Position numbers and translations under genes: made by a program
Notes under the pieces: model-generated
Seen by the model: the letters and a program-made list of their open reading frames with translations, nothing else
Told to the model about the DNA's origin: nothing
Databases searched by the model: none
In this document: positions 1 through 64,000 of the stretch, piece after piece
How positions within the stretch are numbered: the stretch's first letter is position 1
Layout: every line of letters begins with the position of its first letter
Source of the DNA: Escherichia coli
Lineage (GTDB): Bacteria > Pseudomonadota > Gammaproteobacteria > Enterobacterales > Enterobacteriaceae
Strand: one strand, 5' to 3'
DNA length: 64,000 bases
Assembly (NCBI RefSeq): GCF_044324875.1
Contig: NZ_CP172185.1

Positions 1-316
1 GCCGGAAGCCGAAGAAATCATTGCCCGTCTGCGCAAAATGCAGTCCTTCGATGCCGATATTCCTAAGATTGCGCTGATGCCGCAAAGTACCAGCGATGTG
101 CTGACGTTGCTTGCTGCGACCCTGGAGATGCAGGAGCAGTATGCCGATCGTCCAATCATCACGATGTCAATGGCAAAAACTGGCGTAATTTCTCGTCTGG
201 CTGGTGAAGTATTTGGCTCGGCGGCAACTTTTGGTGCGGTAAAAAAAGCCTCTGCACCAGGGCAAATCTCGGTAAATGATTTGCGCACAGTATTAACTAT
301 TTTACATCAGGCATAA
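1..316 (+). CDS. aroD: 3-dehydroquinate dehydratase, 3' portion (gene starts upstream of window)
   Basis: In-frame translation from window start continues ...[26 protein letters not shown]...ILHQA; recognised as AroD C-terminus; conserved K-12 neighbourhood. Confidence 0.85.
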
Positions 317-460
317 GCAATAATATTTCGGCGGGAATATCCTCCCCCGCCGAACTAAAAAAATATATTTAACCGTATTTAATAAAAATATTTCGTGAGT
401 CTCTGTGCGCTAATTCTCCATCTGGCGTAGGGAAAATCACATCTGAATCAGGAATTAACA

Positions 461-2056
461 ATGAAACCTGTAAAACCACCTCGTATTAATGGACGAGTGC
501 CGGTCCTGTCGGCACAGGAAGCGGTGAATTATATTCCCGACGAAGCAACACTTTGTGTGTTAGGCGCTGGCGGCGGTATTCTGGAAGCCACCACGTTAAT
601 TACAGCTCTTGCTGATAAATATAAACAGACTCAAACGCCACGTAATTTATCGATTATTAGTCCGACAGGGCTTGGCGATCGCGCCGACCGTGGTATTAGT
701 CCGCTGGCGCAAGAAGGTCTGGTGAAATGGGCATTATGCGGTCACTGGGGACAATCGCCGCGTATTTCTGATCTCGCAGAACAAAATAAAATTATTGCTT
801 ATAACTATCCACAAGGTGTACTTACACAAACCTTACGCGCCGCCGCAGCCCACCAGCCTGGTATTATTAGTGATATTGGCATCGGGACATTTGTAGATCC
901 ACGCCAGCAAGGCGGCAAACTGAATGAAGTCACTAAAGAAGACCTGATTAAACTGGTCGAGTTTGATAACCAAGAATATCTCTATTACAAAGCGATTGCG
1001 CCAGATATCGCCTTCATTCGCGCTACCACCTGCGACAGCGAAGGCTACGCCACTTTTGAAGATGAGGTGATGTATCTCGACGCATTGGTTATTGCCCAGG
1101 CGGTGCACAATAACGGCGGTATTGTGATGATGCAGGTGCAGAAAATGGTTAAGAAAGCCACGCTGCATCCTAAATCTGTCCGTATTCCGGGTTATCTGGT
1201 GGATATTGTGGTGGTCGATCCGGATCAAACCCAACTGTATGGCGGTGCGCCGGTTAACCGCTTTATTTCTGGTGACTTCACCCTTGATGACAGCACCAAA
1301 CTTAGCCTGCCCCTAAACCAACGTAAATTAGTTGCACGGCGCGCATTATTCGAAATGCGTAAAGGCGCGGTGGGGAATGTCGGCGTCGGTATTGCTGACG
1401 GCATTGGCCTGGTCGCCCGGGAAGAAGGTTGTGCTGATGACTTTATTCTGACGGTAGAAACAGGTCCGATTGGCGGAATTACTTCACAGGGTATCGCCTT
1501 TGGCGCGAACGTGAATACCCGCGCCATTCTGGATATGACGTCCCAGTTTGATTTTTATCACGGTGGTGGTCTGGATGTTTGTTATTTGAGTTTTGCTGAA
1601 GTCGACCAGCACGGTAACGTCGGCGTGCATAAATTCAATGGCAAAATCATGGGCACCGGTGGATTTATTGATATCAGTGCCACTTCGAAGAAAATCGTTT
1701 TCTGCGGCACATTAACTGCGGGCAGTTTAAAAACAGAAATTACCGACGGCAAATTAAATATCGTCCAGGAAGGACGGGTGAAGAAATTTATTCGGGAACT
1801 ACCGGAAATTACTTTCAGCGGAAAAATCGCTCTCGAGCGAGGGCTGGATGTTCGTTATATCACTGAGCGCGCAGTATTCACGCTGAAAGAAGACGGCCTG
1901 CATTTAATCGAAATCGCCCCTGGCGTCGATTTACAAAAAGATATTCTCGACAAAATGGATTTCACCCCAGTGATTTCGCCAGAACTCAAACTGATGGACG
2001 AAAGATTATTTATCGATGCGGCGATGGGTTTTGTCCTGCCTGAAGCGGCTCATTAA
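461..2056 (+). CDS. ydiF: acetate/short-chain acyl-CoA transferase (fused alpha/beta)
   Basis: 531-aa ORF; CoA-transferase-like sequence; position between aroD and ydiO as in E. coli. Confidence 0.85.
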   Translation: MKPVKPPRINGRVPVLSAQEAVNYIPDEATLCVLGAGGGILEATTLITALADKYKQTQTPRNLSIISPTGLGDRADRGISPLAQEGLVKWALCGHWGQSPRISDLAEQNKIIAYNYPQGVLTQTLRAAAAHQPGIISDIGIGTFVDPRQQGGKLNEVTKEDLIKLVEFDNQEYLYYKAIAPDIAFIRATTCDSEGYATFEDEVMYLDALVIAQAVHNNGGIVMMQVQKMVKKATLHPKSVRIPGYLVDIVVVDPDQTQLYGGAPVNRFISGDFTLDDSTKLSLPLNQRKLVARRALFEMRKGAVGNVGVGIADGIGLVAREEGCADDFILTVETGPIGGITSQGIAFGANVNTRAILDMTSQFDFYHGGGLDVCYLSFAEVDQHGNVGVHKFNGKIMGTGGFIDISATSKKIVFCGTLTAGSLKTEITDGKLNIVQEGRVKKFIRELPEITFSGKIALERGLDVRYITERAVFTLKEDGLHLIEIAPGVDLQKDILDKMDFTPVISPELKLMDERLFIDAAMGFVLPEAAH

Positions 2057-2069
2057 CAGGAGTATCACG

Positions 2070-3212
2070 ATGGATTTTTCTTTAACTGAAGAACAAGAAC
2101 TGCTGCTGGCCAGTATTCGCGAACTGATTACGACTAACTTTCCGGAAGAGTATTTCCGCACCTGCGATCAAAACGGGACATACCCGCGTGAATTTATGCG
2201 GGCACTGGCGGATAACGGTATTTCCATGCTTGGCGTGCCGGAAGAATTTGGTGGTATCCCTGCGGATTACGTCACCCAAATGCTGGCGCTGATGGAAGTG
2301 TCAAAATGCGGTGCCCCGGCATTTTTGATCACCAACGGTCAATGTATTCACAGTATGCGCCGTTTCGGTTCTGCAGAGCAGCTACGTAAAACGGCGGAAA
2401 GCACCCTGGAAACGGGTGATCCCGCCTATGCCCTGGCATTGACGGAACCAGGCGCAGGCTCAGATAACAACAGCGCCACCACCACTTACACGCGTAAAAA
2501 CGGCAAGGTTTACATCAACGGCCAGAAAACCTTTATTACCGGTGCGAAAGAGTACCCGTATATGCTGGTGCTGGCGCGCGATCCGCAACCGACAGATCCC
2601 AAAAAAGCCTTCACCCTGTGGTGGGTCGACTCCAGTAAGCCCGGCATTAAGATTAACCCGCTGCATAAAATCGGCTGGCATATGCTCAGCACCTGCGAAG
2701 TCTATCTCGACAACGTGGAAGTTGAAGAGAGCGACATGGTGGGCGAAGAAGGAATGGGTTTCCTCAATGTGATGTATAACTTTGAGATGGAGCGCCTGAT
2801 CAACGCCGCGCGCAGCACCGGCTTTGCCGAGTGTGCCTTTGAAGATGCCGCCCGCTATGCCAACCAGCGTATCGCTTTTGGTAAACCCATTGGTCATAAC
2901 CAGATGATCCAGGAAAAACTGGCGCTGATGGCGATTAAGATCGACAACATGCGCAACATGGTGTTGAAAGTGGCATGGCAAGCCGATCAGCATCAGTCAC
3001 TGCGCACCAGCGCGGCGCTGGCAAAACTGTACTGCGCACGTACCGCAATGGAAGTTATTGATGATGCGATTCAAATCATGGGCGGTCTGGGCTATACCGA
3101 TGAGGCGCGCGTCTCTCGCTTCTGGCGTGATGTCCGTTGTGAACGTATCGGCGGCGGTACAGACGAAATTATGATTTACGTAGCGGGTCGGCAGATCCTG
3201 AAAGATTATTAG
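2070..3212 (+). CDS. ydiO: acyl-CoA dehydrogenase family protein
   Basis: ORF starting MDFSLTEEQELL at ATG 2070 preceded by AGGAG; acyl-CoA dehydrogenase-like; synteny. Confidence 0.85.
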   Translation: MDFSLTEEQELLLASIRELITTNFPEEYFRTCDQNGTYPREFMRALADNGISMLGVPEEFGGIPADYVTQMLALMEVSKCGAPAFLITNGQCIHSMRRFGSAEQLRKTAESTLETGDPAYALALTEPGAGSDNNSATTTYTRKNGKVYINGQKTFITGAKEYPYMLVLARDPQPTDPKKAFTLWWVDSSKPGIKINPLHKIGWHMLSTCEVYLDNVEVEESDMVGEEGMGFLNVMYNFEMERLINAARSTGFAECAFEDAARYANQRIAFGKPIGHNQMIQEKLALMAIKIDNMRNMVLKVAWQADQHQSLRTSAALAKLYCARTAMEVIDDAIQIMGGLGYTDEARVSRFWRDVRCERIGGGTDEIMIYVAGRQILKDY

Positions 3213-3263
3213 AACAAATAATCTGCAGGCGGCGCAGCTTCTTAACAAACTGCGCCGCCAGAT

Positions 3264-4175
3264 TTATCCAACAAGACTTACCGGTTGAGGAAATTCAGAT
3301 AAGATTTCTTGTTCCGCAAAACAGTTTTTAAATTGCCTGCGGTAATCGCTGGGCGAACAGCCGACATGGCGCAAAAACAGTTTGGCAAAGTGATCGACAT
3401 TTTCATAACCCACACGCCAGGAGATCTCTGCCTGTGATAATTCAGTATTAGTGAGTGACCATTTCGCTTCCGTCATACGCCGTTGAATAACATAGTTAAT
3501 AGGGGAAATGCGATACTCTTTGGTAAATTCATGGCAAATATAACTGACGCTGGCACGAAACTTTTTCGATAACTGCTCTAAAGTGATTTTTTCGCGATAG
3601 TTATTATTCAGATAGAAAAGAATATCTTTTATCAGAACATCTTTTTTAATATATCCCTGCTCCGAACGATAAGCATTTTTAAAGTTTTCGTAGTAAAGAA
3701 TTGCTAACGTATAGGCAAAGGCGTCCCATAACGAAGATGTTTGGCTATTTTTACTTTGCGGCAAAATCACACTTAGCTCATTAAATAAGGTTTTAATGAC
3801 TTCTTTTCCCTGCCCTGCGGCAATTACCGGGCAAGAATGCGGTTGCAGTAGCTGATTTTCCTCAGCCCCCTGAAACTGAAAGCCGTACAGCGCACAGGTA
3901 CACGTCGTTGCCGGATCGTTAACGTCAGAGGCCACCGCATGCAGCCTGCCACGTTCTATCACCACAATGTCATCGGCGTGCGCGACATATAACGAAGAAT
4001 CGATGGTAAACCTTGCTACCCCTTTCTTGACGTAAATCAACTCAGTTTCATTGTCATGAACGTGATGTCCGGACTCCCATTTTGGATCATCGCTAAATGC
4101 AAAACGTGAAAGCCGTGGCGTTTTACCGGCGACAAACAGCGTTTCGCTGGCGTTATCAAAACAGTGTTGATACAT
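3264..4175 (-). CDS. ydiP: AraC-family transcriptional regulator
   Basis: 303-aa ORF with C-terminal AraC-type HTH; convergent with ydiO. Confidence 0.8.
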   Translation of the reverse strand: MYQHCFDNASETLFVAGKTPRLSRFAFSDDPKWESGHHVHDNETELIYVKKGVARFTIDSSLYVAHADDIVVIERGRLHAVASDVNDPATTCTCALYGFQFQGAEENQLLQPHSCPVIAAGQGKEVIKTLFNELSVILPQSKNSQTSSLWDAFAYTLAILYYENFKNAYRSEQGYIKKDVLIKDILFYLNNNYREKITLEQLSKKFRASVSYICHEFTKEYRISPINYVIQRRMTEAKWSLTNTELSQAEISWRVGYENVDHFAKLFLRHVGCSPSDYRRQFKNCFAEQEILSEFPQPVSLVG

Positions 4176-4490
4176 GACAACCTCCCTATTCCATGAGCAA
4201 GCAAAAACAATATATGCCGGATAAAATACGGCGTGTATTGCGGTTATACAACCGCGTTTAGCGAGAGCTAAACAAGATTATTTACACTGAATGCAAGATT
4301 GTACGGTCATGGAATAACTATATTGCCGCAAATTGTACTTTTGTTTTAGCGATCGCATTTTTTTTGCAAGATTGTTGGCAAGGAAAACAGCTTGCTCCGT
4401 CGAAAACCCCGCACCGCTATCGCACACTATTTTCAGACCATTTTTACCTTCCATCGGAGATGGTTCCGTATGCGACTCACAGGAGAAATC

Positions 4491-5255
4491 ATGAAAATAA
4501 TAACCTGCTTTAAGCTGGTGCCTGAAGAACAGGACATTGTTGTCACTCCAGAATATACCCTGAATTTCGACAATGCCGACGCCAAAATCAGCCAGTTCGA
4601 TCTCAATGCCATTGAAGCTGCAAGCCAGATTGCAACAGATGACGATGAGATAGCCGCGCTGACCATTGGCGGCTCATTGTTGCAGAACTCGAAAGTGCGT
4701 AAAGACGTGCTATCCCGCGGGCCGCACAGCCTGTATTTGGTGCAGGATGCGCAACTTGAACATGCACTACCTCTCGATACCGCAAAAGCACTGGCGGCAG
4801 CAGTTGAAAAGATCGGCTTCGATTTACTGATCTTTGGTGAAGGTTCCGGCGACCTTTATGCCCAGCAGGTTGGCTTGCTGGTCGGAGAAATTCTGCAACT
4901 TCCGGTGATTAATGCAGTGAGTGCTATTCAGCGTCAGGGCAATACACTGGTGATTGAACGCACGCTTGAAGATGATGTTGAAGTTATTGAGCTCTCTGTT
5001 CCAGCCGTGCTCTGCGTCACCTCCGATATTAACATGCCACGCATTCCTTCGATGAAAGCCATTCTCGGCGCGGGTAAAAAACCGATAAATCAGTGGCAGG
5101 CAAGTGACATTGGCTGGAGCCAGAGCGCGCCACTTGCTGAACTGACCGGCATTCGCGTACCGCCGCAAACAGAACGTAAGCACATCATTCTCGATAACGA
5201 TTCGCCGGAGGCCATTGCCGAGCTGGCGGAACATCTGAAAAAAGCCCTGAACTGA
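4491..5255 (+). CDS. ydiQ: electron transfer flavoprotein beta subunit (FixA-like)
   Basis: Start MKIITCFKLVPEEQD at ATG 4491 with AGGAGA RBS; ETF-beta-like; synteny. Confidence 0.85.
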   Translation: MKIITCFKLVPEEQDIVVTPEYTLNFDNADAKISQFDLNAIEAASQIATDDDEIAALTIGGSLLQNSKVRKDVLSRGPHSLYLVQDAQLEHALPLDTAKALAAAVEKIGFDLLIFGEGSGDLYAQQVGLLVGEILQLPVINAVSAIQRQGNTLVIERTLEDDVEVIELSVPAVLCVTSDINMPRIPSMKAILGAGKKPINQWQASDIGWSQSAPLAELTGIRVPPQTERKHIILDNDSPEAIAELAEHLKKALN

Positions 5256-5274
5256 AGCCTACGGAGAAGAAACG

Positions 5275-6213
5275 ATGAGTCAATTAAACAGCGTCTGGGT
5301 CTTTAGCGATAATCCTGAACGTTATGCTGAACTGTTTGGCGGCGCTCAGCAATGGGGCCAACAGGTGTATGCCATTGTACAAAATACCGACCAGGCGCAG
5401 GCAGTTATGCCTTATGGTCCAAAATGTATTTATGTTCTTGAGCAAAATGATGCGCTGCAACGTACTGAAAATTACGCCGAAAGCATTGCTGCCCTGCTGA
5501 AAGATAAACATCCTTCTATGTTGCTGCTGGCCGCGACGAAACGCGGTAAAGCTCTGGCAGCACGGTTAAGTGTGCAACTGAATGCGGCGCTGGTGAACGA
5601 TGCCACTGCGGTGGATATTGTCGATGGTCACATTTGCGCCGAACACCGGATGTATGGCGGGTTAGCGTTCGCACAGGAAAAGATCAATAGCCCGCTGGCG
5701 ATCATTACCCTTGCGCCCGGTGTTCAGGAACCGTGCACCAGTGATACCTCTCATCAGTGCCCGACAGAAACGGTACCTTATGTTGCCCCGCGTCATGAAA
5801 TTCTCTGTCGCGAACGCCGTGCGAAAGCGGCAAGCAGCGTGGACCTGAGCAAAGCAAAACGTGTGGTTGGCGTCGGTCGTGGTCTGGCAGCGCAGGATGA
5901 CCTGAAAATGGTCCACGAACTGGCGGCGGTGCTGAATGCTGAAGTCGGCTGTTCACGTCCAATTGCCGAAGGCGAGAACTGGATGGAGCGTGAACGTTAT
6001 ATCGGTGTCTCCGGCGTGTTGCTGAAATCCGATCTCTACCTGACGCTGGGGATCTCCGGGCAGATCCAGCATATGGTTGGCGGCAACGGCGCAAAAGTGA
6101 TTGTCGCCATCAATAAAGATAAAAATGCGCCAATCTTCAACTATGCCGACTACGGTCTGGTGGGCGATATCTACAAAGTCGTCCCTGCCCTGATTAGCCA
6201 GTTGAGCCGCTAA
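5275..6213 (+). CDS. ydiR: electron transfer flavoprotein alpha subunit (FixB-like)
   Basis: 312-aa ORF, ETF-alpha-like; follows ydiQ. Confidence 0.85.
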   Translation: MSQLNSVWVFSDNPERYAELFGGAQQWGQQVYAIVQNTDQAQAVMPYGPKCIYVLEQNDALQRTENYAESIAALLKDKHPSMLLLAATKRGKALAARLSVQLNAALVNDATAVDIVDGHICAEHRMYGGLAFAQEKINSPLAIITLAPGVQEPCTSDTSHQCPTETVPYVAPRHEILCRERRAKAASSVDLSKAKRVVGVGRGLAAQDDLKMVHELAAVLNAEVGCSRPIAEGENWMERERYIGVSGVLLKSDLYLTLGISGQIQHMVGGNGAKVIVAINKDKNAPIFNYADYGLVGDIYKVVPALISQLSR

Positions 6214-6268
6214 TTCCCCTTTCAACCACATCTCCCGCTGTAAACGCAGCGGGAAGGGAGCATAACGC

Positions 6269-7558
6269 ATGTCGGATGACAAATTTGATGCCATTGTGGT
6301 CGGTGCGGGCGTTGCTGGTAGCGTTGCCGCACTGGTCATGGCGCGAGCCGGGCTGGATGTCCTGGTGATAGAACGCGGCGACAGTGCCGGATGTAAAAAC
6401 ATGACCGGCGGGCGTCTTTATGCCCACACACTTGAAGCGATTATTCCAGGCTTTGCAGCATCAGCGCCGGTAGAACGCAAGGTCACACGCGAGAAAATCT
6501 CCTTCTTAACCGAAGAGAGTGCCGTTACCCTCGATTTTCACCGCGAGCAACCAGATGTTCCGCAACACGCGTCTTATACCGTATTGCGTAATCGTCTGGA
6601 CCCGTGGTTGATGGATCAAGCCGAACAGGCTGGCGCGCAGTTTATCCCGGGCGTTCGTGTCGATGCGCTGGTTCGTGAAGGAAACAAGGTCACTGGCGTG
6701 CAGGCCGGGGATGATATTCTCGAAGCGAATGTGGTGATTCTGGCTGATGGCGTTAACTCGATGCTTGGCCGCTCGCTGGGAATGGTTCCCGCTTCCGATC
6801 CGCATCATTACGCTGTTGGTGTTAAAGAGGTTATTGGCCTCACACCAGAACAGATCAACGATCGCTTTAATGTTACGGGCGAGGAAGGTGCCGCCTGGCT
6901 GTTTGCCGGTTCCCCTTCGGACGGCCTGATGGGTGGCGGATTCCTCTATACCAACAATGATTCCGTATCGTTGGGGCTGGTTTGTGGATTGGGTGATATC
7001 GCCCATGCGCAAAAAAGTGTGCCGCAAATGCTGGAAGATTTTAAACAACACCCCGCCATTCGCCCGCTGATTAGCGGCGGCAAACTGCTTGAATACTCCG
7101 CGCATATGGTACCGGAAGGCGGTCTGGCGATGGTGCCGCAGCTGGTTAACGATGGCGTGATTATCGTTGGTGACGCCGCAGGCTTCTGCCTGAATTTGGG
7201 TTTTACGGTCCGCGGCATGGATTTAGCCATTGCATCGGCTCAGGCTGCCGCCACAACGGTGATCGCCGCCAAAGAACGCGCGGATTTCTCCGCCAGCAGT
7301 CTTGCGCAATACAAACGTGAGCTGGAACAAAGCTGCGTCATGCGTGATATGCAGCATTTTCGCAAGATCCCGGCGCTGATGGAAAATCCGCGCCTGTTTA
7401 GTCAGTATCCGCGCATGGTCGCCGACATCATGAACGATATGTTCACCATTGACGGCAAACCAAACCAGCCGGTACGCAAAATGATCATGGGACACGCGAA
7501 GAAAATTGGGCTGATCAACTTGCTGAAAGATGGCATTAAGGGAGCAACCGCGCTATGA
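6269..7558 (+). CDS. ydiS: FAD-dependent oxidoreductase (FixC-like)
   Basis: N-terminal FAD-binding motif DAIVVGAGVAGS; 429 aa; synteny. Confidence 0.85.
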   Translation: MSDDKFDAIVVGAGVAGSVAALVMARAGLDVLVIERGDSAGCKNMTGGRLYAHTLEAIIPGFAASAPVERKVTREKISFLTEESAVTLDFHREQPDVPQHASYTVLRNRLDPWLMDQAEQAGAQFIPGVRVDALVREGNKVTGVQAGDDILEANVVILADGVNSMLGRSLGMVPASDPHHYAVGVKEVIGLTPEQINDRFNVTGEEGAAWLFAGSPSDGLMGGGFLYTNNDSVSLGLVCGLGDIAHAQKSVPQMLEDFKQHPAIRPLISGGKLLEYSAHMVPEGGLAMVPQLVNDGVIIVGDAAGFCLNLGFTVRGMDLAIASAQAAATTVIAAKERADFSASSLAQYKRELEQSCVMRDMQHFRKIPALMENPRLFSQYPRMVADIMNDMFTIDGKPNQPVRKMIMGHAKKIGLINLLKDGIKGATAL

Positions 7559-7848
7559 GCCAGAACGCTACGGTTAACGTCGACATCAAATTAGGCGTCA
7601 ATAAATTCCATGTTGATGAGGGCCACCCGCATATCATTTTGGCGGCAAATCCCGATATCAATGAATTCCGTAAATTAATGAAAGCCTGCCCTGCCGGACT
7701 TTATAAGCAGGATGATGCCGGCAACATTCATTTTGATTCTGCCGGTTGTCTGGAGTGCGGCACCTGTCGGGTGCTGTGCGGTAACACTATTCTCGAACAG
7801 TGGCAATATCCCGCAGGCACCTTCGGTATTGATTTTCGCTACGGCTAA
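7555..7848 (+). CDS. ydiT: ferredoxin-like protein (FixX-like)
   Basis: 97-aa ORF with Cys cluster (CLECGTCRVLC); start overlaps ydiS stop. Confidence 0.85.
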   Translation: MSQNATVNVDIKLGVNKFHVDEGHPHIILAANPDINEFRKLMKACPAGLYKQDDAGNIHFDSAGCLECGTCRVLCGNTILEQWQYPAGTFGIDFRYG

Positions 7849-7904
7849 TCATGCATCCCACAGGCCCGCATCTCGGGCCTGATGCTCTGTTTCGAGAGTC
7901 CAAA

Positions 7905-9551
7905 ATGAAAGTGACATTAACGTTTAACGAACAACGTCGTGCGGCGTATCGTCAGCAAGGGCTATGGGGCGATGCTTCGCTGGCCGATTACTGGCAGCAG
8001 ACCGCTCGTGCGATGCCAGACAAAATTGCCGTGGTCGATAATCATGGTGCATCGTACACCTATAGCGCGCTCGATCACGCCGCGAGCTGTCTGGCAAACT
8101 GGATGTTAGCGAAGGGTATTGAATCAGGCGATCGCATCGCATTTCAACTGCCTGGCTGGTGTGAATTTACCGTTATCTATCTTGCCTGCCTGAAAATCGG
8201 TGCGGTTTCCGTGCCGCTGTTGCCTTCCTGGCGAGAAGCAGAACTGGTGTGGGTGCTCAATAAGTGTCAGGCAAAAATGTTCTTTGCACCGACGTTGTTT
8301 AAACAAACGCGTCCGGTAGATTTAATCTTGCCGCTGCAAAATCAGCTTCCACAACTACAACAAATTGTCGGCGTGGACAAACTGGCTCCCGCCACCTCTG
8401 CTCTCTCATTAAGTCAGATTATCGCCGACAATACTCCTCTGACCACGGCGATAACGGTCCACGGCGATGAATTAGCCGCGGTGCTGTTTACCTCCGGAAC
8501 CGAGGGTCTGCCAAAGGGCGTGATGCTAACGCATAACAATATTCTCGCCAGTGAGCGGGCTTATTGCGCGCGGTTGAATCTGACCTGGCAGGATGTCTTT
8601 ATGATGCCTGCGCCACTTGGTCATGCAACGGGCTTTCTGCATGGCGTAACGGCACCATTTTTAATTGGTGCTCGCAGCGTGTTGTTAGATATTTTCACTC
8701 CTGCTGCGTGTCTCGCGCTGCTTGAGCAGCAGCGTTGCACCTGTATGCTCGGCGCAACGCCGTTTGTCTATGATCTTTTGAATTTACTGGAGAAACAGCC
8801 CGCTGACCTTTCAGCGCTGCGTTTCTTTCTTTGCGGCGGTACCACAATCCCCAAAAAAGTGGCGCGTGAATGCCAGCAGCGCGGCATTAAATTATTAAGT
8901 GTTTATGGTTCCACAGAAAGTTCGCCGCACGCAGTGGTGAATCTCGATGATCCTTTGTCGCGCTTTATGCATACCGATGGTTACGCTGCCGCAGGAGTTG
9001 AGATTAAAGTGGTCGATGACGCACGCAAGACCTTACCGCCAGGTTGCGAAGGTGAAGAAGCCTCGCGTGGCCCCAATGTGTTTATGGGGTATTTTGATGA
9101 ACCTGAATTAACCGCCCGTGCGCTGGATGAAGAAGGCTGGTATTACAGCGGCGATCTCTGCCGCATGGATGAAGCTGGCTATATAAAAATAACCGGGCGC
9201 AAGAAAGATATTATTGTCCGCGGCGGCGAAAATATTAGCAGCCGTGAAGTAGAAGATATTTTATTGCAGCATCCTAAAATTCACGATGCCTGTGTGGTTG
9301 CGATGCCCGATGAACGTTTAGGTGAACGCTCATGCGCTTATGTCGTGCTGAAAGCCCCGCATCATTCATTATCGCTGGAAGACGTGGTGACTTTTTTTAG
9401 CCGTAAACGGGTCGCGAAATATAAATATCCTGAACATATCGTGGTAATCGAAAAACTACCTCGCACTGCCTCAGGTAAAATACAAAAGTTTTTGTTAAGG
9501 AAAGATATTATGCTGCGATTAACTCAGGATGTCTGTGAAGAGATTGAATAA
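7905..9551 (+). CDS. fadK: short-chain acyl-CoA synthetase
   Basis: AMP-binding motif TSGTEGLPKGV; start taken at MKVTLTF (ATG 7905) rather than the upstream in-frame ORF start at 7851. Confidence 0.8.
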   Translation: MKVTLTFNEQRRAAYRQQGLWGDASLADYWQQTARAMPDKIAVVDNHGASYTYSALDHAASCLANWMLAKGIESGDRIAFQLPGWCEFTVIYLACLKIGAVSVPLLPSWREAELVWVLNKCQAKMFFAPTLFKQTRPVDLILPLQNQLPQLQQIVGVDKLAPATSALSLSQIIADNTPLTTAITVHGDELAAVLFTSGTEGLPKGVMLTHNNILASERAYCARLNLTWQDVFMMPAPLGHATGFLHGVTAPFLIGARSVLLDIFTPAACLALLEQQRCTCMLGATPFVYDLLNLLEKQPADLSALRFFLCGGTTIPKKVARECQQRGIKLLSVYGSTESSPHAVVNLDDPLSRFMHTDGYAAAGVEIKVVDDARKTLPPGCEGEEASRGPNVFMGYFDEPELTARALDEEGWYYSGDLCRMDEAGYIKITGRKKDIIVRGGENISSREVEDILLQHPKIHDACVVAMPDERLGERSCAYVVLKAPHHSLSLEDVVTFFSRKRVAKYKYPEHIVVIEKLPRTASGKIQKFLLRKDIMLRLTQDVCEEIE

Positions 9552-9575
9552 GTTTCATCTTCGGGGATCACATAA

Positions 9576-9612
9576 ACCCGGCGACAAAACGCCGCCGGGT
9601 ATTTATTTTATT
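9576..9612 (+). terminator. hairpin (cccggcg/cgccggg) followed by T-rich run after fadK
   Basis: Inverted repeat plus tatttattttatttc seen in sequence between convergent fadK and ppsA. Confidence 0.4.
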
Positions 9613-11986
9613 TCTTCAGTTCAGCCAGGCTTAACCAGGTTTGCACCACGGTATCCGGGTTCAGAGACAGGCTATCGATCCCTTCTTCCATCAACCATGC
9701 GGCAAAGTCTTCGTGGTCGGACGGGCCCTGACCGCAAATCCCGACATATTTGCCCTGTTTCTTCGCGGCACGAATCGCCATCGACAGCAGTGCTTTCACC
9801 GCATCGTTGCGCTCATCGAACAGTTCAGACACCACGCCGGAGTCACGATCCAGACCGAGCGCCAGCTGTGTCATGTCGTTTGAGCCAATTGAGAAGCCGT
9901 CGAAATATTCGAGGAACTGCTCTGCCAGTAAGGCGTTGGACGGAATTTCACACATCATGATGATTTTCAGTCCGTTCTCACCACGTTTCAGCCCCTGACG
10001 CGCCAGTTCGTCAACCACCGCTTTCGCCTGATCTACGGTACGCACGAACGGGATCATGATCTCAACGTTGGTCAGCCCCATATCGTTGCGCACACGTTTC
10101 ACTGCTTCACACTCCAGCGCGAAGCAGTCGCGGAAGCTGTCGGAAACATAGCGGCCCGCGCCACGGAAGCCGAGCATCGGGTTCTCTTCATCTGGCTCGT
10201 AACGCTCACCACCGACCAGGTTGGCATATTCGTTCGATTTAAAATCAGAGAGACGGACAATGACGCGCTTCGGATAAAACGCGGCACCCAGCGTCGCGAT
10301 CCCTTCAGTCAGACGACCAACGTAAAATTCACGCGGAGAATCAAAACCTTTCATCATCTCGCGGATTTCGTTTTGCAACTGCGGTTCCTGATCGTCAAAC
10401 TCAAGCAGTGCGCGTGGGTGGACGCCAATCATACGGTTGATGATAAATTCCAGACGCGCAAGGCCGACGCCTTCGTTCGGCAGGCAGGCGAAGTCGAAAG
10501 CACGGTCCGGGTTACCGACGTTCATCATTACTTTCAACGGCAGATCCGGCATCGTTTCTACGCTGGAGCTTTTCACGCTAAATTCCAGCAACTCCGCATA
10601 GACATAACCGGTATCACCTTCGGCACAAGAAACAGTGACGTTCTCACCGTCTTTCATCCGTTCTGTTGCATCACCACAGCCCACTACCGCCGGAATGCCG
10701 AGTTCACGAGCGATGATCGCCGCGTGACAGGTACGCCCCCCACGGTTGGTGACGATGGCAGATGCCTTCTTCATGATCGGTTCCCAGTCCGGGTCGGTCA
10801 TGTCAGTAACCAGCACGTCGCCAGGTTCGATGCGGTTCATTTCGCTGATGTCATGGATGACTTTCACCGGACCCGCGCCGATGCGATGACCGATAGCACG
10901 GCCTTCGGCGATAATCTTACCCTGTGAATGCAGCGTATAACGCTCCATGACCTGACCGCGTGAGCGCACGGTTTCCGGACGCGCCTGCACAATGAACAGT
11001 TTGCCGGTGTGGCCATCTTTCGCCCACTCAATATCCATTGGGCGACCGTAGTGTTTCTCAATTTGTACGGCCTGTTTTGCCAGTTCCTGCACTTCTTCGT
11101 TGGTCAGCGAGAAGATGTCACGCTGTTCCTGCGGTACGTCTTCGATTTTAACCTGCTTGCCGTGCTCCTGGGTCGGCGCGTAAACCATGCGGATTTTTTT
11201 CGACCCCATGGTGCGGCGCACGATAGCCGGGCGATTCGCCGCCAGTGTCGGTTTGTGCACGTAAAACTCATCCGGGTTAACCGCACCCTGCACGACCATT
11301 TCACCAAGGCCCCATGCGGAAGTGATAAACACCACCTGGTCAAAGCCGGATTCGGTATCAATGGAGAACATCACGCCAGAAGATGCGAGGTCGGAGCGCA
11401 CCATCCGCTGAACACCGGCGGAGAGCGCCACGCCACGGTGATCGTAACCCTGGTGCACACGATAAGAGATGGCGCGATCGTTAAACAGAGAAGCAAATAC
11501 ATGTTTCACTGCCACGAGAACGGCGTCAAAACCCTGAACGTTGAGGAAAGTTTCCTGCTGACCGGCAAAAGAAGCGTCCGGCATATCTTCTGCAGTAGCG
11601 GAGGAACGCACCGCAAACGAGGCGTTTTCGTCATCGGCGGAAAGCTGTGCATAGGCTTCGCGGATGGCGTTTTCCAGCTCAGGCTGGAAGGGAGTGTCGA
11701 TAATCCACTGGCGGATTTGCGCGCCCGCTTTCGCAAGCTGGGTAACATCGTCAATATCCGTTTTATCCAGCAGTTCATAAATGCGCTGGTTTACGCCGCT
11801 TTGGTCCAGAAACTGGTTAAACGCGTCGGCGGTTGTGGCGAAACCATTCGGAACGGAAACACCCATTCCGGAAAGGTTAGTAATCATTTCACCCAGGGAG
11901 GCATTTTTGCCCCCAACCCTGTCTACATCATTCATGCCGAGTTGGTTATACCAAAGCACCAGCGGTGACGAGCCATTGTTGGACAT
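9608..11986 (-). CDS. ppsA: phosphoenolpyruvate synthase
   Basis: 792-aa ORF; PEP-utilising enzyme sequence recognised. Confidence 0.95.
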
Positions 11987-12317
11987 CGAACAATCCTTTT
12001 GTGATAAATGAACGGTTTGAGAAACACATTTCTGCGCATTTATCTTTGCATATTTAACCGGATGAAAAAAACGGTGAATCGTTCAAGCAAATATATTTTT
12101 TTACTTTTTAAGACTGATCCCAGCGTTGCGCAAATCTGCTCTCTTCGACAATTTCCACATAAACCATCGGTATAAACGAAACCATAAAAATGAAATGCTG
12201 TTTTCATAAAAAATAAAATTGAAGGTTCATTTATAAACCAGACATAACGTTCTACGCTTCTGTGCGTTTTTAATTTATGCTTTCATAGAATTATGTCTGC
12301 ATCACGGGAAGAACAAA

Positions 12318-13151
12318 ATGGATAATGCTGTTGATCGCCACGTTTTTTATATTTCTGATGGTACGGCAATAACTGCGGAGGTATTAGGACACGCAGTAAT
12401 GTCACAATTTCCCGTCACTATCAGCAGCATTACGCTGCCGTTTGTCGAAAATGAGAGCCGTGCACGGGCAGTGAAGGATCAGATTGACGCAATTTATCAC
12501 CAGACAGGTGTGCGCCCGCTGGTCTTCTACTCCATCGTGTTGCCGGAGATTCGCGCCATCATCTTGCAAAGTGAGGGCTTTTGCCAGGATATCGTTCAGG
12601 CGCTGGTTGCCCCGCTACAACAAGAGATGAAACTGGATCCAACGCCGATTGCTCATCGTACCCATGGCCTGAACCCTAATAACCTCAATAAATATGACGC
12701 GCGTATTGCGGCGATTGATTACACCCTCGCCCACGATGATGGCATTTCGTTGCGCAATCTGGACCAGGCTCAGGTGATCCTGCTCGGTGTTTCTCGCTGT
12801 GGTAAAACCCCCACCAGTCTGTATCTGGCAATGCAATTTGGTATCCGCGCGGCAAACTACCCCTTTATTGCCGACGATATGGATAATCTGGTGCTACCCG
12901 CGTCGCTCAAACCGCTTCAGCATAAATTGTTCGGCCTGACTATCGACCCGGAACGTCTGGCGGCGATTCGCGAGGAACGTCGGGAGAACAGTCGCTATGC
13001 CTCGCTTCGTCAGTGCAGGATGGAAGTCGCGGAAGTGGAAGCATTGTACCGTAAAAATCAGATCCCGTGGATTAACAGTACCAATTATTCGGTAGAAGAG
13101 ATTGCTACCAAGATCCTCGATATCATGGGCCTTAGCCGCCGAATGTACTAG
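12318..13151 (+). CDS. ppsR: PEP synthase regulatory protein (bifunctional kinase/pyrophosphorylase)
   Basis: 277-aa ORF with P-loop GVSRCGKT; divergent from ppsA. Confidence 0.9.
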
Positions 13152-13307
13152 AGAACTAGTGCATTAACTTGTTTTTTTGTTATCATGCTAACCACCCGGC
13201 GAGGTGTGACACACCTCGCACTTGAAATCAGCTGCGATTGGTTTATCGTGATGCGCATCACTTCCCGGTAGTCCTGCCGTAGAAGCAACAAATTTCTGAG
13301 ACTTGTA

Positions 13308-14354
13308 ATGAACAGAACTGACGAACTCCGTACTGCGCGTATTGAGAGCCTGGTAACGCCCGCCGAACTCGCGCTACGGTATCCCGTAACGCCTGGCGTC
13401 GCCACCCATGTCACCGACTCCCGCCGCAGAATTGAAAAAATACTGAATGGTGAAGATAAGCGACTGTTGGTCATTATTGGCCCCTGCTCGATCCACGATC
13501 TCACCGCTGCAATGGAGTACGCCACCCGTCTGCAGTCGCTGCGCAACCAGTACCAGTCACGGCTGGAAATCGTAATGCGCACCTATTTTGAAAAACCACG
13601 AACTGTTGTCGGCTGGAAAGGGCTAATCTCCGATCCGGATTTAAACGGCAGCTATCGGGTAAATCACGGTCTGGAGCTGGCGCGCAAATTACTTTTACAG
13701 GTAAATGAGCTGGGCGTCCCCACCGCGACTGAGTTCCTCGATATGGTGACCGGTCAGTTTATTGCTGATTTAATCAGTTGGGGCGCGATTGGCGCACGTA
13801 CTACCGAAAGTCAGATCCACCGTGAAATGGCTTCGGCACTCTCCTGTCCGGTAGGTTTTAAAAATGGTACCGATGGCAACACGCGGATTGCTGTGGATGC
13901 TATCCGCGCAGCCCGCGCCAGCCATATGTTCCTCTCGCCAGACAAAAATGGTCAGATGACCATCTATCAGACCAGCGGCAACCCGTATGGCCACATTATT
14001 ATGCGTGGCGGCAAAAAACCGAATTATCATGCCGATGATATCGCCGCAGCCTGCGATACGCTGCACGAATTTGATTTGCCTGAACATCTGGTGGTGGATT
14101 TCAGCCACGGTAACTGCCAGAAGCAGCACCGTCGCCAGTTAGAAGTTTGTGAGGATATTTGTCAGCAAATCCGCAATGGCTCTACGGCGATTGCTGGAAT
14201 TATGGCGGAAAGTTTCCTGCGCGAAGGAACGCAAAAAATCGTCGGCGGTCAGCCGCTCACTTACGGTCAATCCATTACCGACCCGTGTCTGGGCTGGGAA
14301 GATACAGAACGCCTGGTCGAAAAACTCGCCTCTGCGGTTGATACCCGCTTCTGA
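13308..14354 (+). CDS. aroH: DAHP synthase, Trp-sensitive
   Basis: 348-aa ORF recognised as class I DAHP synthase; synteny. Confidence 0.9.
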   Translation: MNRTDELRTARIESLVTPAELALRYPVTPGVATHVTDSRRRIEKILNGEDKRLLVIIGPCSIHDLTAAMEYATRLQSLRNQYQSRLEIVMRTYFEKPRTVVGWKGLISDPDLNGSYRVNHGLELARKLLLQVNELGVPTATEFLDMVTGQFIADLISWGAIGARTTESQIHREMASALSCPVGFKNGTDGNTRIAVDAIRAARASHMFLSPDKNGQMTIYQTSGNPYGHIIMRGGKKPNYHADDIAAACDTLHEFDLPEHLVVDFSHGNCQKQHRRQLEVCEDICQQIRNGSTAIAGIMAESFLREGTQKIVGGQPLTYGQSITDPCLGWEDTERLVEKLASAVDTRF

Positions 14355-14485
14355 ATGCGTGCCCATTCCTGACGGAATGGGCATTTCTGCGCAACTTGTT
14401 GTCTCCTCAACAAATTACTGCTTGCTCTGGTTCGCCATAATATTGATAATAAGAATCATTGTTATATCAATTATTATTAATTTTT

Positions 14486-14677
14486 ATGCGTTATACGGAT
14501 AGCAGAAAACTCACGCCTGAAACGGATGCCAATCACAAGACCGCTTCCCCGCAGCCCATCCGGCGAATTACCAGCCAGACACTGTTAGGTCCGGATGGCA
14601 AACTGATTATCGATCATGACGGGCAAGAATATCTGCTCCGTAAAACTCAGGCTGGCAAGCTGCTGTTGACCAAGTAG
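14486..14677 (+). CDS. ydiE: HemP-like small protein
   Basis: 63-aa ORF from ATG 14486 ([14 protein letters not shown]...); position after aroH. Confidence 0.65.
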
Positions 14678-14680
14678 CCT

Positions 14681-16156
<1,476 letters not shown>

Positions 16157-16179
16157 TTAAACACCAGCAAACAGGAGGG

Positions 16180-16893
16180 TTATCGCTGAACCAACGTCGT
16201 TATCTGATTTATGGGAACGGCAGGCCACAGGCATCCCTGGAGAGCATGGAAATCAAAGGGGGTAATCTGTGCCATTATTTCTAGCGTATCAATGCCCCCC
16301 GCGATGATGCAATTGCAACATGGGGAAATTTGCGCCTGGATCGCACGAATAAACGGTTCGAAGGAGCGATGCGTGATTTGTTGCTGAATAAAACTTTTAT
16401 CCAGCATGACGCGGGTGAAAAGACCATCAAAAACCGCTTTCATTGTGCTATTGCCTGCGCCCAAATTACCTAACACAAGGGGATACATTTGCGATAAGGA
16501 AAAAAGATCGCGATTATCTTTTCCTTCATCGAGATGCGGGTAATTCTCATTAATCAACAGTTCAATAAACGGATATTTTAATAGTTCGCCTGCGTAATTA
16601 TCCCTGTCTAATAATAAAGTAGCCACTTGTGGCGTTAAATTAAGCCAGGCAAAGAGTTTATGTTGAATAAAAAAGTGTTGGCATGATTTTAGTAATTCCA
16701 ACTGCTCTGAAAATAATTGCCAATGTTGCTCCTCGGTAAGTTGCGCTATAACCCGACTCGTCGGGATACGAACCGTACCATCTTCACTGGAGAAATGGGT
16801 AATTAACTCAACGCCGACAAGGTCTTGCTGGTTATCTCTTATCGGCAGGAAATAGCAATCAGAATGATAAAGATTCTCCAAAAAAATCTTCAT
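16180..16893 (-). CDS. ydiV: anti-FlhD4C2 factor, degenerate EAL-like protein
   Basis: 237-aa ORF; synteny between selO and nlpC. Confidence 0.8.
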   Translation of the reverse strand: MKIFLENLYHSDCYFLPIRDNQQDLVGVELITHFSSEDGTVRIPTSRVIAQLTEEQHWQLFSEQLELLKSCQHFFIQHKLFAWLNLTPQVATLLLDRDNYAGELLKYPFIELLINENYPHLDEGKDNRDLFSLSQMYPLVLGNLGAGNSTMKAVFDGLFTRVMLDKSFIQQQITHRSFEPFIRAIQAQISPCCNCIIAGGIDTLEIMAQITPFDFHALQGCLWPAVPINQITTLVQR

Positions 16894-17139
16894 GGTAACC
16901 GTCCCTCTCGAAGGATGTTTTTCAGTATCCGGCTAAAAGGGATGAGGCCATAAGACATAACAATTACAGAAGGAGTAACTTTCATTTGTTCCATGTTAAC
17001 CACTTTTTCAGGGGTCCTTTTTTTAGATTATCCTGATTATAAACGAATAATCCATTTACGGAATTTTTGTCTGCAAAATACTACCGTATTCTGGAGTAAA
17101 TTGACGGCGATGTATCATCGCCGTCAATTTTTCGACATA

Positions 17140-17604
17140 CTAGATTCGTCTCGCCTGCCAGAAATTTTTCTGCCAATAGACATTATCAAGTGAGGAACGC
17201 ATCACTCCCTTGCTGGTAGAGGCGTGGATAAATTGGTTGTTGGTATCGTAAATACCTACATGCAAACCATTTTGTCCGGAGCCCGTTTTGAAAAAGACCA
17301 GGTCACCTGGCAGCAACTCGTCTTTATCAATTTGCGTGCCGATAGAGGCTTGTTCTTTAGTTTCTCGGGGCAGCTGCAAATCGAAACGATCGCGCATCGT
17401 CACAACCACAAACCCCGAACAGTCCACACCGCGCCGCGTCATGCCACCATAACGATACGGCGTGCCATGCCAGCTCTGTAGCTGGTCGTTCAAACCGGCA
17501 ATAACGGTAATCGAATCAGAAAGTCTGGCATTTGGCGGCGGTGCTTTATGGTGGCTACACCCGGCCAGAAACAGTGCTGTGATCAAAATAAGGCAGAAAC
17601 GCAT
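17140..17604 (-). CDS. nlpC: NlpC/P60-family lipoprotein
   Basis: Lipobox ...FLAGC at N-terminus, NlpC/P60 Cys/His region; 154 aa. Confidence 0.85.
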   Translation of the reverse strand: MRFCLILITALFLAGCSHHKAPPPNARLSDSITVIAGLNDQLQSWHGTPYRYGGMTRRGVDCSGFVVVTMRDRFDLQLPRETKEQASIGTQIDKDELLPGDLVFFKTGSGQNGLHVGIYDTNNQFIHASTSKGVMRSSLDNVYWQKNFWQARRI

Positions 17605-17681
17605 TCCGTACGGTTCCTCTGTTTTTTATTCTTGCATTAATTTAGCGTCGTAATTACCCGATTTTCAAGATACTAATGAAA

Positions 17682-18431
17682 TCAGATGGTCGAAATCAGC
17701 ATTCTGTGACCTTCGATATCCAGACGGCGAAAATTCATCCCATAGGCCTGCGCCAGATTTGGCGGCGTGAGCACCTCTTCCCTGCGTCCACTGGCCAGCA
17801 TTTTTCCACCTTTTAGCAACCACGCCCGATGCGCATGACGCAATGTATGGTTGAGATCGTGACTGCTCATCACAATCGCCAGTCCTTGCTGACACAGCGC
17901 GCTCAGAATTTTGTCTAATGCACTTTGTTGCGCAACATCAAGACTGTTCATCGGCTCATCAAGAAGCAGCAATTGGCCTGCGGGATTGGCTTGTGGTGTG
18001 ATTTGCAGCACCACCGCAGCAAGACGTACGCGTTGCCATTCGCCGCCGGAAAGTTGATTGGTGCTACGTCCGAGTTTGTCATCAAGAGTCAGCGCCCCTG
18101 CGACATCATTCAGTAGTTCGGTACGCGTTTTATCGTGCTGATGCAGTGTCAGGTAGTGCCAGACCGGCATTGCAAACGGTGGCGTCTGTTGTTGTGAAAG
18201 ATAGGCGCGATGCAGCGCGAGTTTTGTTGCGGACCATGCTTCCAGTGGTTGCCCCGCGAACTGAATGCTTCCCTTACCGCTGGTCATTCCGGCCATTCGC
18301 GCCAGTAAGGTACTCTTACCCGCGCCATTCGGCCCCACCAGGTGCAGGATCTCCCCAGCCCGAACCTCGCCAGAAAGCGGCCCCAGGCGGGTAGACTCCG
18401 CAACATCCTGTAACTGCATCACAATAGACAT
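17682..18431 (-). CDS. btuD: vitamin B12 ABC transporter ATP-binding protein
   Basis: Walker [10 protein letters not shown] and ABC signature LSGGEWQR. Confidence 0.95.
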
Positions 18432-18982
18432 TATTTTGCCAACGCCAGTTTAATGCTTTCCATCACAATGGGATCTTCCGGCGTCATATCCGGGGAAAAA
18501 CGCTGGATGACCAATCCGTCCCTGCCAACTAAAAATTTCTCAAAATTCCATAAGATATCATCAGGGTACAGCGGTGCACGACCTTTGCTGACCATACGGG
18601 CATAGAATCCGCTCTCTTCCGGCGCGACTGCGGTCGGCGCTGCGGCAATCAATTTTTGATACAGCGGATGGCGTCCTTCACCATTAACTTCAATCTTACT
18701 GAACATCGGGAACGTCACCCCCCATGTAGTGGTGCAGTAAGTTTTAATCTCTTCATCGCTGCCCGGTTCTTGCTCCAGAAACTGGTTGCACGGGAATCCC
18801 AGCACCACAAAACCACGATCGGCCCAGGCTTTCTGAATATTCTCCAACTGCTCATATTGCGGCGTTAAGCCACACTTTGAGGCGACATTGACAATCAACA
18901 GCACATTACCGGCGTACTTCTCCAGCGTGGTCACTTCACCGTCGATATCTTTCACTACGGTCGTCAGAATGGAATCTTGCAT
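18431..18982 (-). CDS. btuE: glutathione peroxidase-like protein
   Basis: 183-aa ORF, GPx-like; between btuD and btuC. Confidence 0.9.
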
Positions 18983-19044
18983 CGTTTCTCCTGGGTGTGG
19001 TCAGTAAAAATCTTAGCTTTTAATCATAGACCGTCTTTTTGCGG

Positions 19045-20025
19045 CTAACGTCCTGCTTTTAACAATAACCAGATAAACACCGGCGCACCCAACGTTGCGG
19101 TGACCACGCCAATAGGCAGCTCTGCGGCAGCTAATGCCAGGCGCGCTACAACATCGGCCAGCAGCAATGCGCTCGCCCCTGCCAGCGCGCAGCCGGGAAG
19201 TAATACGCGATGATCGGTCAAACCACATAACCGGAGAATATGTGGGATCACCAGACCAATAAAGCCGATAGCACCCGCCAACGCCACACTGACGCCAACC
19301 ATCCAGCCGGTCGCTGCCACCAGCACATTGCGCCAGAACCACAGGGGTAAACCCAGTTGCCGCGCCGAGATCTCGCCAAGTGCTAACATATTCATCGGCC
19401 TGGACTGACAACAGATCCACAACAACACGGGGATCAATGCCAGCATCAGCCAGCTTTGCCGCCAGTCTACGCCGCCAAAACCGCCCATCATCCAGTACAT
19501 CAGCTGACGTAAATCAACAGAGGTGGAAAAGTAGATAGCCCACGTCATTAGTGCGCTACAGATAATCCCTAATGCAACGCCAGCCAGCAATAACCGACTG
19601 GTCGAAAGATGACGACGGGCGAAACGTAAGAGTATTAAAGTGATGATAAGCGCGCCAGCAATCGCACACAGCCCCAGCGCCCAGTTGGGGAGTTGCCCTT
19701 GCCCAAGCAATACAGCGGCGATAAGCCCCACGCCTGCGCCATTAGAGACGCCAAGTAGTCCAGGTTCTGCCAGAGGATTTTCAAATAACGCCTGCATTAC
19801 AGCGCCGGATATAGCCAACGCCGCACCAACCAGCAATACAGCCAGCGTACGTGGCAGGCGAATCTGCCAGACGAACAGTTCGCCTCGAGGAGAAAACCAG
19901 TCACCTGGCGAGATCCATTGTTCACCGGCGCAAAGGCTTAAGAGAAGCGCCAGCAGCATCAAAACTGACAGGCATAATAACCAGCGAATATTTTGTCGCT
20001 GTTGTTGGCGGGCAAGTGTCAGCAT
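19045..20025 (-). CDS. btuC: vitamin B12 ABC transporter permease
   Basis: 326-aa highly hydrophobic ORF; FecCD-type permease; synteny. Confidence 0.95.
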
Positions 20026-20086
20026 GGTATCCGTTCTGCTGAAGTGTCATGGCGTTGATTTTACGGTGACTCTTCGACAGTGAAAA

Positions 20087-20108
20087 GAAAAAAGGCCGCA
20101 GAGCGGCC
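20087..20108. repeat. attL core, direct repeat gaaaaaaggccgcagagcggcc
   Basis: Identical 22-mer at 57761-57782; seen in sequence. Confidence 0.7.
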
Positions 20109-20200
20109 ATAATTGCAATCAAAAATCAATAATTTAAATACTTATCAATCACTTAAGAACACATTAAAATACAAGCAACCACGCAAAACGACGTGAATGT

Positions 20201-20218
20201 GGTCACTTTGTGGATCAT
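20201..20218. repeat. 18-bp repeat ggtcactttgtggatcat inside prophage left arm (possible integrase arm-type site)
   Basis: 17/18 match to 57705-57722 in same orientation; functional role is inference. Confidence 0.3.
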
Positions 20219-20631
20219 TCGTCCCCTTCTTTCTCTTTGTTCTGTTGAACGCTAATTGCGACACACGTAGCAATCAAATCTTTACATTTCTCCATATCTT
20301 CTGTCTTGCGCAACTTGATGCTTGCCACCGATTGTGGATTATCCGCTGTGGCACAATGCATTGTTATTTCAATGTCGTTTCGATGAAAGAGTCCCATAAT
20401 AGCTTTTGCAACCTCCGTCCCTTTTTCCGCGATATCAAAGATCAAAGCAAGTTTATACAAAATATCACCAGAAAAACACTCAACCCTGCTAAGACCAACA
20501 TCACATAATGAAAAATATTGCTCAACGTCCCCCTGGAGTTCGGGAGCACACACAATATCTATTTTTCCGTACTGGCCTGAATAAAAGTCACTATTAACTG
20601 TTTTTTTCACAACATCCTCCTTCTTCAGCAA
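20215..20631 (-). CDS. hypothetical acidic protein at prophage left end (C-terminal region paralogous to ORF 56096-56311)
   Basis: 138-aa ORF overlapping 3' end of int; FHRNDIEITMHC...IKLRKTEDMEKCKDLI resembles FRRNDIEIELHF...VKLRHARDVQACQCLI. Confidence 0.55.
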   Translation of the reverse strand: MLKKEDVVKKTVNSDFYSGQYGKIDIVCAPELQGDVEQYFSLCDVGLSRVECFSGDILYKLALIFDIAEKGTEVAKAIMGLFHRNDIEITMHCATADNPQSVASIKLRKTEDMEKCKDLIATCVAISVQQNKEKEGDE

Positions 20632-21595
20632 TTGGATTAAACCTCACCGCATCCTGCAAATAATCCGGTGCAAGATGGGCATAAATCATCGTTGTCTGAA
20701 TCTTTGCGTGCCCCAGAATTTTCTGGAGCGTCAGAATATTGCCGCCGTTCATCATGAAATGACTGGCGAAAGTGTGGCGCAGCGCGTGAACGGCCTGCCC
20801 GTCAGGAATGGAAGGGGCAACCGCTTTTATCGAATCGCGCACCAGTGAATAATCCAGCGCCGGAAATACCAGCTTTCCGCCCCGTTTTTTAATTTTGTCA
20901 AACAGGCTTTCAGAAATTGGAACAGTCCGGTTTTTACTGTTTTTGGTTCTGGAAAATGTGATCCGGGAATGCAGAACGCGGCGCTGTTCAAGTGCCACCA
21001 CCTCACCCCATCGCGCCCCGGTAGATAAAAGAATTTCAGTAGCTAGCCGTTCGTCGGGATGCTCTACCAGAACGTCAAGCAGCTGGAGGCACTCCTGCCT
21101 GTTCAGATACCCCATTTCGCGCTCGCTGACCTTCATCCCTTTCAGTCCGCTAACAGGGTTATCATTCTGGAAGTGACCGGATGAGATGAGTGCGGAAAAC
21201 ATCGCGCTAAGCGCACCAACCTCGCGGTTTATGGTACTTGGCTGAATCCCCTCCTCCGCTCTTGCCACGCGTAATTCCGTTAACGTGGTGGCGTTGACGT
21301 TGTTAACACGCGGATCCCCCATCGCTTCACACACGCGCTGTAATTTGAGGCGTGTGTTCCACCCCGATTTCATCAGTTGCCCGTGAAACTTCCACCATAA
21401 TTCGATAAGTTCGGACAACGAACGGCGATCGGTCGGCGCACTGTTCCATGCGTTATTTTGGTGTTGAGCTAAAACCCAGCGTTCGAACTGGATAGCCTCC
21501 GACTTTGTTTTGAACTTTTTACGAATGCGTTTACCTTTGCGCCCATCAGGACGCATATCAACCATGTAGCCACCAGGGATTGATTTTATGCTCAT
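20594..21595 (-). CDS. int: tyrosine-type site-specific integrase (P2 Int-like)
   Basis: Translation MSIKSIPGGYMVDMRPDGRKGKR...; C-terminal ...HALRHTFASHFMMNGGNILTLQKILGH...YAHL catalytic region; start chosen at ATG 21595 inside longer ORF. Confidence 0.9.
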   Translation of the reverse strand: MSIKSIPGGYMVDMRPDGRKGKRIRKKFKTKSEAIQFERWVLAQHQNNAWNSAPTDRRSLSELIELWWKFHGQLMKSGWNTRLKLQRVCEAMGDPRVNNVNATTLTELRVARAEEGIQPSTINREVGALSAMFSALISSGHFQNDNPVSGLKGMKVSEREMGYLNRQECLQLLDVLVEHPDERLATEILLSTGARWGEVVALEQRRVLHSRITFSRTKNSKNRTVPISESLFDKIKKRGGKLVFPALDYSLVRDSIKAVAPSIPDGQAVHALRHTFASHFMMNGGNILTLQKILGHAKIQTTMIYAHLAPDYLQDAVRFNPIAEEGGCCEKNS

Positions 21596-21644
21596 TGGCA
21601 TACCCCCAGCGTCACAAGCCCACCGTGCCCCCAGCGTTCCATAA

Positions 21645-21953
21645 TCAGCCGTGCAGTGTGCCAGTCTTGCGGACTTTTTGAGAAGGTGATGTGCTTTCTG
21701 GCCCATCAGGGGAGAGAGTCGGGCTGATCTGCCCAGCAGCCTCGTTTGTTTTTCCCGTCATGAGCCAATTCATGTACTTAAAAAAACGAGGATGATTAAC
21801 AATCTTGACGAGAGCTTCGCCGCCGACATTCTCAATCCGACCTGTCTCATAACGGCGTAGAGTACCGATAGGTACATCAATCAGTTCACAAAACTCTTCA
21901 CGCGTTAACCCTTCCGACTCACGAATTACTCTGATTTTTTCACCAATAAACAT
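21645..21953 (-). CDS. immunity repressor (P2 C-like HTH protein)
   Basis: 102-aa HTH protein upstream of int and divergent from early operon; recalled resemblance to P2 C. Confidence 0.7.
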   Translation of the reverse strand: MFIGEKIRVIRESEGLTREEFCELIDVPIGTLRRYETGRIENVGGEALVKIVNHPRFFKYMNWLMTGKTNEAAGQISPTLSPDGPESTSPSQKVRKTGTLHG

Positions 21954-21992
21954 TGACAGTGTTCCTATCAGTACAGTATTCTTGATTTCAAG

Positions 21993-22010
21993 GTGTACTT
22001 ATAAGTACAC
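21993..22010. promoter_or_regulatory. perfect 18-bp palindrome GTGTACTTATAAGTACAC in the repressor/early divergent intergenic region (putative operator)
   Basis: Seen in sequence; flanked by a second inverted repeat gtattcttg...caagaatac. Confidence 0.5.
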
Positions 22011-22050
22011 AAGAATACAAATAGCCACAGACTGGAAAGGTTACCACATC

Positions 22051-22329
22051 ATGACAAAAGTCTTGAACACATACGGGGAGACGGACTTCAACAAGCTGGC
22101 GGCAATGTACCCCTACCGTGATGAGCATGGACTGCCAGTTCTTGAGGAAAGCCTTGAGGACTACGCCAAACGAACCAATCAAGCCCTGAACACTGTTAAA
22201 AAACAGGTCGACAGAGCGCAGATCCCTATAAATCAGCATAAAAAAGGCGGGAAACGCACAGTAAATCTCTACGCAATTTTTCTGAAAACCATCATAAACG
22301 CAGAGAAATATGTACTCATGACGAAATAA
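22051..22329 (+). CDS. first early gene, Cox/Apl-position small protein (function uncertain)
   Basis: 92-aa ORF from ATG 22051 divergent from repressor; positional analogy only, no recognised similarity to P2 Cox. Confidence 0.4.
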   Translation: MTKVLNTYGETDFNKLAAMYPYRDEHGLPVLEESLEDYAKRTNQALNTVKKQVDRAQIPINQHKKGGKRTVNLYAIFLKTIINAEKYVLMTK

Positions 22330-22359
22330 CTATTTTCCGCAAATAACGAGGGCAACAAC

Positions 22360-22575
22360 ATGACCCCAAGACAAAAATTAACTACCAGCAATAATGATGT
22401 ATTAATCTGTTCAAATAAACACGTAGTGGCTGCAACAAAGGTCGGCTCATTAATCACTATTCACTTTGCTAATTTCAGCCTGGAGATACAGACCAATAAC
22501 GAGGGAGAAGCCGCAGCATACATGAATGTATTGAAAAACTCCCTGCGAGAAAAAAGAAACACCGAGGTGCAATAA
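22360..22575 (+). CDS. hypothetical early protein
   Basis: 71-aa ORF in early operon. Confidence 0.45.
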   Translation: MTPRQKLTTSNNDVLICSNKHVVAATKVGSLITIHFANFSLEIQTNNEGEAAAYMNVLKNSLREKRNTEVQ

Positions 22576-22883
22576 TGCGAAAACATTATTCACAACCATA
22601 TATCCGTAACAGTGCGCCACGCAGCAATAACCGCTGGAGCCTGCGCGAAACACACGCAACACCGGGCGGTCACGTTGTAAAACAAACTGGCGAACACACC
22701 TGGCTGATTGAGCAGGCTGGACTCGTGATCCACAGATGTAACCGCAATCCGTTTACCGGAAACCGCATCTTTGCGCTGAGCAGCGGCGACAACCAGTTCG
22801 GGCAGGATTTCACGCTACACGAAGCCCTGCGAACTGCCGACCGCTTAATTGCGGGGCGCAGCTTTCAGCACCCGGATTATTAA
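22575..22883 (+). CDS. hypothetical early protein
   Basis: 102-aa ORF, start overlaps previous stop. Confidence 0.45.
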   Translation: MRKHYSQPYIRNSAPRSNNRWSLRETHATPGGHVVKQTGEHTWLIEQAGLVIHRCNRNPFTGNRIFALSSGDNQFGQDFTLHEALRTADRLIAGRSFQHPDY

Positions 22884-22922
22884 AAGTCGGCTTAATAAGC
22901 CGTGAACCAGTCTTAATAAGAC

Positions 22923-23180
22923 ATGAGAGGCGATAAGATGAAAAGAGCCTACAAAGAAATCGCTAACGACATACTTCAGAATTATCACCTAACCCTTGCA
23001 AACGAGGGTGTCGCCTATGATGAGCAATCGTTCCGCGCAATGCAGGGTGGGATTCTTGGGCTGTATATCGCCGCCACAGCCAGCGGCGACCTCGAAGCGC
23101 TGGCAGAATTAAAGGTTATCTATCCGAAAGAACTTGGCGAAGACCTGATTAAACCCTATCTCATTGAGGAGCTGGCATGA
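22923..23180 (+). CDS. hypothetical early protein
   Basis: 85-aa ORF (alternative start MKRAYKEI at 22938). Confidence 0.45.
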   Translation: MRGDKMKRAYKEIANDILQNYHLTLANEGVAYDEQSFRAMQGGILGLYIAATASGDLEALAELKVIYPKELGEDLIKPYLIEELA

Positions 23181-23302
23181 ATATTCTTATCTCGTGGTTA
23201 ATTCTCATCCTCGCCATTATTTGCGCGGTGGGAATCATGCGAATTATTAACGGCATTAAAACCATCGAATCATTATTTACTGGCGACAAGCGCCATAAAT
23301 AA
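23177..23302 (+). CDS. small hydrophobic membrane peptide (41 aa)
   Basis: ATG 23177 overlaps previous stop (ATGA); MNILISWLILILAIICAVGIMRIINGIK...; below the 60-aa ORF track threshold. Confidence 0.35.
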   Translation: MNILISWLILILAIICAVGIMRIINGIKTIESLFTGDKRHK

Positions 23303-23382
23303 ATAACCGGAAATTACCAGAAAGCAAGAAAACATCCGCAACGGCGGAGGGATTCCCTTACGCCTGAAATAAGGAGCAGCGA

Positions 23383-23598
23383 ATGAGTAAACCACTAACC
23401 AGCATTGAGCGAAAAATTGTTTTTATGAATGTGGCAGGCGTGCAGTTCGAAGTGGATAAGCAGGTCATCGTCTCCGAAACGAGATGCCCGGCAGCAGGTG
23501 AGCAATGCACCTACCTGACACTGGCAGACGGCACGCAAATAACCGCCGTCACCGACACCATTCGCGAGCTTGTGATTATCAGAGGGGTTAAACGATGA
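23383..23598 (+). CDS. hypothetical early protein
   Basis: 71-aa ORF with AGGAG RBS upstream. Confidence 0.5.
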   Translation: MSKPLTSIERKIVFMNVAGVQFEVDKQVIVSETRCPAAGEQCTYLTLADGTQITAVTDTIRELVIIRGVKR

Positions 23599-23807
23599 CC
23601 AGCAAATACACCACCAACGCACGCAAGCCAGGCAAGGAGGCACGTCATCACATTGCCGTTCTGCGCAATCTCATCATGTGCGAAATCGACGACTTTGTGG
23701 CGGGACTGGGCCAGCCGGGCGAGCCAGCAACACCGGGCGAAATACACAAAGAACTACGCCGCCGCATAGAAAGCGCGGTGGATTACGTCATGAACCCGAA
23801 CGACTGA
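23595..23807 (+). CDS. hypothetical early protein
   Basis: 70-aa ORF, start overlaps previous stop. Confidence 0.5.
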   Translation: MTSKYTTNARKPGKEARHHIAVLRNLIMCEIDDFVAGLGQPGEPATPGEIHKELRRRIESAVDYVMNPND

Positions 23808-23847
23808 CCAGAACGCGAGCGCGCGCCGGATGACGCACGCATAACGC

Positions 23848-24333
23848 TTAGCGGGAAGCGCCAACCGTAAGGCTGGCAATGATTTTTTCGGAGAGTGAGA
23901 GAGATTCGCGATGATTAAGACCAAGAGCAGCACAAGCTTTATTGCGCGCCGGGTTGTCCATGCATTCAAGCACCGGAGAGTCCTGCTTCTCAATTTCCAC
24001 CAGTCGCGCCAGCAACACCTCCGTGCTGAGACCGTCGCTTTCAGTAATCAGGACGTTATAGCGATGAGCCTGTTCTTTTGCAGCCTGAGCGCGTCGCCCA
24101 AATTTCCAGGCGATATTGCAGCCACTAAGCACAGCCACGATACCACCCAGCAACCAACTGAAATTGCTGTCTGCAAACACAGTAGCCCCAGACGTAAGGA
24201 TGACAGCATTAATCACCGTATCCATACGGCGGTTAAACACCTCCGAAATATGTTCAAGCCAGTAACTGTTCCAGAGACGAAACATGACCTCGTGTCGCCG
24301 TTCGGCATGATTTTCAGTTGGTTGTCTGTTCAT
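23848..24333 (-). CDS. hypothetical membrane protein with a two-helix hydrophobic hairpin, opposite strand to early operon
   Basis: 161-aa ORF; hydrophobic stretch INAVILTSGATVFADSNFSWLLGGIVAVLSGCNIAW. Confidence 0.5.
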   Translation of the reverse strand: MNRQPTENHAERRHEVMFRLWNSYWLEHISEVFNRRMDTVINAVILTSGATVFADSNFSWLLGGIVAVLSGCNIAWKFGRRAQAAKEQAHRYNVLITESDGLSTEVLLARLVEIEKQDSPVLECMDNPARNKACAALGLNHRESLSLSEKIIASLTVGASR

Positions 24334-24576
24334 TGCGGTTTAACCCTCCTCATCATCTCGCCCCTGCCCTTTTTCAGGCGCGGGAGCCGGTTGCCGTGGC
24401 ACATGAAATTTATCGCTATCAGACATTTATTTTTTCCCGTGTGTTGTTGAACAAAGTGCCCGCACAGTTTTGACGGAACGGCGGGCGCTTCAAGCGTAAC
24501 ACACCCTTCTTTTCCGGTTGAAGGCGAAAAAAACCGGACAGCTACCCGACACAAACCAGACCAGCGGAGAACTGCC

Positions 24577-25131
24577 ATGTACGCACTTAAACCTATGGGG
24601 ATACCAGGCAAAGCCCCGGCGCATGTGAAAGCCTGGACACAGCAGGAAGATGATTTGCTGATCACCCTGTACCCGCAGCACACAGCACGAGATATCGCCG
24701 GGCGTCTGGGGCGCAGCCACGAAGGCGTGAAGAGCCGCATTTGTCGTCTGCGTGAACAGGGCAGGATTGGCATCAAGCAGCAAAGACTAAGCGATGAGAT
24801 GATCGCCACGCTCATCAGGAACCGCCACACCAGGTCCCTCAAGGAACTGGCACACATGGCGAAAGTTTCGACACGCACGGTAACCAACCGATTGAGGGCG
24901 CTGGGCTACAGCCTGATCAAATGCGGGGATCTGCATAAAAACACCGTCTACAGCGACCGCATCGTTGAGATTATCAGACAGTTACACGACGAGCAGGGCC
25001 TGACGTTCAGGGAAATCGCACAGCGCCTTAGCCACGAACTACAGCCGAACCCTACCCCGACACTGGCTCAACGTCTCTACTGGCGGTGCACAGCATCCGA
25101 CGCCGTATTCCGTGAACTGTTACCAGATTGA
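24577..25131 (+). CDS. putative DNA-binding protein with three HTH-like repeats
   Basis: 184-aa ORF with three similar ~35-aa segments rich in R/K after short helices. Confidence 0.5.
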   Translation: MYALKPMGIPGKAPAHVKAWTQQEDDLLITLYPQHTARDIAGRLGRSHEGVKSRICRLREQGRIGIKQQRLSDEMIATLIRNRHTRSLKELAHMAKVSTRTVTNRLRALGYSLIKCGDLHKNTVYSDRIVEIIRQLHDEQGLTFREIAQRLSHELQPNPTPTLAQRLYWRCTASDAVFRELLPD

Positions 25132-25454
25132 GCAATCACCATGTACACACAAAAAAACCGCTTGCAACAACAAACCGGAACAGGGTACGCTTCCCCCGCA
25201 CCTCATAAAGCGGGTGCCGGGTTTCGCAGCCTGCTGACTAGCAAAGCGCACAACCGCGCCAGCGGTTTTTTTGTGCGTACTGTATTGCCACGTCTTTTTC
25301 GCATCAGAATTATGGTGGGGCGTACGGGGCCGACTTCGGTCGGGCCGGTTTCTTCGTTTGCCGGTGTTGAGAACCCCGTACGTCTCGCCACCCCGAGATT
25401 CTCAACTCTGGTTGGTGAGTATCCAAAAACTCACAAACGAAGAGGCCAAACACC

Positions 25455-25673
25455 ATGGCAAACCGCAAACAGCGCCGCGCTATCGCTGCGCAGCGTCACA
25501 TCCAGACCGAAATCAACCGCAGACTCTTCCGCGCCCACAACATCGCGCGAATCATGCACGCCAACATGCTGCATGAACGCAGTAACGCGTTATCAAACCT
25601 CTATTCCGCTTCCGTTTTCAGCTATCTGGCGGACGACCTGCGCGAGCTGCAAGACCTCATTAACCAGCACTGA
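25455..25673 (+). CDS. hypothetical early protein
   Basis: 72-aa basic ORF. Confidence 0.45.
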   Translation: MANRKQRRAIAAQRHIQTEINRRLFRAHNIARIMHANMLHERSNALSNLYSASVFSYLADDLRELQDLINQH

Positions 25674-25745
25674 TAAACAACCCGAAGCCATCCTGCGCCC
25701 GTTCGCGGGAGGCTTCCGCACATCTGTAGTCGGGAGGATTGCGCC

Positions 25746-26114
25746 ATGATTCTGGCTGACGATTTTCTGGAGTACCTGAACAACACCGAGCGCGACCTGT
25801 ACGCGCGCGTTCTCACCCGTTACGAGAAATACAAACTTTCGCTGCCAGAACATCAACTCCGCGAAGGCGATATCGACATTGAAGGGCGCTACATCGTCAG
25901 GCACCTCATAGCGGGCTACGGCATCTGGCGTGTCACCGGACGTGAGCATTCATTGCTGACCATCTGCCAGAGTCCGTCCGGCGTGATAACGGAGATCGTC
26001 GCTGATAGTCTGCGACTCACCCATCACAGCGCCACCCCGGAAGAAACGCTGGCAGAAACCCAGCGTCTGTGTCGCGTCATTGCCAACGCCGCCCTCCGCG
26101 CAGACAGGAGGTAA
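25746..26114 (+). CDS. hypothetical early protein
   Basis: 122-aa ORF immediately upstream of gpA. Confidence 0.5.
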   Translation: MILADDFLEYLNNTERDLYARVLTRYEKYKLSLPEHQLREGDIDIEGRYIVRHLIAGYGIWRVTGREHSLLTICQSPSGVITEIVADSLRLTHHSATPEETLAETQRLCRVIANAALRADRR

Positions 26115-26117
26115 GCG

Positions 26118-28292
26118 ATGGAGTTCGTCAGAGACTGGCAAAAACCGCGCCCCGCTATCGGGCGCGAAGGCTTACCCGTACCTGAAACCGCACTGGATAC
26201 CATCCTGAAGTGTTACCGCGCGGACGAAGAGCGCGCCCTGAACGCTGAAGAGCAGGGTCATCCGCTTGCGGGCACAACCATCGGTAACGCGATCGACAAG
26301 TGGGAAGGCGCACAGGAGCGCCAGGAAGAGGCCATCACGCTCACACAGGAAGCGAAGAGACGCCCACCCACCCTCATTGAGGAAACCCTCAAAGAGCTGG
26401 ACACCCTGCCAAAGTGGTTGAGGCTGCCACTGATTAAGTACCTGAACTTCTTAAGGCGCAAACAGGAGGACGAACAGCAGAAAGGCAAGCGCGGCAAGGA
26501 CACCCGCAAATATGAGCGCTTCCTGAAAAACGGCATCCCCGCACGTCTTCGCCGTATTCGTGAGATTAACGCTCGCTTTGCACCGTTAAGTTTTCAGGCC
26601 GCTGCCATGCGCGAGAGTCTGGAAGAGTTAATCACACTGCCGAACCTGAGCCGTGAACGCATCCAGAAAATAGCCGTACTGCTTGCCAGCGCCGTTAAAA
26701 TGCATCTTGCCGACGCAATGGACAAGGCCCGCGAAATAACAGGGAACGACAAAGACGACAACCTGAACAACTGGCTGATTGCCTACCAGTATATTGGTCG
26801 CCGTGTCCTGAAGCTGGGGATCACCCCACCATACTGGAGCGCCCTTGAACTCCGTCCCGACCGCAGAAGCCCCCCGGACCTGACACTGGTACCGGGCGCT
26901 GTTTTGCGCCTGAACGACGCCGAATGGTGGAATAAAAAACTTCGCCAGATGCACGACGTCTGGCGTGAGGAACTTTTACGTGCAGCGGGCCTTGTATCCC
27001 GCCAGACCTCCATTTATGTGAGCCGGGAAGCGCTGGCAGACTTCCGCGAGAAACAGGCCCGTACCCGCGATTTTCTCAAAGCGCACGACGTGGAGAACGA
27101 AGACGGCGAACGCATCAGCCTGGAAGATATCTACTACGCCAGTACATCCAACCCGCATAACCGCCGCAACGAGATGATGGCGTGCGTCAAGGGAATGGAG
27201 CTTATCGCACAGGAACGTGGCGACGTGGCCTTCTTCGTCACGGTCACAGCCCCGTCTCGTTTTCACAGCGTCACCGACGCCGGTACCCTTAACCCGAAAT
27301 ACAAAGGCACAACAGTAAAAGACGCCAGCGACTATCTGGTTTATAACTTCTTCGCCTCCGCCCGCAAACTCATCAAAAAAGAGAAGCGGGGCTGGTACGG
27401 CATTCGCACCGTGGAGCCTCACCACGACGGCACGCCCCACTGGCACATGCTGGTATTCACAAGCCCCGAGAACGAAGCGCGCATCACGGAAATCATGTGC
27501 AATGCCGCCATCCGTGAAGACCGTGCAGAGCTGGGCGACGACATTACCCCGCGCTTCAAGTGCGAGAAGATAGACCCCGAAAAAGGTACGCCAACCAGCT
27601 ACATCGCCACCTACATCGGCAAAGGCATTGACGCCGCCGCATTCGGCGACACGGATCCCAAAACAGGCAAACCGCCCGTTGACCACGAAAGCGGAAAACC
27701 TATGGCGGACACCGTGGAAAACGCCGTCGCCTGGGCACGCCTGCATCGCATTCGCCAGTTCCAGTTCTTTGGCCTTCCCTCACGTCAGGTGTGGCGCGAG
27801 TTCCGCCGCCTTGCCGGACAAATGGCACGCAACCCGAAGGGGCCGCAGGCACTGACCAACCCCAAAGCCGACGCCCTCCTTGTTGCAGCCGATACGGGGT
27901 GTTTTGCCAGCTACATCATGCATCAGGGCGGTGTGCTCATTCCCCGCAGTGAATATCTGGCCCGCACGGCCTACGTCACCGCAGAAGAGCCGAACAACTA
28001 CGGCGAGTTCCCCGACCGTATTTACGGTGTACGGATGCCGGAACTGGGCGATGAGTTCACGTTATGTACCCACCCGGAAGAGTGGAAAATCGTCAGAAAG
28101 GAACCGGAACCAGACAACCGCACGGGCGAGGGTTTTGACCTTCAGGGCGACCCCGTCGCCCCTTGGACTCGTGGCAATAACTGTCACCCTGACGAAAAAA
28201 ACAACCAACAACAGCACACAAACAGAACAGTCAGAGTGGGCAAAACTGCCCCCCTTACCCCCATCGTCGGACGGTTTTGTGAGCTGGTTTAA
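26118..28292 (+). CDS. replication initiation endonuclease (P2 gpA-like rolling-circle Rep)
   Basis: 724-aa ORF with HxH metal motif (PHWHMLVF) and downstream Tyr-containing ...YIATYIGKG...; P2 gene order. Confidence 0.85.
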   Translation: MEFVRDWQKPRPAIGREGLPVPETALDTILKCYRADEERALNAEEQGHPLAGTTIGNAIDKWEGAQERQEEAITLTQEAKRRPPTLIEETLKELDTLPKWLRLPLIKYLNFLRRKQEDEQQKGKRGKDTRKYERFLKNGIPARLRRIREINARFAPLSFQAAAMRESLEELITLPNLSRERIQKIAVLLASAVKMHLADAMDKAREITGNDKDDNLNNWLIAYQYIGRRVLKLGITPPYWSALELRPDRRSPPDLTLVPGAVLRLNDAEWWNKKLRQMHDVWREELLRAAGLVSRQTSIYVSREALADFREKQARTRDFLKAHDVENEDGERISLEDIYYASTSNPHNRRNEMMACVKGMELIAQERGDVAFFVTVTAPSRFHSVTDAGTLNPKYKGTTVKDASDYLVYNFFASARKLIKKEKRGWYGIRTVEPHHDGTPHWHMLVFTSPENEARITEIMCNAAIREDRAELGDDITPRFKCEKIDPEKGTPTSYIATYIGKGIDAAAFGDTDPKTGKPPVDHESGKPMADTVENAVAWARLHRIRQFQFFGLPSRQVWREFRRLAGQMARNPKGPQALTNPKADALLVAADTGCFASYIMHQGGVLIPRSEYLARTAYVTAEEPNNYGEFPDRIYGVRMPELGDEFTLCTHPEEWKIVRKEPEPDNRTGEGFDLQGDPVAPWTRGNNCHPDEKNNQQQHTNRTVRVGKTAPLTPIVGRFCELV

Positions 28293-28329
28293 GTCGCTTA
28301 AGAGGCCGGACAGGAAAAAACTACAAAGA

Positions 28330-28608
28330 TTGCTCAAAAAACGCACCGAAGAGAGTCGCCAGAACGCCAGCGGCGGCACCGACACACCCACCGACACCAT
28401 TAACCTGGGCGTTGTGCTGCCGGAACTGCCGGAAATCGTGCAAGTCCGCCGCGATCTGGAAGCGCTGGGCGCGGACTTCCCCGAAGCAATGGCCCATTCC
28501 GTCTTTATGGGTGCCCGCGTTCGTCTGGGTGACGGTCGCACCGTTCACCGCGACGAGCAGACCGGGCGCATCACCGTCACCAGTCTGCAACCGGAGGCGA
28601 AACCATGA
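28330..28608 (+). CDS. small ORF after gpA (possible TTG start; alternatively ATG 28489)
   Basis: Open frame from gpA stop to 28608, stop overlaps next gene start; start codon unresolved. Confidence 0.3.
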   Translation: MLKKRTEESRQNASGGTDTPTDTINLGVVLPELPEIVQVRRDLEALGADFPEAMAHSVFMGARVRLGDGRTVHRDEQTGRITVTSLQPEAKP

Positions 28609-29015
28609 ACCGTTATCATTGTGTACTGCCGCGCCACTACTTCGGTCAGATTATGCGCTCGCGTATTCCGGCGGTCACGCTGCGAAACCTGAGCACGGTA
28701 CCGCAGCCGGGCGATGAGCTGGAAATCGCCGTAGCAGGCCCTGACCGTTCAGCCAGCTGCGTGACCGCCGACGTGCTGAACGCCGTGCCCGTAGGTGGTG
28801 ACTGGCTGGTTGCCATCCGCTTCCGCCAAGACCCGTTCGCACCTGAACCGCTCACCCCCGCAGGCCGCATCATGCAGAACTGGCGGGATGAAGGCGCGAA
28901 GGCGAACTGCGAAAAACTGATTAACAGGATTGCCACGACAAACCGACATGCCGCGCTGGCGCGCCGGATATACCCCGCAAAATCAACACAACCAACAGGA
29001 GTAAAAGGCCCATGA
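28605..29015 (+). CDS. hypothetical protein (accessory island gene 1)
   Basis: 136-aa ORF, translationally coupled (ATGA overlaps). Confidence 0.55.
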   Translation: MNRYHCVLPRHYFGQIMRSRIPAVTLRNLSTVPQPGDELEIAVAGPDRSASCVTADVLNAVPVGGDWLVAIRFRQDPFAPEPLTPAGRIMQNWRDEGAKANCEKLINRIATTNRHAALARRIYPAKSTQPTGVKGP

Positions 29016-29278
29016 AAAGAATCGCCGGAACTGACTACCAGGAGCTGCTTAAAGCGGTGGAAAACTACCGTTCAGCGCTGGTGTGGTGTGAGATTAAGCC
29101 CTGTGACCCGGGAGCAGTTAAGGATTGCAACCGGGCGCGTGAGGACATTCAGCGCGTAATTGGCTACCGCTATGTAGCAGCCATTATTGACCTTGTGAAT
29201 GAACTGGAGGAAGCAAAAGAGCGCATCGCAGAACTGGAAACCCAGAATAACCCCAACCAGCAGGAGCAGAAGCCATGA
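29012..29278 (+). CDS. hypothetical protein (accessory island gene 2)
   Basis: 88-aa ORF, overlapping start/stop. Confidence 0.5.
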   Translation: MKRIAGTDYQELLKAVENYRSALVWCEIKPCDPGAVKDCNRAREDIQRVIGYRYVAAIIDLVNELEEAKERIAELETQNNPNQQEQKP

Positions 29279-29856
29279 AAAAAAGAGACCTTAAAAAACA
29301 CCTCCGTAGTCAGATTGAATATTTTGAAGATAAGGCTGCAAAAACAGGGCTTTCCGGTAAAGAGAACATGAACTTCAGGGCACACCTCCTGACGTGGAGA
29401 ATACTTAATATCACGAGAGATGGACTTGAGCCGCTAGCCTACCTGATGGAAGATGGCGAGACCCTCATACAGGATCCCAATGTGGAAATGGAGAAGAAAG
29501 AGATGGACCTGCCGATAATCGGGCTGTTTGAGATCCCTGAACTAATAGGACGTTATGAACACGAAAACCGCCAGCTTGCCGCCTTTTTATCCGTGACAAT
29601 CGAACGACTGGAAGCCGTGAAACACGATATTCCGTTCGGTTTTGATGAGCGCACCGAGGGTGATTTGCTCAGCTTTCAGATTGCCCTGAACGTGCTCACC
29701 GCAGAGCCTTCTGCGTGGCTACGCCCGGAACGGCACCACAACACGTTCGCATTTACCGTAATTCCCTACGATGCCGCACAGGAAGAGGATAACTTCGAGA
29801 CCAGGCTTGTTCCCCTGTATCAGATTGCGGATTTCTATACGTTGATTCGCTGGTAA
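29275..29856 (+). CDS. hypothetical protein (accessory island gene 3)
   Basis: 193-aa ORF, overlapping start; followed by terminator. Confidence 0.55.
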   Translation: MKKRDLKKHLRSQIEYFEDKAAKTGLSGKENMNFRAHLLTWRILNITRDGLEPLAYLMEDGETLIQDPNVEMEKKEMDLPIIGLFEIPELIGRYEHENRQLAAFLSVTIERLEAVKHDIPFGFDERTEGDLLSFQIALNVLTAEPSAWLRPERHHNTFAFTVIPYDAAQEEDNFETRLVPLYQIADFYTLIRW

Positions 29857-29870
29857 TCCCCCACAGTAAA

Positions 29871-29895
29871 ACAGCCCGACCGGGCTGTTTTTTTA
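29871..29895 (+). terminator. intrinsic terminator (acagcccgaccgggctgt + T7)
   Basis: Seen in sequence after the 29275-29856 ORF. Confidence 0.6.
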
Positions 29896-29951
29896 TCTGA
29901 TATTTTTGATAACGTTGACCGGCTCATTAGCAAAAAAGCAAAGAGGAAAAC

Positions 29952-30338
29952 ATGAAAGCCCGTATCGGGATCATCCCGGAAAAAGCCCTGCGCCAGCACC
30001 TGATTGATATTGCCAGAGGGAAGCGAAAACCACAGCCCGACGAGCCAAAGGTATGGTTTTCATCCATCAATGCGGCAGGCCAGACGCTGAGCAATGAAAA
30101 TATCGCCCTTCTGCGTCTTATGAATGAGGAGAAGCCGCAGACCATGACCGCACTTGCGGAGTTATCCGGCAGAAAACTGAGCAACCTGTCTGTAACCCTG
30201 AAAATGCTGAGCAGCTACGGTTTTGTCAGTCTGGAAAAGAAAGGGAATACTGTACACCCGAAAGCACTTTTTACCGATTTTGAAATCATCGTTGATCCGT
30301 CCGTGGGTTCAGTACATCGCGCCACCGCCCGGCCCTGA
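29952..30338 (+). CDS. hypothetical protein, possible winged-helix DNA-binding
   Basis: 128-aa ORF with RBS GAGGAAAA; segment ...MTALAELSGRKLSNLSVTLKML... looks HTH-like. Confidence 0.45.
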   Translation: MKARIGIIPEKALRQHLIDIARGKRKPQPDEPKVWFSSINAAGQTLSNENIALLRLMNEEKPQTMTALAELSGRKLSNLSVTLKMLSSYGFVSLEKKGNTVHPKALFTDFEIIVDPSVGSVHRATARP

Positions 30339-30348
30339 AGTGCGCAAT

Positions 30349-30370
30349 AAACAGCCCCGTTCGGGGCTGT
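30349..30370. terminator. hairpin cagccccgttcggggctg between convergent genes
   Basis: Seen in sequence between 29952-30338 (+) and 30374-30748 (-). Confidence 0.45.
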
Positions 30371-30373
30371 TAT

Positions 30374-30748
30374 TTATTCCAGAATCAGCTGTTCAGGTGT
30401 GCAGCCGTACAGTCTGGCAAGGCGCTCAATATTTGCCCTGCGCGGGCGTTCCGTTCTTTCGAATTCGGACACGGTAGCCTGCCTGATACCCAGCGCATCC
30501 GCCACCTGCTTTTGCGTCATTCCGCGATAGATTCGCCACGCCGCCTGCATTGTGCAGCCACGCTCCGAGAGAATGTTAACCACCTCGTTGGGATACAGCG
30601 TATCAGGCGATGCACACGGTTCGTTCTGGACGTCCTCGTAGAGTTCGTCAAGGTCGCTGTCTCCTGCCAGTTTTTCAAACAACGCCACTGGCAGAATGAC
30701 GGACACCCTGTTACCCGCACCGTCAGTAATAAACTGAATCTGACTCAT
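30374..30748 (-). CDS. XRE-family HTH protein, putative antitoxin/regulator
   Basis: 124-aa ORF; C-terminal ...MTQKQVADALGIRQATVSEFERTERPRRANIERLARLYGCTPEQL typical XRE HTH; strong RBS CAGGAGGGG. Confidence 0.6.
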   Translation of the reverse strand: MSQIQFITDGAGNRVSVILPVALFEKLAGDSDLDELYEDVQNEPCASPDTLYPNEVVNILSERGCTMQAAWRIYRGMTQKQVADALGIRQATVSEFERTERPRRANIERLARLYGCTPEQLILE

Positions 30749-30794
30749 TTACCCCTCCTGCTAAACATCGGTTTATTTTTTAATTTGCTGCCGG

Positions 30795-30821
30795 TGATAA
30801 AAAACGGCGGGTCGCCCCGCC
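30795..30821 (-). terminator. hairpin ggcggg-gcga-cccgcc + T6 immediately after the RelE-like stop
   Basis: Seen in sequence (reverse complement of 30795-30821). Confidence 0.45.
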
Positions 30822-31094
30822 TTAGTATGTTGTCGAGGTTCTCCGCTGAATACGGAGGATCCTGATAACCACTATCTGCCCTCCCTCAATCGTGAACCTG
30901 ACACGGTAATGATTTACCCTGAGTCTGTACTCCCCGCCCGAGTCAGTGAGCTTTTTAATATCCAGATTCTGGAACTTCGGATAGCCATAAAGCGCGTTAA
31001 CTTTCTCGCGTAAGGATTTCTGATCCCTCGCTGGCAAAACCCGTAAATCTTTGATTGCCCGAGGGGTCCACATGATTTCAGTCGTCATAAACAC
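30822..31094 (-). CDS. RelE/ParE-superfamily toxin-like protein
   Basis: 90-aa ORF; ...KKLTDSGGEYRLRVNHYRVRFTIEGGQIVVIRI... matches the RelE/ParE pattern (KxL..G...YRLRVGDYRV.Y). Confidence 0.6.
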   Translation of the reverse strand: MFMTTEIMWTPRAIKDLRVLPARDQKSLREKVNALYGYPKFQNLDIKKLTDSGGEYRLRVNHYRVRFTIEGGQIVVIRILRIQRRTSTTY

Positions 31095-31677
31095 ACCGGA
31101 AGCAAATTATTAAAGAGCCGTGCCCGCTGGCACACCTTAAATATAGGTTTTAACCCCTATATTGTCAAACAAAATCCCTATATCATGAAGTAAAAAAGCA
31201 CCTCCCGCGACCTCCCTTTCCGGTGCACGAAAGTGCACAAATTTGCACAATTTTTTTGAACGACTTTTTGCCCTTCCGGCCCGTGTGGCGTCTGGATCCG
31301 TCGGGGATCCGTGCGTGCACGAAAAAAGGCCTTTTTCTGCGCGCAGGTGACGGGGGAACAGCCCGCGTTTCAGGGGGTAAATAGCATTCCCTGAACGATG
31401 TTGCAGTGACACAACAGAATGGCTGTATTTCTCACGCTGAGCGTGAAAAAGACGTAAGGGCTTTTGATTTGATGGGGTGAAAGATAAGGCCGTCAAAATC
31501 GCACTGAGGCAGCGAGAATATGTCGTCAGAGTTGCGGGGTTGCGTAAGCATCCGCCCGGCGATGATGGCTACAGGGCTGGAGATGTTGTGAAATTATCTG
31601 AAGGAATAACCAGCTTGCAGGAGAACCCGGGCAAAGTCAGAATAGCGGCAGGCATCAACTCAAAAGAGGATAATGTC

Positions 31678-32181
31678 ATGAGCCACTTTAATGATTTATG
31701 CCAGATCAATCGTGAAGCTGAAGAAAAACGCGCTGAGGCAGCTCAAATTTTGCGGGATGAAGCGGCAAGGCTGATTGATTTCTATGAAGAATGGCTGGGG
31801 CTTCCATCCATGTACTGGGAAGACGATGATGGCGACCTGCACCGCTACGTGGAGACAGGCTTGCCATGTAAGACAGCGGCGGATTTTAGTCCTCTTTCAG
31901 TCCACAATATCGCATCTGCACCAGACAATATTTTCCGCATGGCCGTGCGAACCTGGGTTAAGTCATCTGACAGCAGCTACCCGGTAAGCGTGGTTATTGC
32001 ACTTGAATTATATTCAGTAGATGCGGAACGGGTGTCTCTGAGAGTCCGGGTGGAAGACGATATTTCTGTTCGCGTATTTATCAATAAACCCAGCGAAGAA
32101 GCCTGGGGCGATGTTGTTATGCACATGAAAAAGCACATCGCTAATCACCTGAAAAAGCGAGCGCCATCAGCACTTCGTTAA
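31678..32181 (+). CDS. hypothetical protein adjacent to portal gene
   Basis: 168-aa ORF from ATG 31678 with RBS AAGAGGA (in-frame GTG 31477 would give 234 aa); followed by hairpin. Confidence 0.5.
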   Translation: MSHFNDLCQINREAEEKRAEAAQILRDEAARLIDFYEEWLGLPSMYWEDDDGDLHRYVETGLPCKTAADFSPLSVHNIASAPDNIFRMAVRTWVKSSDSSYPVSVVIALELYSVDAERVSLRVRVEDDISVRVFINKPSEEAWGDVVMHMKKHIANHLKKRAPSALR

Positions 32182-32197
32182 GCAGAGCTGGAGAGTC

Positions 32198-32221
32198 GGG
32201 GCATAAATTTTTTATGCCCCG
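32198..32221. terminator. palindromic hairpin ggggcataaattttttatgcccc between convergent ORF and portal gene
   Basis: Seen in sequence. Confidence 0.5.
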
Positions 32222-32247
32222 GCGAAGCAGCAGACAAGCGAAGCGCG

Positions 32248-33303
32248 TCAGGATATGGGCTGGGTGTCTAACAGTGCGTAAGGGTTAAAACGGATCACCT
32301 CTTCGCCCAGCCAGTCGTTGACGTGTTTCATTGCTTCCATGACGGGCATCAGTTCGTTAATGGCAAACACACGGGCTGCCTTCTCCACATCCCCGAATGA
32401 CCCCTTCTCACCCGGCATGGCCCCCATCAGCTGCGGCGGTACACGGTGCACGGACAGCACATCATCACGCGATGCAGCCTTGACGTTCATGAACTCATCC
32501 TTTGCGGTGATTTGCTGAAACGGCAAAATCTGTACGCCATCCTTACCACCTCCCGCCGCGTGGATGAGCAGATTTTTAAACGCCCCGCCACCACGCGCGC
32601 TTTGCAGTGTTTCCCGCAGTTTTTCCATGCTTTCACGGTCAACCTGCGCCGCACCGATGTAGACAATACAGCCCGCGTGTGAGCCGTTATCGTAGTAGAG
32701 CTTGCGGAAGATATCGGCGGAATGTGACAGGCTGGCAGACAGCAGGCCGCCCAGGTAATCCGGCATCCCGTAAATCTCCTGGTTGATATCAGGATTCATC
32801 AGGTGGCATATCGTCCCCTCACGAAAGCGGTACTCTTCCTGTCCTTCCTGTATATACCACCATGATTTCATATCGCTGCCACGTCGCATGTATTTCGCCA
32901 GCGCCCGGCGCAGGGCCAGCGGTTCGCCAAGCATGTTGCGCCGCAGCTCAAGACAGGCATTACCGAACACAAACCAGTCCATCGCCACCCCGGCGAACTC
33001 CTGGCGGGACAGCAGAGGATGTGGAATATAGCAGCCCAGCAGCACATTACGTTTGAAGCTGAGCGCCGACTGGTGCCAGGACGTCTGGCGGGCAGCCCGT
33101 GCCAGTCCGTACCAGTCAACGGGCGTTTCAAACCACCGCCCGTTGTCGGCGCAGTACATGCTGTCCAGCAGGTCGGCCCCTGACAGCCGGTAAGGTCCTT
33201 CAAACGTGAAGGCACTCAGTGTCGGGTCGCTTCGCAGGGAATCCGCAAGGCTGCCCTGCGCTGCGCGGGCGTTCGTACGTCGTTGTTTATTTTTTCTGCT
33301 CAT
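32248..33303 (-). CDS. portal protein (P2 gpQ-like)
   Basis: 351-aa ORF; position and orientation as P2 Q, overlapping terminase gene. Confidence 0.85.
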   Translation of the reverse strand: MSRKNKQRRTNARAAQGSLADSLRSDPTLSAFTFEGPYRLSGADLLDSMYCADNGRWFETPVDWYGLARAARQTSWHQSALSFKRNVLLGCYIPHPLLSRQEFAGVAMDWFVFGNACLELRRNMLGEPLALRRALAKYMRRGSDMKSWWYIQEGQEEYRFREGTICHLMNPDINQEIYGMPDYLGGLLSASLSHSADIFRKLYYDNGSHAGCIVYIGAAQVDRESMEKLRETLQSARGGGAFKNLLIHAAGGGKDGVQILPFQQITAKDEFMNVKAASRDDVLSVHRVPPQLMGAMPGEKGSFGDVEKAARVFAINELMPVMEAMKHVNDWLGEEVIRFNPYALLDTQPIS

Positions 33304-35054
33304 CAGAACTCCGTAACACTGAAGGGGGCGGCATCATGTTCACCGCCGACAGGTTCGTTGATAACGGCCAGCATGGTGGCCCATGCAAGATCGCCATGGC
33401 TTACGCCTCTTGCGCGATCTGTTTCGTAGGTGATAAATCCGGCCTGCGTTTTTGTTTTGCGTACCGCGTTAAAGGCGCTCACCAGTTCGCGCTCGCTGCG
33501 GTCGTACTCCCACCGCCCGGCGCGCATGAGCTGCAGCATCTTCAGAACCAGCGTGCGCTTTGATGACAGGGTGAAGGTGTAGGGAATGGCTGCCGGAAAA
33601 AAGCGCTTCACAATCTGATACACCGCATCCCCGTGACCGCCGGTTACGTCAATACCGATATGCTCAACGTTATAGCGAAAGGTGAACTCTTCAATCACCT
33701 TCGCCTGCGCCTCAAACTCCAGCCCCTGCACCCGCCGCGTCTCCACGGTGCGAAAACGCCCGCCCGGTACGGCTGGCGGCACCACCACGACAACCGCCCC
33801 GCTGTCACCGTTCCCGCTACTGCCGTTGGCGTCGTACCCAATCCACACAGGGCGGTTCCCCATCGGACGCGGTGCAAACGGCTTCCAGTCCGGCCACTCG
33901 TCGTATCCGTCAACACCGCAGCCAATCAGGATATTCAGGTTAAATGCCGATTCCCCTTCGCGAGCAAATTCACACATGTAGAGATTGCGGAACTCGTCTT
34001 CAGTGTTATTGCGCCGGATTTTGTCAATGTTGGTTAACGTCCATCCCTGACTGACCACATCTTCCAGCGTCACAATTTGCCGCCAGATATAGTCAGGACA
34101 GATAAGGCCGTTATGAAGCGCATTCCAGCTCACATCAAAATGCTGACGTTTATGAGTACGAAGCCCTTCATTCCAGTGATCGCCGTTCCAGTATGCATAC
34201 GCCTCATGTGTTTCACTTGATGGCGTGGAAAAATAGGTACACCGCAAACCATCCAGCGTTGCCATAGCAGCAGCCACCTTGCGCAGCTCTGCGAAACGCC
34301 CCGTCCAGAAAAACTCATCAAAATACAGATTCCCTGTGTACGCTTGCGCGGTGGCCGCAGAAGTGCCGAGAAAATGCAGCTCTGCACCGTTGGAGAGGAT
34401 GACTTTATCGCCCCCTTTCAGTTCCACATCAACTTCAGATGCAGCCTTCTGAATAATGCTTTTAAACTGGAGCGCCTGACGACGAGACGCAGACAAAAAA
34501 ATCTGGTTACGCTGGTAAGGTTGTGCCACATCGTCACGCAGCGCCATCAGCAGCGCTTCCTGCGCAAAATACCAGGTCGCCCCAATCTGGCGGGATTTCA
34601 GGATCATCCTGTCAGTAATTCCGGCACGCTCACAGGCACCGATAGCATCAAGCCATTTGCGCTGGTGTCCGGCCAGCCTGTCGGTAATTTTTTCCCGCAG
34701 CGCCGCGATCTGTTCCGGCGTGAAATGATTTTTGCGTTTTTTCGCCCGGCCTTTCTTTCCTGTTGCCGTCTCATCCGGCAGACCGTCATGCAGCTTTTTA
34801 AGCTGACGGGTCAGCAAATCAATTTCCTTAAAGTCCCCGCCTGTTTTATTCTGTTTTTCCGTGAGCTGAATGAGTCGCGCATCCATGGACTGCGTGACAC
34901 GCTGAACCGGGGGCGTCTCATCCCACTGGTCGCGTTTTTTCCACGAATGGATCGTGTTCTGGTTGATACCCATAAGGCGGGAAATTTCCGCAACAGGGTA
35001 ACCCTGCCAGTACAGCTGGCGTGCCCGCTGGCGAACAAATGTATCCTGAATCAT
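33303..35054 (-). CDS. terminase large (ATPase) subunit (P2 gpP-like)
   Basis: 583-aa ORF downstream of shared divergent late promoter region; P2 order. Confidence 0.85.
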   Translation of the reverse strand: MIQDTFVRQRARQLYWQGYPVAEISRLMGINQNTIHSWKKRDQWDETPPVQRVTQSMDARLIQLTEKQNKTGGDFKEIDLLTRQLKKLHDGLPDETATGKKGRAKKRKNHFTPEQIAALREKITDRLAGHQRKWLDAIGACERAGITDRMILKSRQIGATWYFAQEALLMALRDDVAQPYQRNQIFLSASRRQALQFKSIIQKAASEVDVELKGGDKVILSNGAELHFLGTSAATAQAYTGNLYFDEFFWTGRFAELRKVAAAMATLDGLRCTYFSTPSSETHEAYAYWNGDHWNEGLRTHKRQHFDVSWNALHNGLICPDYIWRQIVTLEDVVSQGWTLTNIDKIRRNNTEDEFRNLYMCEFAREGESAFNLNILIGCGVDGYDEWPDWKPFAPRPMGNRPVWIGYDANGSSGNGDSGAVVVVVPPAVPGGRFRTVETRRVQGLEFEAQAKVIEEFTFRYNVEHIGIDVTGGHGDAVYQIVKRFFPAAIPYTFTLSSKRTLVLKMLQLMRAGRWEYDRSERELVSAFNAVRKTKTQAGFITYETDRARGVSHGDLAWATMLAVINEPVGGEHDAAPFSVTEF

Positions 35055-35116
35055 TTCTCCCCCTCATGTGATTCAGGCAGTTTACTCACCCCTTACAGGC
35101 CTCCTGCCATGCCCGG

Positions 35117-35140
35117 TGTTGTCGGCATTCGCTTACAACA
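35117..35140. promoter_or_regulatory. dyad TGTTGT-N12-ACAACA in the divergent terminase/scaffold late promoter region (Ogr/Delta-type activator site)
   Basis: Dyad seen in sequence; matches known TGT-N12-ACA architecture of P2 late promoters. Confidence 0.45.
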
Positions 35141-35208
35141 AACGCACTTTGTCTGTCCCTGCCCCGTTTTGCCATCATGAGACAAACGATCATCACGAGG
35201 GCCCGACA

Positions 35209-36045
35209 ATGCCTGAACAGAAAAAAACATCCCGTAAAACATTCCGCGTGGCCGTTTCCGGTCCCACCGCAGACGGTCGCGAAATCAGCGCCGCAGATTT
35301 GCGCGCGGCGGCCAGTAACTTCAACCCTGAGATTTACGGCGCACGCGTGAACGTGGAGCACTGGCTTTCACCGGTTCCGTCCAGTGAATTTTCCGCCATG
35401 GGTGATGTGACGGCACTGAGCACAGAAGAAATCACCGAAGGTCCGCTGGTCGGTCGTACTGCGCTGTATGCGAAAATCGAACCCACCGACCGCATGAAAA
35501 ATCTGGTCTCCCGGGGTAAGAAAATTTACTCCAGTATTGAGCTGGCACGAAATTTCACCCCTACGGGCACCCCGTATCTTATTGGCCTTGCCATGACAGA
35601 CACCCCGGCAAGCATCGGCACGGAGCGTCTTCAGTTCGCCCTGCAGCAGCGCCGTTCGGTCATGACCTTCAATAATCAGCAGACGGAAGCACCGATGTTC
35701 TCTGACGCCATTGAGGCTGAAGTGATCGAACTGACGGAGCGCCGCAGCGAGGAAGGTGCGCAGTGGTTTAACCGCGTGATGAACATGATTGGGCGAGGAC
35801 GCAGGGCTGACGACACCCGGTTCTCCCGCATTCATGACGCCGTTGAGGGGATAGCCTCATCGCATGCCGACCTTCTCGACCGCTTCAGTGCACTGGAATC
35901 GCGCCATCAGGCAGACAGACAGAAAGTCGCCACCCTGTCCACTGAGCTGGCAGAGCTGAAAAACAGACTGCGCGGACTGGACGCTGATCAGCAAAGTCGT
36001 TTTACGGCAACCGGCGGGCAGTCCAGACAACTGGCTGACTACTGA
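35209..36045 (+). CDS. capsid scaffolding protein (P2 gpO-like)
   Basis: Start MPEQKKTSRKTFRVAVSGPTADGREISA... at ATG 35209; P2 order. Confidence 0.8.
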   Translation: MPEQKKTSRKTFRVAVSGPTADGREISAADLRAAASNFNPEIYGARVNVEHWLSPVPSSEFSAMGDVTALSTEEITEGPLVGRTALYAKIEPTDRMKNLVSRGKKIYSSIELARNFTPTGTPYLIGLAMTDTPASIGTERLQFALQQRRSVMTFNNQQTEAPMFSDAIEAEVIELTERRSEEGAQWFNRVMNMIGRGRRADDTRFSRIHDAVEGIASSHADLLDRFSALESRHQADRQKVATLSTELAELKNRLRGLDADQQSRFTATGGQSRQLADY

Positions 36046-36073
36046 CAGAAATAACCACAAGAGGTGATAACCG

Positions 36074-37213
36074 ATGAATCTGATCATGAGCGATGCCGCG
36101 CGGGCCGAGCTTTTTGCTTACCAGGCACAACAGGCGGAGATGAATAACATCACGATATCTGCGCTCTCCTCCCGCTTTTCGGTACAGCCGGCAGTGCAGC
36201 AGAGATTTGAAAACGCATCAAAGGAAAGCCATGATTTTCTTCAGAAAGCCAACAGCATTGGTGTGACAGAGCAGAAAGGTGAAAAGGTACTCCTGGACAC
36301 CACCGGGCCGGTTGCGCGCACGAACAGCAGTTATGACGGTACAAATCGTCGTAACCCGCTGAATGTGGTGGACATGAAAGCGCGACGCTATGAGTGCGAG
36401 CAGGTGAACTACGACACCTTCATCTCCTACCCTCAGCTTGACATGTGGGCCGGACACCCTGACTTCCAGCTGCGTGTGAGTCGCCAGATTGCCAGACAGG
36501 TGGCACTTGATCGCATCATGACAGGTTTTAACGGTACGCACCATGCGGAAGTCTCGGATATAAAAAAACACCCGCGACTTGAGGACGTCAATAAGGGGTG
36601 GCTGCAGGATATCAGGGACCAGGCCCCGCAACGCGTCATGAAAGACGTGATGCTGACTGCGCGCAATATGGACAATTCGGTGGCATACACAGGCAGATAC
36701 GCCAATCCCGATGCACTGGTCCAGGATGCACGCTCATCCCTGCTTGACGAATGGCACAAGGACGCAGACGACCTCGTTGTCATCATGGGGCGAAACCTCT
36801 TTAACTCCCTGCGCCTGCCGGTCCTGAACAGTATCAGCATGCAGAATGCGAATGCCGAACTGCTTGCCGGACAGCTCATTGTGTCAACGCGGACCATTGG
36901 CGGCCTTGATGTGTACCTTGCGCCATTTTTCCCGGCTCAGTCAATGCTCATCACCTCATTCAGCAACCTGTCGGTTTACTGGCAGAAGGGGTCCATGCGT
37001 CGTCTCATGAAGGATGAGCCCGAATACAACCGTATCGCCATCTATCAGTCCGTTAACGACTGCTATGTGGTTGAGGACCATGGTAAGTGCGCACTGATTG
37101 AGAATATCAGCTTTGCCGAATATGACCATGACGCGCCGGACTGGTACCGGGACGCCACAAAAGCACTGTCAGCGCAGGCTGAAGACAGGGATGCAGGGGA
37201 AGAGGAGGATTAA
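36074..37213 (+). CDS. major capsid protein (P2 gpN-like)
   Basis: 379-aa ORF with GAGGTGA RBS; P2 order. Confidence 0.85.
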   Translation: MNLIMSDAARAELFAYQAQQAEMNNITISALSSRFSVQPAVQQRFENASKESHDFLQKANSIGVTEQKGEKVLLDTTGPVARTNSSYDGTNRRNPLNVVDMKARRYECEQVNYDTFISYPQLDMWAGHPDFQLRVSRQIARQVALDRIMTGFNGTHHAEVSDIKKHPRLEDVNKGWLQDIRDQAPQRVMKDVMLTARNMDNSVAYTGRYANPDALVQDARSSLLDEWHKDADDLVVIMGRNLFNSLRLPVLNSISMQNANAELLAGQLIVSTRTIGGLDVYLAPFFPAQSMLITSFSNLSVYWQKGSMRRLMKDEPEYNRIAIYQSVNDCYVVEDHGKCALIENISFAEYDHDAPDWYRDATKALSAQAEDRDAGEEED

Positions 37214-37215
37214 CC

Positions 37216-37998
37216 ATGCTGACACCGGCACAGGCTCATTTCCAGCGCGTGATGGCTTTACGGGCAGGAACGGCAGCAGAAAACGAGGATATCGTGGCCC
37301 GCACGGCTCATGAGCAGGTCCTTCACCGTCTGCGCCTGGCACAGCAACGCATAAAGGGCGTCCAGGCAAAAGCGGCAAAGGCCGCGCTCAAGCGTGAAAT
37401 GCTGCCGGGTTTTGCAGGCTGGATAGACGGCACGCTGGAAGCCGACGGCGGACAGCAGGATGAGGTGATAGCCACACTCATGGTGTGGGCCGTGGACTGT
37501 GGCGACCTGGCGCTTGCACTGCGCATCGGGGATTATGTGGTTCGCCACAACCTCACGATGCCTGACAACTTCGGGCGTACGGCAGCCACGGTACTGACCG
37601 AGGAAATCTGCAACCCTGTTCTGACACAGGCCGGAACGGATGCACACGCCGATTTGTCCGGCTACATCGAACCGCTGGACACCCTCTGGCAAATTGTCGC
37701 GAACCGGGACATGCCCGATGAGGTCCGCGCCAAGCTGTGCAAGGCATGCGCCTTTGCCCGTCGTGGCCTGACCGATGCCGACAGCATGGCGGTGAGTCTG
37801 AAGCTGTTCCGTGAGGCAATGCACCTTAACCCGAATGCGGGGGTAAAACGTGAGATTGCCACGCTTTCACGGGCCCTGAAAAAGGCCGGACAGGATGAAG
37901 CCGCTGCCGCACAGGAGCCTGCGGCACAGAAAGATACAACCAGAGAACAGACCACGACGCCGAAGGCGAAAGCGAAAGCGAAGGCGAAACGTGGTTAA
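37216..37998 (+). CDS. terminase endonuclease/small subunit (P2 gpM-like)
   Basis: 260-aa ORF with C-terminal KAKAKAKAK tail; P2 order. Confidence 0.8.
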   Translation: MLTPAQAHFQRVMALRAGTAAENEDIVARTAHEQVLHRLRLAQQRIKGVQAKAAKAALKREMLPGFAGWIDGTLEADGGQQDEVIATLMVWAVDCGDLALALRIGDYVVRHNLTMPDNFGRTAATVLTEEICNPVLTQAGTDAHADLSGYIEPLDTLWQIVANRDMPDEVRAKLCKACAFARRGLTDADSMAVSLKLFREAMHLNPNAGVKREIATLSRALKKAGQDEAAAAQEPAAQKDTTREQTTTPKAKAKAKAKRG

Positions 37999-38100
37999 CG
38001 GCTGACCCCGTCAGAAGGCGGCGTGCCGGGCGTTCCGGTTACGGTTTTCCGTTCCCCTTACACCCGGCACCCACCGCTTTTTTTTCTGAAGGAGCGATTT

Positions 38101-38595
38101 ATGAGCATGGTCGCAAGACCGGAAGCCGCCCCTGCGCGGGACGACATCACCGACACCGACGACGGCGACGCCACCATCACCGCCGGGGCATTCTGGCCGG
38201 AGATTGTGCTGCGGGAGCTGCGCCTTGCAGTACGCCTGCCGGGCCGCATCACCTCCACACGTCTGGCGCACGTTGCCACGGGAGCCGTGGCTCACGTCAC
38301 GCGGGAGCTGGAAGAGTGGCAGCAGGCGCAAATCGCCGCAGGATTCAGCACGCTGACAGACGTACCTGCCGCCACCATCAACGGTGAGAGCGTCAACGCC
38401 TGGCATTACCGGCACGCCGTCTACAGCGCCACCCGTGCCCTGATTCTGGAACGCTGGCGGGATGTGGACACCACCGACAAGGGGGACCGCAGGGCTGACG
38501 CACTGGATGAGCAGGTGGAGGACCTGTGGCGCGACGTGCGCTGGGCGATTTCCGATATTCTCGGCTTTCCCCGTCTTTTTGTGGAGCTTGTGTGA
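38101..38595 (+). CDS. head completion/stabilisation protein (P2 gpL-like)
   Basis: ATG 38101 with AAGGAG RBS; P2 order. Confidence 0.75.
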   Translation: MSMVARPEAAPARDDITDTDDGDATITAGAFWPEIVLRELRLAVRLPGRITSTRLAHVATGAVAHVTRELEEWQQAQIAAGFSTLTDVPAATINGESVNAWHYRHAVYSATRALILERWRDVDTTDKGDRRADALDEQVEDLWRDVRWAISDILGFPRLFVELV

Positions 38596-38792
38596 TGAAA
38601 GTGAGGGCACTTCAGGGGGACACCGTCGATTTACTCTGTTTCCGGCACTACGGCACCACGCAGGGGGTGACCGCACAGGTACTTGATGCCAATCCCGGGC
38701 TCTGCCGCCAGGTAATTCTGGAAGCGGGACAGGAGGTGGAGATGCCGGAGCCGGAAAGGAAACAGCAACGCGAAAAGGTAAAGCTATGGTGA
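38595..38792 (+). CDS. tail protein X (P2 gpX-like)
   Basis: 65-aa MKVRALQGDTVDLLCFRHYG... recalled as gpX-like; ATGA overlap. Confidence 0.7.
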   Translation: MKVRALQGDTVDLLCFRHYGTTQGVTAQVLDANPGLCRQVILEAGQEVEMPEPERKQQREKVKLW

Positions 38793-39076
38793 CGGGATTT
38801 TTTCAGCGCGTCAGTGACTGGATCACCTTCTGGGCGTCAGTGACGGCAACAACCATTGGTGTTATGACCATCAGCGAAAAAATTGCGCTGGCCGGGCTGC
38901 TTCTGGGGTCACTTTCCGCCATCCATGCCTGGCGCCACCGCAGGCGTACGGAGCAGGCAATGAAGCGCCGCAATGACCTTATCGCCCGCATCCTGGCACG
39001 TTCAGAAAACCGCGAGCTTCACGACGGTGAGAGACGGGCACTGGACAGCGTGAGACAGGACGGAGAAGAGCGGTGA
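38786..39076 (+). CDS. holin
   Basis: 96-aa ORF with two hydrophobic segments and charged C-terminus directly upstream of endolysin. Confidence 0.6.
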   Translation: MVTGFFQRVSDWITFWASVTATTIGVMTISEKIALAGLLLGSLSAIHAWRHRRRTEQAMKRRNDLIARILARSENRELHDGERRALDSVRQDGEER

Positions 39077-39618
39077 AACTGCCGGTAAAACGTTATGCGG
39101 TGGCGGCCATTGTGGCGCTGGGCGTCTCCATGGCACCCGGTGAACTGAGAACCTCACGGGAAGCACAGATAAAAATCGCCACCCGGGAAGAGTGCCGGGC
39201 GACACCGTACCGTGATATTGCAGGAGTAATGACCGTGGGATGTGGTTCAACAGGGGGCGTGGAGAACCGGGTTTACGGAGAAAAGGAGGTGGCCCGCCGC
39301 TGGGTGAATGACCTGCGGCACGCGGAAAACTGTATCAACCAGAACTTCAGCGGTGCCGCCATGCCCCAGTCCGCCTTTGAGGCGATGACCGACGCGGCGT
39401 TCAACGTCGGCTGTACCGGCCTGATGTGGTACCGGGACAGGAGCGGCAACCGGCAGCGCACCACCATCTGGAAGCACGCACAGGCGCACCGCTGGGTGGC
39501 GATGTGCGGGAGACTGACCGATTTTGTCAACAGTGGCGGACGCCGCTCACAGGGGCTGGTTAACCGCCGGGAGGAGTTCAGACAGTGGTGTCTTCGCGAC
39601 ACGGGAGGCAGCACATGA
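39073..39618 (+). CDS. SAR-type endolysin (T4-lysozyme-like, GH24)
   Basis: N-terminal hydrophobic signal-anchor YAVAAIVALGVSMAPG then E...D...T region (TREECRATPYRDIAGVMTVGCG). Confidence 0.75.
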   Translation: MKLPVKRYAVAAIVALGVSMAPGELRTSREAQIKIATREECRATPYRDIAGVMTVGCGSTGGVENRVYGEKEVARRWVNDLRHAENCINQNFSGAAMPQSAFEAMTDAAFNVGCTGLMWYRDRSGNRQRTTIWKHAQAHRWVAMCGRLTDFVNSGGRRSQGLVNRREEFRQWCLRDTGGST

Positions 39619-40022
39619 GACCGGTTTACGCCGTGATTGTTGCCCTCATGGTGACCGCCCTGACGGCAGTGGCCATGTGGCAGTCATACCGGCTGGGGCG
39701 TGCCGGTGAGGCACGTGACGCCGCAGAGCAGCAGCTGGGCGAATACAGCCGGGCGCTGCGTGAGTCCTCCGCCGTTATCAGCGATGCCTCCGCCGTACTG
39801 CATGAGGTGATGACGCAGCGACAGAAAAGGGCACAGGAAGGAGAAGTCAGACGTGAACAGCTTCGCGAAATTGCTGCGACGGATGAGTGCGCCGGCACTC
39901 TTCCTGACCACCGTTTTACTGACCGGCTGCGCGAACACACGGAACGCGCCACTGCCCGCGCCCTCCTTCCGGTTCATTCCGGCGGGACTGACGACGGGAA
40001 CACGGCCCCCGCCCTTCCCTGA
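39615..40022 (+). CDS. i-spanin (Rz/LysB-like)
   Basis: N-terminal TM (VYAVIVALMVTALTAVAMW) followed by charged helical region. Confidence 0.55.
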   Translation: MRPVYAVIVALMVTALTAVAMWQSYRLGRAGEARDAAEQQLGEYSRALRESSAVISDASAVLHEVMTQRQKRAQEGEVRREQLREIAATDECAGTLPDHRFTDRLREHTERATARALLPVHSGGTDDGNTAPALP

Positions 40023-40167
40023 ACACCCCACATGGGGAAATATCGGGATATGGAGCGACAGCCTCCTGGATGCACTGGAAACCTGCAACGCAGACAAACA
40101 GGCCATTGAGGCGCTGGAGCGCCGGAGACTCAACCGACAGAACGGAGGGGGACATGCTGAAAAGTAA
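39883..40167 (+). CDS. o-spanin lipoprotein (Rz1/LysC-like), overlapping i-spanin in another frame
   Basis: Lipobox LFLTTVLLTGC, Pro-rich; embedded in spanin gene. Confidence 0.5.
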   Translation: MSAPALFLTTVLLTGCANTRNAPLPAPSFRFIPAGLTTGTRPPPFPEHPTWGNIGIWSDSLLDALETCNADKQAIEALERRRLNRQNGGGHAEK

Positions 40168-40618
40168 ATCCCTGAGCACACACATGAGTACAGCGTGCCG
40201 GTGGTGCAGGGCCAACCCGGAAAAGTTCACCGTGTTCATTGAACGTGGCGGGATAGAGACCACCGGCGAGACGCCGACGTTCGTGTACAACTACCGGCTC
40301 GTGATGTTCGTCATGGACTACACGGGCGACCTGGACGACCTGACGCTTCCACTGATTGTCTGGCTGGCAGAGAACCAGCCGCAGTTGCTGCTTAATCCTG
40401 AGCGCAACGGCGATATTCAGTTCACGGCGGCCATTAACGACGACGACAGTGCGGACGTGCTTTTTGAGCTGCCGCTGCGCGAGCGCGTGCGCGTCACCCG
40501 CAGGGATGACGGCACCCTCACAACGGAACATCTGCCGGAGCCGAAATCGCGCATCCCGCAGGACGGCGACTGGTCGCACATTCTGGAGGATGTGACGTGG
40601 GAGGTGACCGGTGACTGA
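40154..40618 (+). CDS. tail completion protein (P2 gpR-like)
   Basis: ATG 40154 (MLKSKSL...); P2 order. Confidence 0.7.
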   Translation: MLKSKSLSTHMSTACRWCRANPEKFTVFIERGGIETTGETPTFVYNYRLVMFVMDYTGDLDDLTLPLIVWLAENQPQLLLNPERNGDIQFTAAINDDDSADVLFELPLRERVRVTRRDDGTLTTEHLPEPKSRIPQDGDWSHILEDVTWEVTGD

Positions 40619-41252
40619 CAGGGCTTTCACTGAACTGGACCGCACAATGCGGACCATCAGCAGCGGACTTTCCCCGCAGGCACTGAGCCGCATTGCCGGA
40701 CAGCTTGCCAGAGAGGTTCGCCGCAGCCAGCAACAGCGTATGCGCGCACAGAAAGCGCCGGACGGTACACAGTGGGAGCCGCGCAGACGGCGCATCAGCC
40801 GCCTGCAGCAGCGTATCCGCTTCATCCGGAACAACGAAACCCGCACGCTGAAAAACTGGCATCACGACGTGAGCAGACACGGACGCACCATCACCGGCTG
40901 GGATGAGGATAAGGGAGGCCTGCGCACCTTCTACCGGGAGGATATCACCCGTTATATTGAAATCAGCACCCGCCGCATCAGCCGCAACGCCACAAAGACC
41001 GTACCGATGTTTGCGAAGCTGCGCACGGCACGCTACCTGAAAGCCAGAGGCGATGCGGGCGGTCTGACCGTCGGTTATGACGGCGTGGCGGCACGCATTG
41101 CCCGCGTTCACCAGTTCGGGGAGCGCGACCGGGTGGCCGCAGGGGTGTATACGGATTATCCGGCCCGTGAACTTCTTGGAATAACACCGGCAGATGAACG
41201 GCTGATTGCCGACAGGCTACTGAACCGCATTGCGGGAGAAATATCATCATGA
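40611..41252 (+). CDS. virion morphogenesis/tail completion protein (gpS position)
   Basis: 213-aa ORF overlapping neighbours; positional. Confidence 0.6.
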   Translation: MTDRAFTELDRTMRTISSGLSPQALSRIAGQLAREVRRSQQQRMRAQKAPDGTQWEPRRRRISRLQQRIRFIRNNETRTLKNWHHDVSRHGRTITGWDEDKGGLRTFYREDITRYIEISTRRISRNATKTVPMFAKLRTARYLKARGDAGGLTVGYDGVAARIARVHQFGERDRVAAGVYTDYPARELLGITPADERLIADRLLNRIAGEISS

Positions 41253-41830
41253 ACGCGGAGCTTATGCGCCTTATCAGCAACATTATCAGAACCGGCGTGA
41301 TTTTCGACGTGAACCCGCAGACCTGGGAGGTCCGGGTGCGCAGTGGCGGACTGGAGACAGGCTGGCTTCGCTGGAGCACCGCGCGGGCGGGCGCGTTCAG
41401 TGTCTGGGTGCCGCCAGCCACCGGTGAACAGGTGGCGTTCGTCTGTATCGGTGGTAATCCCGAAACCGCGATAATCATCGGCAGCCTCTGGAGCGATGAT
41501 ATCCCGGCACCGGGCAGCACACTGAAGGAAATCATCATGACAGCACCGGACGGTGCGGTATTCCGCTACGATGCAGACGCCGGTGCACTGGAGGTTAAGG
41601 GGATTAAAACAGCCAGCATTCAGGCCGACACGCGCATCACCCTGGACACGCCGGAGGTGGTGTGTACCCGCAAACTTATCACCGCCACCCTGGAGGTGCA
41701 GAACGGCGGCGAGATGCGCGGCAGCATATCCCACAGCGGCGGCAGCCTGACATCCAACGGTATCACCGTTCATACGCACACCCACGGTGGCGTCAGGACG
41801 GGCCCGGGCACCACGGGAGGCCCGCAATGA
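41249..41830 (+). CDS. baseplate assembly protein V (spike)
   Basis: 193-aa ORF; P2 order. Confidence 0.8.
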   Translation: MNAELMRLISNIIRTGVIFDVNPQTWEVRVRSGGLETGWLRWSTARAGAFSVWVPPATGEQVAFVCIGGNPETAIIIGSLWSDDIPAPGSTLKEIIMTAPDGAVFRYDADAGALEVKGIKTASIQADTRITLDTPEVVCTRKLITATLEVQNGGEMRGSISHSGGSLTSNGITVHTHTHGGVRTGPGTTGGPQ

Positions 41831-42177
41831 CCGCTGTTTACAGGGGGATGAACCCGCAGGGAACCGGCACGCTGAGCGACAGCGAACACCTGAAAAACAG
41901 CGTGCGGGATATCCTGACCACACCGCCAGGCAGCCGGGTGATGCGCCGCGAATACGGCAGCCTGTTACCGGACCTCATCGACGAGCCCATGAACGACACC
42001 ACGCGTTTACAGTGCATGAGCGCCACGGTGACTGCGCTGGCGCGCCATGAACCCCGTATAGCACTGCAGAACGTCGATGTGAACTGGCGGGCTGGCGGAC
42101 GCGCCGTGGTGACGTTATCCGGCATCATCACCGAAACCATGCAGAACATCACATTCAGTATCACCCTGAGGGAGTAA
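41827..42177 (+). CDS. baseplate protein W (GPW/gp25 family)
   Basis: ATG 41827 overlapping V stop; 116 aa. Confidence 0.8.
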   Translation: MTAVYRGMNPQGTGTLSDSEHLKNSVRDILTTPPGSRVMRREYGSLLPDLIDEPMNDTTRLQCMSATVTALARHEPRIALQNVDVNWRAGGRAVVTLSGIITETMQNITFSITLRE

Positions 42178-42180
42178 ATC

Positions 42181-43077
42181 ATGCCTTCCGTTGACCTGTC
42201 ACAGTTACCGGAACCGGCCATCATCGCGCAGCCGGATTTTGAGTCCATCCTGGCAGACATTAAAACCATGATGGTGAGCTCCTTCCCGGAAGAATACCGC
42301 GCCGCCGTCACCCGTGCCCTTACTCTGGAATCCGAGCCATTGAACATCATTTCCCAGGCCATGGCCTTTCGTGAAATGCTGCTTCGCCAGCGCATCAATG
42401 AAGCCGCCCGCGCCTGCATGCTCAGCCACAGCCGGGGCAGTGACCTGGACAATCTGGCCGCCAACAACAACACCCGCCGCCTGGTCATTCATCCGGCCAC
42501 TGATACCACGGAAGCAGTGATGGAAAGCGACACATCGCTGCGTCTGCGTGCCCAGTCAGCCTGGGACGGCCTGAGTGTGGCCGGACCGTCCGGCGCGTAT
42601 GAGTATTTTGCCCGGAGCGCAAGCGGTCTTGTCCGTGATGCGCGCGCCATCAGCCCGTCACCGGCCACAGTCACCGTCTCCATCCTGTCAGCAGACGGTG
42701 ACGGCACCGCCGGTGAGGCGTTACTGAACACGGTGCGCACCGCCCTGAATGCCGAGAACGTGCGCCCGGTTGCCGACCGCCTGACTGTGCAGAGTGCTAC
42801 CATCGTGAACTGGGTAATGGAAGCGAAGCTGTATTTTTATCCAGGGCCGGAGTCTGAACCCATGCTTGCGGCCGCTGACGCCGCTTTCCGTGCATGGCTG
42901 GCAGACCAGGGCCGTATCGGTCAGGACGTGGCCCTGTCAGCCATCACTGCAGCGCTGCATGTTCACGGTGTCCAGCGCGTTGAGGTCATAAAACCCACGC
43001 AGAACATCACCATCAGTGACACTCAGGCAGCCAGATGTACCACATTCAGCATCAGCGAAGGAGGACGCAATGAGTGA
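42181..43077 (+). CDS. baseplate protein J
   Basis: 298-aa ORF; P2 order. Confidence 0.85.
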   Translation: MPSVDLSQLPEPAIIAQPDFESILADIKTMMVSSFPEEYRAAVTRALTLESEPLNIISQAMAFREMLLRQRINEAARACMLSHSRGSDLDNLAANNNTRRLVIHPATDTTEAVMESDTSLRLRAQSAWDGLSVAGPSGAYEYFARSASGLVRDARAISPSPATVTVSILSADGDGTAGEALLNTVRTALNAENVRPVADRLTVQSATIVNWVMEAKLYFYPGPESEPMLAAADAAFRAWLADQGRIGQDVALSAITAALHVHGVQRVEVIKPTQNITISDTQAARCTTFSISEGGRNE

Positions 43078-43798
43078 CAGGAAAAAAACAGACAGCGCAC
43101 AGCACAGTACATCACTGCTTCCACCGTCCGCAGGGCCATTCATGCGCGCCACAGAGGCGACAGGAGTACGCATCAGTGCCATACCGGTGGACGCCGACAC
43201 CCTGTGGTCGCCGGACCGCTGCCCTGCTCACCTCCTGCCCTACCTTGCATGGGCATGTTCCGTTGACCGCTGGGACCGCAACTGGCCGGAAGAGACCAGA
43301 CGACAGGTGATTGGCCAGTCCTGGAAGGTACACCGCCAGAAAGGAACGGTCAGCGCACTGAGGGAAACAGCCGCAGCATTCGGTTATGAGATGACCATCA
43401 GTGAATGGTGGGAGCATGGAGGGCAGCCGGGCACCTTTACTGTGACCATCGGGGCAGACACTCAGGGCATCGGCCCTGAAACATGGCTGGAGATGGAGGA
43501 TCTGCTCAATGATGCACGTCCGGTTTCACGTCATATGACGGGGCTTTATGCCGCCCTGCGTTCTGGCGTGACGGTTTACTGCGCTGCGGGAGCAGGCTGT
43601 GATGAGCTTGTAACCATTCACCAGAAAGCTCGCGCCTCCCTGGCGGGCCAGGTGACCATCATCGCAGCAGGAGACACACACACAACCGACAGTGTGACCG
43701 TACTGCCGGGGGTTCCGTCAGGTATGTACGGGGAGATCTGTATCCGTACCGGCGCAGGTATATTCGTGAGTGAGATTGTGGAGGTTATCACCTTATGA
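43070..43798 (+). CDS. baseplate/tail protein I
   Basis: ATG 43070 with GAAGGAGG RBS, overlapping J stop. Confidence 0.75.
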   Translation: MSDRKKTDSAQHSTSLLPPSAGPFMRATEATGVRISAIPVDADTLWSPDRCPAHLLPYLAWACSVDRWDRNWPEETRRQVIGQSWKVHRQKGTVSALRETAAAFGYEMTISEWWEHGGQPGTFTVTIGADTQGIGPETWLEMEDLLNDARPVSRHMTGLYAALRSGVTVYCAAGAGCDELVTIHQKARASLAGQVTIIAAGDTHTTDSVTVLPGVPSGMYGEICIRTGAGIFVSEIVEVITL

Positions 43799-44910
43799 AC
43801 ACCGATTTTTATTCCGTTCTGACGGATGCCGGGCTGAAAAAACTGGCGGCAGCCGCAGCATCAGGGAATCAGATGAAAATCACCCATATGGCTGTAGGCG
43901 ACGGAAACGGAAAAGCCGTAACACCCGGCAGGGCCGACACCAGGCTTGTCAGGGAAAAATACCGTGCGCCACTGAACAGTCTGGAAGAAGACACAGAGAG
44001 ACCGGGGCATGTTATCGCAGAAATGGTGATACCTGAAAAACAGGGAGGGTGGTGGATCAGAGAATTCGGATTATTCGACGAAGACGGCGGAATGATTGTT
44101 ACAGGCAAATTTCCTGACACATGGAAGCCTGCACCTGGTCAGGGTGGAGCACGACTGATATCAGTGAAAGTGGTTGTGGCAGTATCACATACAGAAAACA
44201 TTGTGCTGAAAGTGGATCCTTCTGTTGTCATGGCAACCCGGGAATGGGTGAACACAAAAGCAGAGCAGTTAAAGAAAGAGCTCAGACAACCTGATGCAAC
44301 CACCAAAACAAAAGGCATTGTTCAGCTTAGCAGTGACATCAACAGCACCTCTGAAACGCAGGCTGCCACCCCCGGAGCGGTAAAAGCCGTGAATGATCGT
44401 GTGGACGGAAAACAGGACGCGGATCCCACGCTCACATCTCTGTCCGGGAAAAATGCACAGCAACTGAGGCAGCTTCTGGGGCTGGGCACGCTTGCCACCC
44501 TGAACAGGGGCACCGGTTCAGGGAATGTGCCGGACATGAGTCACTTTGCGAGTAAAAAAGCAGACTACGGTTACCAGTGTTTTCCTGGCGGCATAATGAT
44601 CCAGTGGCTGCGGATCCCCTCAGACCACACAGGAAGAGCTGTCAGTCAGGAAGCCCGGGTGGCACTAAGCGGCGTGCGACTGTTTTCAGTGGAGGGTAAC
44701 TGGAACGGTAATAACATGATTAAGACCCTGGCAAACTACCAGTGGCCGAGAGTTTTCGGGGCAATTTATGCGACCGTTGCAACCAGGAATCACGGATCTG
44801 CATGGCGAGTATATCCGGTGTCCGCGAACAAGGATGTGCGTGTCGTATCCATTGCCTGGGCGGGAGAAGGTACAGATGACACTTATGTGGTTGGGGTGGG
44901 AAGAGTATGA
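43795..44910 (+). CDS. tail fibre protein (gpH-like, short)
   Basis: 371-aa ORF after baseplate I; conserved N-terminal fibre anchor region then divergent C-terminus. Confidence 0.7.
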   Translation: MNTDFYSVLTDAGLKKLAAAAASGNQMKITHMAVGDGNGKAVTPGRADTRLVREKYRAPLNSLEEDTERPGHVIAEMVIPEKQGGWWIREFGLFDEDGGMIVTGKFPDTWKPAPGQGGARLISVKVVVAVSHTENIVLKVDPSVVMATREWVNTKAEQLKKELRQPDATTKTKGIVQLSSDINSTSETQAATPGAVKAVNDRVDGKQDADPTLTSLSGKNAQQLRQLLGLGTLATLNRGTGSGNVPDMSHFASKKADYGYQCFPGGIMIQWLRIPSDHTGRAVSQEARVALSGVRLFSVEGNWNGNNMIKTLANYQWPRVFGAIYATVATRNHGSAWRVYPVSANKDVRVVSIAWAGEGTDDTYVVGVGRV

Positions 44911-45353
44911 AAATGATGTGGTCGCCGTCTGTGGGCGGTTTTTTTGGTGAAGACAGCAGCCATATACCGGAAGATGCGGTGGAGGTTGATGAATCGATGT
45001 GGAGCAGGATGATGGAGGGACAACTTGAGGGAAAAATTATCGTTAACGGCCCTGACGACCTGCCTGTTCTGGAAGAGCGTCCGGGACCGGGGCCAGAAGA
45101 ATACCGGCATCAGGCTCGCCTTGAGCTTGCTGACCTTCGCCGACAGGGGCTGGAACACATAGAGTCGATGCGCTGGCGTGACAAAGCGGTCATGAACAGG
45201 CTGGGAGAAGAGGAGAAGCAGGAGTATAACGCCTGGCTTGACTGGCTCGACGCGCTTGACAGTACGGACATATCAGGGGCACCGGATGTGGTGTGGCCGG
45301 TGATGCCCGTCACGGTGGTTCCTGAACATCCTCAGAAAAAATTGCCGGAGTGA
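44907..45353 (+). CDS. tail fibre assembly protein (gpG/Tfa-like)
   Basis: 148-aa ORF overlapping H stop; positional. Confidence 0.6.
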   Translation: MKMMWSPSVGGFFGEDSSHIPEDAVEVDESMWSRMMEGQLEGKIIVNGPDDLPVLEERPGPGPEEYRHQARLELADLRRQGLEHIESMRWRDKAVMNRLGEEEKQEYNAWLDWLDALDSTDISGAPDVVWPVMPVTVVPEHPQKKLPE

Positions 45354-45360
45354 ACAGCCT

Positions 45361-45386
45361 CCGGCCTGAGACTGCACTCAGGCCGG
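45361..45386. terminator. GC-rich hairpin ccggcctgag-actgca-ctcaggccgg between convergent G and U
   Basis: Seen in sequence. Confidence 0.4.
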
Positions 45387-45394
45387 AAATTCTG

Positions 45395-45841
45395 TTATCT
45401 GCCAGCATTGCGGATGATACCCGAAAGCATATCAGACACCGACGGCATCATTCGCTCCCGCAAATCCTCATCACAGCGTTCCATACTGACAGTGAACTCA
45501 ATTTTTTTGGCCTTACCGTGGCGGTCAAGTTCGCTTCGCGTTGTGCGGACAGCCGTTATCACATACATGCCGTATATCTGCCCCACACCGTCAATCAGCG
45601 GCCATGGGCGGCCAGTGTAAGCCTGCGTCGTTAAAAGGCTGAGGGAAACCTCACCGCCGGTAATTTCGGGATAAAGCACACCGGACAACGTGATCTGGTC
45701 GTCACCCGCCCCGATATACTGCCAGCTGGCCGAACGATTGATGCGTTCATTTTTAACGTGGCGCCAGGTTTTATTATGTTGCAGTTGTTGATGAGGCAGC
45801 GTACGCAACTCAAAAACAAACATGCCGTAAATCATCATCAT
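45395..45841 (-). CDS. tail protein U
   Basis: 148-aa ORF immediately downstream of tape measure gene on minus strand. Confidence 0.75.
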   Translation of the reverse strand: MMMIYGMFVFELRTLPHQQLQHNKTWRHVKNERINRSASWQYIGAGDDQITLSGVLYPEITGGEVSLSLLTTQAYTGRPWPLIDGVGQIYGMYVITAVRTTRSELDRHGKAKKIEFTVSMERCDEDLRERMMPSVSDMLSGIIRNAGR

Positions 45842-45852
45842 GCGAGGTACTC

Positions 45853-48800
45853 CTAATCTCTGTCACGGAAACTACCGACTGTCTGGCGGATACGGCGTTC
45901 CATTTCCGCACGGACGGCATCACCCACCATTTTTGCCAGTTCGCGCGGGTTTTGCGTGTGAACATCATGCAGGTGAATATGCAGTTCGCCAGTTAATCCC
46001 CATGGTGCCGGATCACTCTGACGCGGTCGGGGCGATGCGGGGGATATGGGCTGGCGCACAGCCTCAACCACCGGACGGGATGTTGCCGTTACGACGGGTG
46101 TCATTACCGGCGCAATATTGCCGGACACTACCGGTTTAATTACCGGGGAGAGCGTCGGTATAACATCGCCAGCCATAACCGGTTTGATCGCTGGCGAAAT
46201 AACCGGAGCAACAGACTCAGCCATGACGGAACTGACAGGCTGAGGCGCTCTCACTATGCCAGCATCGATAACCAGCATGAGCTCGCGTACTGCCTCAAGG
46301 ACAGGACGGGATATTGCCGCCATCACTGGTGTCATTAGCGGGGAGAACGTCGGCATGACATCGTGAGTCATAACCGGTTTGATCACCGGCGAAACCACCG
46401 GCGTAATATTACCGGACAGTACCGGACGGACGACCGGAGGAATAACCGGCACATTATTCACGGACACCACCGGCTTCACGACCGGCGACACGTTCGCCGT
46501 GGTGGATATCAGCGGCGAAACACTGACAGGCGGTGGCGCTGGCAGCGGTGGCAACGAAGGCACACTGACCGACGGCACCTGCGGCAGTCTGACAGGTGGC
46601 TCACTGACACTACCCGGTAACAGGGAAGCTGCGCGGTTAAAGCGTTCCTCCTTCCACTCACCACGAACGGCCAGCGCTTCCGGCAGGTTTTTAAAGATAA
46701 TATCGCCGGGACCAGTGCGTTTTTTCGCCTGTTTCGCCTCATCCAGCAGGCCACCGGTGTTATCGACGATTTTATTCAGGCGACGCATGGTGCCGGTATT
46801 CTCCCCCGTCAGCGGAGCAGTTGCTGCAGGTGCAGGTACTGGCGGCTTTTTGTCTTTGTCATTTTGCGGCGGATTAATGACATTAACATCCGCCAGGAGC
46901 ATGGCGGCTTTCTCGTTCAGCAGCTCCTTCTGCTTCAGCTCTTCCGCCTTTTTCCGGGCGCGCTCAACCGCCGACGGAATCAGCCCGAGTTTTTCCAGCA
47001 CCCGGGTTAATGAGTCAATCAGCAGCGTAACCGGACCGGTCACCAGATTGCTGATAAACTCCCCGACCTTCTGCCCGAACGTCCGCCCGGCTTCCGTGCA
47101 CTTGTCCAGCTCATCCTTTGTTGTGCTTACCGGCGCGAACAAATCCACGAACCACTGCCACACACGCCCGATTGTCTGCCCGACATACTCAAACAATGGT
47201 CCCAGTGGTGCCACAGCCTCGCGCAGTGGCGTAAGCCCCTGCCACAGGCCGGACAAGAACCCGCCCACGACAGCCTTCAGCTGGTCCCAGTGCCGCCAGA
47301 TAAGCACTGCCGCACCGACCAGTGTCGCCACCACAAGGCCCACCGGACTTAACAGAAAACCCAGCGCCCCGCCAAGTGCGCCCACCGCACCACTCACCAT
47401 CCCCCACAGTGCGGGCAGACCTGACAGTCTGAGCGCCAGTATTCCGATACCGCGCCCCAGTGAAATCAGTGCGCCGCCAGGTGAAGTGAACGCAGCCAGC
47501 AGACCACCACGCAGCGCGCCAAGTCCCGCCTGCACACCACGAAGCCGCCCCGCAACTACGCCCAGCAGTGCAGCAAACCGTCCGGCACCGGAGGTGATAC
47601 CGACAAACAGCACGCGCCAGCCACCGATACCGCCCAGCGGACCACCGAGTACGCCGCGCAGCTGCGTCAGTAACGGCAGCGCACGACCGAGGCCGGATGT
47701 GCCGGTCAGCAGGGCAAACCCAAGACGCAGTTTTGCCAGCGGCCCCATCAACACACCAGTGGCAAGTGACAGCGCCCCCATGGCCGCAACCGCAGCCAGC
47801 AGTGCACCACCGGCAATCAGCAGTTGTTTTGTCAGTTCAGGGTGCGCCTGGGCCAGCGCGGTGACTTTCGCAATAACCCGGGTGAACGACTGCGTGACAG
47901 AACGCAGCGGCCCGTCAACGAGGTCAGCGACACGGATACGCAGCCCTTCCCATGCGCTGTTCAGTGATTTCAGGTCGCCGTCCAGGTTGTCCGCCATGAT
48001 TCTGGCGTTTTCTTCCAGTTCGCCGTTCGCTGCCTGAATCTCACGCGTCAGGCGCGGCAGGTTTTTTTCGCCTGCCTGTTCAACCAGGCTCATCAGGGAG
48101 ACATACGCCTCCTGCCCGGCAATATCTGAAAAGAACGAGACTTTTGCCGCGTTACCGTATTTACGGGTGGCCTGATACAGCTCATACAGGATATCTTCCA
48201 TCGGGCGCATGTTCCCGTAAGCATCCTGCGTTTCCACGCCCAGCTGTTTCAGCGCCTTTGCTGCCGCTTTAGGCGGGTTCACAAGGCGGGACAGACTGGA
48301 GCGCAGCGCCGTACCAGCATCACTGCCACGTATCCCCATCGACCCAAGCAACCCGGTCATGGCTGCGGTCTGTTCAAGAGACAGACCGAGTGAGGCGGCG
48401 ACCGGTCCCGTATATTTCATCGTCTCACCAAGCCCGCGCAGGTCGGTATTGGTGCGGGTGAACGTTGCGGCCAGCGTGTCACCCACGCGGTTCATCTGGT
48501 CGGCAGACAACCCGAACTGCGTAAGGATATTTGAGCTGATATCGGCCGTCTGACCGAGGTCCATGCCGCTGGCCGTTGCCAGATTCAGCACGCCGGGAAG
48601 AGCCGCCTGTATCGCCTGCGGCGTGAACCCCGCCATGGCAAGGAACGCCTGACCGCTGGCAGCATCACCTGCGGTAAACTGCGTTTCGGAGCCGAGTTTA
48701 AGCGCCTGTTCGCGCAGCGCCTTAAACTGCGGACTGTTTTTGTCAATACGGGTCAGCGCCTGGACGCGCGACATCTCCTTACCAAAACTGACCGCCGGTT

Positions 48801-49395
48801 GCAGGAAACGCCCGGCCGCATAGCCACCTGCCGCTGCCGTGCCGACTGCCGTAAATCCACCCGCTTTCAGTTTTCCCGCCATCTCCTGAGCGCGGAAATA
48901 TTGCTGGCGTGCCTGCGTGACGCGTGCCAGAGTCTGCCGTTCACGTTCCAGCTGTTCGTTGTATTGCTGTGTTCGCCGTATGGCCTGTTGAATGGTGTTG
49001 TCACTGCCGGAAAGCGCAATACCGTGACGCCGCAGCTCACCACCCAGTTCGCGCATTCGCTGAACTTCACGCGCACGGACCTCATTGAGACGCTCAAGTT
49101 TGAGGCTCAAATCGTTCATCAGCTTTTTCTGTTTGTCAGACAGCACGGTTCCGGCGCGCTGAATTTGCTGAAGTGCGCTTAACTGGCGTTGTGCCCGGGC
49201 AATGCCGTTTCCGGCCTTGTTTGCAGCCTCGCGGGCGCGATCAAATGAACGGGCGTGGCGTTCCAGGTTTTTGATCGCACCCTGCGTTCTCTGTATGGAG
49301 TCGCCAAGCTGGCCCATCATGCGACGGGCGTTTTCGGTGGGACGGGTCAGCCTGTCAACAGCGCTGAAGGCGACCCGTATATCAAGCGTTTTCAT
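45853..49395 (-). CDS. tail tape measure protein (gpT-like), start taken at MKTLDIR
   Basis: Very long Ala/Gly-rich ORF with Pro/Val-rich repeats near C-terminus; ORF track start at 49431 is a GTG. Confidence 0.85.
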   Translation of the reverse strand: MKTLDIRVAFSAVDRLTRPTENARRMMGQLGDSIQRTQGAIKNLERHARSFDRAREAANKAGNGIARAQRQLSALQQIQRAGTVLSDKQKKLMNDLSLKLERLNEVRAREVQRMRELGGELRRHGIALSGSDNTIQQAIRRTQQYNEQLERERQTLARVTQARQQYFRAQEMAGKLKAGGFTAVGTAAAGGYAAGRFLQPAVSFGKEMSRVQALTRIDKNSPQFKALREQALKLGSETQFTAGDAASGQAFLAMAGFTPQAIQAALPGVLNLATASGMDLGQTADISSNILTQFGLSADQMNRVGDTLAATFTRTNTDLRGLGETMKYTGPVAASLGLSLEQTAAMTGLLGSMGIRGSDAGTALRSSLSRLVNPPKAAAKALKQLGVETQDAYGNMRPMEDILYELYQATRKYGNAAKVSFFSDIAGQEAYVSLMSLVEQAGEKNLPRLTREIQAANGELEENARIMADNLDGDLKSLNSAWEGLRIRVADLVDGPLRSVTQSFTRVIAKVTALAQAHPELTKQLLIAGGALLAAVAAMGALSLATGVLMGPLAKLRLGFALLTGTSGLGRALPLLTQLRGVLGGPLGGIGGWRVLFVGITSGAGRFAALLGVVAGRLRGVQAGLGALRGGLLAAFTSPGGALISLGRGIGILALRLSGLPALWGMVSGAVGALGGALGFLLSPVGLVVATLVGAAVLIWRHWDQLKAVVGGFLSGLWQGLTPLREAVAPLGPLFEYVGQTIGRVWQWFVDLFAPVSTTKDELDKCTEAGRTFGQKVGEFISNLVTGPVTLLIDSLTRVLEKLGLIPSAVERARKKAEELKQKELLNEKAAMLLADVNVINPPQNDKDKKPPVPAPAATAPLTGENTGTMRRLNKIVDNTGGLLDEAKQAKKRTGPGDIIFKNLPEALAVRGEWKEERFNRAASLLPGSVSEPPVRLPQVPSVSVPSLPPLPAPPPVSVSPLISTTANVSPVVKPVVSVNNVPVIPPVVRPVLSGNITPVVSPVIKPVMTHDVMPTFSPLMTPVMAAISRPVLEAVRELMLVIDAGIVRAPQPVSSVMAESVAPVISPAIKPVMAGDVIPTLSPVIKPVVSGNIAPVMTPVVTATSRPVVEAVRQPISPASPRPRQSDPAPWGLTGELHIHLHDVHTQNPRELAKMVGDAVRAEMERRIRQTVGSFRDRD

Positions 49396-49908
49396 GCTCT
49401 GCGTTCCCGCTGCGAAGGGCCGCCCGCTCACGCCAGGCGACCACCTCGCCGGGATCCATCAGGAAGATTTCAGCGGGAGACCAGTTGAAAATAACGGCGA
49501 TATCCGCCACAAAGTCTTCAATATGCTCAAAGGGCACGACGGTTATCAGCCTGCCGTCGCCGCCACGCTCTTCCCGCCAGAGTCCTGACCGGCCAAAAAA
49601 TTAACCGCCACCCCGCACAGCTGAATAAAATCAGCGGACCCCATGCGCTTAAGCAGAACCTCGTCCAGTCGCGGCGAAGTGACGCGCGGGAGTAACTCAA
49701 ACATCGCGTCCGTTTTCATGTTCAGCACGTCAAGCAGTGACAGCCCGCGCAGTGAACCGGCCTGCTGTACAGCAGGCGTGATTTCCACATACGTGATTTT
49801 TTTGTTACCGAGCACAAGGGGCGTTTTCAGCGTCACGCCGCGCTCACTGGTCACGTCCGCCGCATCAGCACCGTCAGTAACAGGGGCAACAACCGGATTT
49901 TCTTTCAT
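49382..49908 (-). CDS. tail assembly chaperone E' (E+E' product via programmed -1 frameshift)
   Basis: Slippery heptamer T TTT TTG (minus strand; plus-strand CAAAAAA at 49594-49600); -1 frame stays open to 49382, overlapping tape measure start. Confidence 0.5.
49546..49908 (-). CDS. tail assembly chaperone E
   Basis: 120-aa ORF between tube and tape measure genes; ends shortly after slippery TTTTTTG. Confidence 0.75.
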   Translation of the reverse strand: MKENPVVAPVTDGADAADVTSERGVTLKTPLVLGNKKITYVEITPAVQQAGSLRGLSLLDVLNMKTDAMFELLPRVTSPRLDEVLLKRMGSADFIQLCGVAVNFLAGQDSGGKSVAATAG

Positions 49909-49958
49909 GCATAAAACCTCAAATCAGGGGGCGACGCCGCGCGCCGCCGTGGAAAACA

Positions 49959-50477
49959 TTAACCACCAAGACCAATCGCCGAGCGCACGCGGTCCGGGAA
50001 GACGCTTTTGCCGTCCTTGCGTTCGATGTGGTTCAGTAAATCAATCTCCAGCACCGGACGGTCGTTAATGCTGAGTTTGTAGTAGGTACTTTTGACCGCA
50101 TAGGTGTGAGACGTGACCTCACCCTGTTTGGCCTCCCCGGTATCAATTTCCGTCACGCGACCGCGAAGCTCAATCTCGTACAGGTCACTCTGTTCTTCAT
50201 CGTTGTAGTACTCACCGACAAAGCGCAGCAGCGTACCGTCAATCGTTCCGCCGTACTTGAGGAACAGTTCGCGGGTCGGCCCGCCCATGGTGAAACTCGC
50301 ATCCAGCGCGCCGTCATCCAGGCCAAGGTCGATATTTACTGCACCGGCCATACCACCACCGCGATAGGCTTCCGTTTTACGGGTCAGTTTGGGGGGCGTG
50401 AAGCCGGTCACCCTGCCAATCTGGTTCACCCCGTCAGTAAACAGCGTGAACACCCTGAGATTTTTTGGTACGGCCAT
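49959..50477 (-). CDS. tail tube protein (FII)
   Basis: 172-aa ORF, start overlaps sheath gene stop. Confidence 0.85.
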   Translation of the reverse strand: MAVPKNLRVFTLFTDGVNQIGRVTGFTPPKLTRKTEAYRGGGMAGAVNIDLGLDDGALDASFTMGGPTRELFLKYGGTIDGTLLRFVGEYYNDEEQSDLYEIELRGRVTEIDTGEAKQGEVTSHTYAVKSTYYKLSINDRPVLEIDLLNHIERKDGKSVFPDRVRSAIGLGG

Positions 50478-50805
50478 TAAGCACCTCCAAGCGTCGCAAA
50501 TGCAGGACCAAAGAATTCATCAGTAAACGTCTGGTAAAGTTCCATATCCTCAAGCGGCGGAACGGGCGTGTACTTGTAGCGGATACGCACGCGTCCCTGA
50601 CGAAGTTCCGTGGTGCTGTTATCCACCACGTCATACCAGCACTCCGCACCAACGAGACGTCCTGACGTAACCAGCGCATCCAGTTTTGCGCGAATTGCGC
50701 TTAACACGTCTTTCACATTAGCAGGGGTCAGCGGGGCATCAATCGTTTCAAACTGCGCTTCCGCAACAGAATCAGCCAGCACCTGATGCAAAATGGCATC
50801 TGAAT
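50477..50805 (-). pseudogene. tail sheath (FI) C-terminal fragment, separated from N-terminal part by an IS
   Basis: Frame ...AIDSDAILHQVLADSVAEAQF...RIRYKYTPVPPLEDMELYQTFTDEFFGPAFATLGGA ends where tube gene starts; 5' boundary approximate. Confidence 0.6.
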
Positions 50806-50988
50806 CGATCGCAGTTTGGCATTCGAATCGATCATGATTTGGCATCCATCTCCGATCACAGTTTGGCATCACAATCGATCACGATTTGGCATGCTTCCGA
50901 TCATTGATTGGCATCCTGCCAGTCACTCCGGGAATTAACTCTTTTCACCACAGTCTCCATTGCCGTGTTTAAACCAGTGGAGACGTCA

Positions 50989-52554
50989 ATGTCCAGAAAG
51001 AGAAAATCCAGGAGCACTATGGAAACCTGTTTTAAGATCCTTCAGCTCAAGTTCGACAAGAAGCTGACTAACCGTTGTATCGGACTGACGTTACACATCA
51101 GCGCCTCAACCGTTTTTGAGGTTCTTGCCCGCTTCAAAGCCTCTTCTCTGTCATGGCCATTACCTGCTGATATATCCCATGACACGCTGGAGAAACTCAT
51201 TTTTCCGCCCAAAGACACCTTTGCATCAGAGCTTGTAATGCCTGACATGTTGTACTTCGATACGGAAATGAGAAAACCAGGTGTGACGCGGCAACTGTTG
51301 TGGATGGAATACAAGGCACAGGCGGGTAACAAAGCGATGGGATACTCGCACTTCTGCCGTTGCTACCGGGAGTGGAAAAAAACGCGACGTCTCTCCATGC
51401 GCCAGGAGCATCGTGCCGGCGAAAAGCTTTTTATCGACTTCTGTGGTCCTACGGTTCCTGTTATTAATCCGGACACCGGTGAGATACGCCGCGTGGCAAT
51501 CTTCGTGGCCGTAATGGGGGCGTCCAACTATACCTACGTTGAAGCGTGCGAAGGTCAGGACATGATGTCATGGTTAAATGCCCACAGCCGTTGCCTGACC
51601 TTCCTGGGCGGCGTACCGAAGCTGCTCATCCCCGATAACCTCAGAAGCGCAGTGAAAAAGGCCGATCGATATGAGCCTGTCATCAACGACAGTTATCAGG
51701 CACTGGCTGAGCACTATGGCACGGTTATCATCCCGGCCCGACCACGCAAACCTAAAGATAAACCAAAAGCAGAAAACGGCGTCCTCATCGTTGAACGATG
51801 GCTTCTTGCCCGCATCCGTAATGAAACCTTCCACACGCTCAGGGCGCTGAATGCGCGCCTTAGGGAGTTACTGACAGACATGAATAACCGGCCAATGAAG
51901 GGGTACGGCAATCAAACCCGTGCAGAACGCTTCCGCATACTGGATGCGCCAGCACTCTCTCCGCTGCCTCTGGCACCTTATGAATACACGGAATACAAAG
52001 CTGTGAAGGTTGGCCCTGACTACCACGTTGAATATGCCCGTCACTGGTACTCCGTTCCACACGAACTGGTCGGTCAGCGTCTGTCACTGAAGGCGGGGCA
52101 GTCGGTGGTACAGCTCTGGCACAAGGGGCAGTGTGTGGCGCAACATCCGCGCAGCACACATGAATATAAACACACAACCAATCCGCTTCACATGCCAGAG
52201 CGCCACCGGCAGCACGGGACATGGACACCGGAACGCCTGATCGAGCAGGGAAAACGTACGGGCCCGTCCACAGGCCGGGTGGTTGAATCCATGCTGAAGG
52301 CAAAACCCCATCCGGAACTGGCTTATCGTGCAGTTCTGGGGCTGCTGGCACTTCAGAAAAAATACGGCCCGGAACGGCTGGAAAAGGCCTGTTACGTTGC
52401 CCTGCACTATAACGCCCCTGACAGACGCTTTATCGACAATCTGCTGCGTCACCATCGGGAGAACCTGGAGCTTCCATTATCCCGCCAGGGCGAACAACAT
52501 CCGGCATATGCTTCAGAGCATGAAAACCTGCGTGGTCCGGGCTACTACCACTGA
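50989..52554 (+). CDS. istA: IS21-family transposase IstA
   Basis: N-terminal HTH, DDE-type central region; start taken at MSRKRKSRS (ATG 50989). Confidence 0.85.
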   Translation: MSRKRKSRSTMETCFKILQLKFDKKLTNRCIGLTLHISASTVFEVLARFKASSLSWPLPADISHDTLEKLIFPPKDTFASELVMPDMLYFDTEMRKPGVTRQLLWMEYKAQAGNKAMGYSHFCRCYREWKKTRRLSMRQEHRAGEKLFIDFCGPTVPVINPDTGEIRRVAIFVAVMGASNYTYVEACEGQDMMSWLNAHSRCLTFLGGVPKLLIPDNLRSAVKKADRYEPVINDSYQALAEHYGTVIIPARPRKPKDKPKAENGVLIVERWLLARIRNETFHTLRALNARLRELLTDMNNRPMKGYGNQTRAERFRILDAPALSPLPLAPYEYTEYKAVKVGPDYHVEYARHWYSVPHELVGQRLSLKAGQSVVQLWHKGQCVAQHPRSTHEYKHTTNPLHMPERHRQHGTWTPERLIEQGKRTGPSTGRVVESMLKAKPHPELAYRAVLGLLALQKKYGPERLEKACYVALHYNAPDRRFIDNLLRHHRENLELPLSRQGEQHPAYASEHENLRGPGYYH

Positions 52555-52570
52555 CAGAAGGAACAACAGT

Positions 52571-53326
52571 ATGAGTGATAACCTGTTAAACAAACTGACC
52601 CAACTGAAACTCCCGGCGATGGCCGGGAGCCTGATACGGCAGCGGGAAACGCCTCAGACCTACGACGAACTGTCGTTCGAGGAAAGGCTGACGCTGCTGG
52701 TTGATGACGAGCTTCTGAGCAGGGAAAACAGCCGTGTGGCACGGTTGAGAAAAAATGCCGGCCTGAAATACCAGGCAACACCGGAAGGGCTGCGCTATCC
52801 GGCCTCAAGAGGTCTGCGGGCTGAACAGATGAGAGAACTGCTGAACGGCCACTACATAACCCACAGGAAAAACCTGCTGATAACCGGTCCGACAGGATGT
52901 GGCAAGAGCTGGATAGCCAATGCGCTGGGCGAACAGGCATGTCGACAGAAACACAGCGTCCGGTACTGTAGAACCGGGCGATTACTGGAACAACTGGCTC
53001 AGGGACGTGTTGATGGCAGCTGGCTGAAATATCTGAAACAGTTGCAAAAAATACAGGTTCTAATCCTGGACGATCTGGGGCTGGAACAGTTAAGTAACGC
53101 CCAGTGTAATGACCTTCTGGAGCTCATAGAGGATCGTTACGGACAAAGCAGCACGATAGTGGTAAGCCAGTTCCCGGTAGATAAATGGCATGGTCTGATG
53201 GAGAACCCAACAACAGCAGATGCCATCCTGGACAGACTGGTACATAACTCACACCGAGTGGTCCTTCAGGGAGAGTCACTGAGGAAAAATCCCCCGGTAG
53301 TGGAAAGCAGCGAAAAAACGCGTTAA
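52571..53326 (+). CDS. istB: IS21-family helper ATPase IstB
   Basis: Start MSDNLLNKLTQLKLP; Walker A GPTGCGKS, Walker B ILDDLG. Confidence 0.9.
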   Translation: MSDNLLNKLTQLKLPAMAGSLIRQRETPQTYDELSFEERLTLLVDDELLSRENSRVARLRKNAGLKYQATPEGLRYPASRGLRAEQMRELLNGHYITHRKNLLITGPTGCGKSWIANALGEQACRQKHSVRYCRTGRLLEQLAQGRVDGSWLKYLKQLQKIQVLILDDLGLEQLSNAQCNDLLELIEDRYGQSSTIVVSQFPVDKWHGLMENPTTADAILDRLVHNSHRVVLQGESLRKNPPVVESSEKTR

Positions 53327-53409
53327 AAAGCGGTAGAAAAAGTTAAGTTCCCGGTTGATCGAATGGATGCGAATCGCTGATCGGACTTCGATGCCAATCC
53401 GTGATCGAA

Positions 53410-54406
53410 TAGAGCGGAATACGCACACCTGAGCGGTTCGCGTGTACACCTCAAAGATATACGCCTTCGTTTCCGGCGTACGGTTGCCCCAGAAGCGGAA
53501 ACCGTTACGGCGAATGATGGTGGTGATTTCCTTGTTGTTGAGATTGTTGGCATCGCTGTCTTCGGACTGAAGGGACCAGAACACCGGGCTGGAAATACCC
53601 AGCACATTTCTTACCGGCACGTTGGACAGCGATTTATGCCAGCCCTGTTCGTGGTCAATACGTGCACGTAAACCGCAGGCGTACGCCGCAGCCGGGAAGA
53701 CCTCATTAGCGCCGGATTTCGGGTTATGGGCGATGAAGTCAGGCCAGAGCAGCATAAGTTCGCGCTCGTTAAATCTGGCGCGGTAGCTGATTGCATCAGC
53801 GGGCTTCTTGCAGTTGTGACAGCCCGCGTAGACAAATGCGCGAAGTTTTTCTGCAATTACACACAGGGATTTTGTGACAGCTTCAGTATCCAGTCCGGGC
53901 GCTGCGATGATGCGCGGACGGTAACCGATGGCATCATCCTGTTCAGCTATCAGAAGTGCATACATACCGGTATAATTACCGTCGCCATCCGTGCCACCAA
54001 TGACATACTGGTCCTGCGTTTTGTGTGGGTATACAGGATGTGCATCTTCAGACTCATCAATACCAAAAAATGCCCTGTCTTCAGGATCCAGATGACCGAA
54101 TGATGTAACTCCTGTATCCGGGGCGCCCTGAGAACTGGCATCAGGAACGCGCACCACAATCACCTTCGTGCTCACCTGGTCGGCGACAGCCTTAAGCGAT
54201 TTGTAAAGCGTCCCCTTTGTGCCGGCCTTACCCAGCACATCACTGACGCGGGTCAGCAGTGTGGGTTTGTTCAGCGGGAACAGAGTTTCATCCGCGTCAT
54301 CTGCCGTAGCCACAATACCAATAACACTGGAATCCACATCATTAATGGCGGTGGCAAGGCCGGTACTTTCCCTTACGCGCGCACCATGAAAGCGTGTTTC
54401 ACTCAT
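53410..54406 (-). pseudogene. tail sheath (FI) N-terminal fragment interrupted by IS
   Basis: Start MSETRFHGARV at ATG 54406; frame runs into IS right end where translation becomes IS-derived. Confidence 0.65.
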
Positions 54407-54490
54407 ATGTTTCACCCTTGTCTGGCTGGTTGATTTTGCGTAATCATTACCCACGATGCCGCCGGTATCATCTCCTGCCCGTTCTCACCG

Positions 54491-54506
54491 TTCGCTTACA
54501 ACAAAC
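54491..54506. promoter_or_regulatory. late-promoter-like motif TTCGCTTACAACAAAC upstream of D (same 16-mer as at 35128-35143)
   Basis: Exact 16-mer shared with the scaffold-gene promoter region. Confidence 0.3.
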
Positions 54507-54566
54507 AGCCGTTCACCACGGTCGCACGCCGTGAAAACATGACGGGACACACCACGAGGGCAGACC

Positions 54567-55658
54567 ATGACCGACCTGTTAATCAACGTTCCGTCACCGG
54601 ATATCGAAATCACCATCAACAACAACAGACTCCGTAACGTCACGGAGCGGCTCATGACGCTGTCACTGACCGACAACCGGGGCTTTGAGGCGGACCGCGT
54701 CACCCTGACCATTGACGACGCGGACGGGCAGCTTCAGCTGCCACAGCGCGGCGCACGCCTGAACGTGATGATTGGCTGGCGCGGGGAGGCGCTGGTTAAC
54801 AAGGGTGTCTACATCGTTGATGAAGTGACGTGGGAAGGCCCGCCGGACAAACTGACCATCACCGCCAGCAGCGCCGATTTTCGCGAAGAGTTCAACGTGA
54901 AGCGTGAAGTCTCCTGGCACGACGTGACGGTAAAACAGGTTGTGTCAGCCATCGCGCACCGCTACGGCCTGAAAGCACAGATAAGCGATATCCTCATGGA
55001 TATCGAAATTGACCACGCAGACCAGACCGAAGAGAGCGATATATCCTTCCTGACCCGCATGGCTGAAATGCTGGGTGCGATTGCCACCGTAAAAAACGGC
55101 AGCCTGTTATTCATTCTGCCGGGTGGCGGAACCGGGCCGGACGGAAAAGCCCTGCCTTCGTTCGCCATTACCCGCAGCAGCGGCGACAGTCACCGCTTTC
55201 GCATTGCTGACCGTGATGCGTATACGGGGGTCCGGGCGCACTGGCTCGATCTGAAGTTCGGGCAAAAGAAAAAAGTGAACGTGAAGCGACGCAGGGAAGC
55301 CGGGAAACAGAAACAGGAGAAGAGCAGCAGCCGGGAAGGTGATTACATGGAGGGCGCGGAAGGGAACGTCTACGTTCTGCGCAGGACTTACCAGAATGAA
55401 GAAACCGCACGACGTGCAGCAGCTGCAAAGTGGCAGGAACTACAGCGGGGCGCGGCATCATTCTCCATCACGCTGGCGCGCGGTCGTGCCGACCTGTACC
55501 CTGAAATGCACGGCAGGGTAACAGGTTTTAAAAGCGAGGTGGACAATCAGGACTGGATTATTGCCAGGGTGGAGCACAGCATAGATGAAAGCGGCTTCAC
55601 CACACAACTGGAGCTGGAAGCGAAAATCCCCGAATGGATAGCAGATTCAGGCGGATAA
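54567..55658 (+). CDS. late control/tail protein D
   Basis: 363-aa ORF directly upstream of ogr-like gene, as in P2. Confidence 0.85.
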   Translation: MTDLLINVPSPDIEITINNNRLRNVTERLMTLSLTDNRGFEADRVTLTIDDADGQLQLPQRGARLNVMIGWRGEALVNKGVYIVDEVTWEGPPDKLTITASSADFREEFNVKREVSWHDVTVKQVVSAIAHRYGLKAQISDILMDIEIDHADQTEESDISFLTRMAEMLGAIATVKNGSLLFILPGGGTGPDGKALPSFAITRSSGDSHRFRIADRDAYTGVRAHWLDLKFGQKKKVNVKRRREAGKQKQEKSSSREGDYMEGAEGNVYVLRRTYQNEETARRAAAAKWQELQRGAASFSITLARGRADLYPEMHGRVTGFKSEVDNQDWIIARVEHSIDESGFTTQLELEAKIPEWIADSGG

Positions 55659-55701
55659 AATTAAAATGAGCCATCTCCACTCAGCCAGATAAGGAGAAGC
55701 C

Positions 55702-55953
55702 ATGTTCCGTTGTCCCCTGTGCGGTGCATCCGCACGTATCCGCACCAGTCGCAATGAAAATGATTCAGGCACAGTTCGCCTGAAGTACTACCAGTGCAAT
55801 AACCTCGAATGCGGGATCGGCTTTACCACACTGGAGGGTTTTAACAAATTCACATCAAAACGCGCCCCGTCGCCGCAGGGTACAGAGCGGATACCGTGGG
55901 AAGATTTTCCGGGATCTCACAGGGGGAATGCTCAGATGAATCTTGATATTTAA
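55702..55953 (+). CDS. ogr: Ogr/Delta-family zinc-finger late transcription activator
   Basis: MFRCPLCG...YYQCNNLECG Cys4 arrangement; position after D. Confidence 0.8.
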   Translation: MFRCPLCGASARIRTSRNENDSGTVRLKYYQCNNLECGIGFTTLEGFNKFTSKRAPSPQGTERIPWEDFPGSHRGNAQMNLDI

Positions 55954-55965
55954 GAACAATAATCA

Positions 55966-56097
55966 GGTTGAGAGGACATCATAAGGCAAGTAGATTAACG
56001 GCAGATACTTTCCCGCAACCACGGGCAAGTATTTAATTATCCATGATGAAATATGACCTAAATTGTTTTTTGCCCGCCGGAAAGCGGGCATTTTTTT
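55966..56097 (+). repeat. repeat unit 1 (GGTTGAG...GTAGATTAAC...hairpin+T-run), candidate small RNA
   Basis: Shares 5' GGTTGAG, GTAGATTAAC core, TTATCCATGAT and terminal gcccgccNNNNNNgggc+T7 with units 2/3. Confidence 0.3.
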
Positions 56098-56311
56098 ATT
56101 CTTTTGTGGTTATGGGGTCATCAGGAACCACGTGCAGATTATATTTTTGTTTTTTTGGCGTTCCTCCGGCAGCAACGAGTTCATCAATAAGACACTGACA
56201 CGCCTGAACATCCCGGGCATGTCTTAGTTTCACCTTTATTGATTTAACCTTATCCTCACCGGAGGAGAAATGCAGTTCAATCTCAATATCGTTTCTTCGG
56301 AACAATCTCAT
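56096..56311 (-). CDS. hypothetical small protein, paralogous to C-terminal half of ORF 20215-20631
   Basis: 71-aa ORF with RBS AGGGGGG; similarity noted by eye. Confidence 0.5.
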   Translation of the reverse strand: MRLFRRNDIEIELHFSSGEDKVKSIKVKLRHARDVQACQCLIDELVAAGGTPKKQKYNLHVVPDDPITTKE

Positions 56312-56580
56312 ACGCCCCCCTGAATATATCAGAAATGCTAGTATCGAAAAATGAGAAAACAGTTAGACAGGAGAAACATATTAACACAAATCATTTATAC
56401 CTATAGATGAAATTATAATTTCATTCATGAATATGATAGATAACTATATTGTGAACAAAATGAAAAATGGCTAAATTAAAAATGGGCATGGAGGAATGCC
56501 TCGTAATCAGTAATACATGATCCATACTTCCTTGTTTTGCCCGCCGGAAAGCGGGCATTTTTTTGGCGGTTACCATCGCC

Positions 56581-56765
56581 TCACCTTCCTGGTTCACACA
56601 AAGCAACCCTGATTTTCCATGAAAACTTCAGGGTTGAGCCAAAAGCACAAAGACAGTAGATTAACCAAGGGTACCCGCCACCTGCCAACAGGAACGGTAT
56701 CCAGTACGTATTAATGACTGACAATTCACATTGCTGTTTTGCCCGCCAGAAGGTGGGCATTTTTT
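56581..56765 (+). repeat. repeat unit 2 (~203-bp period) ending in intrinsic terminator, candidate small RNA
   Basis: Near-identical to unit 3 with scattered substitutions; terminator stem 56740-56757 + T-run. Confidence 0.35.
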
Positions 56766-56783
56766 TGGCAGTTATCATGGACG

Positions 56784-56968
56784 CACCTTCATGACACATA
56801 TTAAGCAGACCTGATTTTTCCATGAAAAATTCATGGTTGAGACAAAAGCACAAAAACAGTAGATTAACCACGGGTGCCTGCCACCTGACAACAGGAAGGG
56901 GTGTCCATTATCCATGATATACAAACGAAAAGTCTTGTCTTTTGCCCGCCGTTGCGCGGGCTTTTTTT
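56784..56968 (+). repeat. repeat unit 3 ending in intrinsic terminator, candidate small RNA
   Basis: As unit 2; terminator stem 56943-56960 + T8 overlaps hicB stop. Confidence 0.35.
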
Positions 56969-57366
56969 TATCCAAGAACCCTGTCTGCAGCAACACGCGC
57001 CAGAAATCCAGAGCGGCTACCGTATTCAGGATGAGACTCAACGAACTGATCAATGCGACGAATAAGCAGAGATGGCAGGGTAACATTGATTTTTTCCGAT
57101 TTCCCCATCAGGCGGGACACATCCACCTCAACGAGCGCCCACACTGCATCACTGTATTCAGGATCTGATTGCCATTCATCAAGATTTGTAGCGACAGGGA
57201 TAGACTCACCAGATTCAACCAGTAATTCTACGTGTGCCTCAATGGCTTCACGGGCACTGTCTACCGCATCCTGAAAACTATCACCGCCAGAAAAACAGCC
57301 GGGCAGATCTGGGACGCGAACACCAAAAGATGAATCCCCCCGGTCAATAGCGATTGCATATAACAT
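56968..57366 (-). CDS. hicB: HicB-family antitoxin
   Basis: MLYAIAIDRGDSSFGVRVPDLPGCFSGGDSFQDAVDSAREAIEAH... typical HicB N-domain; C-terminal RHH-like tail. Confidence 0.8.
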   Translation of the reverse strand: MLYAIAIDRGDSSFGVRVPDLPGCFSGGDSFQDAVDSAREAIEAHVELLVESGESIPVATNLDEWQSDPEYSDAVWALVEVDVSRLMGKSEKINVTLPSLLIRRIDQFVESHPEYGSRSGFLARVAADRVLG

Positions 57367-57388
57367 TGAGACCTCCAGAAGGTGGGGC

Positions 57389-57568
57389 TTACAGCCCCGC
57401 CTGTTTCTTAATACTTTTTAAAGTTGGTAAAGGTATATCTTTTTGAGGGTGTTTTACCGTTACCAGCCCCTTCTTTGTCGGATGTTTGAATTGATGATGA
57501 CTCCCCTTAACCCTAACAAGATACCATCCATCCGCCTCTATCATTGCTATTGCACTTTTGCTATCCAT
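57389..57568 (-). CDS. hicA: HicA-family toxin (59 aa; absent from ORF track)
   Basis: Manual translation of minus strand: MDSKSAIAMIEADGWYLVRVKGSHHQFKHPTKKGLVTVKHPQKDIPLPTLKSIKKQAGL; 20 bp upstream of hicB. Confidence 0.75.
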   Translation of the reverse strand: MDSKSAIAMIEADGWYLVRVKGSHHQFKHPTKKGLVTVKHPQKDIPLPTLKSIKKQAGL

Positions 57569-57704
57569 CCCCCCGTACTCCGTCTTTCGTTGTTGGAGTT
57601 ATTATAACCCCAACAACTAGTCAAAGCAAGGGTTCGGAGTTATTAGAGTTATAGAATAATTGACTGCCTCCCCAAAACTGCGGCAAGAAAAAACCACTGA
57701 CCAC

Positions 57705-57722
57705 GGTCAATTTGTGGATCAT
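57705..57722. repeat. 18-bp repeat ggtcaatttgtggatcat inside prophage right arm
   Basis: 17/18 match to 20201-20218. Confidence 0.3.
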
Positions 57723-57760
57723 GAATTAATTTTTATTTATAAATCAATGCATTATACAAA

Positions 57761-57782
57761 GAAAAAAGGCCGCAGAGCGGCC
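57761..57782. repeat. attR core gaaaaaaggccgcagagcggcc (part of ihfA terminator hairpin)
   Basis: Identical to 20087-20108; followed by T-run, i.e. intact terminator after ihfA. Confidence 0.7.
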
Positions 57783-57799
57783 TTTTTAGTTAGATCAGA

Positions 57800-58099
57800 T
57801 TACTCGTCTTTGGGCGAAGCGTTTTCGACCCGGCTTTTTAACTTCTGCCCGGGTCTGAAGGTCACCACGCGCCGTGCTGTAATGGGAATATCCTCGCCCG
57901 TTTTCGGGTTACGTCCCGGGCGTTGATTCTTATCACGCAGATCGAAGTTACCAAAACCAGAGAGTTTCACCTGTTCGCCGTTTTCCAGAGCGCGACGGAT
58001 CTCTTCGAAAAACAGTTCAACCAGTTCTTTGGCATCCCGCTTGCTAAGCCCAAGCTTATCAAACAGATATTCTGACATTTCAGCTTTTGTAAGCGCCAT
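57800..58099 (-). CDS. ihfA: integration host factor alpha subunit
   Basis: 99-aa [57 protein letters not shown]... Confidence 0.95.
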
Positions 58100-58103
58100 A
58101 GGT

Positions 58104-60494
<2,391 letters not shown>

Positions 60495-60505
60495 CTATTC
60501 CTGCC

Positions 60506-61531
<1,026 letters not shown>

Positions 61532-61550
61532 TTAATTTTTTCAAAACGCG

Positions 61551-61580
61551 CATACAAAAAAAGCCTCCACTGGGAGGCTT
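61551..61580 (-). terminator. pheST attenuator terminator hairpin (aagcctcccagtggaggctt + T-run on minus strand)
   Basis: Seen in sequence between pheM leader and pheS. Confidence 0.6.
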
Positions 61581-61627
61581 TCAGGCGCTGTTTTCCGTTT
61601 CTCTTCTCACGCGCTAGCCTCCTGGAG

Positions 61628-61672
61628 TCAGGTGCTAAAGTAAAAAAAGAAGCGGAAAATAGCAGCATTCAT
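61628..61672 (-). CDS. pheM: pheST operon leader peptide (Phe-rich, 14 aa)
   Basis: Minus-strand ATG AAT GCT GCT ATT TTC CGC TTC TTT TTT TAC TTT AGC ACC TGA = [14 protein letters not shown]. Confidence 0.8.
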
Positions 61673-61794
61673 TGCTTGCGTTACCTTTTGGTACTTTTCA
61701 AAAGACCTTTATTGAAAAGGCTACGGCGATAAAAGTCAATGTTTTGATGGCGTTGAAACGAAAAGAGGGAGACTAGCTCCCTCTTTCAACTGGC

Positions 61795-62178
<384 letters not shown>

Positions 62179-62204
62179 TTAAAAAGTTAAAAAACGTTAA
62201 CGGC

Positions 62205-62426
<222 letters not shown>

Positions 62427-62498
62427 TTAATAAACGAAACAAAGGCGAACAAAGCCTGTGAAGCCCGAAGGCTCCACAGACAGTGCTACTTGAAGGCC

Positions 62499-63044
<546 letters not shown>

Positions 63045-64000
63045 TTATTCCTCCAATTGTTTAAGACTGCGGCTGCGAATCTCTTGTTGCAGCTTCTCGA
63101 TCACTTCATTTACGTCCATGCTTCCCAGGTCTTTACCACGGCGGGTGCGAACGGCAACTTTGCCTGATTCCACCTCTTTATCACCACAGACCAGCATATA
63201 CGGGACGCGACGCAAAGTGTGCTCGCGGATTTTAAAGCCAATCTTCTCATTTCTCAAGTCTGCTTTAACACGAATGCCCGCATTTGATAGTTTTTGCGTC
63301 AATTCGTTAACGTATTCAGACTGTGAATCGGTAATATTCATGATAACAACCTGAACCGGCGCAAGCCAGGTCGGGAAGAAACCAGCGAATTCTTCGGTCA
63401 GGATACCGATGAAACGTTCCATCGACCCCAGAATTGCGCGGTGAATCATAACCGGTACCTTACGCTCGTTGTCTTCGCCCACATAGGAGGCGCTCAGACG
63501 AGACGGCAAGGAGAAGTCCAGCTGTACTGTACCGCACTGCCATGCACGATCGAGGCAGTCATACAGGGTAAATTCAATTTTCGGACCGTAGAAAGCGCCT
63601 TCACCCAGTTGATATTCAAACGGGATGTTGTTTTCTTCCAGCGCAACCGCCAGGTCCGCCTCAGCACGATCCCACATTTCGTCGCTGCCAATACGTTTTT
63701 CAGGACGAGTGGAGAGTTTGACGACGATCTTCTCGAAGCCAAAAGTGCTGTACATATCATAGACTAAACGGATACATCCGTTAACTTCATCGCGAATTTG
63801 TTCTTCAGTACAGAAGATATGCGCGTCATCCTGGGTAAAACCACGTACACGCATCAGGCCATGCAGCGAACCTGACGGCTCGTTACGGTGGCAGCTACCA
63901 AACTCGGCCATACGCAGCGGCAAATCGCGATAAGACTTCAGCCCCTGGTTGAAAATTTGTACGTGACCCGGGCAGTTCATCGGCTTAATGCAGTATTCAC
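63045..64000 (-). CDS. thrS: threonine-tRNA ligase, 3' portion (gene continues past window end)
   Basis: C-terminal class II aaRS/anticodon-binding region; frame open to window edge. Confidence 0.9.

Follow-up and report, generated by a model that had tools for sequence, protein, structure and literature searches.

What does a stretch of 225 AT-rich nucleotides do, when it sits upstream of a gene for a protein of 71 amino acids near the end of a prophage? The block in question (56312-56536) lies within 64,000 nucleotides of Escherichia coli DNA (NCBI RefSeq assembly GCF_044324875.1, contig NZ_CP172185.1), called here the window. A sequence-only reading supposed that the block, with the perfect palindrome it contains, is the likely operator and promoter of the small gene. 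That interpretation is partly supported. On balance I think it probable that the block lies between two divergently oriented genes, in the accessory part of a P2-like prophage that stretches from ogr to the right attachment site. Its right-hand 115 bp would be taken up by a small RNA gene, here called u2, its left part would be the 5' flank of the leftward ORF, and the palindrome would most likely be an operator of that ORF.

A P2-like prophage and its right end

The P2-like prophage in the window occupies the ihfA terminator, with btuC on one side and ihfA on the other; about 37.7 kb lie within the att repeats. Its landmarks, and those around the block, are the following.

20084-20108 and 57758-57782, no strand: the 25-bp att core AAAGAAAAAAGGCCGCAGAGCGGCC, a perfect direct repeat that is the ihfA terminator
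20594-21706: integrase, inside the att repeats
21645-21953: HTH repressor, inside the att repeats
54567-55658: gpD, upstream of ogr
55702-55953, plus strand: ogr, the late activator, with which the core genes of the prophage end (Pfam Ogr_Delta, E 5e-14)
56096-56311, minus strand: the 71-aa ORF (ORF71), WP_001236182.1
56312-56406, minus strand: 5' flank of the ORF, with a G-run Shine-Dalgarno candidate at 56315-56320 and weak candidates for a minus-strand promoter
56968-57366, minus strand: hicB (Pfam HicB_lk_antitox, E 9e-46)
57389-57568, minus strand: hicA (Pfam HicA_toxin, E 8e-22)

Besides the integrase, repressor, gpD and ogr, the att-bounded prophage includes gpA and, at its right end, the hicBA toxin-antitoxin pair. 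The right copy of the att core overlaps an Rfam match to STnc540 at 57703-57858. The stretch from ogr to the right att (55954-57782, about 1.8 kb) comes after the last core gene, varies in content among close relatives and is lower in GC. It is the accessory, or moron, region of the P2-like prophage. GC stands at 0.30 in 56300-56499 and at 0.53-0.62 in gpD (54500-55500), a profile that bears out the claim that the block is distinct in composition from the GC-rich late region. The suggestion that the block is separately acquired cargo holds as well, in that it lies in a variable accessory region whose content differs among related phages.

The block had also been described as bounded by two intrinsic terminators. 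The sites at 56071-56097 and 56538-56564 do enclose the ORF and the block together, but both are on the plus strand, opposite to the ORF, and each is a copy of a plus-strand terminator that occurs four times. At the last of these, that of unit u4 (below), the T-tract shares bases with the stop codon of hicB, and the ORF71 stop codon likewise overlaps the terminator of u1.

The prophage has features of its own elsewhere. In the early region, Rfam matches to isrK (64.7 bits) and to the C4 antisense RNA (79.2 bits) adjoin one another at 25198-25395 on the plus strand, a pair that by sequence would constitute P1/P7-type RNA control of an antirepressor. In the late region, at 46130-46440, are two direct repeats of 116 nt, 195 bp apart and 72% identical, probably within tail-fibre sequence.

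A probable gene facing the other way

Between 55966 and 56971 the plus strand carries four paralogous units, each consisting of a promoter, a structured RNA and a terminator, all as predicted.

55968-56097, plus strand: u1, with a promoter-like TTGAGA-17-TAGATT (55968-55996), a predicted RNA from about 56003 to 56097 and a terminator at 56071-56097
56449-56477, plus strand: predicted sigma-70 promoter of u2, with -35 TTGTGA (56449-56454), a 17-bp spacer and -10 TAAATT (56472-56477)
56484-56564, plus strand: predicted RNA of u2, about 81 nt, with a 5' hairpin (GGGCAU/AUGCCU), an AU-rich single-stranded stretch, UUGUUUU and a terminator at 56538-56564
56634-56766, plus strand: u3, promoter, RNA and terminator
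56837-56969, plus strand: u4, promoter, RNA and terminator

The plan common to the units is a -35 and a -10 element 17 bp apart (TTGAGn...TAGATT), about 100 transcribed nucleotides, and a terminator of the form GCCCGCC-loop-GCGGGC followed by 7-8 T. By prediction, each of the four RNAs, 81 to 101 nt long, has its own promoter and its own Rho-independent terminator. The unit in the block, u2 (56449-56564), is the most diverged of the four and fills the right 115 bp. Is it a genuine member of the family? A covariance model (R1) made from the long units only, without any u2-type sequence, matches u2 from end to end (56479-56564) with 39.6 bits and an E value of 7.7e-6. By comparison u1 scores 88.7 bits, u1 being among the sequences from which the model was built. 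The fold predicted for u1, a 5' hairpin, an open middle and the terminator, has a z score of -3.3.

The promoter of u2 is the top-scoring site in the block (10.5) and one of only 21 sites in the window to score at least 10, by a position-weight matrix whose frequencies are approximate. It matches the consensus at 8 of 12 positions, which is under the cut-off of the scan tool. Aligned with the other units, it falls in register with their promoters. Moreover, the distinct variants of the u2 type differ in one hexamer base (TAAATT to TAGATT), as against 3 and 6 bases in the spacer.

I propose, then, that sigma-70 RNA polymerase would start near 56484 from TTGTGA-17-TAAATT and would stop at the terminator at 56538-56564. 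This would yield an RNA of about 81 nt in which a 5' hairpin is followed by an open segment rich in AU, a U-rich patch and then the terminator, a layout that is the usual build of a base-pairing RNA that binds Hfq. The left part of the block would serve as the 5' flank of the leftward ORF, and the palindrome would most likely bind a dimeric protein that controls it. The view of the block as the control region of the 71-aa gene alone is not supported, given that about 115 of its 225 bp make up the separate plus-strand unit u2. Nor did promoter prediction on the strand of the ORF yield a convincing minus-strand promoter within the block.

A family of predicted small RNAs

The argument for u2 gains from the family to which it belongs. 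Units collected from the window, E. coli genomes, IMG/VR and metagenomes come to 13 distinct sequences and one variant. They are predicted to fold with a bipartite hairpin at the 5' end and the terminator at the 3' end; between the two come an open AU-rich segment and then a patch rich in U. Every unit has UUGUUUU, CUGUUUU or GUCUUUU 5' of the terminator stem and 7-8 U after it. An Hfq-binding module consists of a U-rich stretch just 5' of a terminator hairpin together with a U-tail of 7 or more. Most units also have the motif UAUC(C/A)AUGA(U/C) on the 3' side of the 5' hairpin.

Then there is the covariation. In an alignment fitted to the structure of the model, with sequences drawn from a few closely related arrays, 95.6% of cells are paired and 10 of 19 pairs have changed on both sides. 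None of 500 shuffles reaches the observed value, and when partners are slid the figure is at most 0.06, against 0.29. This is good but not conclusive support for a conserved structure, as judged from an alignment that the model itself shaped.

Could the units encode peptides instead? An ORF of 31 aa on the plus strand and one of about 35 aa on the minus strand (PWLIYCLCAF...) were considered and rejected, nearly all the differences between units being non-synonymous and no ribosome-binding site being present. The 9 nucleotide differences between u3 and u4, for example, would bring 8 amino-acid changes. Since none of the small ORFs in the units shows conservation at the protein level, the units are taken to be non-coding.

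Rfam 15 has no family that reaches its gathering threshold in 55900-57050; the best scores below threshold, 20-24 bits, come from the terminator. From homology and RNA structure I infer that the units are genes for Hfq-type base-pairing small RNAs, which would be transcribed, would bind Hfq and would find targets. In a search for local mRNA targets (hok, ORF71, hicAB, ogr and the window as a whole) no duplex that was compared with shuffled controls outdid them. A candidate complementarity of u1 to 24269-24300 falls 33-60 nt inside an ORF. The long units have in addition an inverted repeat, AACCCTGA-N15-TCAGGGTT (56605-56635 and 56808-56838). It overlaps their -35 element, recurs in conserved form from unit to unit and could serve them as an operator.

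Where the array is found

The stretch from ogr to att is present in only 30 of 5,426 complete E. coli genomes, as judged by megablast. On some chromosomes the segment 55950-56969 sits at other sites, copA and serS, behind the same ogr, and it is therefore phage-borne. Phages with an identical block use three different integration sites. Identity with the prophage at copA stops precisely at the last base of u4 (56969).

Among 50,697 sequenced phages there is no match for the block, the ORF or the units, as DNA or as protein, and gpD with ogr finds no megablast match in the same collection. A scan of GTDB species representatives for relatives of the units gave chance matches only, and IMG/VR and metagenomes gave only near-identical arrays of E. 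coli phages. A related type of phage carries as many as eight units (arrays L002, L003 and L027), between which lie hok genes and further versions of the small ORF. No literature on small RNAs beside ogr in P2-like phages surfaced.

The 71-aa ORF is half a gene

If the left part of the block serves the ORF, it is worth asking what the ORF is. ORF71 aligns only to the C-terminal half of an Enterobacterales family of 128-133 aa, starting from an internal Met of that family. Exhaustive searches brought up, besides these, only near-identical E. coli copies. It matches phrog_14142, which has no assigned function, at positions 72-127 of the 128 in that profile, and it finds no match in Pfam or PADLOC. 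The family as a whole likewise has no Pfam domain. In P2-like prophages its members adjoin the att site, some of them convergent with ogr and others immediately downstream of int. The window itself has one of full length at its left prophage end:

20215-20631, minus strand: full-length paralogue of ORF71 (about 131-138 aa), just downstream of int, 38% identical by BLASTP over 56 aa (E 6e-11) at residues 79-134

The same order, int, this gene and btuC, is found in L041. As annotation, then, the small "gene" beside the block is to be corrected to the C-terminal half of a gene that is conserved beside attP.

What became of the other half? A tblastn search with six full-length homologues found no remnant in the AT block beyond 4 residues upstream of the Met. 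The notion that a decayed N-terminal half lies hidden in the block was rejected for want of such a trace. The forms of 57 aa in L032 and L035/L036 are visibly decayed genes, as reading of their contexts makes plain. Two lineages retain an intact 71-aa form, preceded in L027 by a canonical ribosome-binding site, AGGAGG. It may be a working short form, to go by these sequences. Its AlphaFold model is weak (pLDDT 63.6) and consists of a beta-hairpin and a helix, with no known DNA-binding fold. Upstream of the ATG, at 56315-56320, is a C/G run of 6 C in the window and 5 in L002. With the run of 5, a frame upstream that starts with GTG is fused to give an ORF of 96 aa.

The palindrome

The palindrome was reported as perfect over 16 bp at 56408-56423, where the sequence is TGAAATTATAATTTCA. 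It is real, and in fact longer: one more paired base on either side makes it a perfect palindrome of 18 bp, ATGAAATTATAATTTCAT, at 56407-56424. It lies between ORF71 and u2. Measured from the ATG of the ORF it is 96-113 bp upstream, in agreement with the 100 bp or so given before, and its center is 68.5 bp upstream of the predicted start of u2. TATAAT can be read within it on both strands. The window has no second copy with 3 mismatches or fewer.

How surprising is such a palindrome? In a first-order Markov model of the 225-bp block, P is 0.003 for a palindrome of at least 18 bp and 0.010 for one of at least 16 bp. The window as a whole has 3 perfect palindromes of at least 18 bp against 0.375 expected, and one or more would be expected in 32% of random windows. 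A second, GTGTACTTATAAGTACAC (21993-22010), has the HTH repressor gene on one side and the early genes on the other, with GTATTCTTG/CAAGAATAC at its flanks; it probably serves the prophage repressor as immunity operator. A third, GCCTGCTGTACAGCAGGC, is at 49760-49777 in the late region.

The dyad can also be followed in paralogous copies. In the window type all 9 of 9 positions pair and the ORF is intact. In cassC and L027 the dyad reads ATGAAATTGCAGTTTCAT, with 8 of 9 paired. Both central bases have changed and the symmetry has been kept, by a compensating change of A:T to G:C, and in L027 this dyad adjoins an intact ORF. In cassB only 5 of 9 positions pair, and the ORF of cassB is dead by frameshift. 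Between cassB and the window, identity is 0.80 in the ORF, 0.74 in the flank and 0.78 in the palindrome, and 0.90 in the u2 promoter, 0.91 in the u2 RNA and 1.00 in the terminator. The symmetry of the site has thus been conserved (9/9 and 8/9, with 5/9 in the dead copy). The comparison, made over three or four paralogous copies, favors a dyad that is bound by a protein and is linked to the ORF, not to u2.

There is a further sign of constraint. In three paralogous copies the 28 nt at 56387-56414, from the end of the flank into the left arm of the palindrome, are invariant except for one Y position. Left arm and 20 flanking nt toward the ORF are thus all but unvarying where the paralogues are otherwise 74-88% identical.

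Operator, promoter or accident?

The original interpretation, extended, is that the whole block is promoter and operator of the 71-aa gene, with the TATAAT of the palindrome as -10 and a repressor that binds the dyad and so blocks transcription. I consider this rather unlikely. It is true that the minus strand has CTATCA-16-TATAAT (56439 to 56412), with a score of 8.0, that the palindrome is perfect and locally improbable, and that the integrity of the dyad tracks that of the ORF. But the -35 is poor, about half of the block is a plus-strand unit homologous to u1, u3 and u4, and the terminators on both sides of the block are on the plus strand. Furthermore, L027 has TGCAAT in place of TATAAT, and yet its ORF is intact and has the better ribosome-binding site. 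It is because of this loss beside an intact ORF that the embedded TATAAT is disfavored as a -10. Of the earlier proposal of an operator and promoter for the gene, the part concerning the operator is favored by the dyad, which persists beside an intact ORF, and the part concerning the promoter is not supported, the top promoter-like site facing away.

At the other extreme, the palindrome might have no specific function, being a product of chance in AT-rich junction DNA left after the N-terminal half was lost and silenced by H-NS. For its family ORF71 represents the C-terminal half alone, with a remnant of the rest undetectable by tblastn; the palindrome of cassB is degenerate (5/9); and a palindrome this long is no rarity at the scale of the window, as the figure of 32% shows. 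The sequence TCGAAAAATG (56344-56353) also resembles the H-NS nucleation motif, TCGATAAATT. Against these are the local P of 0.003, the near-invariance of the left arm and its 20 neighbors in three paralogues, and the compensating central change in cassC and L027. An accident of this sort is therefore an unlikely account of the palindrome, in my judgment.

The reading I prefer, an operator of the ORF set between two divergent genes, calls for a protein to bind it. No cognate DNA-binding protein was found on considering the prophage repressor and the model of ORF71. The repressor is a candidate, GTGTACTTATAAGTACAC and the flagged palindrome having 12 of 18 positions in common, including the central TTATAA. 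It was rejected as the binder of 56407-56424: in phages with an identical block, the repressor is no more than 65% identical and has another N-terminal half. It was rejected too in the form of a secondary operator, phages with the identical AT block also being without such an early operator region. Since an identical block goes with a different repressor and a different operator region, the prophage repressor is not the binder.

The full-length homologues of ORF71 have a dyad of their own, at a fixed distance of -95 from the ATG and just inside the host junction:

L004 4905-4926; also in L039, L034-36, L049, L054 and L055: dyad TGAAATAAA-agga-TTTATTTCA

This dyad and the palindrome of the window have in common the outer half-site TGAAAT/ATTTCA, with 10 bp at the center of the one and 4 bp at the center of the other. 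Homology between them was rejected: the half-sites match, and spacing and flanks do not. The same dyad is what might tempt one to regard the palindrome as a relic or secondary core site of a tyrosine recombinase, with 6-bp arms round a 6-bp spacer, dating from a time when the gene family directly adjoined attP, for the family does lie beside att or int in other P2-like phages and the dyad with the same outer half-site does lie by the host junction; but the 10-bp center there against 4 bp here, the non-homologous flanks, the lack of a break in synteny at the palindrome, the terminators as the actual cassette boundaries and the identical block in phages with three different integration sites make this very improbable indeed.

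What the array would add

The palindrome itself is a minor feature. The array around it would add an undescribed phage-borne family of structured small RNAs in P2-like phages, a group with little documentation of RNAs of this kind. Its tandem paralogues, whose single-stranded regions differ, would offer a compact system in which to study how the RNAs of prophages diversify and which targets they have. The long-standing open questions are untouched by it, and the family is limited to the 30 genomes in 5,426 noted above.

One may go further and imagine the end from ogr to attR as a self-expanding cassette array of trans-acting regulatory RNAs, directed for example against transcripts of the host or of rival phages. 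The identical 30-bp terminators would act as a recombination scaffold by which hok, hicBA and ORF71 are duplicated or swapped, and the palindrome would be the operator of a regulator that switches the divergent pair of ORF71 and u2. This is speculation, and I would call it quite improbable as a whole.

Comparison with known systems

The nearest parallel to the palindrome is within the same prophage. Like the repressor/early region (21993-22010), the block has a perfect 18-bp palindrome between two opposed transcription units. The parallel ends there: in phages with an identical AT block the DNA-binding helix region of the repressor differs and no such early operator is present.

The array as a whole brings to mind the repeats of Sib/Ibs, Ldr/Rdl and hok/sok. 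As in these, the repeat units are about 200 bp with an RNA gene in each, and related arrays carry hok between units. Unlike these, the units have no conserved small toxin ORF overlapping them, and the window has no hok. A repeat of type I toxin-antitoxin genes was rejected, candidate peptides on both strands changing at nearly every nucleotide that differs between units.

P2 and its relatives provide a second comparison. P2 attP is associated with the CyaR terminator, and att sites of P2-like phages lie at the 3' ends of RNA genes. Here too the att core is a terminator (the 3' end of ihfA, in the STnc540 region), and genes resembling those of small RNAs adjoin it. Unlike the case of P2 attP and CyaR, the units belong to the phage and are not its att site, the same array being found at three integration sites.

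The closest resemblance is to small RNAs carried by other prophages. DicF and IpeX are prophage-encoded Hfq-type small RNA morons. With these, and with AgvB/AsxR of Stx phages and PasA-D, the units have in common that each is a short gene, placed in an accessory region of a prophage and equipped with a promoter and a Rho-independent terminator of its own, that they occur in several diverged copies and that they are patchily distributed among strains of E. coli. PasA-D are described in a preprint as prophage-encoded small RNAs of lambdoid Stx phages (bioRxiv 10.64898/2026.05.13.724894). The differences are also clear. Small RNAs of the AgvB/AsxR and PasA-D type are found in lambdoid phages, whereas the phage here is P2-like. 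Those of the AgvB/AsxR type have no match to the units by sequence or through Rfam, the best being AgvB with 20 bits against a threshold of 56. Unlike them, the units stand up to eight in a single tandem array, and are known here by prediction. The array would seem, from its sequence, to be an undescribed member of the small-RNA morons borne by prophages, with its expression predicted.

Follow-up and report, generated by a model that had tools for sequence, protein, structure and literature searches.

The window, i.e. the whole 64,000-nt stretch of Escherichia coli DNA that was analysed, contains a P2-like prophage whose right end carries two closely spaced genes on the minus strand. The first one, hicA (57389..57568), was recognized from the list of open reading frames and from family matches. 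It encodes a toxin of 59 aa. [quoted passage not shown] In this bicistron hicA comes first and the two genes are separated by 22 nt (57367-57388); the initial annotation had given a gap of 20 bp, a trivial discrepancy. The span that it had assigned to the module, 56968-57568, has the hicB stop and the hicA start as its exact limits. It had also remarked that hicA is missed by a 60-aa ORF track, as is indeed the case for a product of 59 aa.

The 59-aa minus-strand protein had been described as HicA-like, with a KGSHH motif. A profile search of its translation against HicA models bore this out, with a match to Pfam HicA_toxin (PF07927) at E = 8.4e-22 that covers the whole model (positions 3-58 of 58). 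The protein also matches the PHROG 353 family, annotated as “toxin” (E = 1.2e-22). HicB matches Pfam HicB_lk_antitox (PF15919) at E = 1e-45 over model positions 1-123 of 123, and PHROGs places the two proteins under “moron” toxin and HicB-like families. Identical proteins are present in RefSeq as a HicA family toxin (WP_029490553.1) and a HicB family antitoxin (WP_029490554.1). The NCBIfam scan of HicA and HicB gave no model matching either protein and the PADLOC scan of the same two proteins gave no defence-model match. The family assignment is therefore drawn from Pfam, PHROGs and the PDB.

Four complete E. coli genomes share a 790-bp segment containing hicAB with 100% identity, and an identical HicB is found in 2281 indexed blocks of public assemblies. 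A sequencing error or a hidden frameshift, a concern raised at the outset, is thus excluded. Judged from its sequence, the pair is very probably (about 90%) a canonical two-gene type II HicAB toxin-antitoxin operon, carried as accessory cargo of the prophage. [quoted passage not shown] It is an ordinary, already annotated member of a well-studied family.

Structure-based comparisons point to the same family. HicA aligns over residues 1-59 with B. pseudomallei HicA (PDB 4C26 and 6G26_E; E about 1e-20). As read from the sequence, the KGSHH motif corresponds to HicA residues 21-25 and includes Gly22 and His24, two residues needed for the toxicity of BpsHicA (PMC11594946). Position 24 is a histidine in the query and an alanine in the 4C26 chain. 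HicB aligns with PDB 6G1N over residues 3-128 (E = 8.4e-31) and with Y. pestis HicB3 (PDB 4P78) over residues 1-131, as far as the C terminus (E = 1.7e-16). By sequence, the closest solved structures are the HicAB proteins of Burkholderia pseudomallei. The alignment to 6G1N and 4P78 reveals a conserved C-terminal stretch, KINVTLP...IDxFV...RSGFLA. Together with the Pfam match, these alignments, which reach the C terminus, confirm the N-domain and RHH-like tail initially proposed for HicB.

HicB was modelled with AlphaFold2 from 20 homologues (mean pLDDT 87). In the model, the N-domain is arranged as beta-beta-beta-alpha-beta and precedes two helices at the C terminus (99-111 and 118-131). The ribbon strand of the RHH tail is not called in this monomer model. 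A Foldseek search with the model gave 6G26, 6G1N and 4P7D as top matches, and the N-domain superimposes on 6G1C with an rmsd of 1.3-1.5 A (TMt 0.87-0.90). The predicted fold of the N-domain is a partial RNase H-like fold.

The module shares several features with the B. pseudomallei HicAB system (4C26, 6G1N, 6G26). These are the hicA-hicB order, a full-length alignment of HicA that includes Gly22 and His24, a full-length alignment of HicB including the RHH tail (E = 8e-31; 45% identity in the structural alignment) and a palindromic operator, putative in the prophage module, over the -10 box. The two systems differ in host, in carrier and in operator sequence; the module described here resides in the ogr-attP slot of an E. 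coli P2-like prophage and is known from sequence. The Burkholderia module is listed as prophage/IS-associated in Table 2 of the HicAB review. Y. pestis HicA3/HicB3 (4P78, 4P7D) likewise contains a HicB of the RHH type, and the alignment covers residues 1-131 (E = 1.7e-16). This system uses two operator sites, the main one overlapping the -10 box, a layout that parallels that of the prophage hicAB. However, it is only about 30% identical and is encoded at a chromosomal locus. E. coli K-12 HicAB (6HPB) is of the same family and shares the hicA-hicB order, but its structural match is weak (rank 17, 22% identity). No DNA similarity to it was found, and the distant search matched only nine E. coli genomes. 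We take K-12 hicAB to be located at a chromosomal locus other than that of the prophage hicAB.

The region upstream of hicA contains the elements expected to control the operon. A putative hicAB promoter was read from the sequence at 57601..57629 (minus strand). It is composed of a -35 box TTGCTT (57629-57624), a 17-nt spacer and a -10 box TATAAT (57606-57601), and was placed by eye and by comparison with homologous cassettes, where TTGACC-16/17-TATAAT or TACTAT is found at the same place. The consensus promoter scan did not call it because its -35 hexamer is weak, with only 3 of 6 positions matching the consensus. A 14+1+14 palindrome, GTTGTTGGGGTTAT-A-ATAACTCCAACAAC, is located at 57589..57617 on the minus strand and overlaps the -10 box. 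The two arms of this inverted repeat are 93% complementary. Its core, TTGGGGTTAT-A-ATAACCCCAA, is found at the same position over the -10 box in the cassettes of the Citrobacter phage phiNP and of lambdoid Stx prophages. We consider this palindrome as a putative HicB operator. Reference HicBs of the RHH type, BpsHicB and YpHicB3, are tetramers that bind a palindrome overlapping the -10 box (PMC11594946).

Two direct half-sites, ATAACTC-TA-ATAACTCC, are located further upstream (57636..57653, minus strand), where both a direct and an inverted repeat are seen. They are proposed to form an auxiliary operator. A direct half-site copy related to the palindrome lies at 57639-57652. The half-sites are kept as ATAACyCC-AATAACyCC in the phiNP and Stx-phage cassettes, where the order upstream of hicA is two ATAACyCC half-sites, the -35 box and the palindrome over the -10 box. 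A Shine-Dalgarno sequence, GGAG, precedes hicA at 57581-57578, and that of hicB, GGAGG, is located at 57376-57372. Directly upstream of the latter, the stem-loop scan identified a GC-rich hairpin (57380..57402, minus strand) that holds the hicA stop codon in its loop. This hairpin, GGGGCT-nTAA-GCCCC, is retained in three diverged cassettes. It may serve translational coupling or control of the toxin/antitoxin ratio.

The boundaries of the prophage were defined from a perfect 25-nt direct repeat. One copy, the attL core, is located at 20084..20108. The other, the attR core AAAGAAAAAAGGCCGCAGAGCGGCC, is located at 57758..57782 and corresponds to the ihfA terminator; a minus-strand terminator was called over it at 57787-57763. 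Homology to K-12 and to thousands of other genomes stops exactly at 20108 and restarts exactly at 57758. The duplicated core and these coinciding breaks agree with the initial placement of hicAB at the attR-proximal end of the prophage. The P2-like (Peduoviridae-type) element itself extends from 20109 to 57757, between btuC and ihfA. The host is E. coli; btuD-btuE-btuC flank the element on its left side and ihfA-pheT-pheS on its right side. Gene annotations were taken from a 98-99.9% identical RefSeq relative, and include an integrase, a repressor region, a replication gene, portal, terminase, capsid and tail genes, gpD and ogr. Sequenced isolates are only distant relatives, and the best of them, P88 and Xuanwuvirus, show about 77% identity over about 27% of the query. 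The att-to-att distance is 37,674 bp, including a 2,639-bp IS21-family element that interrupts the tail sheath gene. Because of this insertion, the copy of the prophage in the window is probably defective.

hicAB is the final gene pair before attR, with 190 bp between the start codon of hicA and the attR core. The cassette is self-contained and measures about 690 bp (57653 to 56968). It is separated from the core by a 104-bp attR arm, the phage attP arm (57654..57757). Within this arm, an 18-nt motif (57705-57722) recurs as a direct repeat, 94% identical, at 20201-20218, 93 bp inside attL. Comparison of the arms shows a variant form of the motif in a related hok-type prophage at the same site. 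From its sequence and position, the motif is a putative Int arm-type site to which Int could bind.

Comparison with related prophages shows that the content of the interval between ogr and attR varies. At copA, another prophage matches the present one at 98.1% identity from its sheath gene through ogr as far as base 56969. This base falls at the hicB stop codon; the similarity ends immediately beyond it, and the copA prophage has an unrelated ORF of 73 aa instead. In serS-site prophages, the right end is shared with the hicAB prophage and is followed by Hok/Gef. About 157 complete genomes contain an ihfA-site prophage with an integrase region about 87% identical, and Hok/Gef was found between ogr and attR in both of the ihfA-site prophages examined. 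The module is thus missing from close relatives of the prophage, one of which has another small gene and others Hok/Gef. Like hicAB, the Hok/Gef of the ihfA site is of TA type and occupies the same ogr-attR slot, in prophages with a similar integrase region (about 87% nucleotide identity). It differs in being a type I system with a membrane toxin, unrelated to hicAB in sequence and in mechanism. Hok is classically controlled by the antisense RNA Sok, and Hok/Gef is classically a post-segregational killer.

Related hicAB cassettes are also found in other phage backbones. In lambdoid Stx prophages their place is between Q and stxAB; phiNP and a metagenomic P2-like contig have them behind the tail-fibre genes. 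The phiNP and Stx cassettes resemble the present one in their proteins (97% identity for HicA, 74-75% for HicB), in operator layout and in the stop-codon hairpin. They differ in accessory position and in phage backbone. In Salmonella, a related hicAB is located at a prophage end next to ppiD, with a hok gene directly beside it. The module itself was not found in sequenced phage isolates, the best phage match being phiNP at 75%. These data show that hicAB is discrete, swappable accessory (moron) cargo in the ogr-attP slot of a P2-like prophage.

On another reading of the same region, hicAB would not be phage cargo but an independent islet of the chromosome, or what is left of an older element, lodged between the prophage and ihfA. 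The abrupt loss of similarity with other P2-like prophages at the hicB stop codon (56969) could be understood in this way, as could the debris-like aspect of the ogr-hicB region, which contains a truncated copy of an int-adjacent ORF and repeated units. The rarity of the segment is also in line with an islet, hicAB being present at the ihfA site in only 4 of 5426 complete genomes. However, only two 25-nt cores are found. They flank the whole 37.7-kb element with hicAB inside, and no third core is located between ogr and hicB. K-12 homology restarts only at 57758, and the 104 bp between cassette and core look like a working attP arm, with the 18-nt site repeated on the int side. Moreover, the arrangement ihfA-hicA-hicB-(71 aa)-ogr-gpD, and hence the prophage, is present in 10 of 10 examined contexts of an identical HicB, and Hok occupies the equivalent position inside related same-site prophages. 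An independent islet is therefore very unlikely and this reading was rejected, given that no third att core exists and that the prophage is present in all contexts.

The diverged cassettes also inform on the selection acting on the cargo. Compared with phiNP and Stx, HicA differs by 2 of 59 aa, whereas synonymous sites are saturated (pS 0.87-0.90). For HicB, pN is 0.13-0.15 versus a pS of 0.72-0.74. The corresponding dN/dS estimates are 0.04-0.07, with dS near saturation. These sequence comparisons point to purifying selection on both genes, far stronger on the toxin. They bear on the idea that hicA and hicB are decaying, non-functional remnants, as the probably defective state of the prophage in the window and the weak -35 box might suggest. 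Against this idea, both frames are intact and retain the key residues. Across cassettes HicA keeps 97% identity despite saturated synonymous sites, the HicB dN/dS is as low as given above, and the operator and the intergenic hairpin are conserved. Decay is extremely unlikely.

An operating model for the two proteins can be proposed by analogy. If it works like its homologues in B. pseudomallei and Y. pestis, HicA would be a small, ribosome-independent RNase with a dsRBD fold whose toxicity depends on Gly22 and His24. HicB would mask the active site of HicA with its N-terminal domain and, through dimerised RHH tails bound to the palindrome over the -10 box, would repress the operon. If HicB were degraded or not replenished, free HicA could cleave RNA and growth would stop.

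The prophage carries a second TA-type pair. A RelE-like toxin is encoded at 30822..31094 (PHROG match, E = 1.2e-14; RefSeq names the homologue RelE family toxin). It is paired with an HTH protein encoded at 30374..30748, and the pair (30374..31094) is located between the replication gene and the portal gene. The initial view that the prophage holds two TA-type modules in accessory positions therefore stands. P2-like phages possess a cos-adjacent hotspot that holds defence systems, as described by Rousset et al. (PMC9122126), and the RelE-like pair occupies this hotspot.

As for the biological role of hicAB, we infer that the module most likely acts as a selfish addiction or moron cassette, making it costly to lose the element that carries it. 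The initial annotation had glossed the module as linked to prophage stabilisation or abortive infection, a gloss that is unsupported. We rank addiction or stabilisation slightly above abortive infection, and both well above decay. Stabilisation of the prophage as the selected function, with long-lived HicA arresting cells that lose the element after excision, is possible and is put forward tentatively. It is consistent with hicAB being the final gene pair before attR, with Hok/Gef lying in the same slot in relatives and with hicAB and hok standing together at the Salmonella prophage end. It is also consistent with the state of the prophage, which is probably defective by the IS21 insertion in its sheath gene and yet has a hicAB identical to the copies of four complete genomes. 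However, spontaneous loss of P2-type prophages is already rare, so that the benefit would be small. In addition, the prophage HicAB2 of Pseudomonas putida, a functional TA system, affected neither prophage stability nor phage resistance, and deletion of hicAB2 left prophage excision and loss unchanged (PMC12894663).

As the main alternative, the selected function may be defence of the lysogen against other phages by abortive infection. Infection would deplete HicB, and the freed HicA would degrade RNA. We consider this reading rather unlikely. The alternative occupant of the slot, Hok/Gef, is the classical post-segregational killer, and HicA and HicB have no match in PADLOC. Nevertheless, the slot of hicAB is an accessory one, the same P2-like prophage has the RelE-like pair in a defence-holding hotspot, and the cassette recurs in several unrelated phage backbones. 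Gerdes (2024) infers an anti-phage role of HicA from genetic contexts (PMC10865869). On the other hand, according to the HicAB review, experimental validation of a role in defence is still lacking, and no experimental phage defence by HicAB is reported in the literature. A selfish addiction cassette is still the role that we favour.

On its own, hicAB is of little significance, the proteins being already named in RefSeq and prophage HicAB modules being listed in reviews. The analysis is useful in giving the exact boundaries of the prophage and the identity of the att core with the ihfA terminator. It also delineates a discrete cassette of about 690 bp with a conserved operator, and shows that relatives have a Hok/Gef toxin gene in the same ogr-attR slot. 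The latter gives a small, testable lead on where P2-like phages keep addiction-type cargo. The occupants observed in the ogr-attP slot are hicAB here, Hok/Gef at the ihfA and serS sites, and hicAB with hok at the Salmonella prophage end. For the present P2-like lineage, the only mildly new point is that this interval acts as a slot for modules of the TA type. One may ask whether, in P2-like phages, the short stretch from ogr to the attP core is a third accessory slot, preferring TA-type modules and separate from the cos-adjacent hotspot. We regard this as unlikely. If true, an addiction module and a HicB-bound operator lying within about 140-170 bp of the core might couple TA state to excision or loss of the element.

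Four tandem units are located between ogr and hicB, at 55968-56969. Each combines a body of about 95 nt with a promoter-like sequence (TTGAGA-N17-TAGATT) and an intrinsic terminator. In our own reading of the predicted folds, they would fold like Hfq-type sRNAs. The Rfam search of 55600-58200 returned nothing credible for these units; its single match above threshold was STnc540, which lies over the 3' end of ihfA. In the covariation check, the 5' stem of the units displays only one-sided changes. Two minus-strand ORFs of 96 aa (56581..56871) and 103 aa (56775..57086) overlap the tandem units and hicB, and were considered as small hydrophobic type I toxins. They were rejected because codon changes between units u3 and u4 are 2 synonymous versus 7 non-synonymous, and because a 1-nt indel shifts the frame, which is also broken in other copies. 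Finally, the 71-aa ORF that follows ogr shows homology to the 138-aa ORF next to int, of which it represents a C-terminal fragment.

Relatives of the hicAB pair that closes the prophage at its attR end were found in other prophages, at different positions. In lambdoid Stx prophages (L021, L023 and L024), the pair is placed between the Q antiterminator gene and stxAB, the latter identified with RIP and SLT_beta domains. HicA and HicB of the lambdoid prophages are 97% and 75% identical, respectively, to the window proteins. In related prophages (L019, L020 and L022), hicAB adjoins a ParE-like/HTH pair. In Salmonella enterica (L026-L028), a prophage has integrated downstream of ppiD, and hicAB forms its outermost gene pair. 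This pair is co-directional with ppiD and directly adjoins a Hok/Gef gene, and its HicB is 73% identical. Across cassettes, the toxin has diverged far less than the antitoxin, with 97% amino-acid identity for HicA (57389-57568) as compared to 74-75% for HicB (56968-57366). Synonymous sites are saturated in both genes alike.

The region from ogr to the hicB stop codon (55968-56969, plus strand) contains four tandem units. Each unit is composed of a promoter-like sequence, TTGAGA-N17-TAGATT, a body of ca 95 nucleotides and an intrinsic terminator. The promoter-like copy near 56449 is degenerate. The terminators are located at 56071-56090, 56538-56557, 56740-56759 and 56944-56961 on the plus strand, and the T-run of the fourth and the hicB stop codon overlap. 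In the predicted fold of the RNAs, a 5' stem-loop is followed by an A/U-rich linker and the terminator, an organization that, in our reading, resembles that of Hfq-type sRNAs. A search of region 55600-58200 against Rfam identified no family matching the units. Only 30 of the 5426 complete E. coli genomes contain the units, where a single locus can have up to 7 copies; among the loci examined, they always accompany this type of prophage.

A 71-aa ORF (56096-56311, minus strand) is located downstream of ogr. It matches phrog_14142, and the match is confined to the C-terminal half of the family (positions 72-127 of 128). A full-length member of the same family (E=2.9e-52), the 138-aa ORF at 20215-20631 (minus strand), is located beside int, between this gene and attL. 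This relationship suggests that a relic of a previous integration module has persisted after ogr as the 71-aa ORF. The 138-aa ORF occupies a second variable spot of the prophage, between the attL arm and int (20222-20633). At this spot, the prophage of strain F374 carries instead a 1.1-kb segment with two other hypothetical genes; the two prophages are otherwise 98-99.9% identical.

The slot between ogr and attR houses Hok/Gef in two other P2-like prophages, those of strains 96_1414B (L006) and EC556 (L025), which share the ihfA terminator insertion site with the window prophage. In L006, an hxsABCD (His-Xaa-Ser radical SAM) cluster is found immediately upstream of ogr. In the window prophage, a gene pair between the replication and portal genes (30374-31094, minus strand) occupies the cos-adjacent hotspot known from P2-like phages. 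The upstream gene encodes a RelE-like toxin of 90 residues that matches PHROG 1213 (E=1.2e-14) and scores under the cut-off of model TIGR02385. A 124-aa HTH protein is encoded downstream.

The P2-like tail sheath gene is split by an IS21-family element (50787-53425) with the genes istA (50908-52554; NF033546, E=1e-84) and istB (52328-53326; NF038214, E=2e-76). The element also has multiple terminal repeats, and its target is duplicated over 7 bp. The sheath gene is uninterrupted in the F374 relative (427 aa). Therefore, the window prophage is probably defective.

Finally, an Rfam match to STnc540 (57703-57858, minus strand; 43.1 bits for a gathering score of 38) spans the 3' end of ihfA, the ihfA terminator, which corresponds to the att core, and 55 nucleotides of the prophage arm. 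The ihfA terminator is restored upon integration, at attL as well as at attR.
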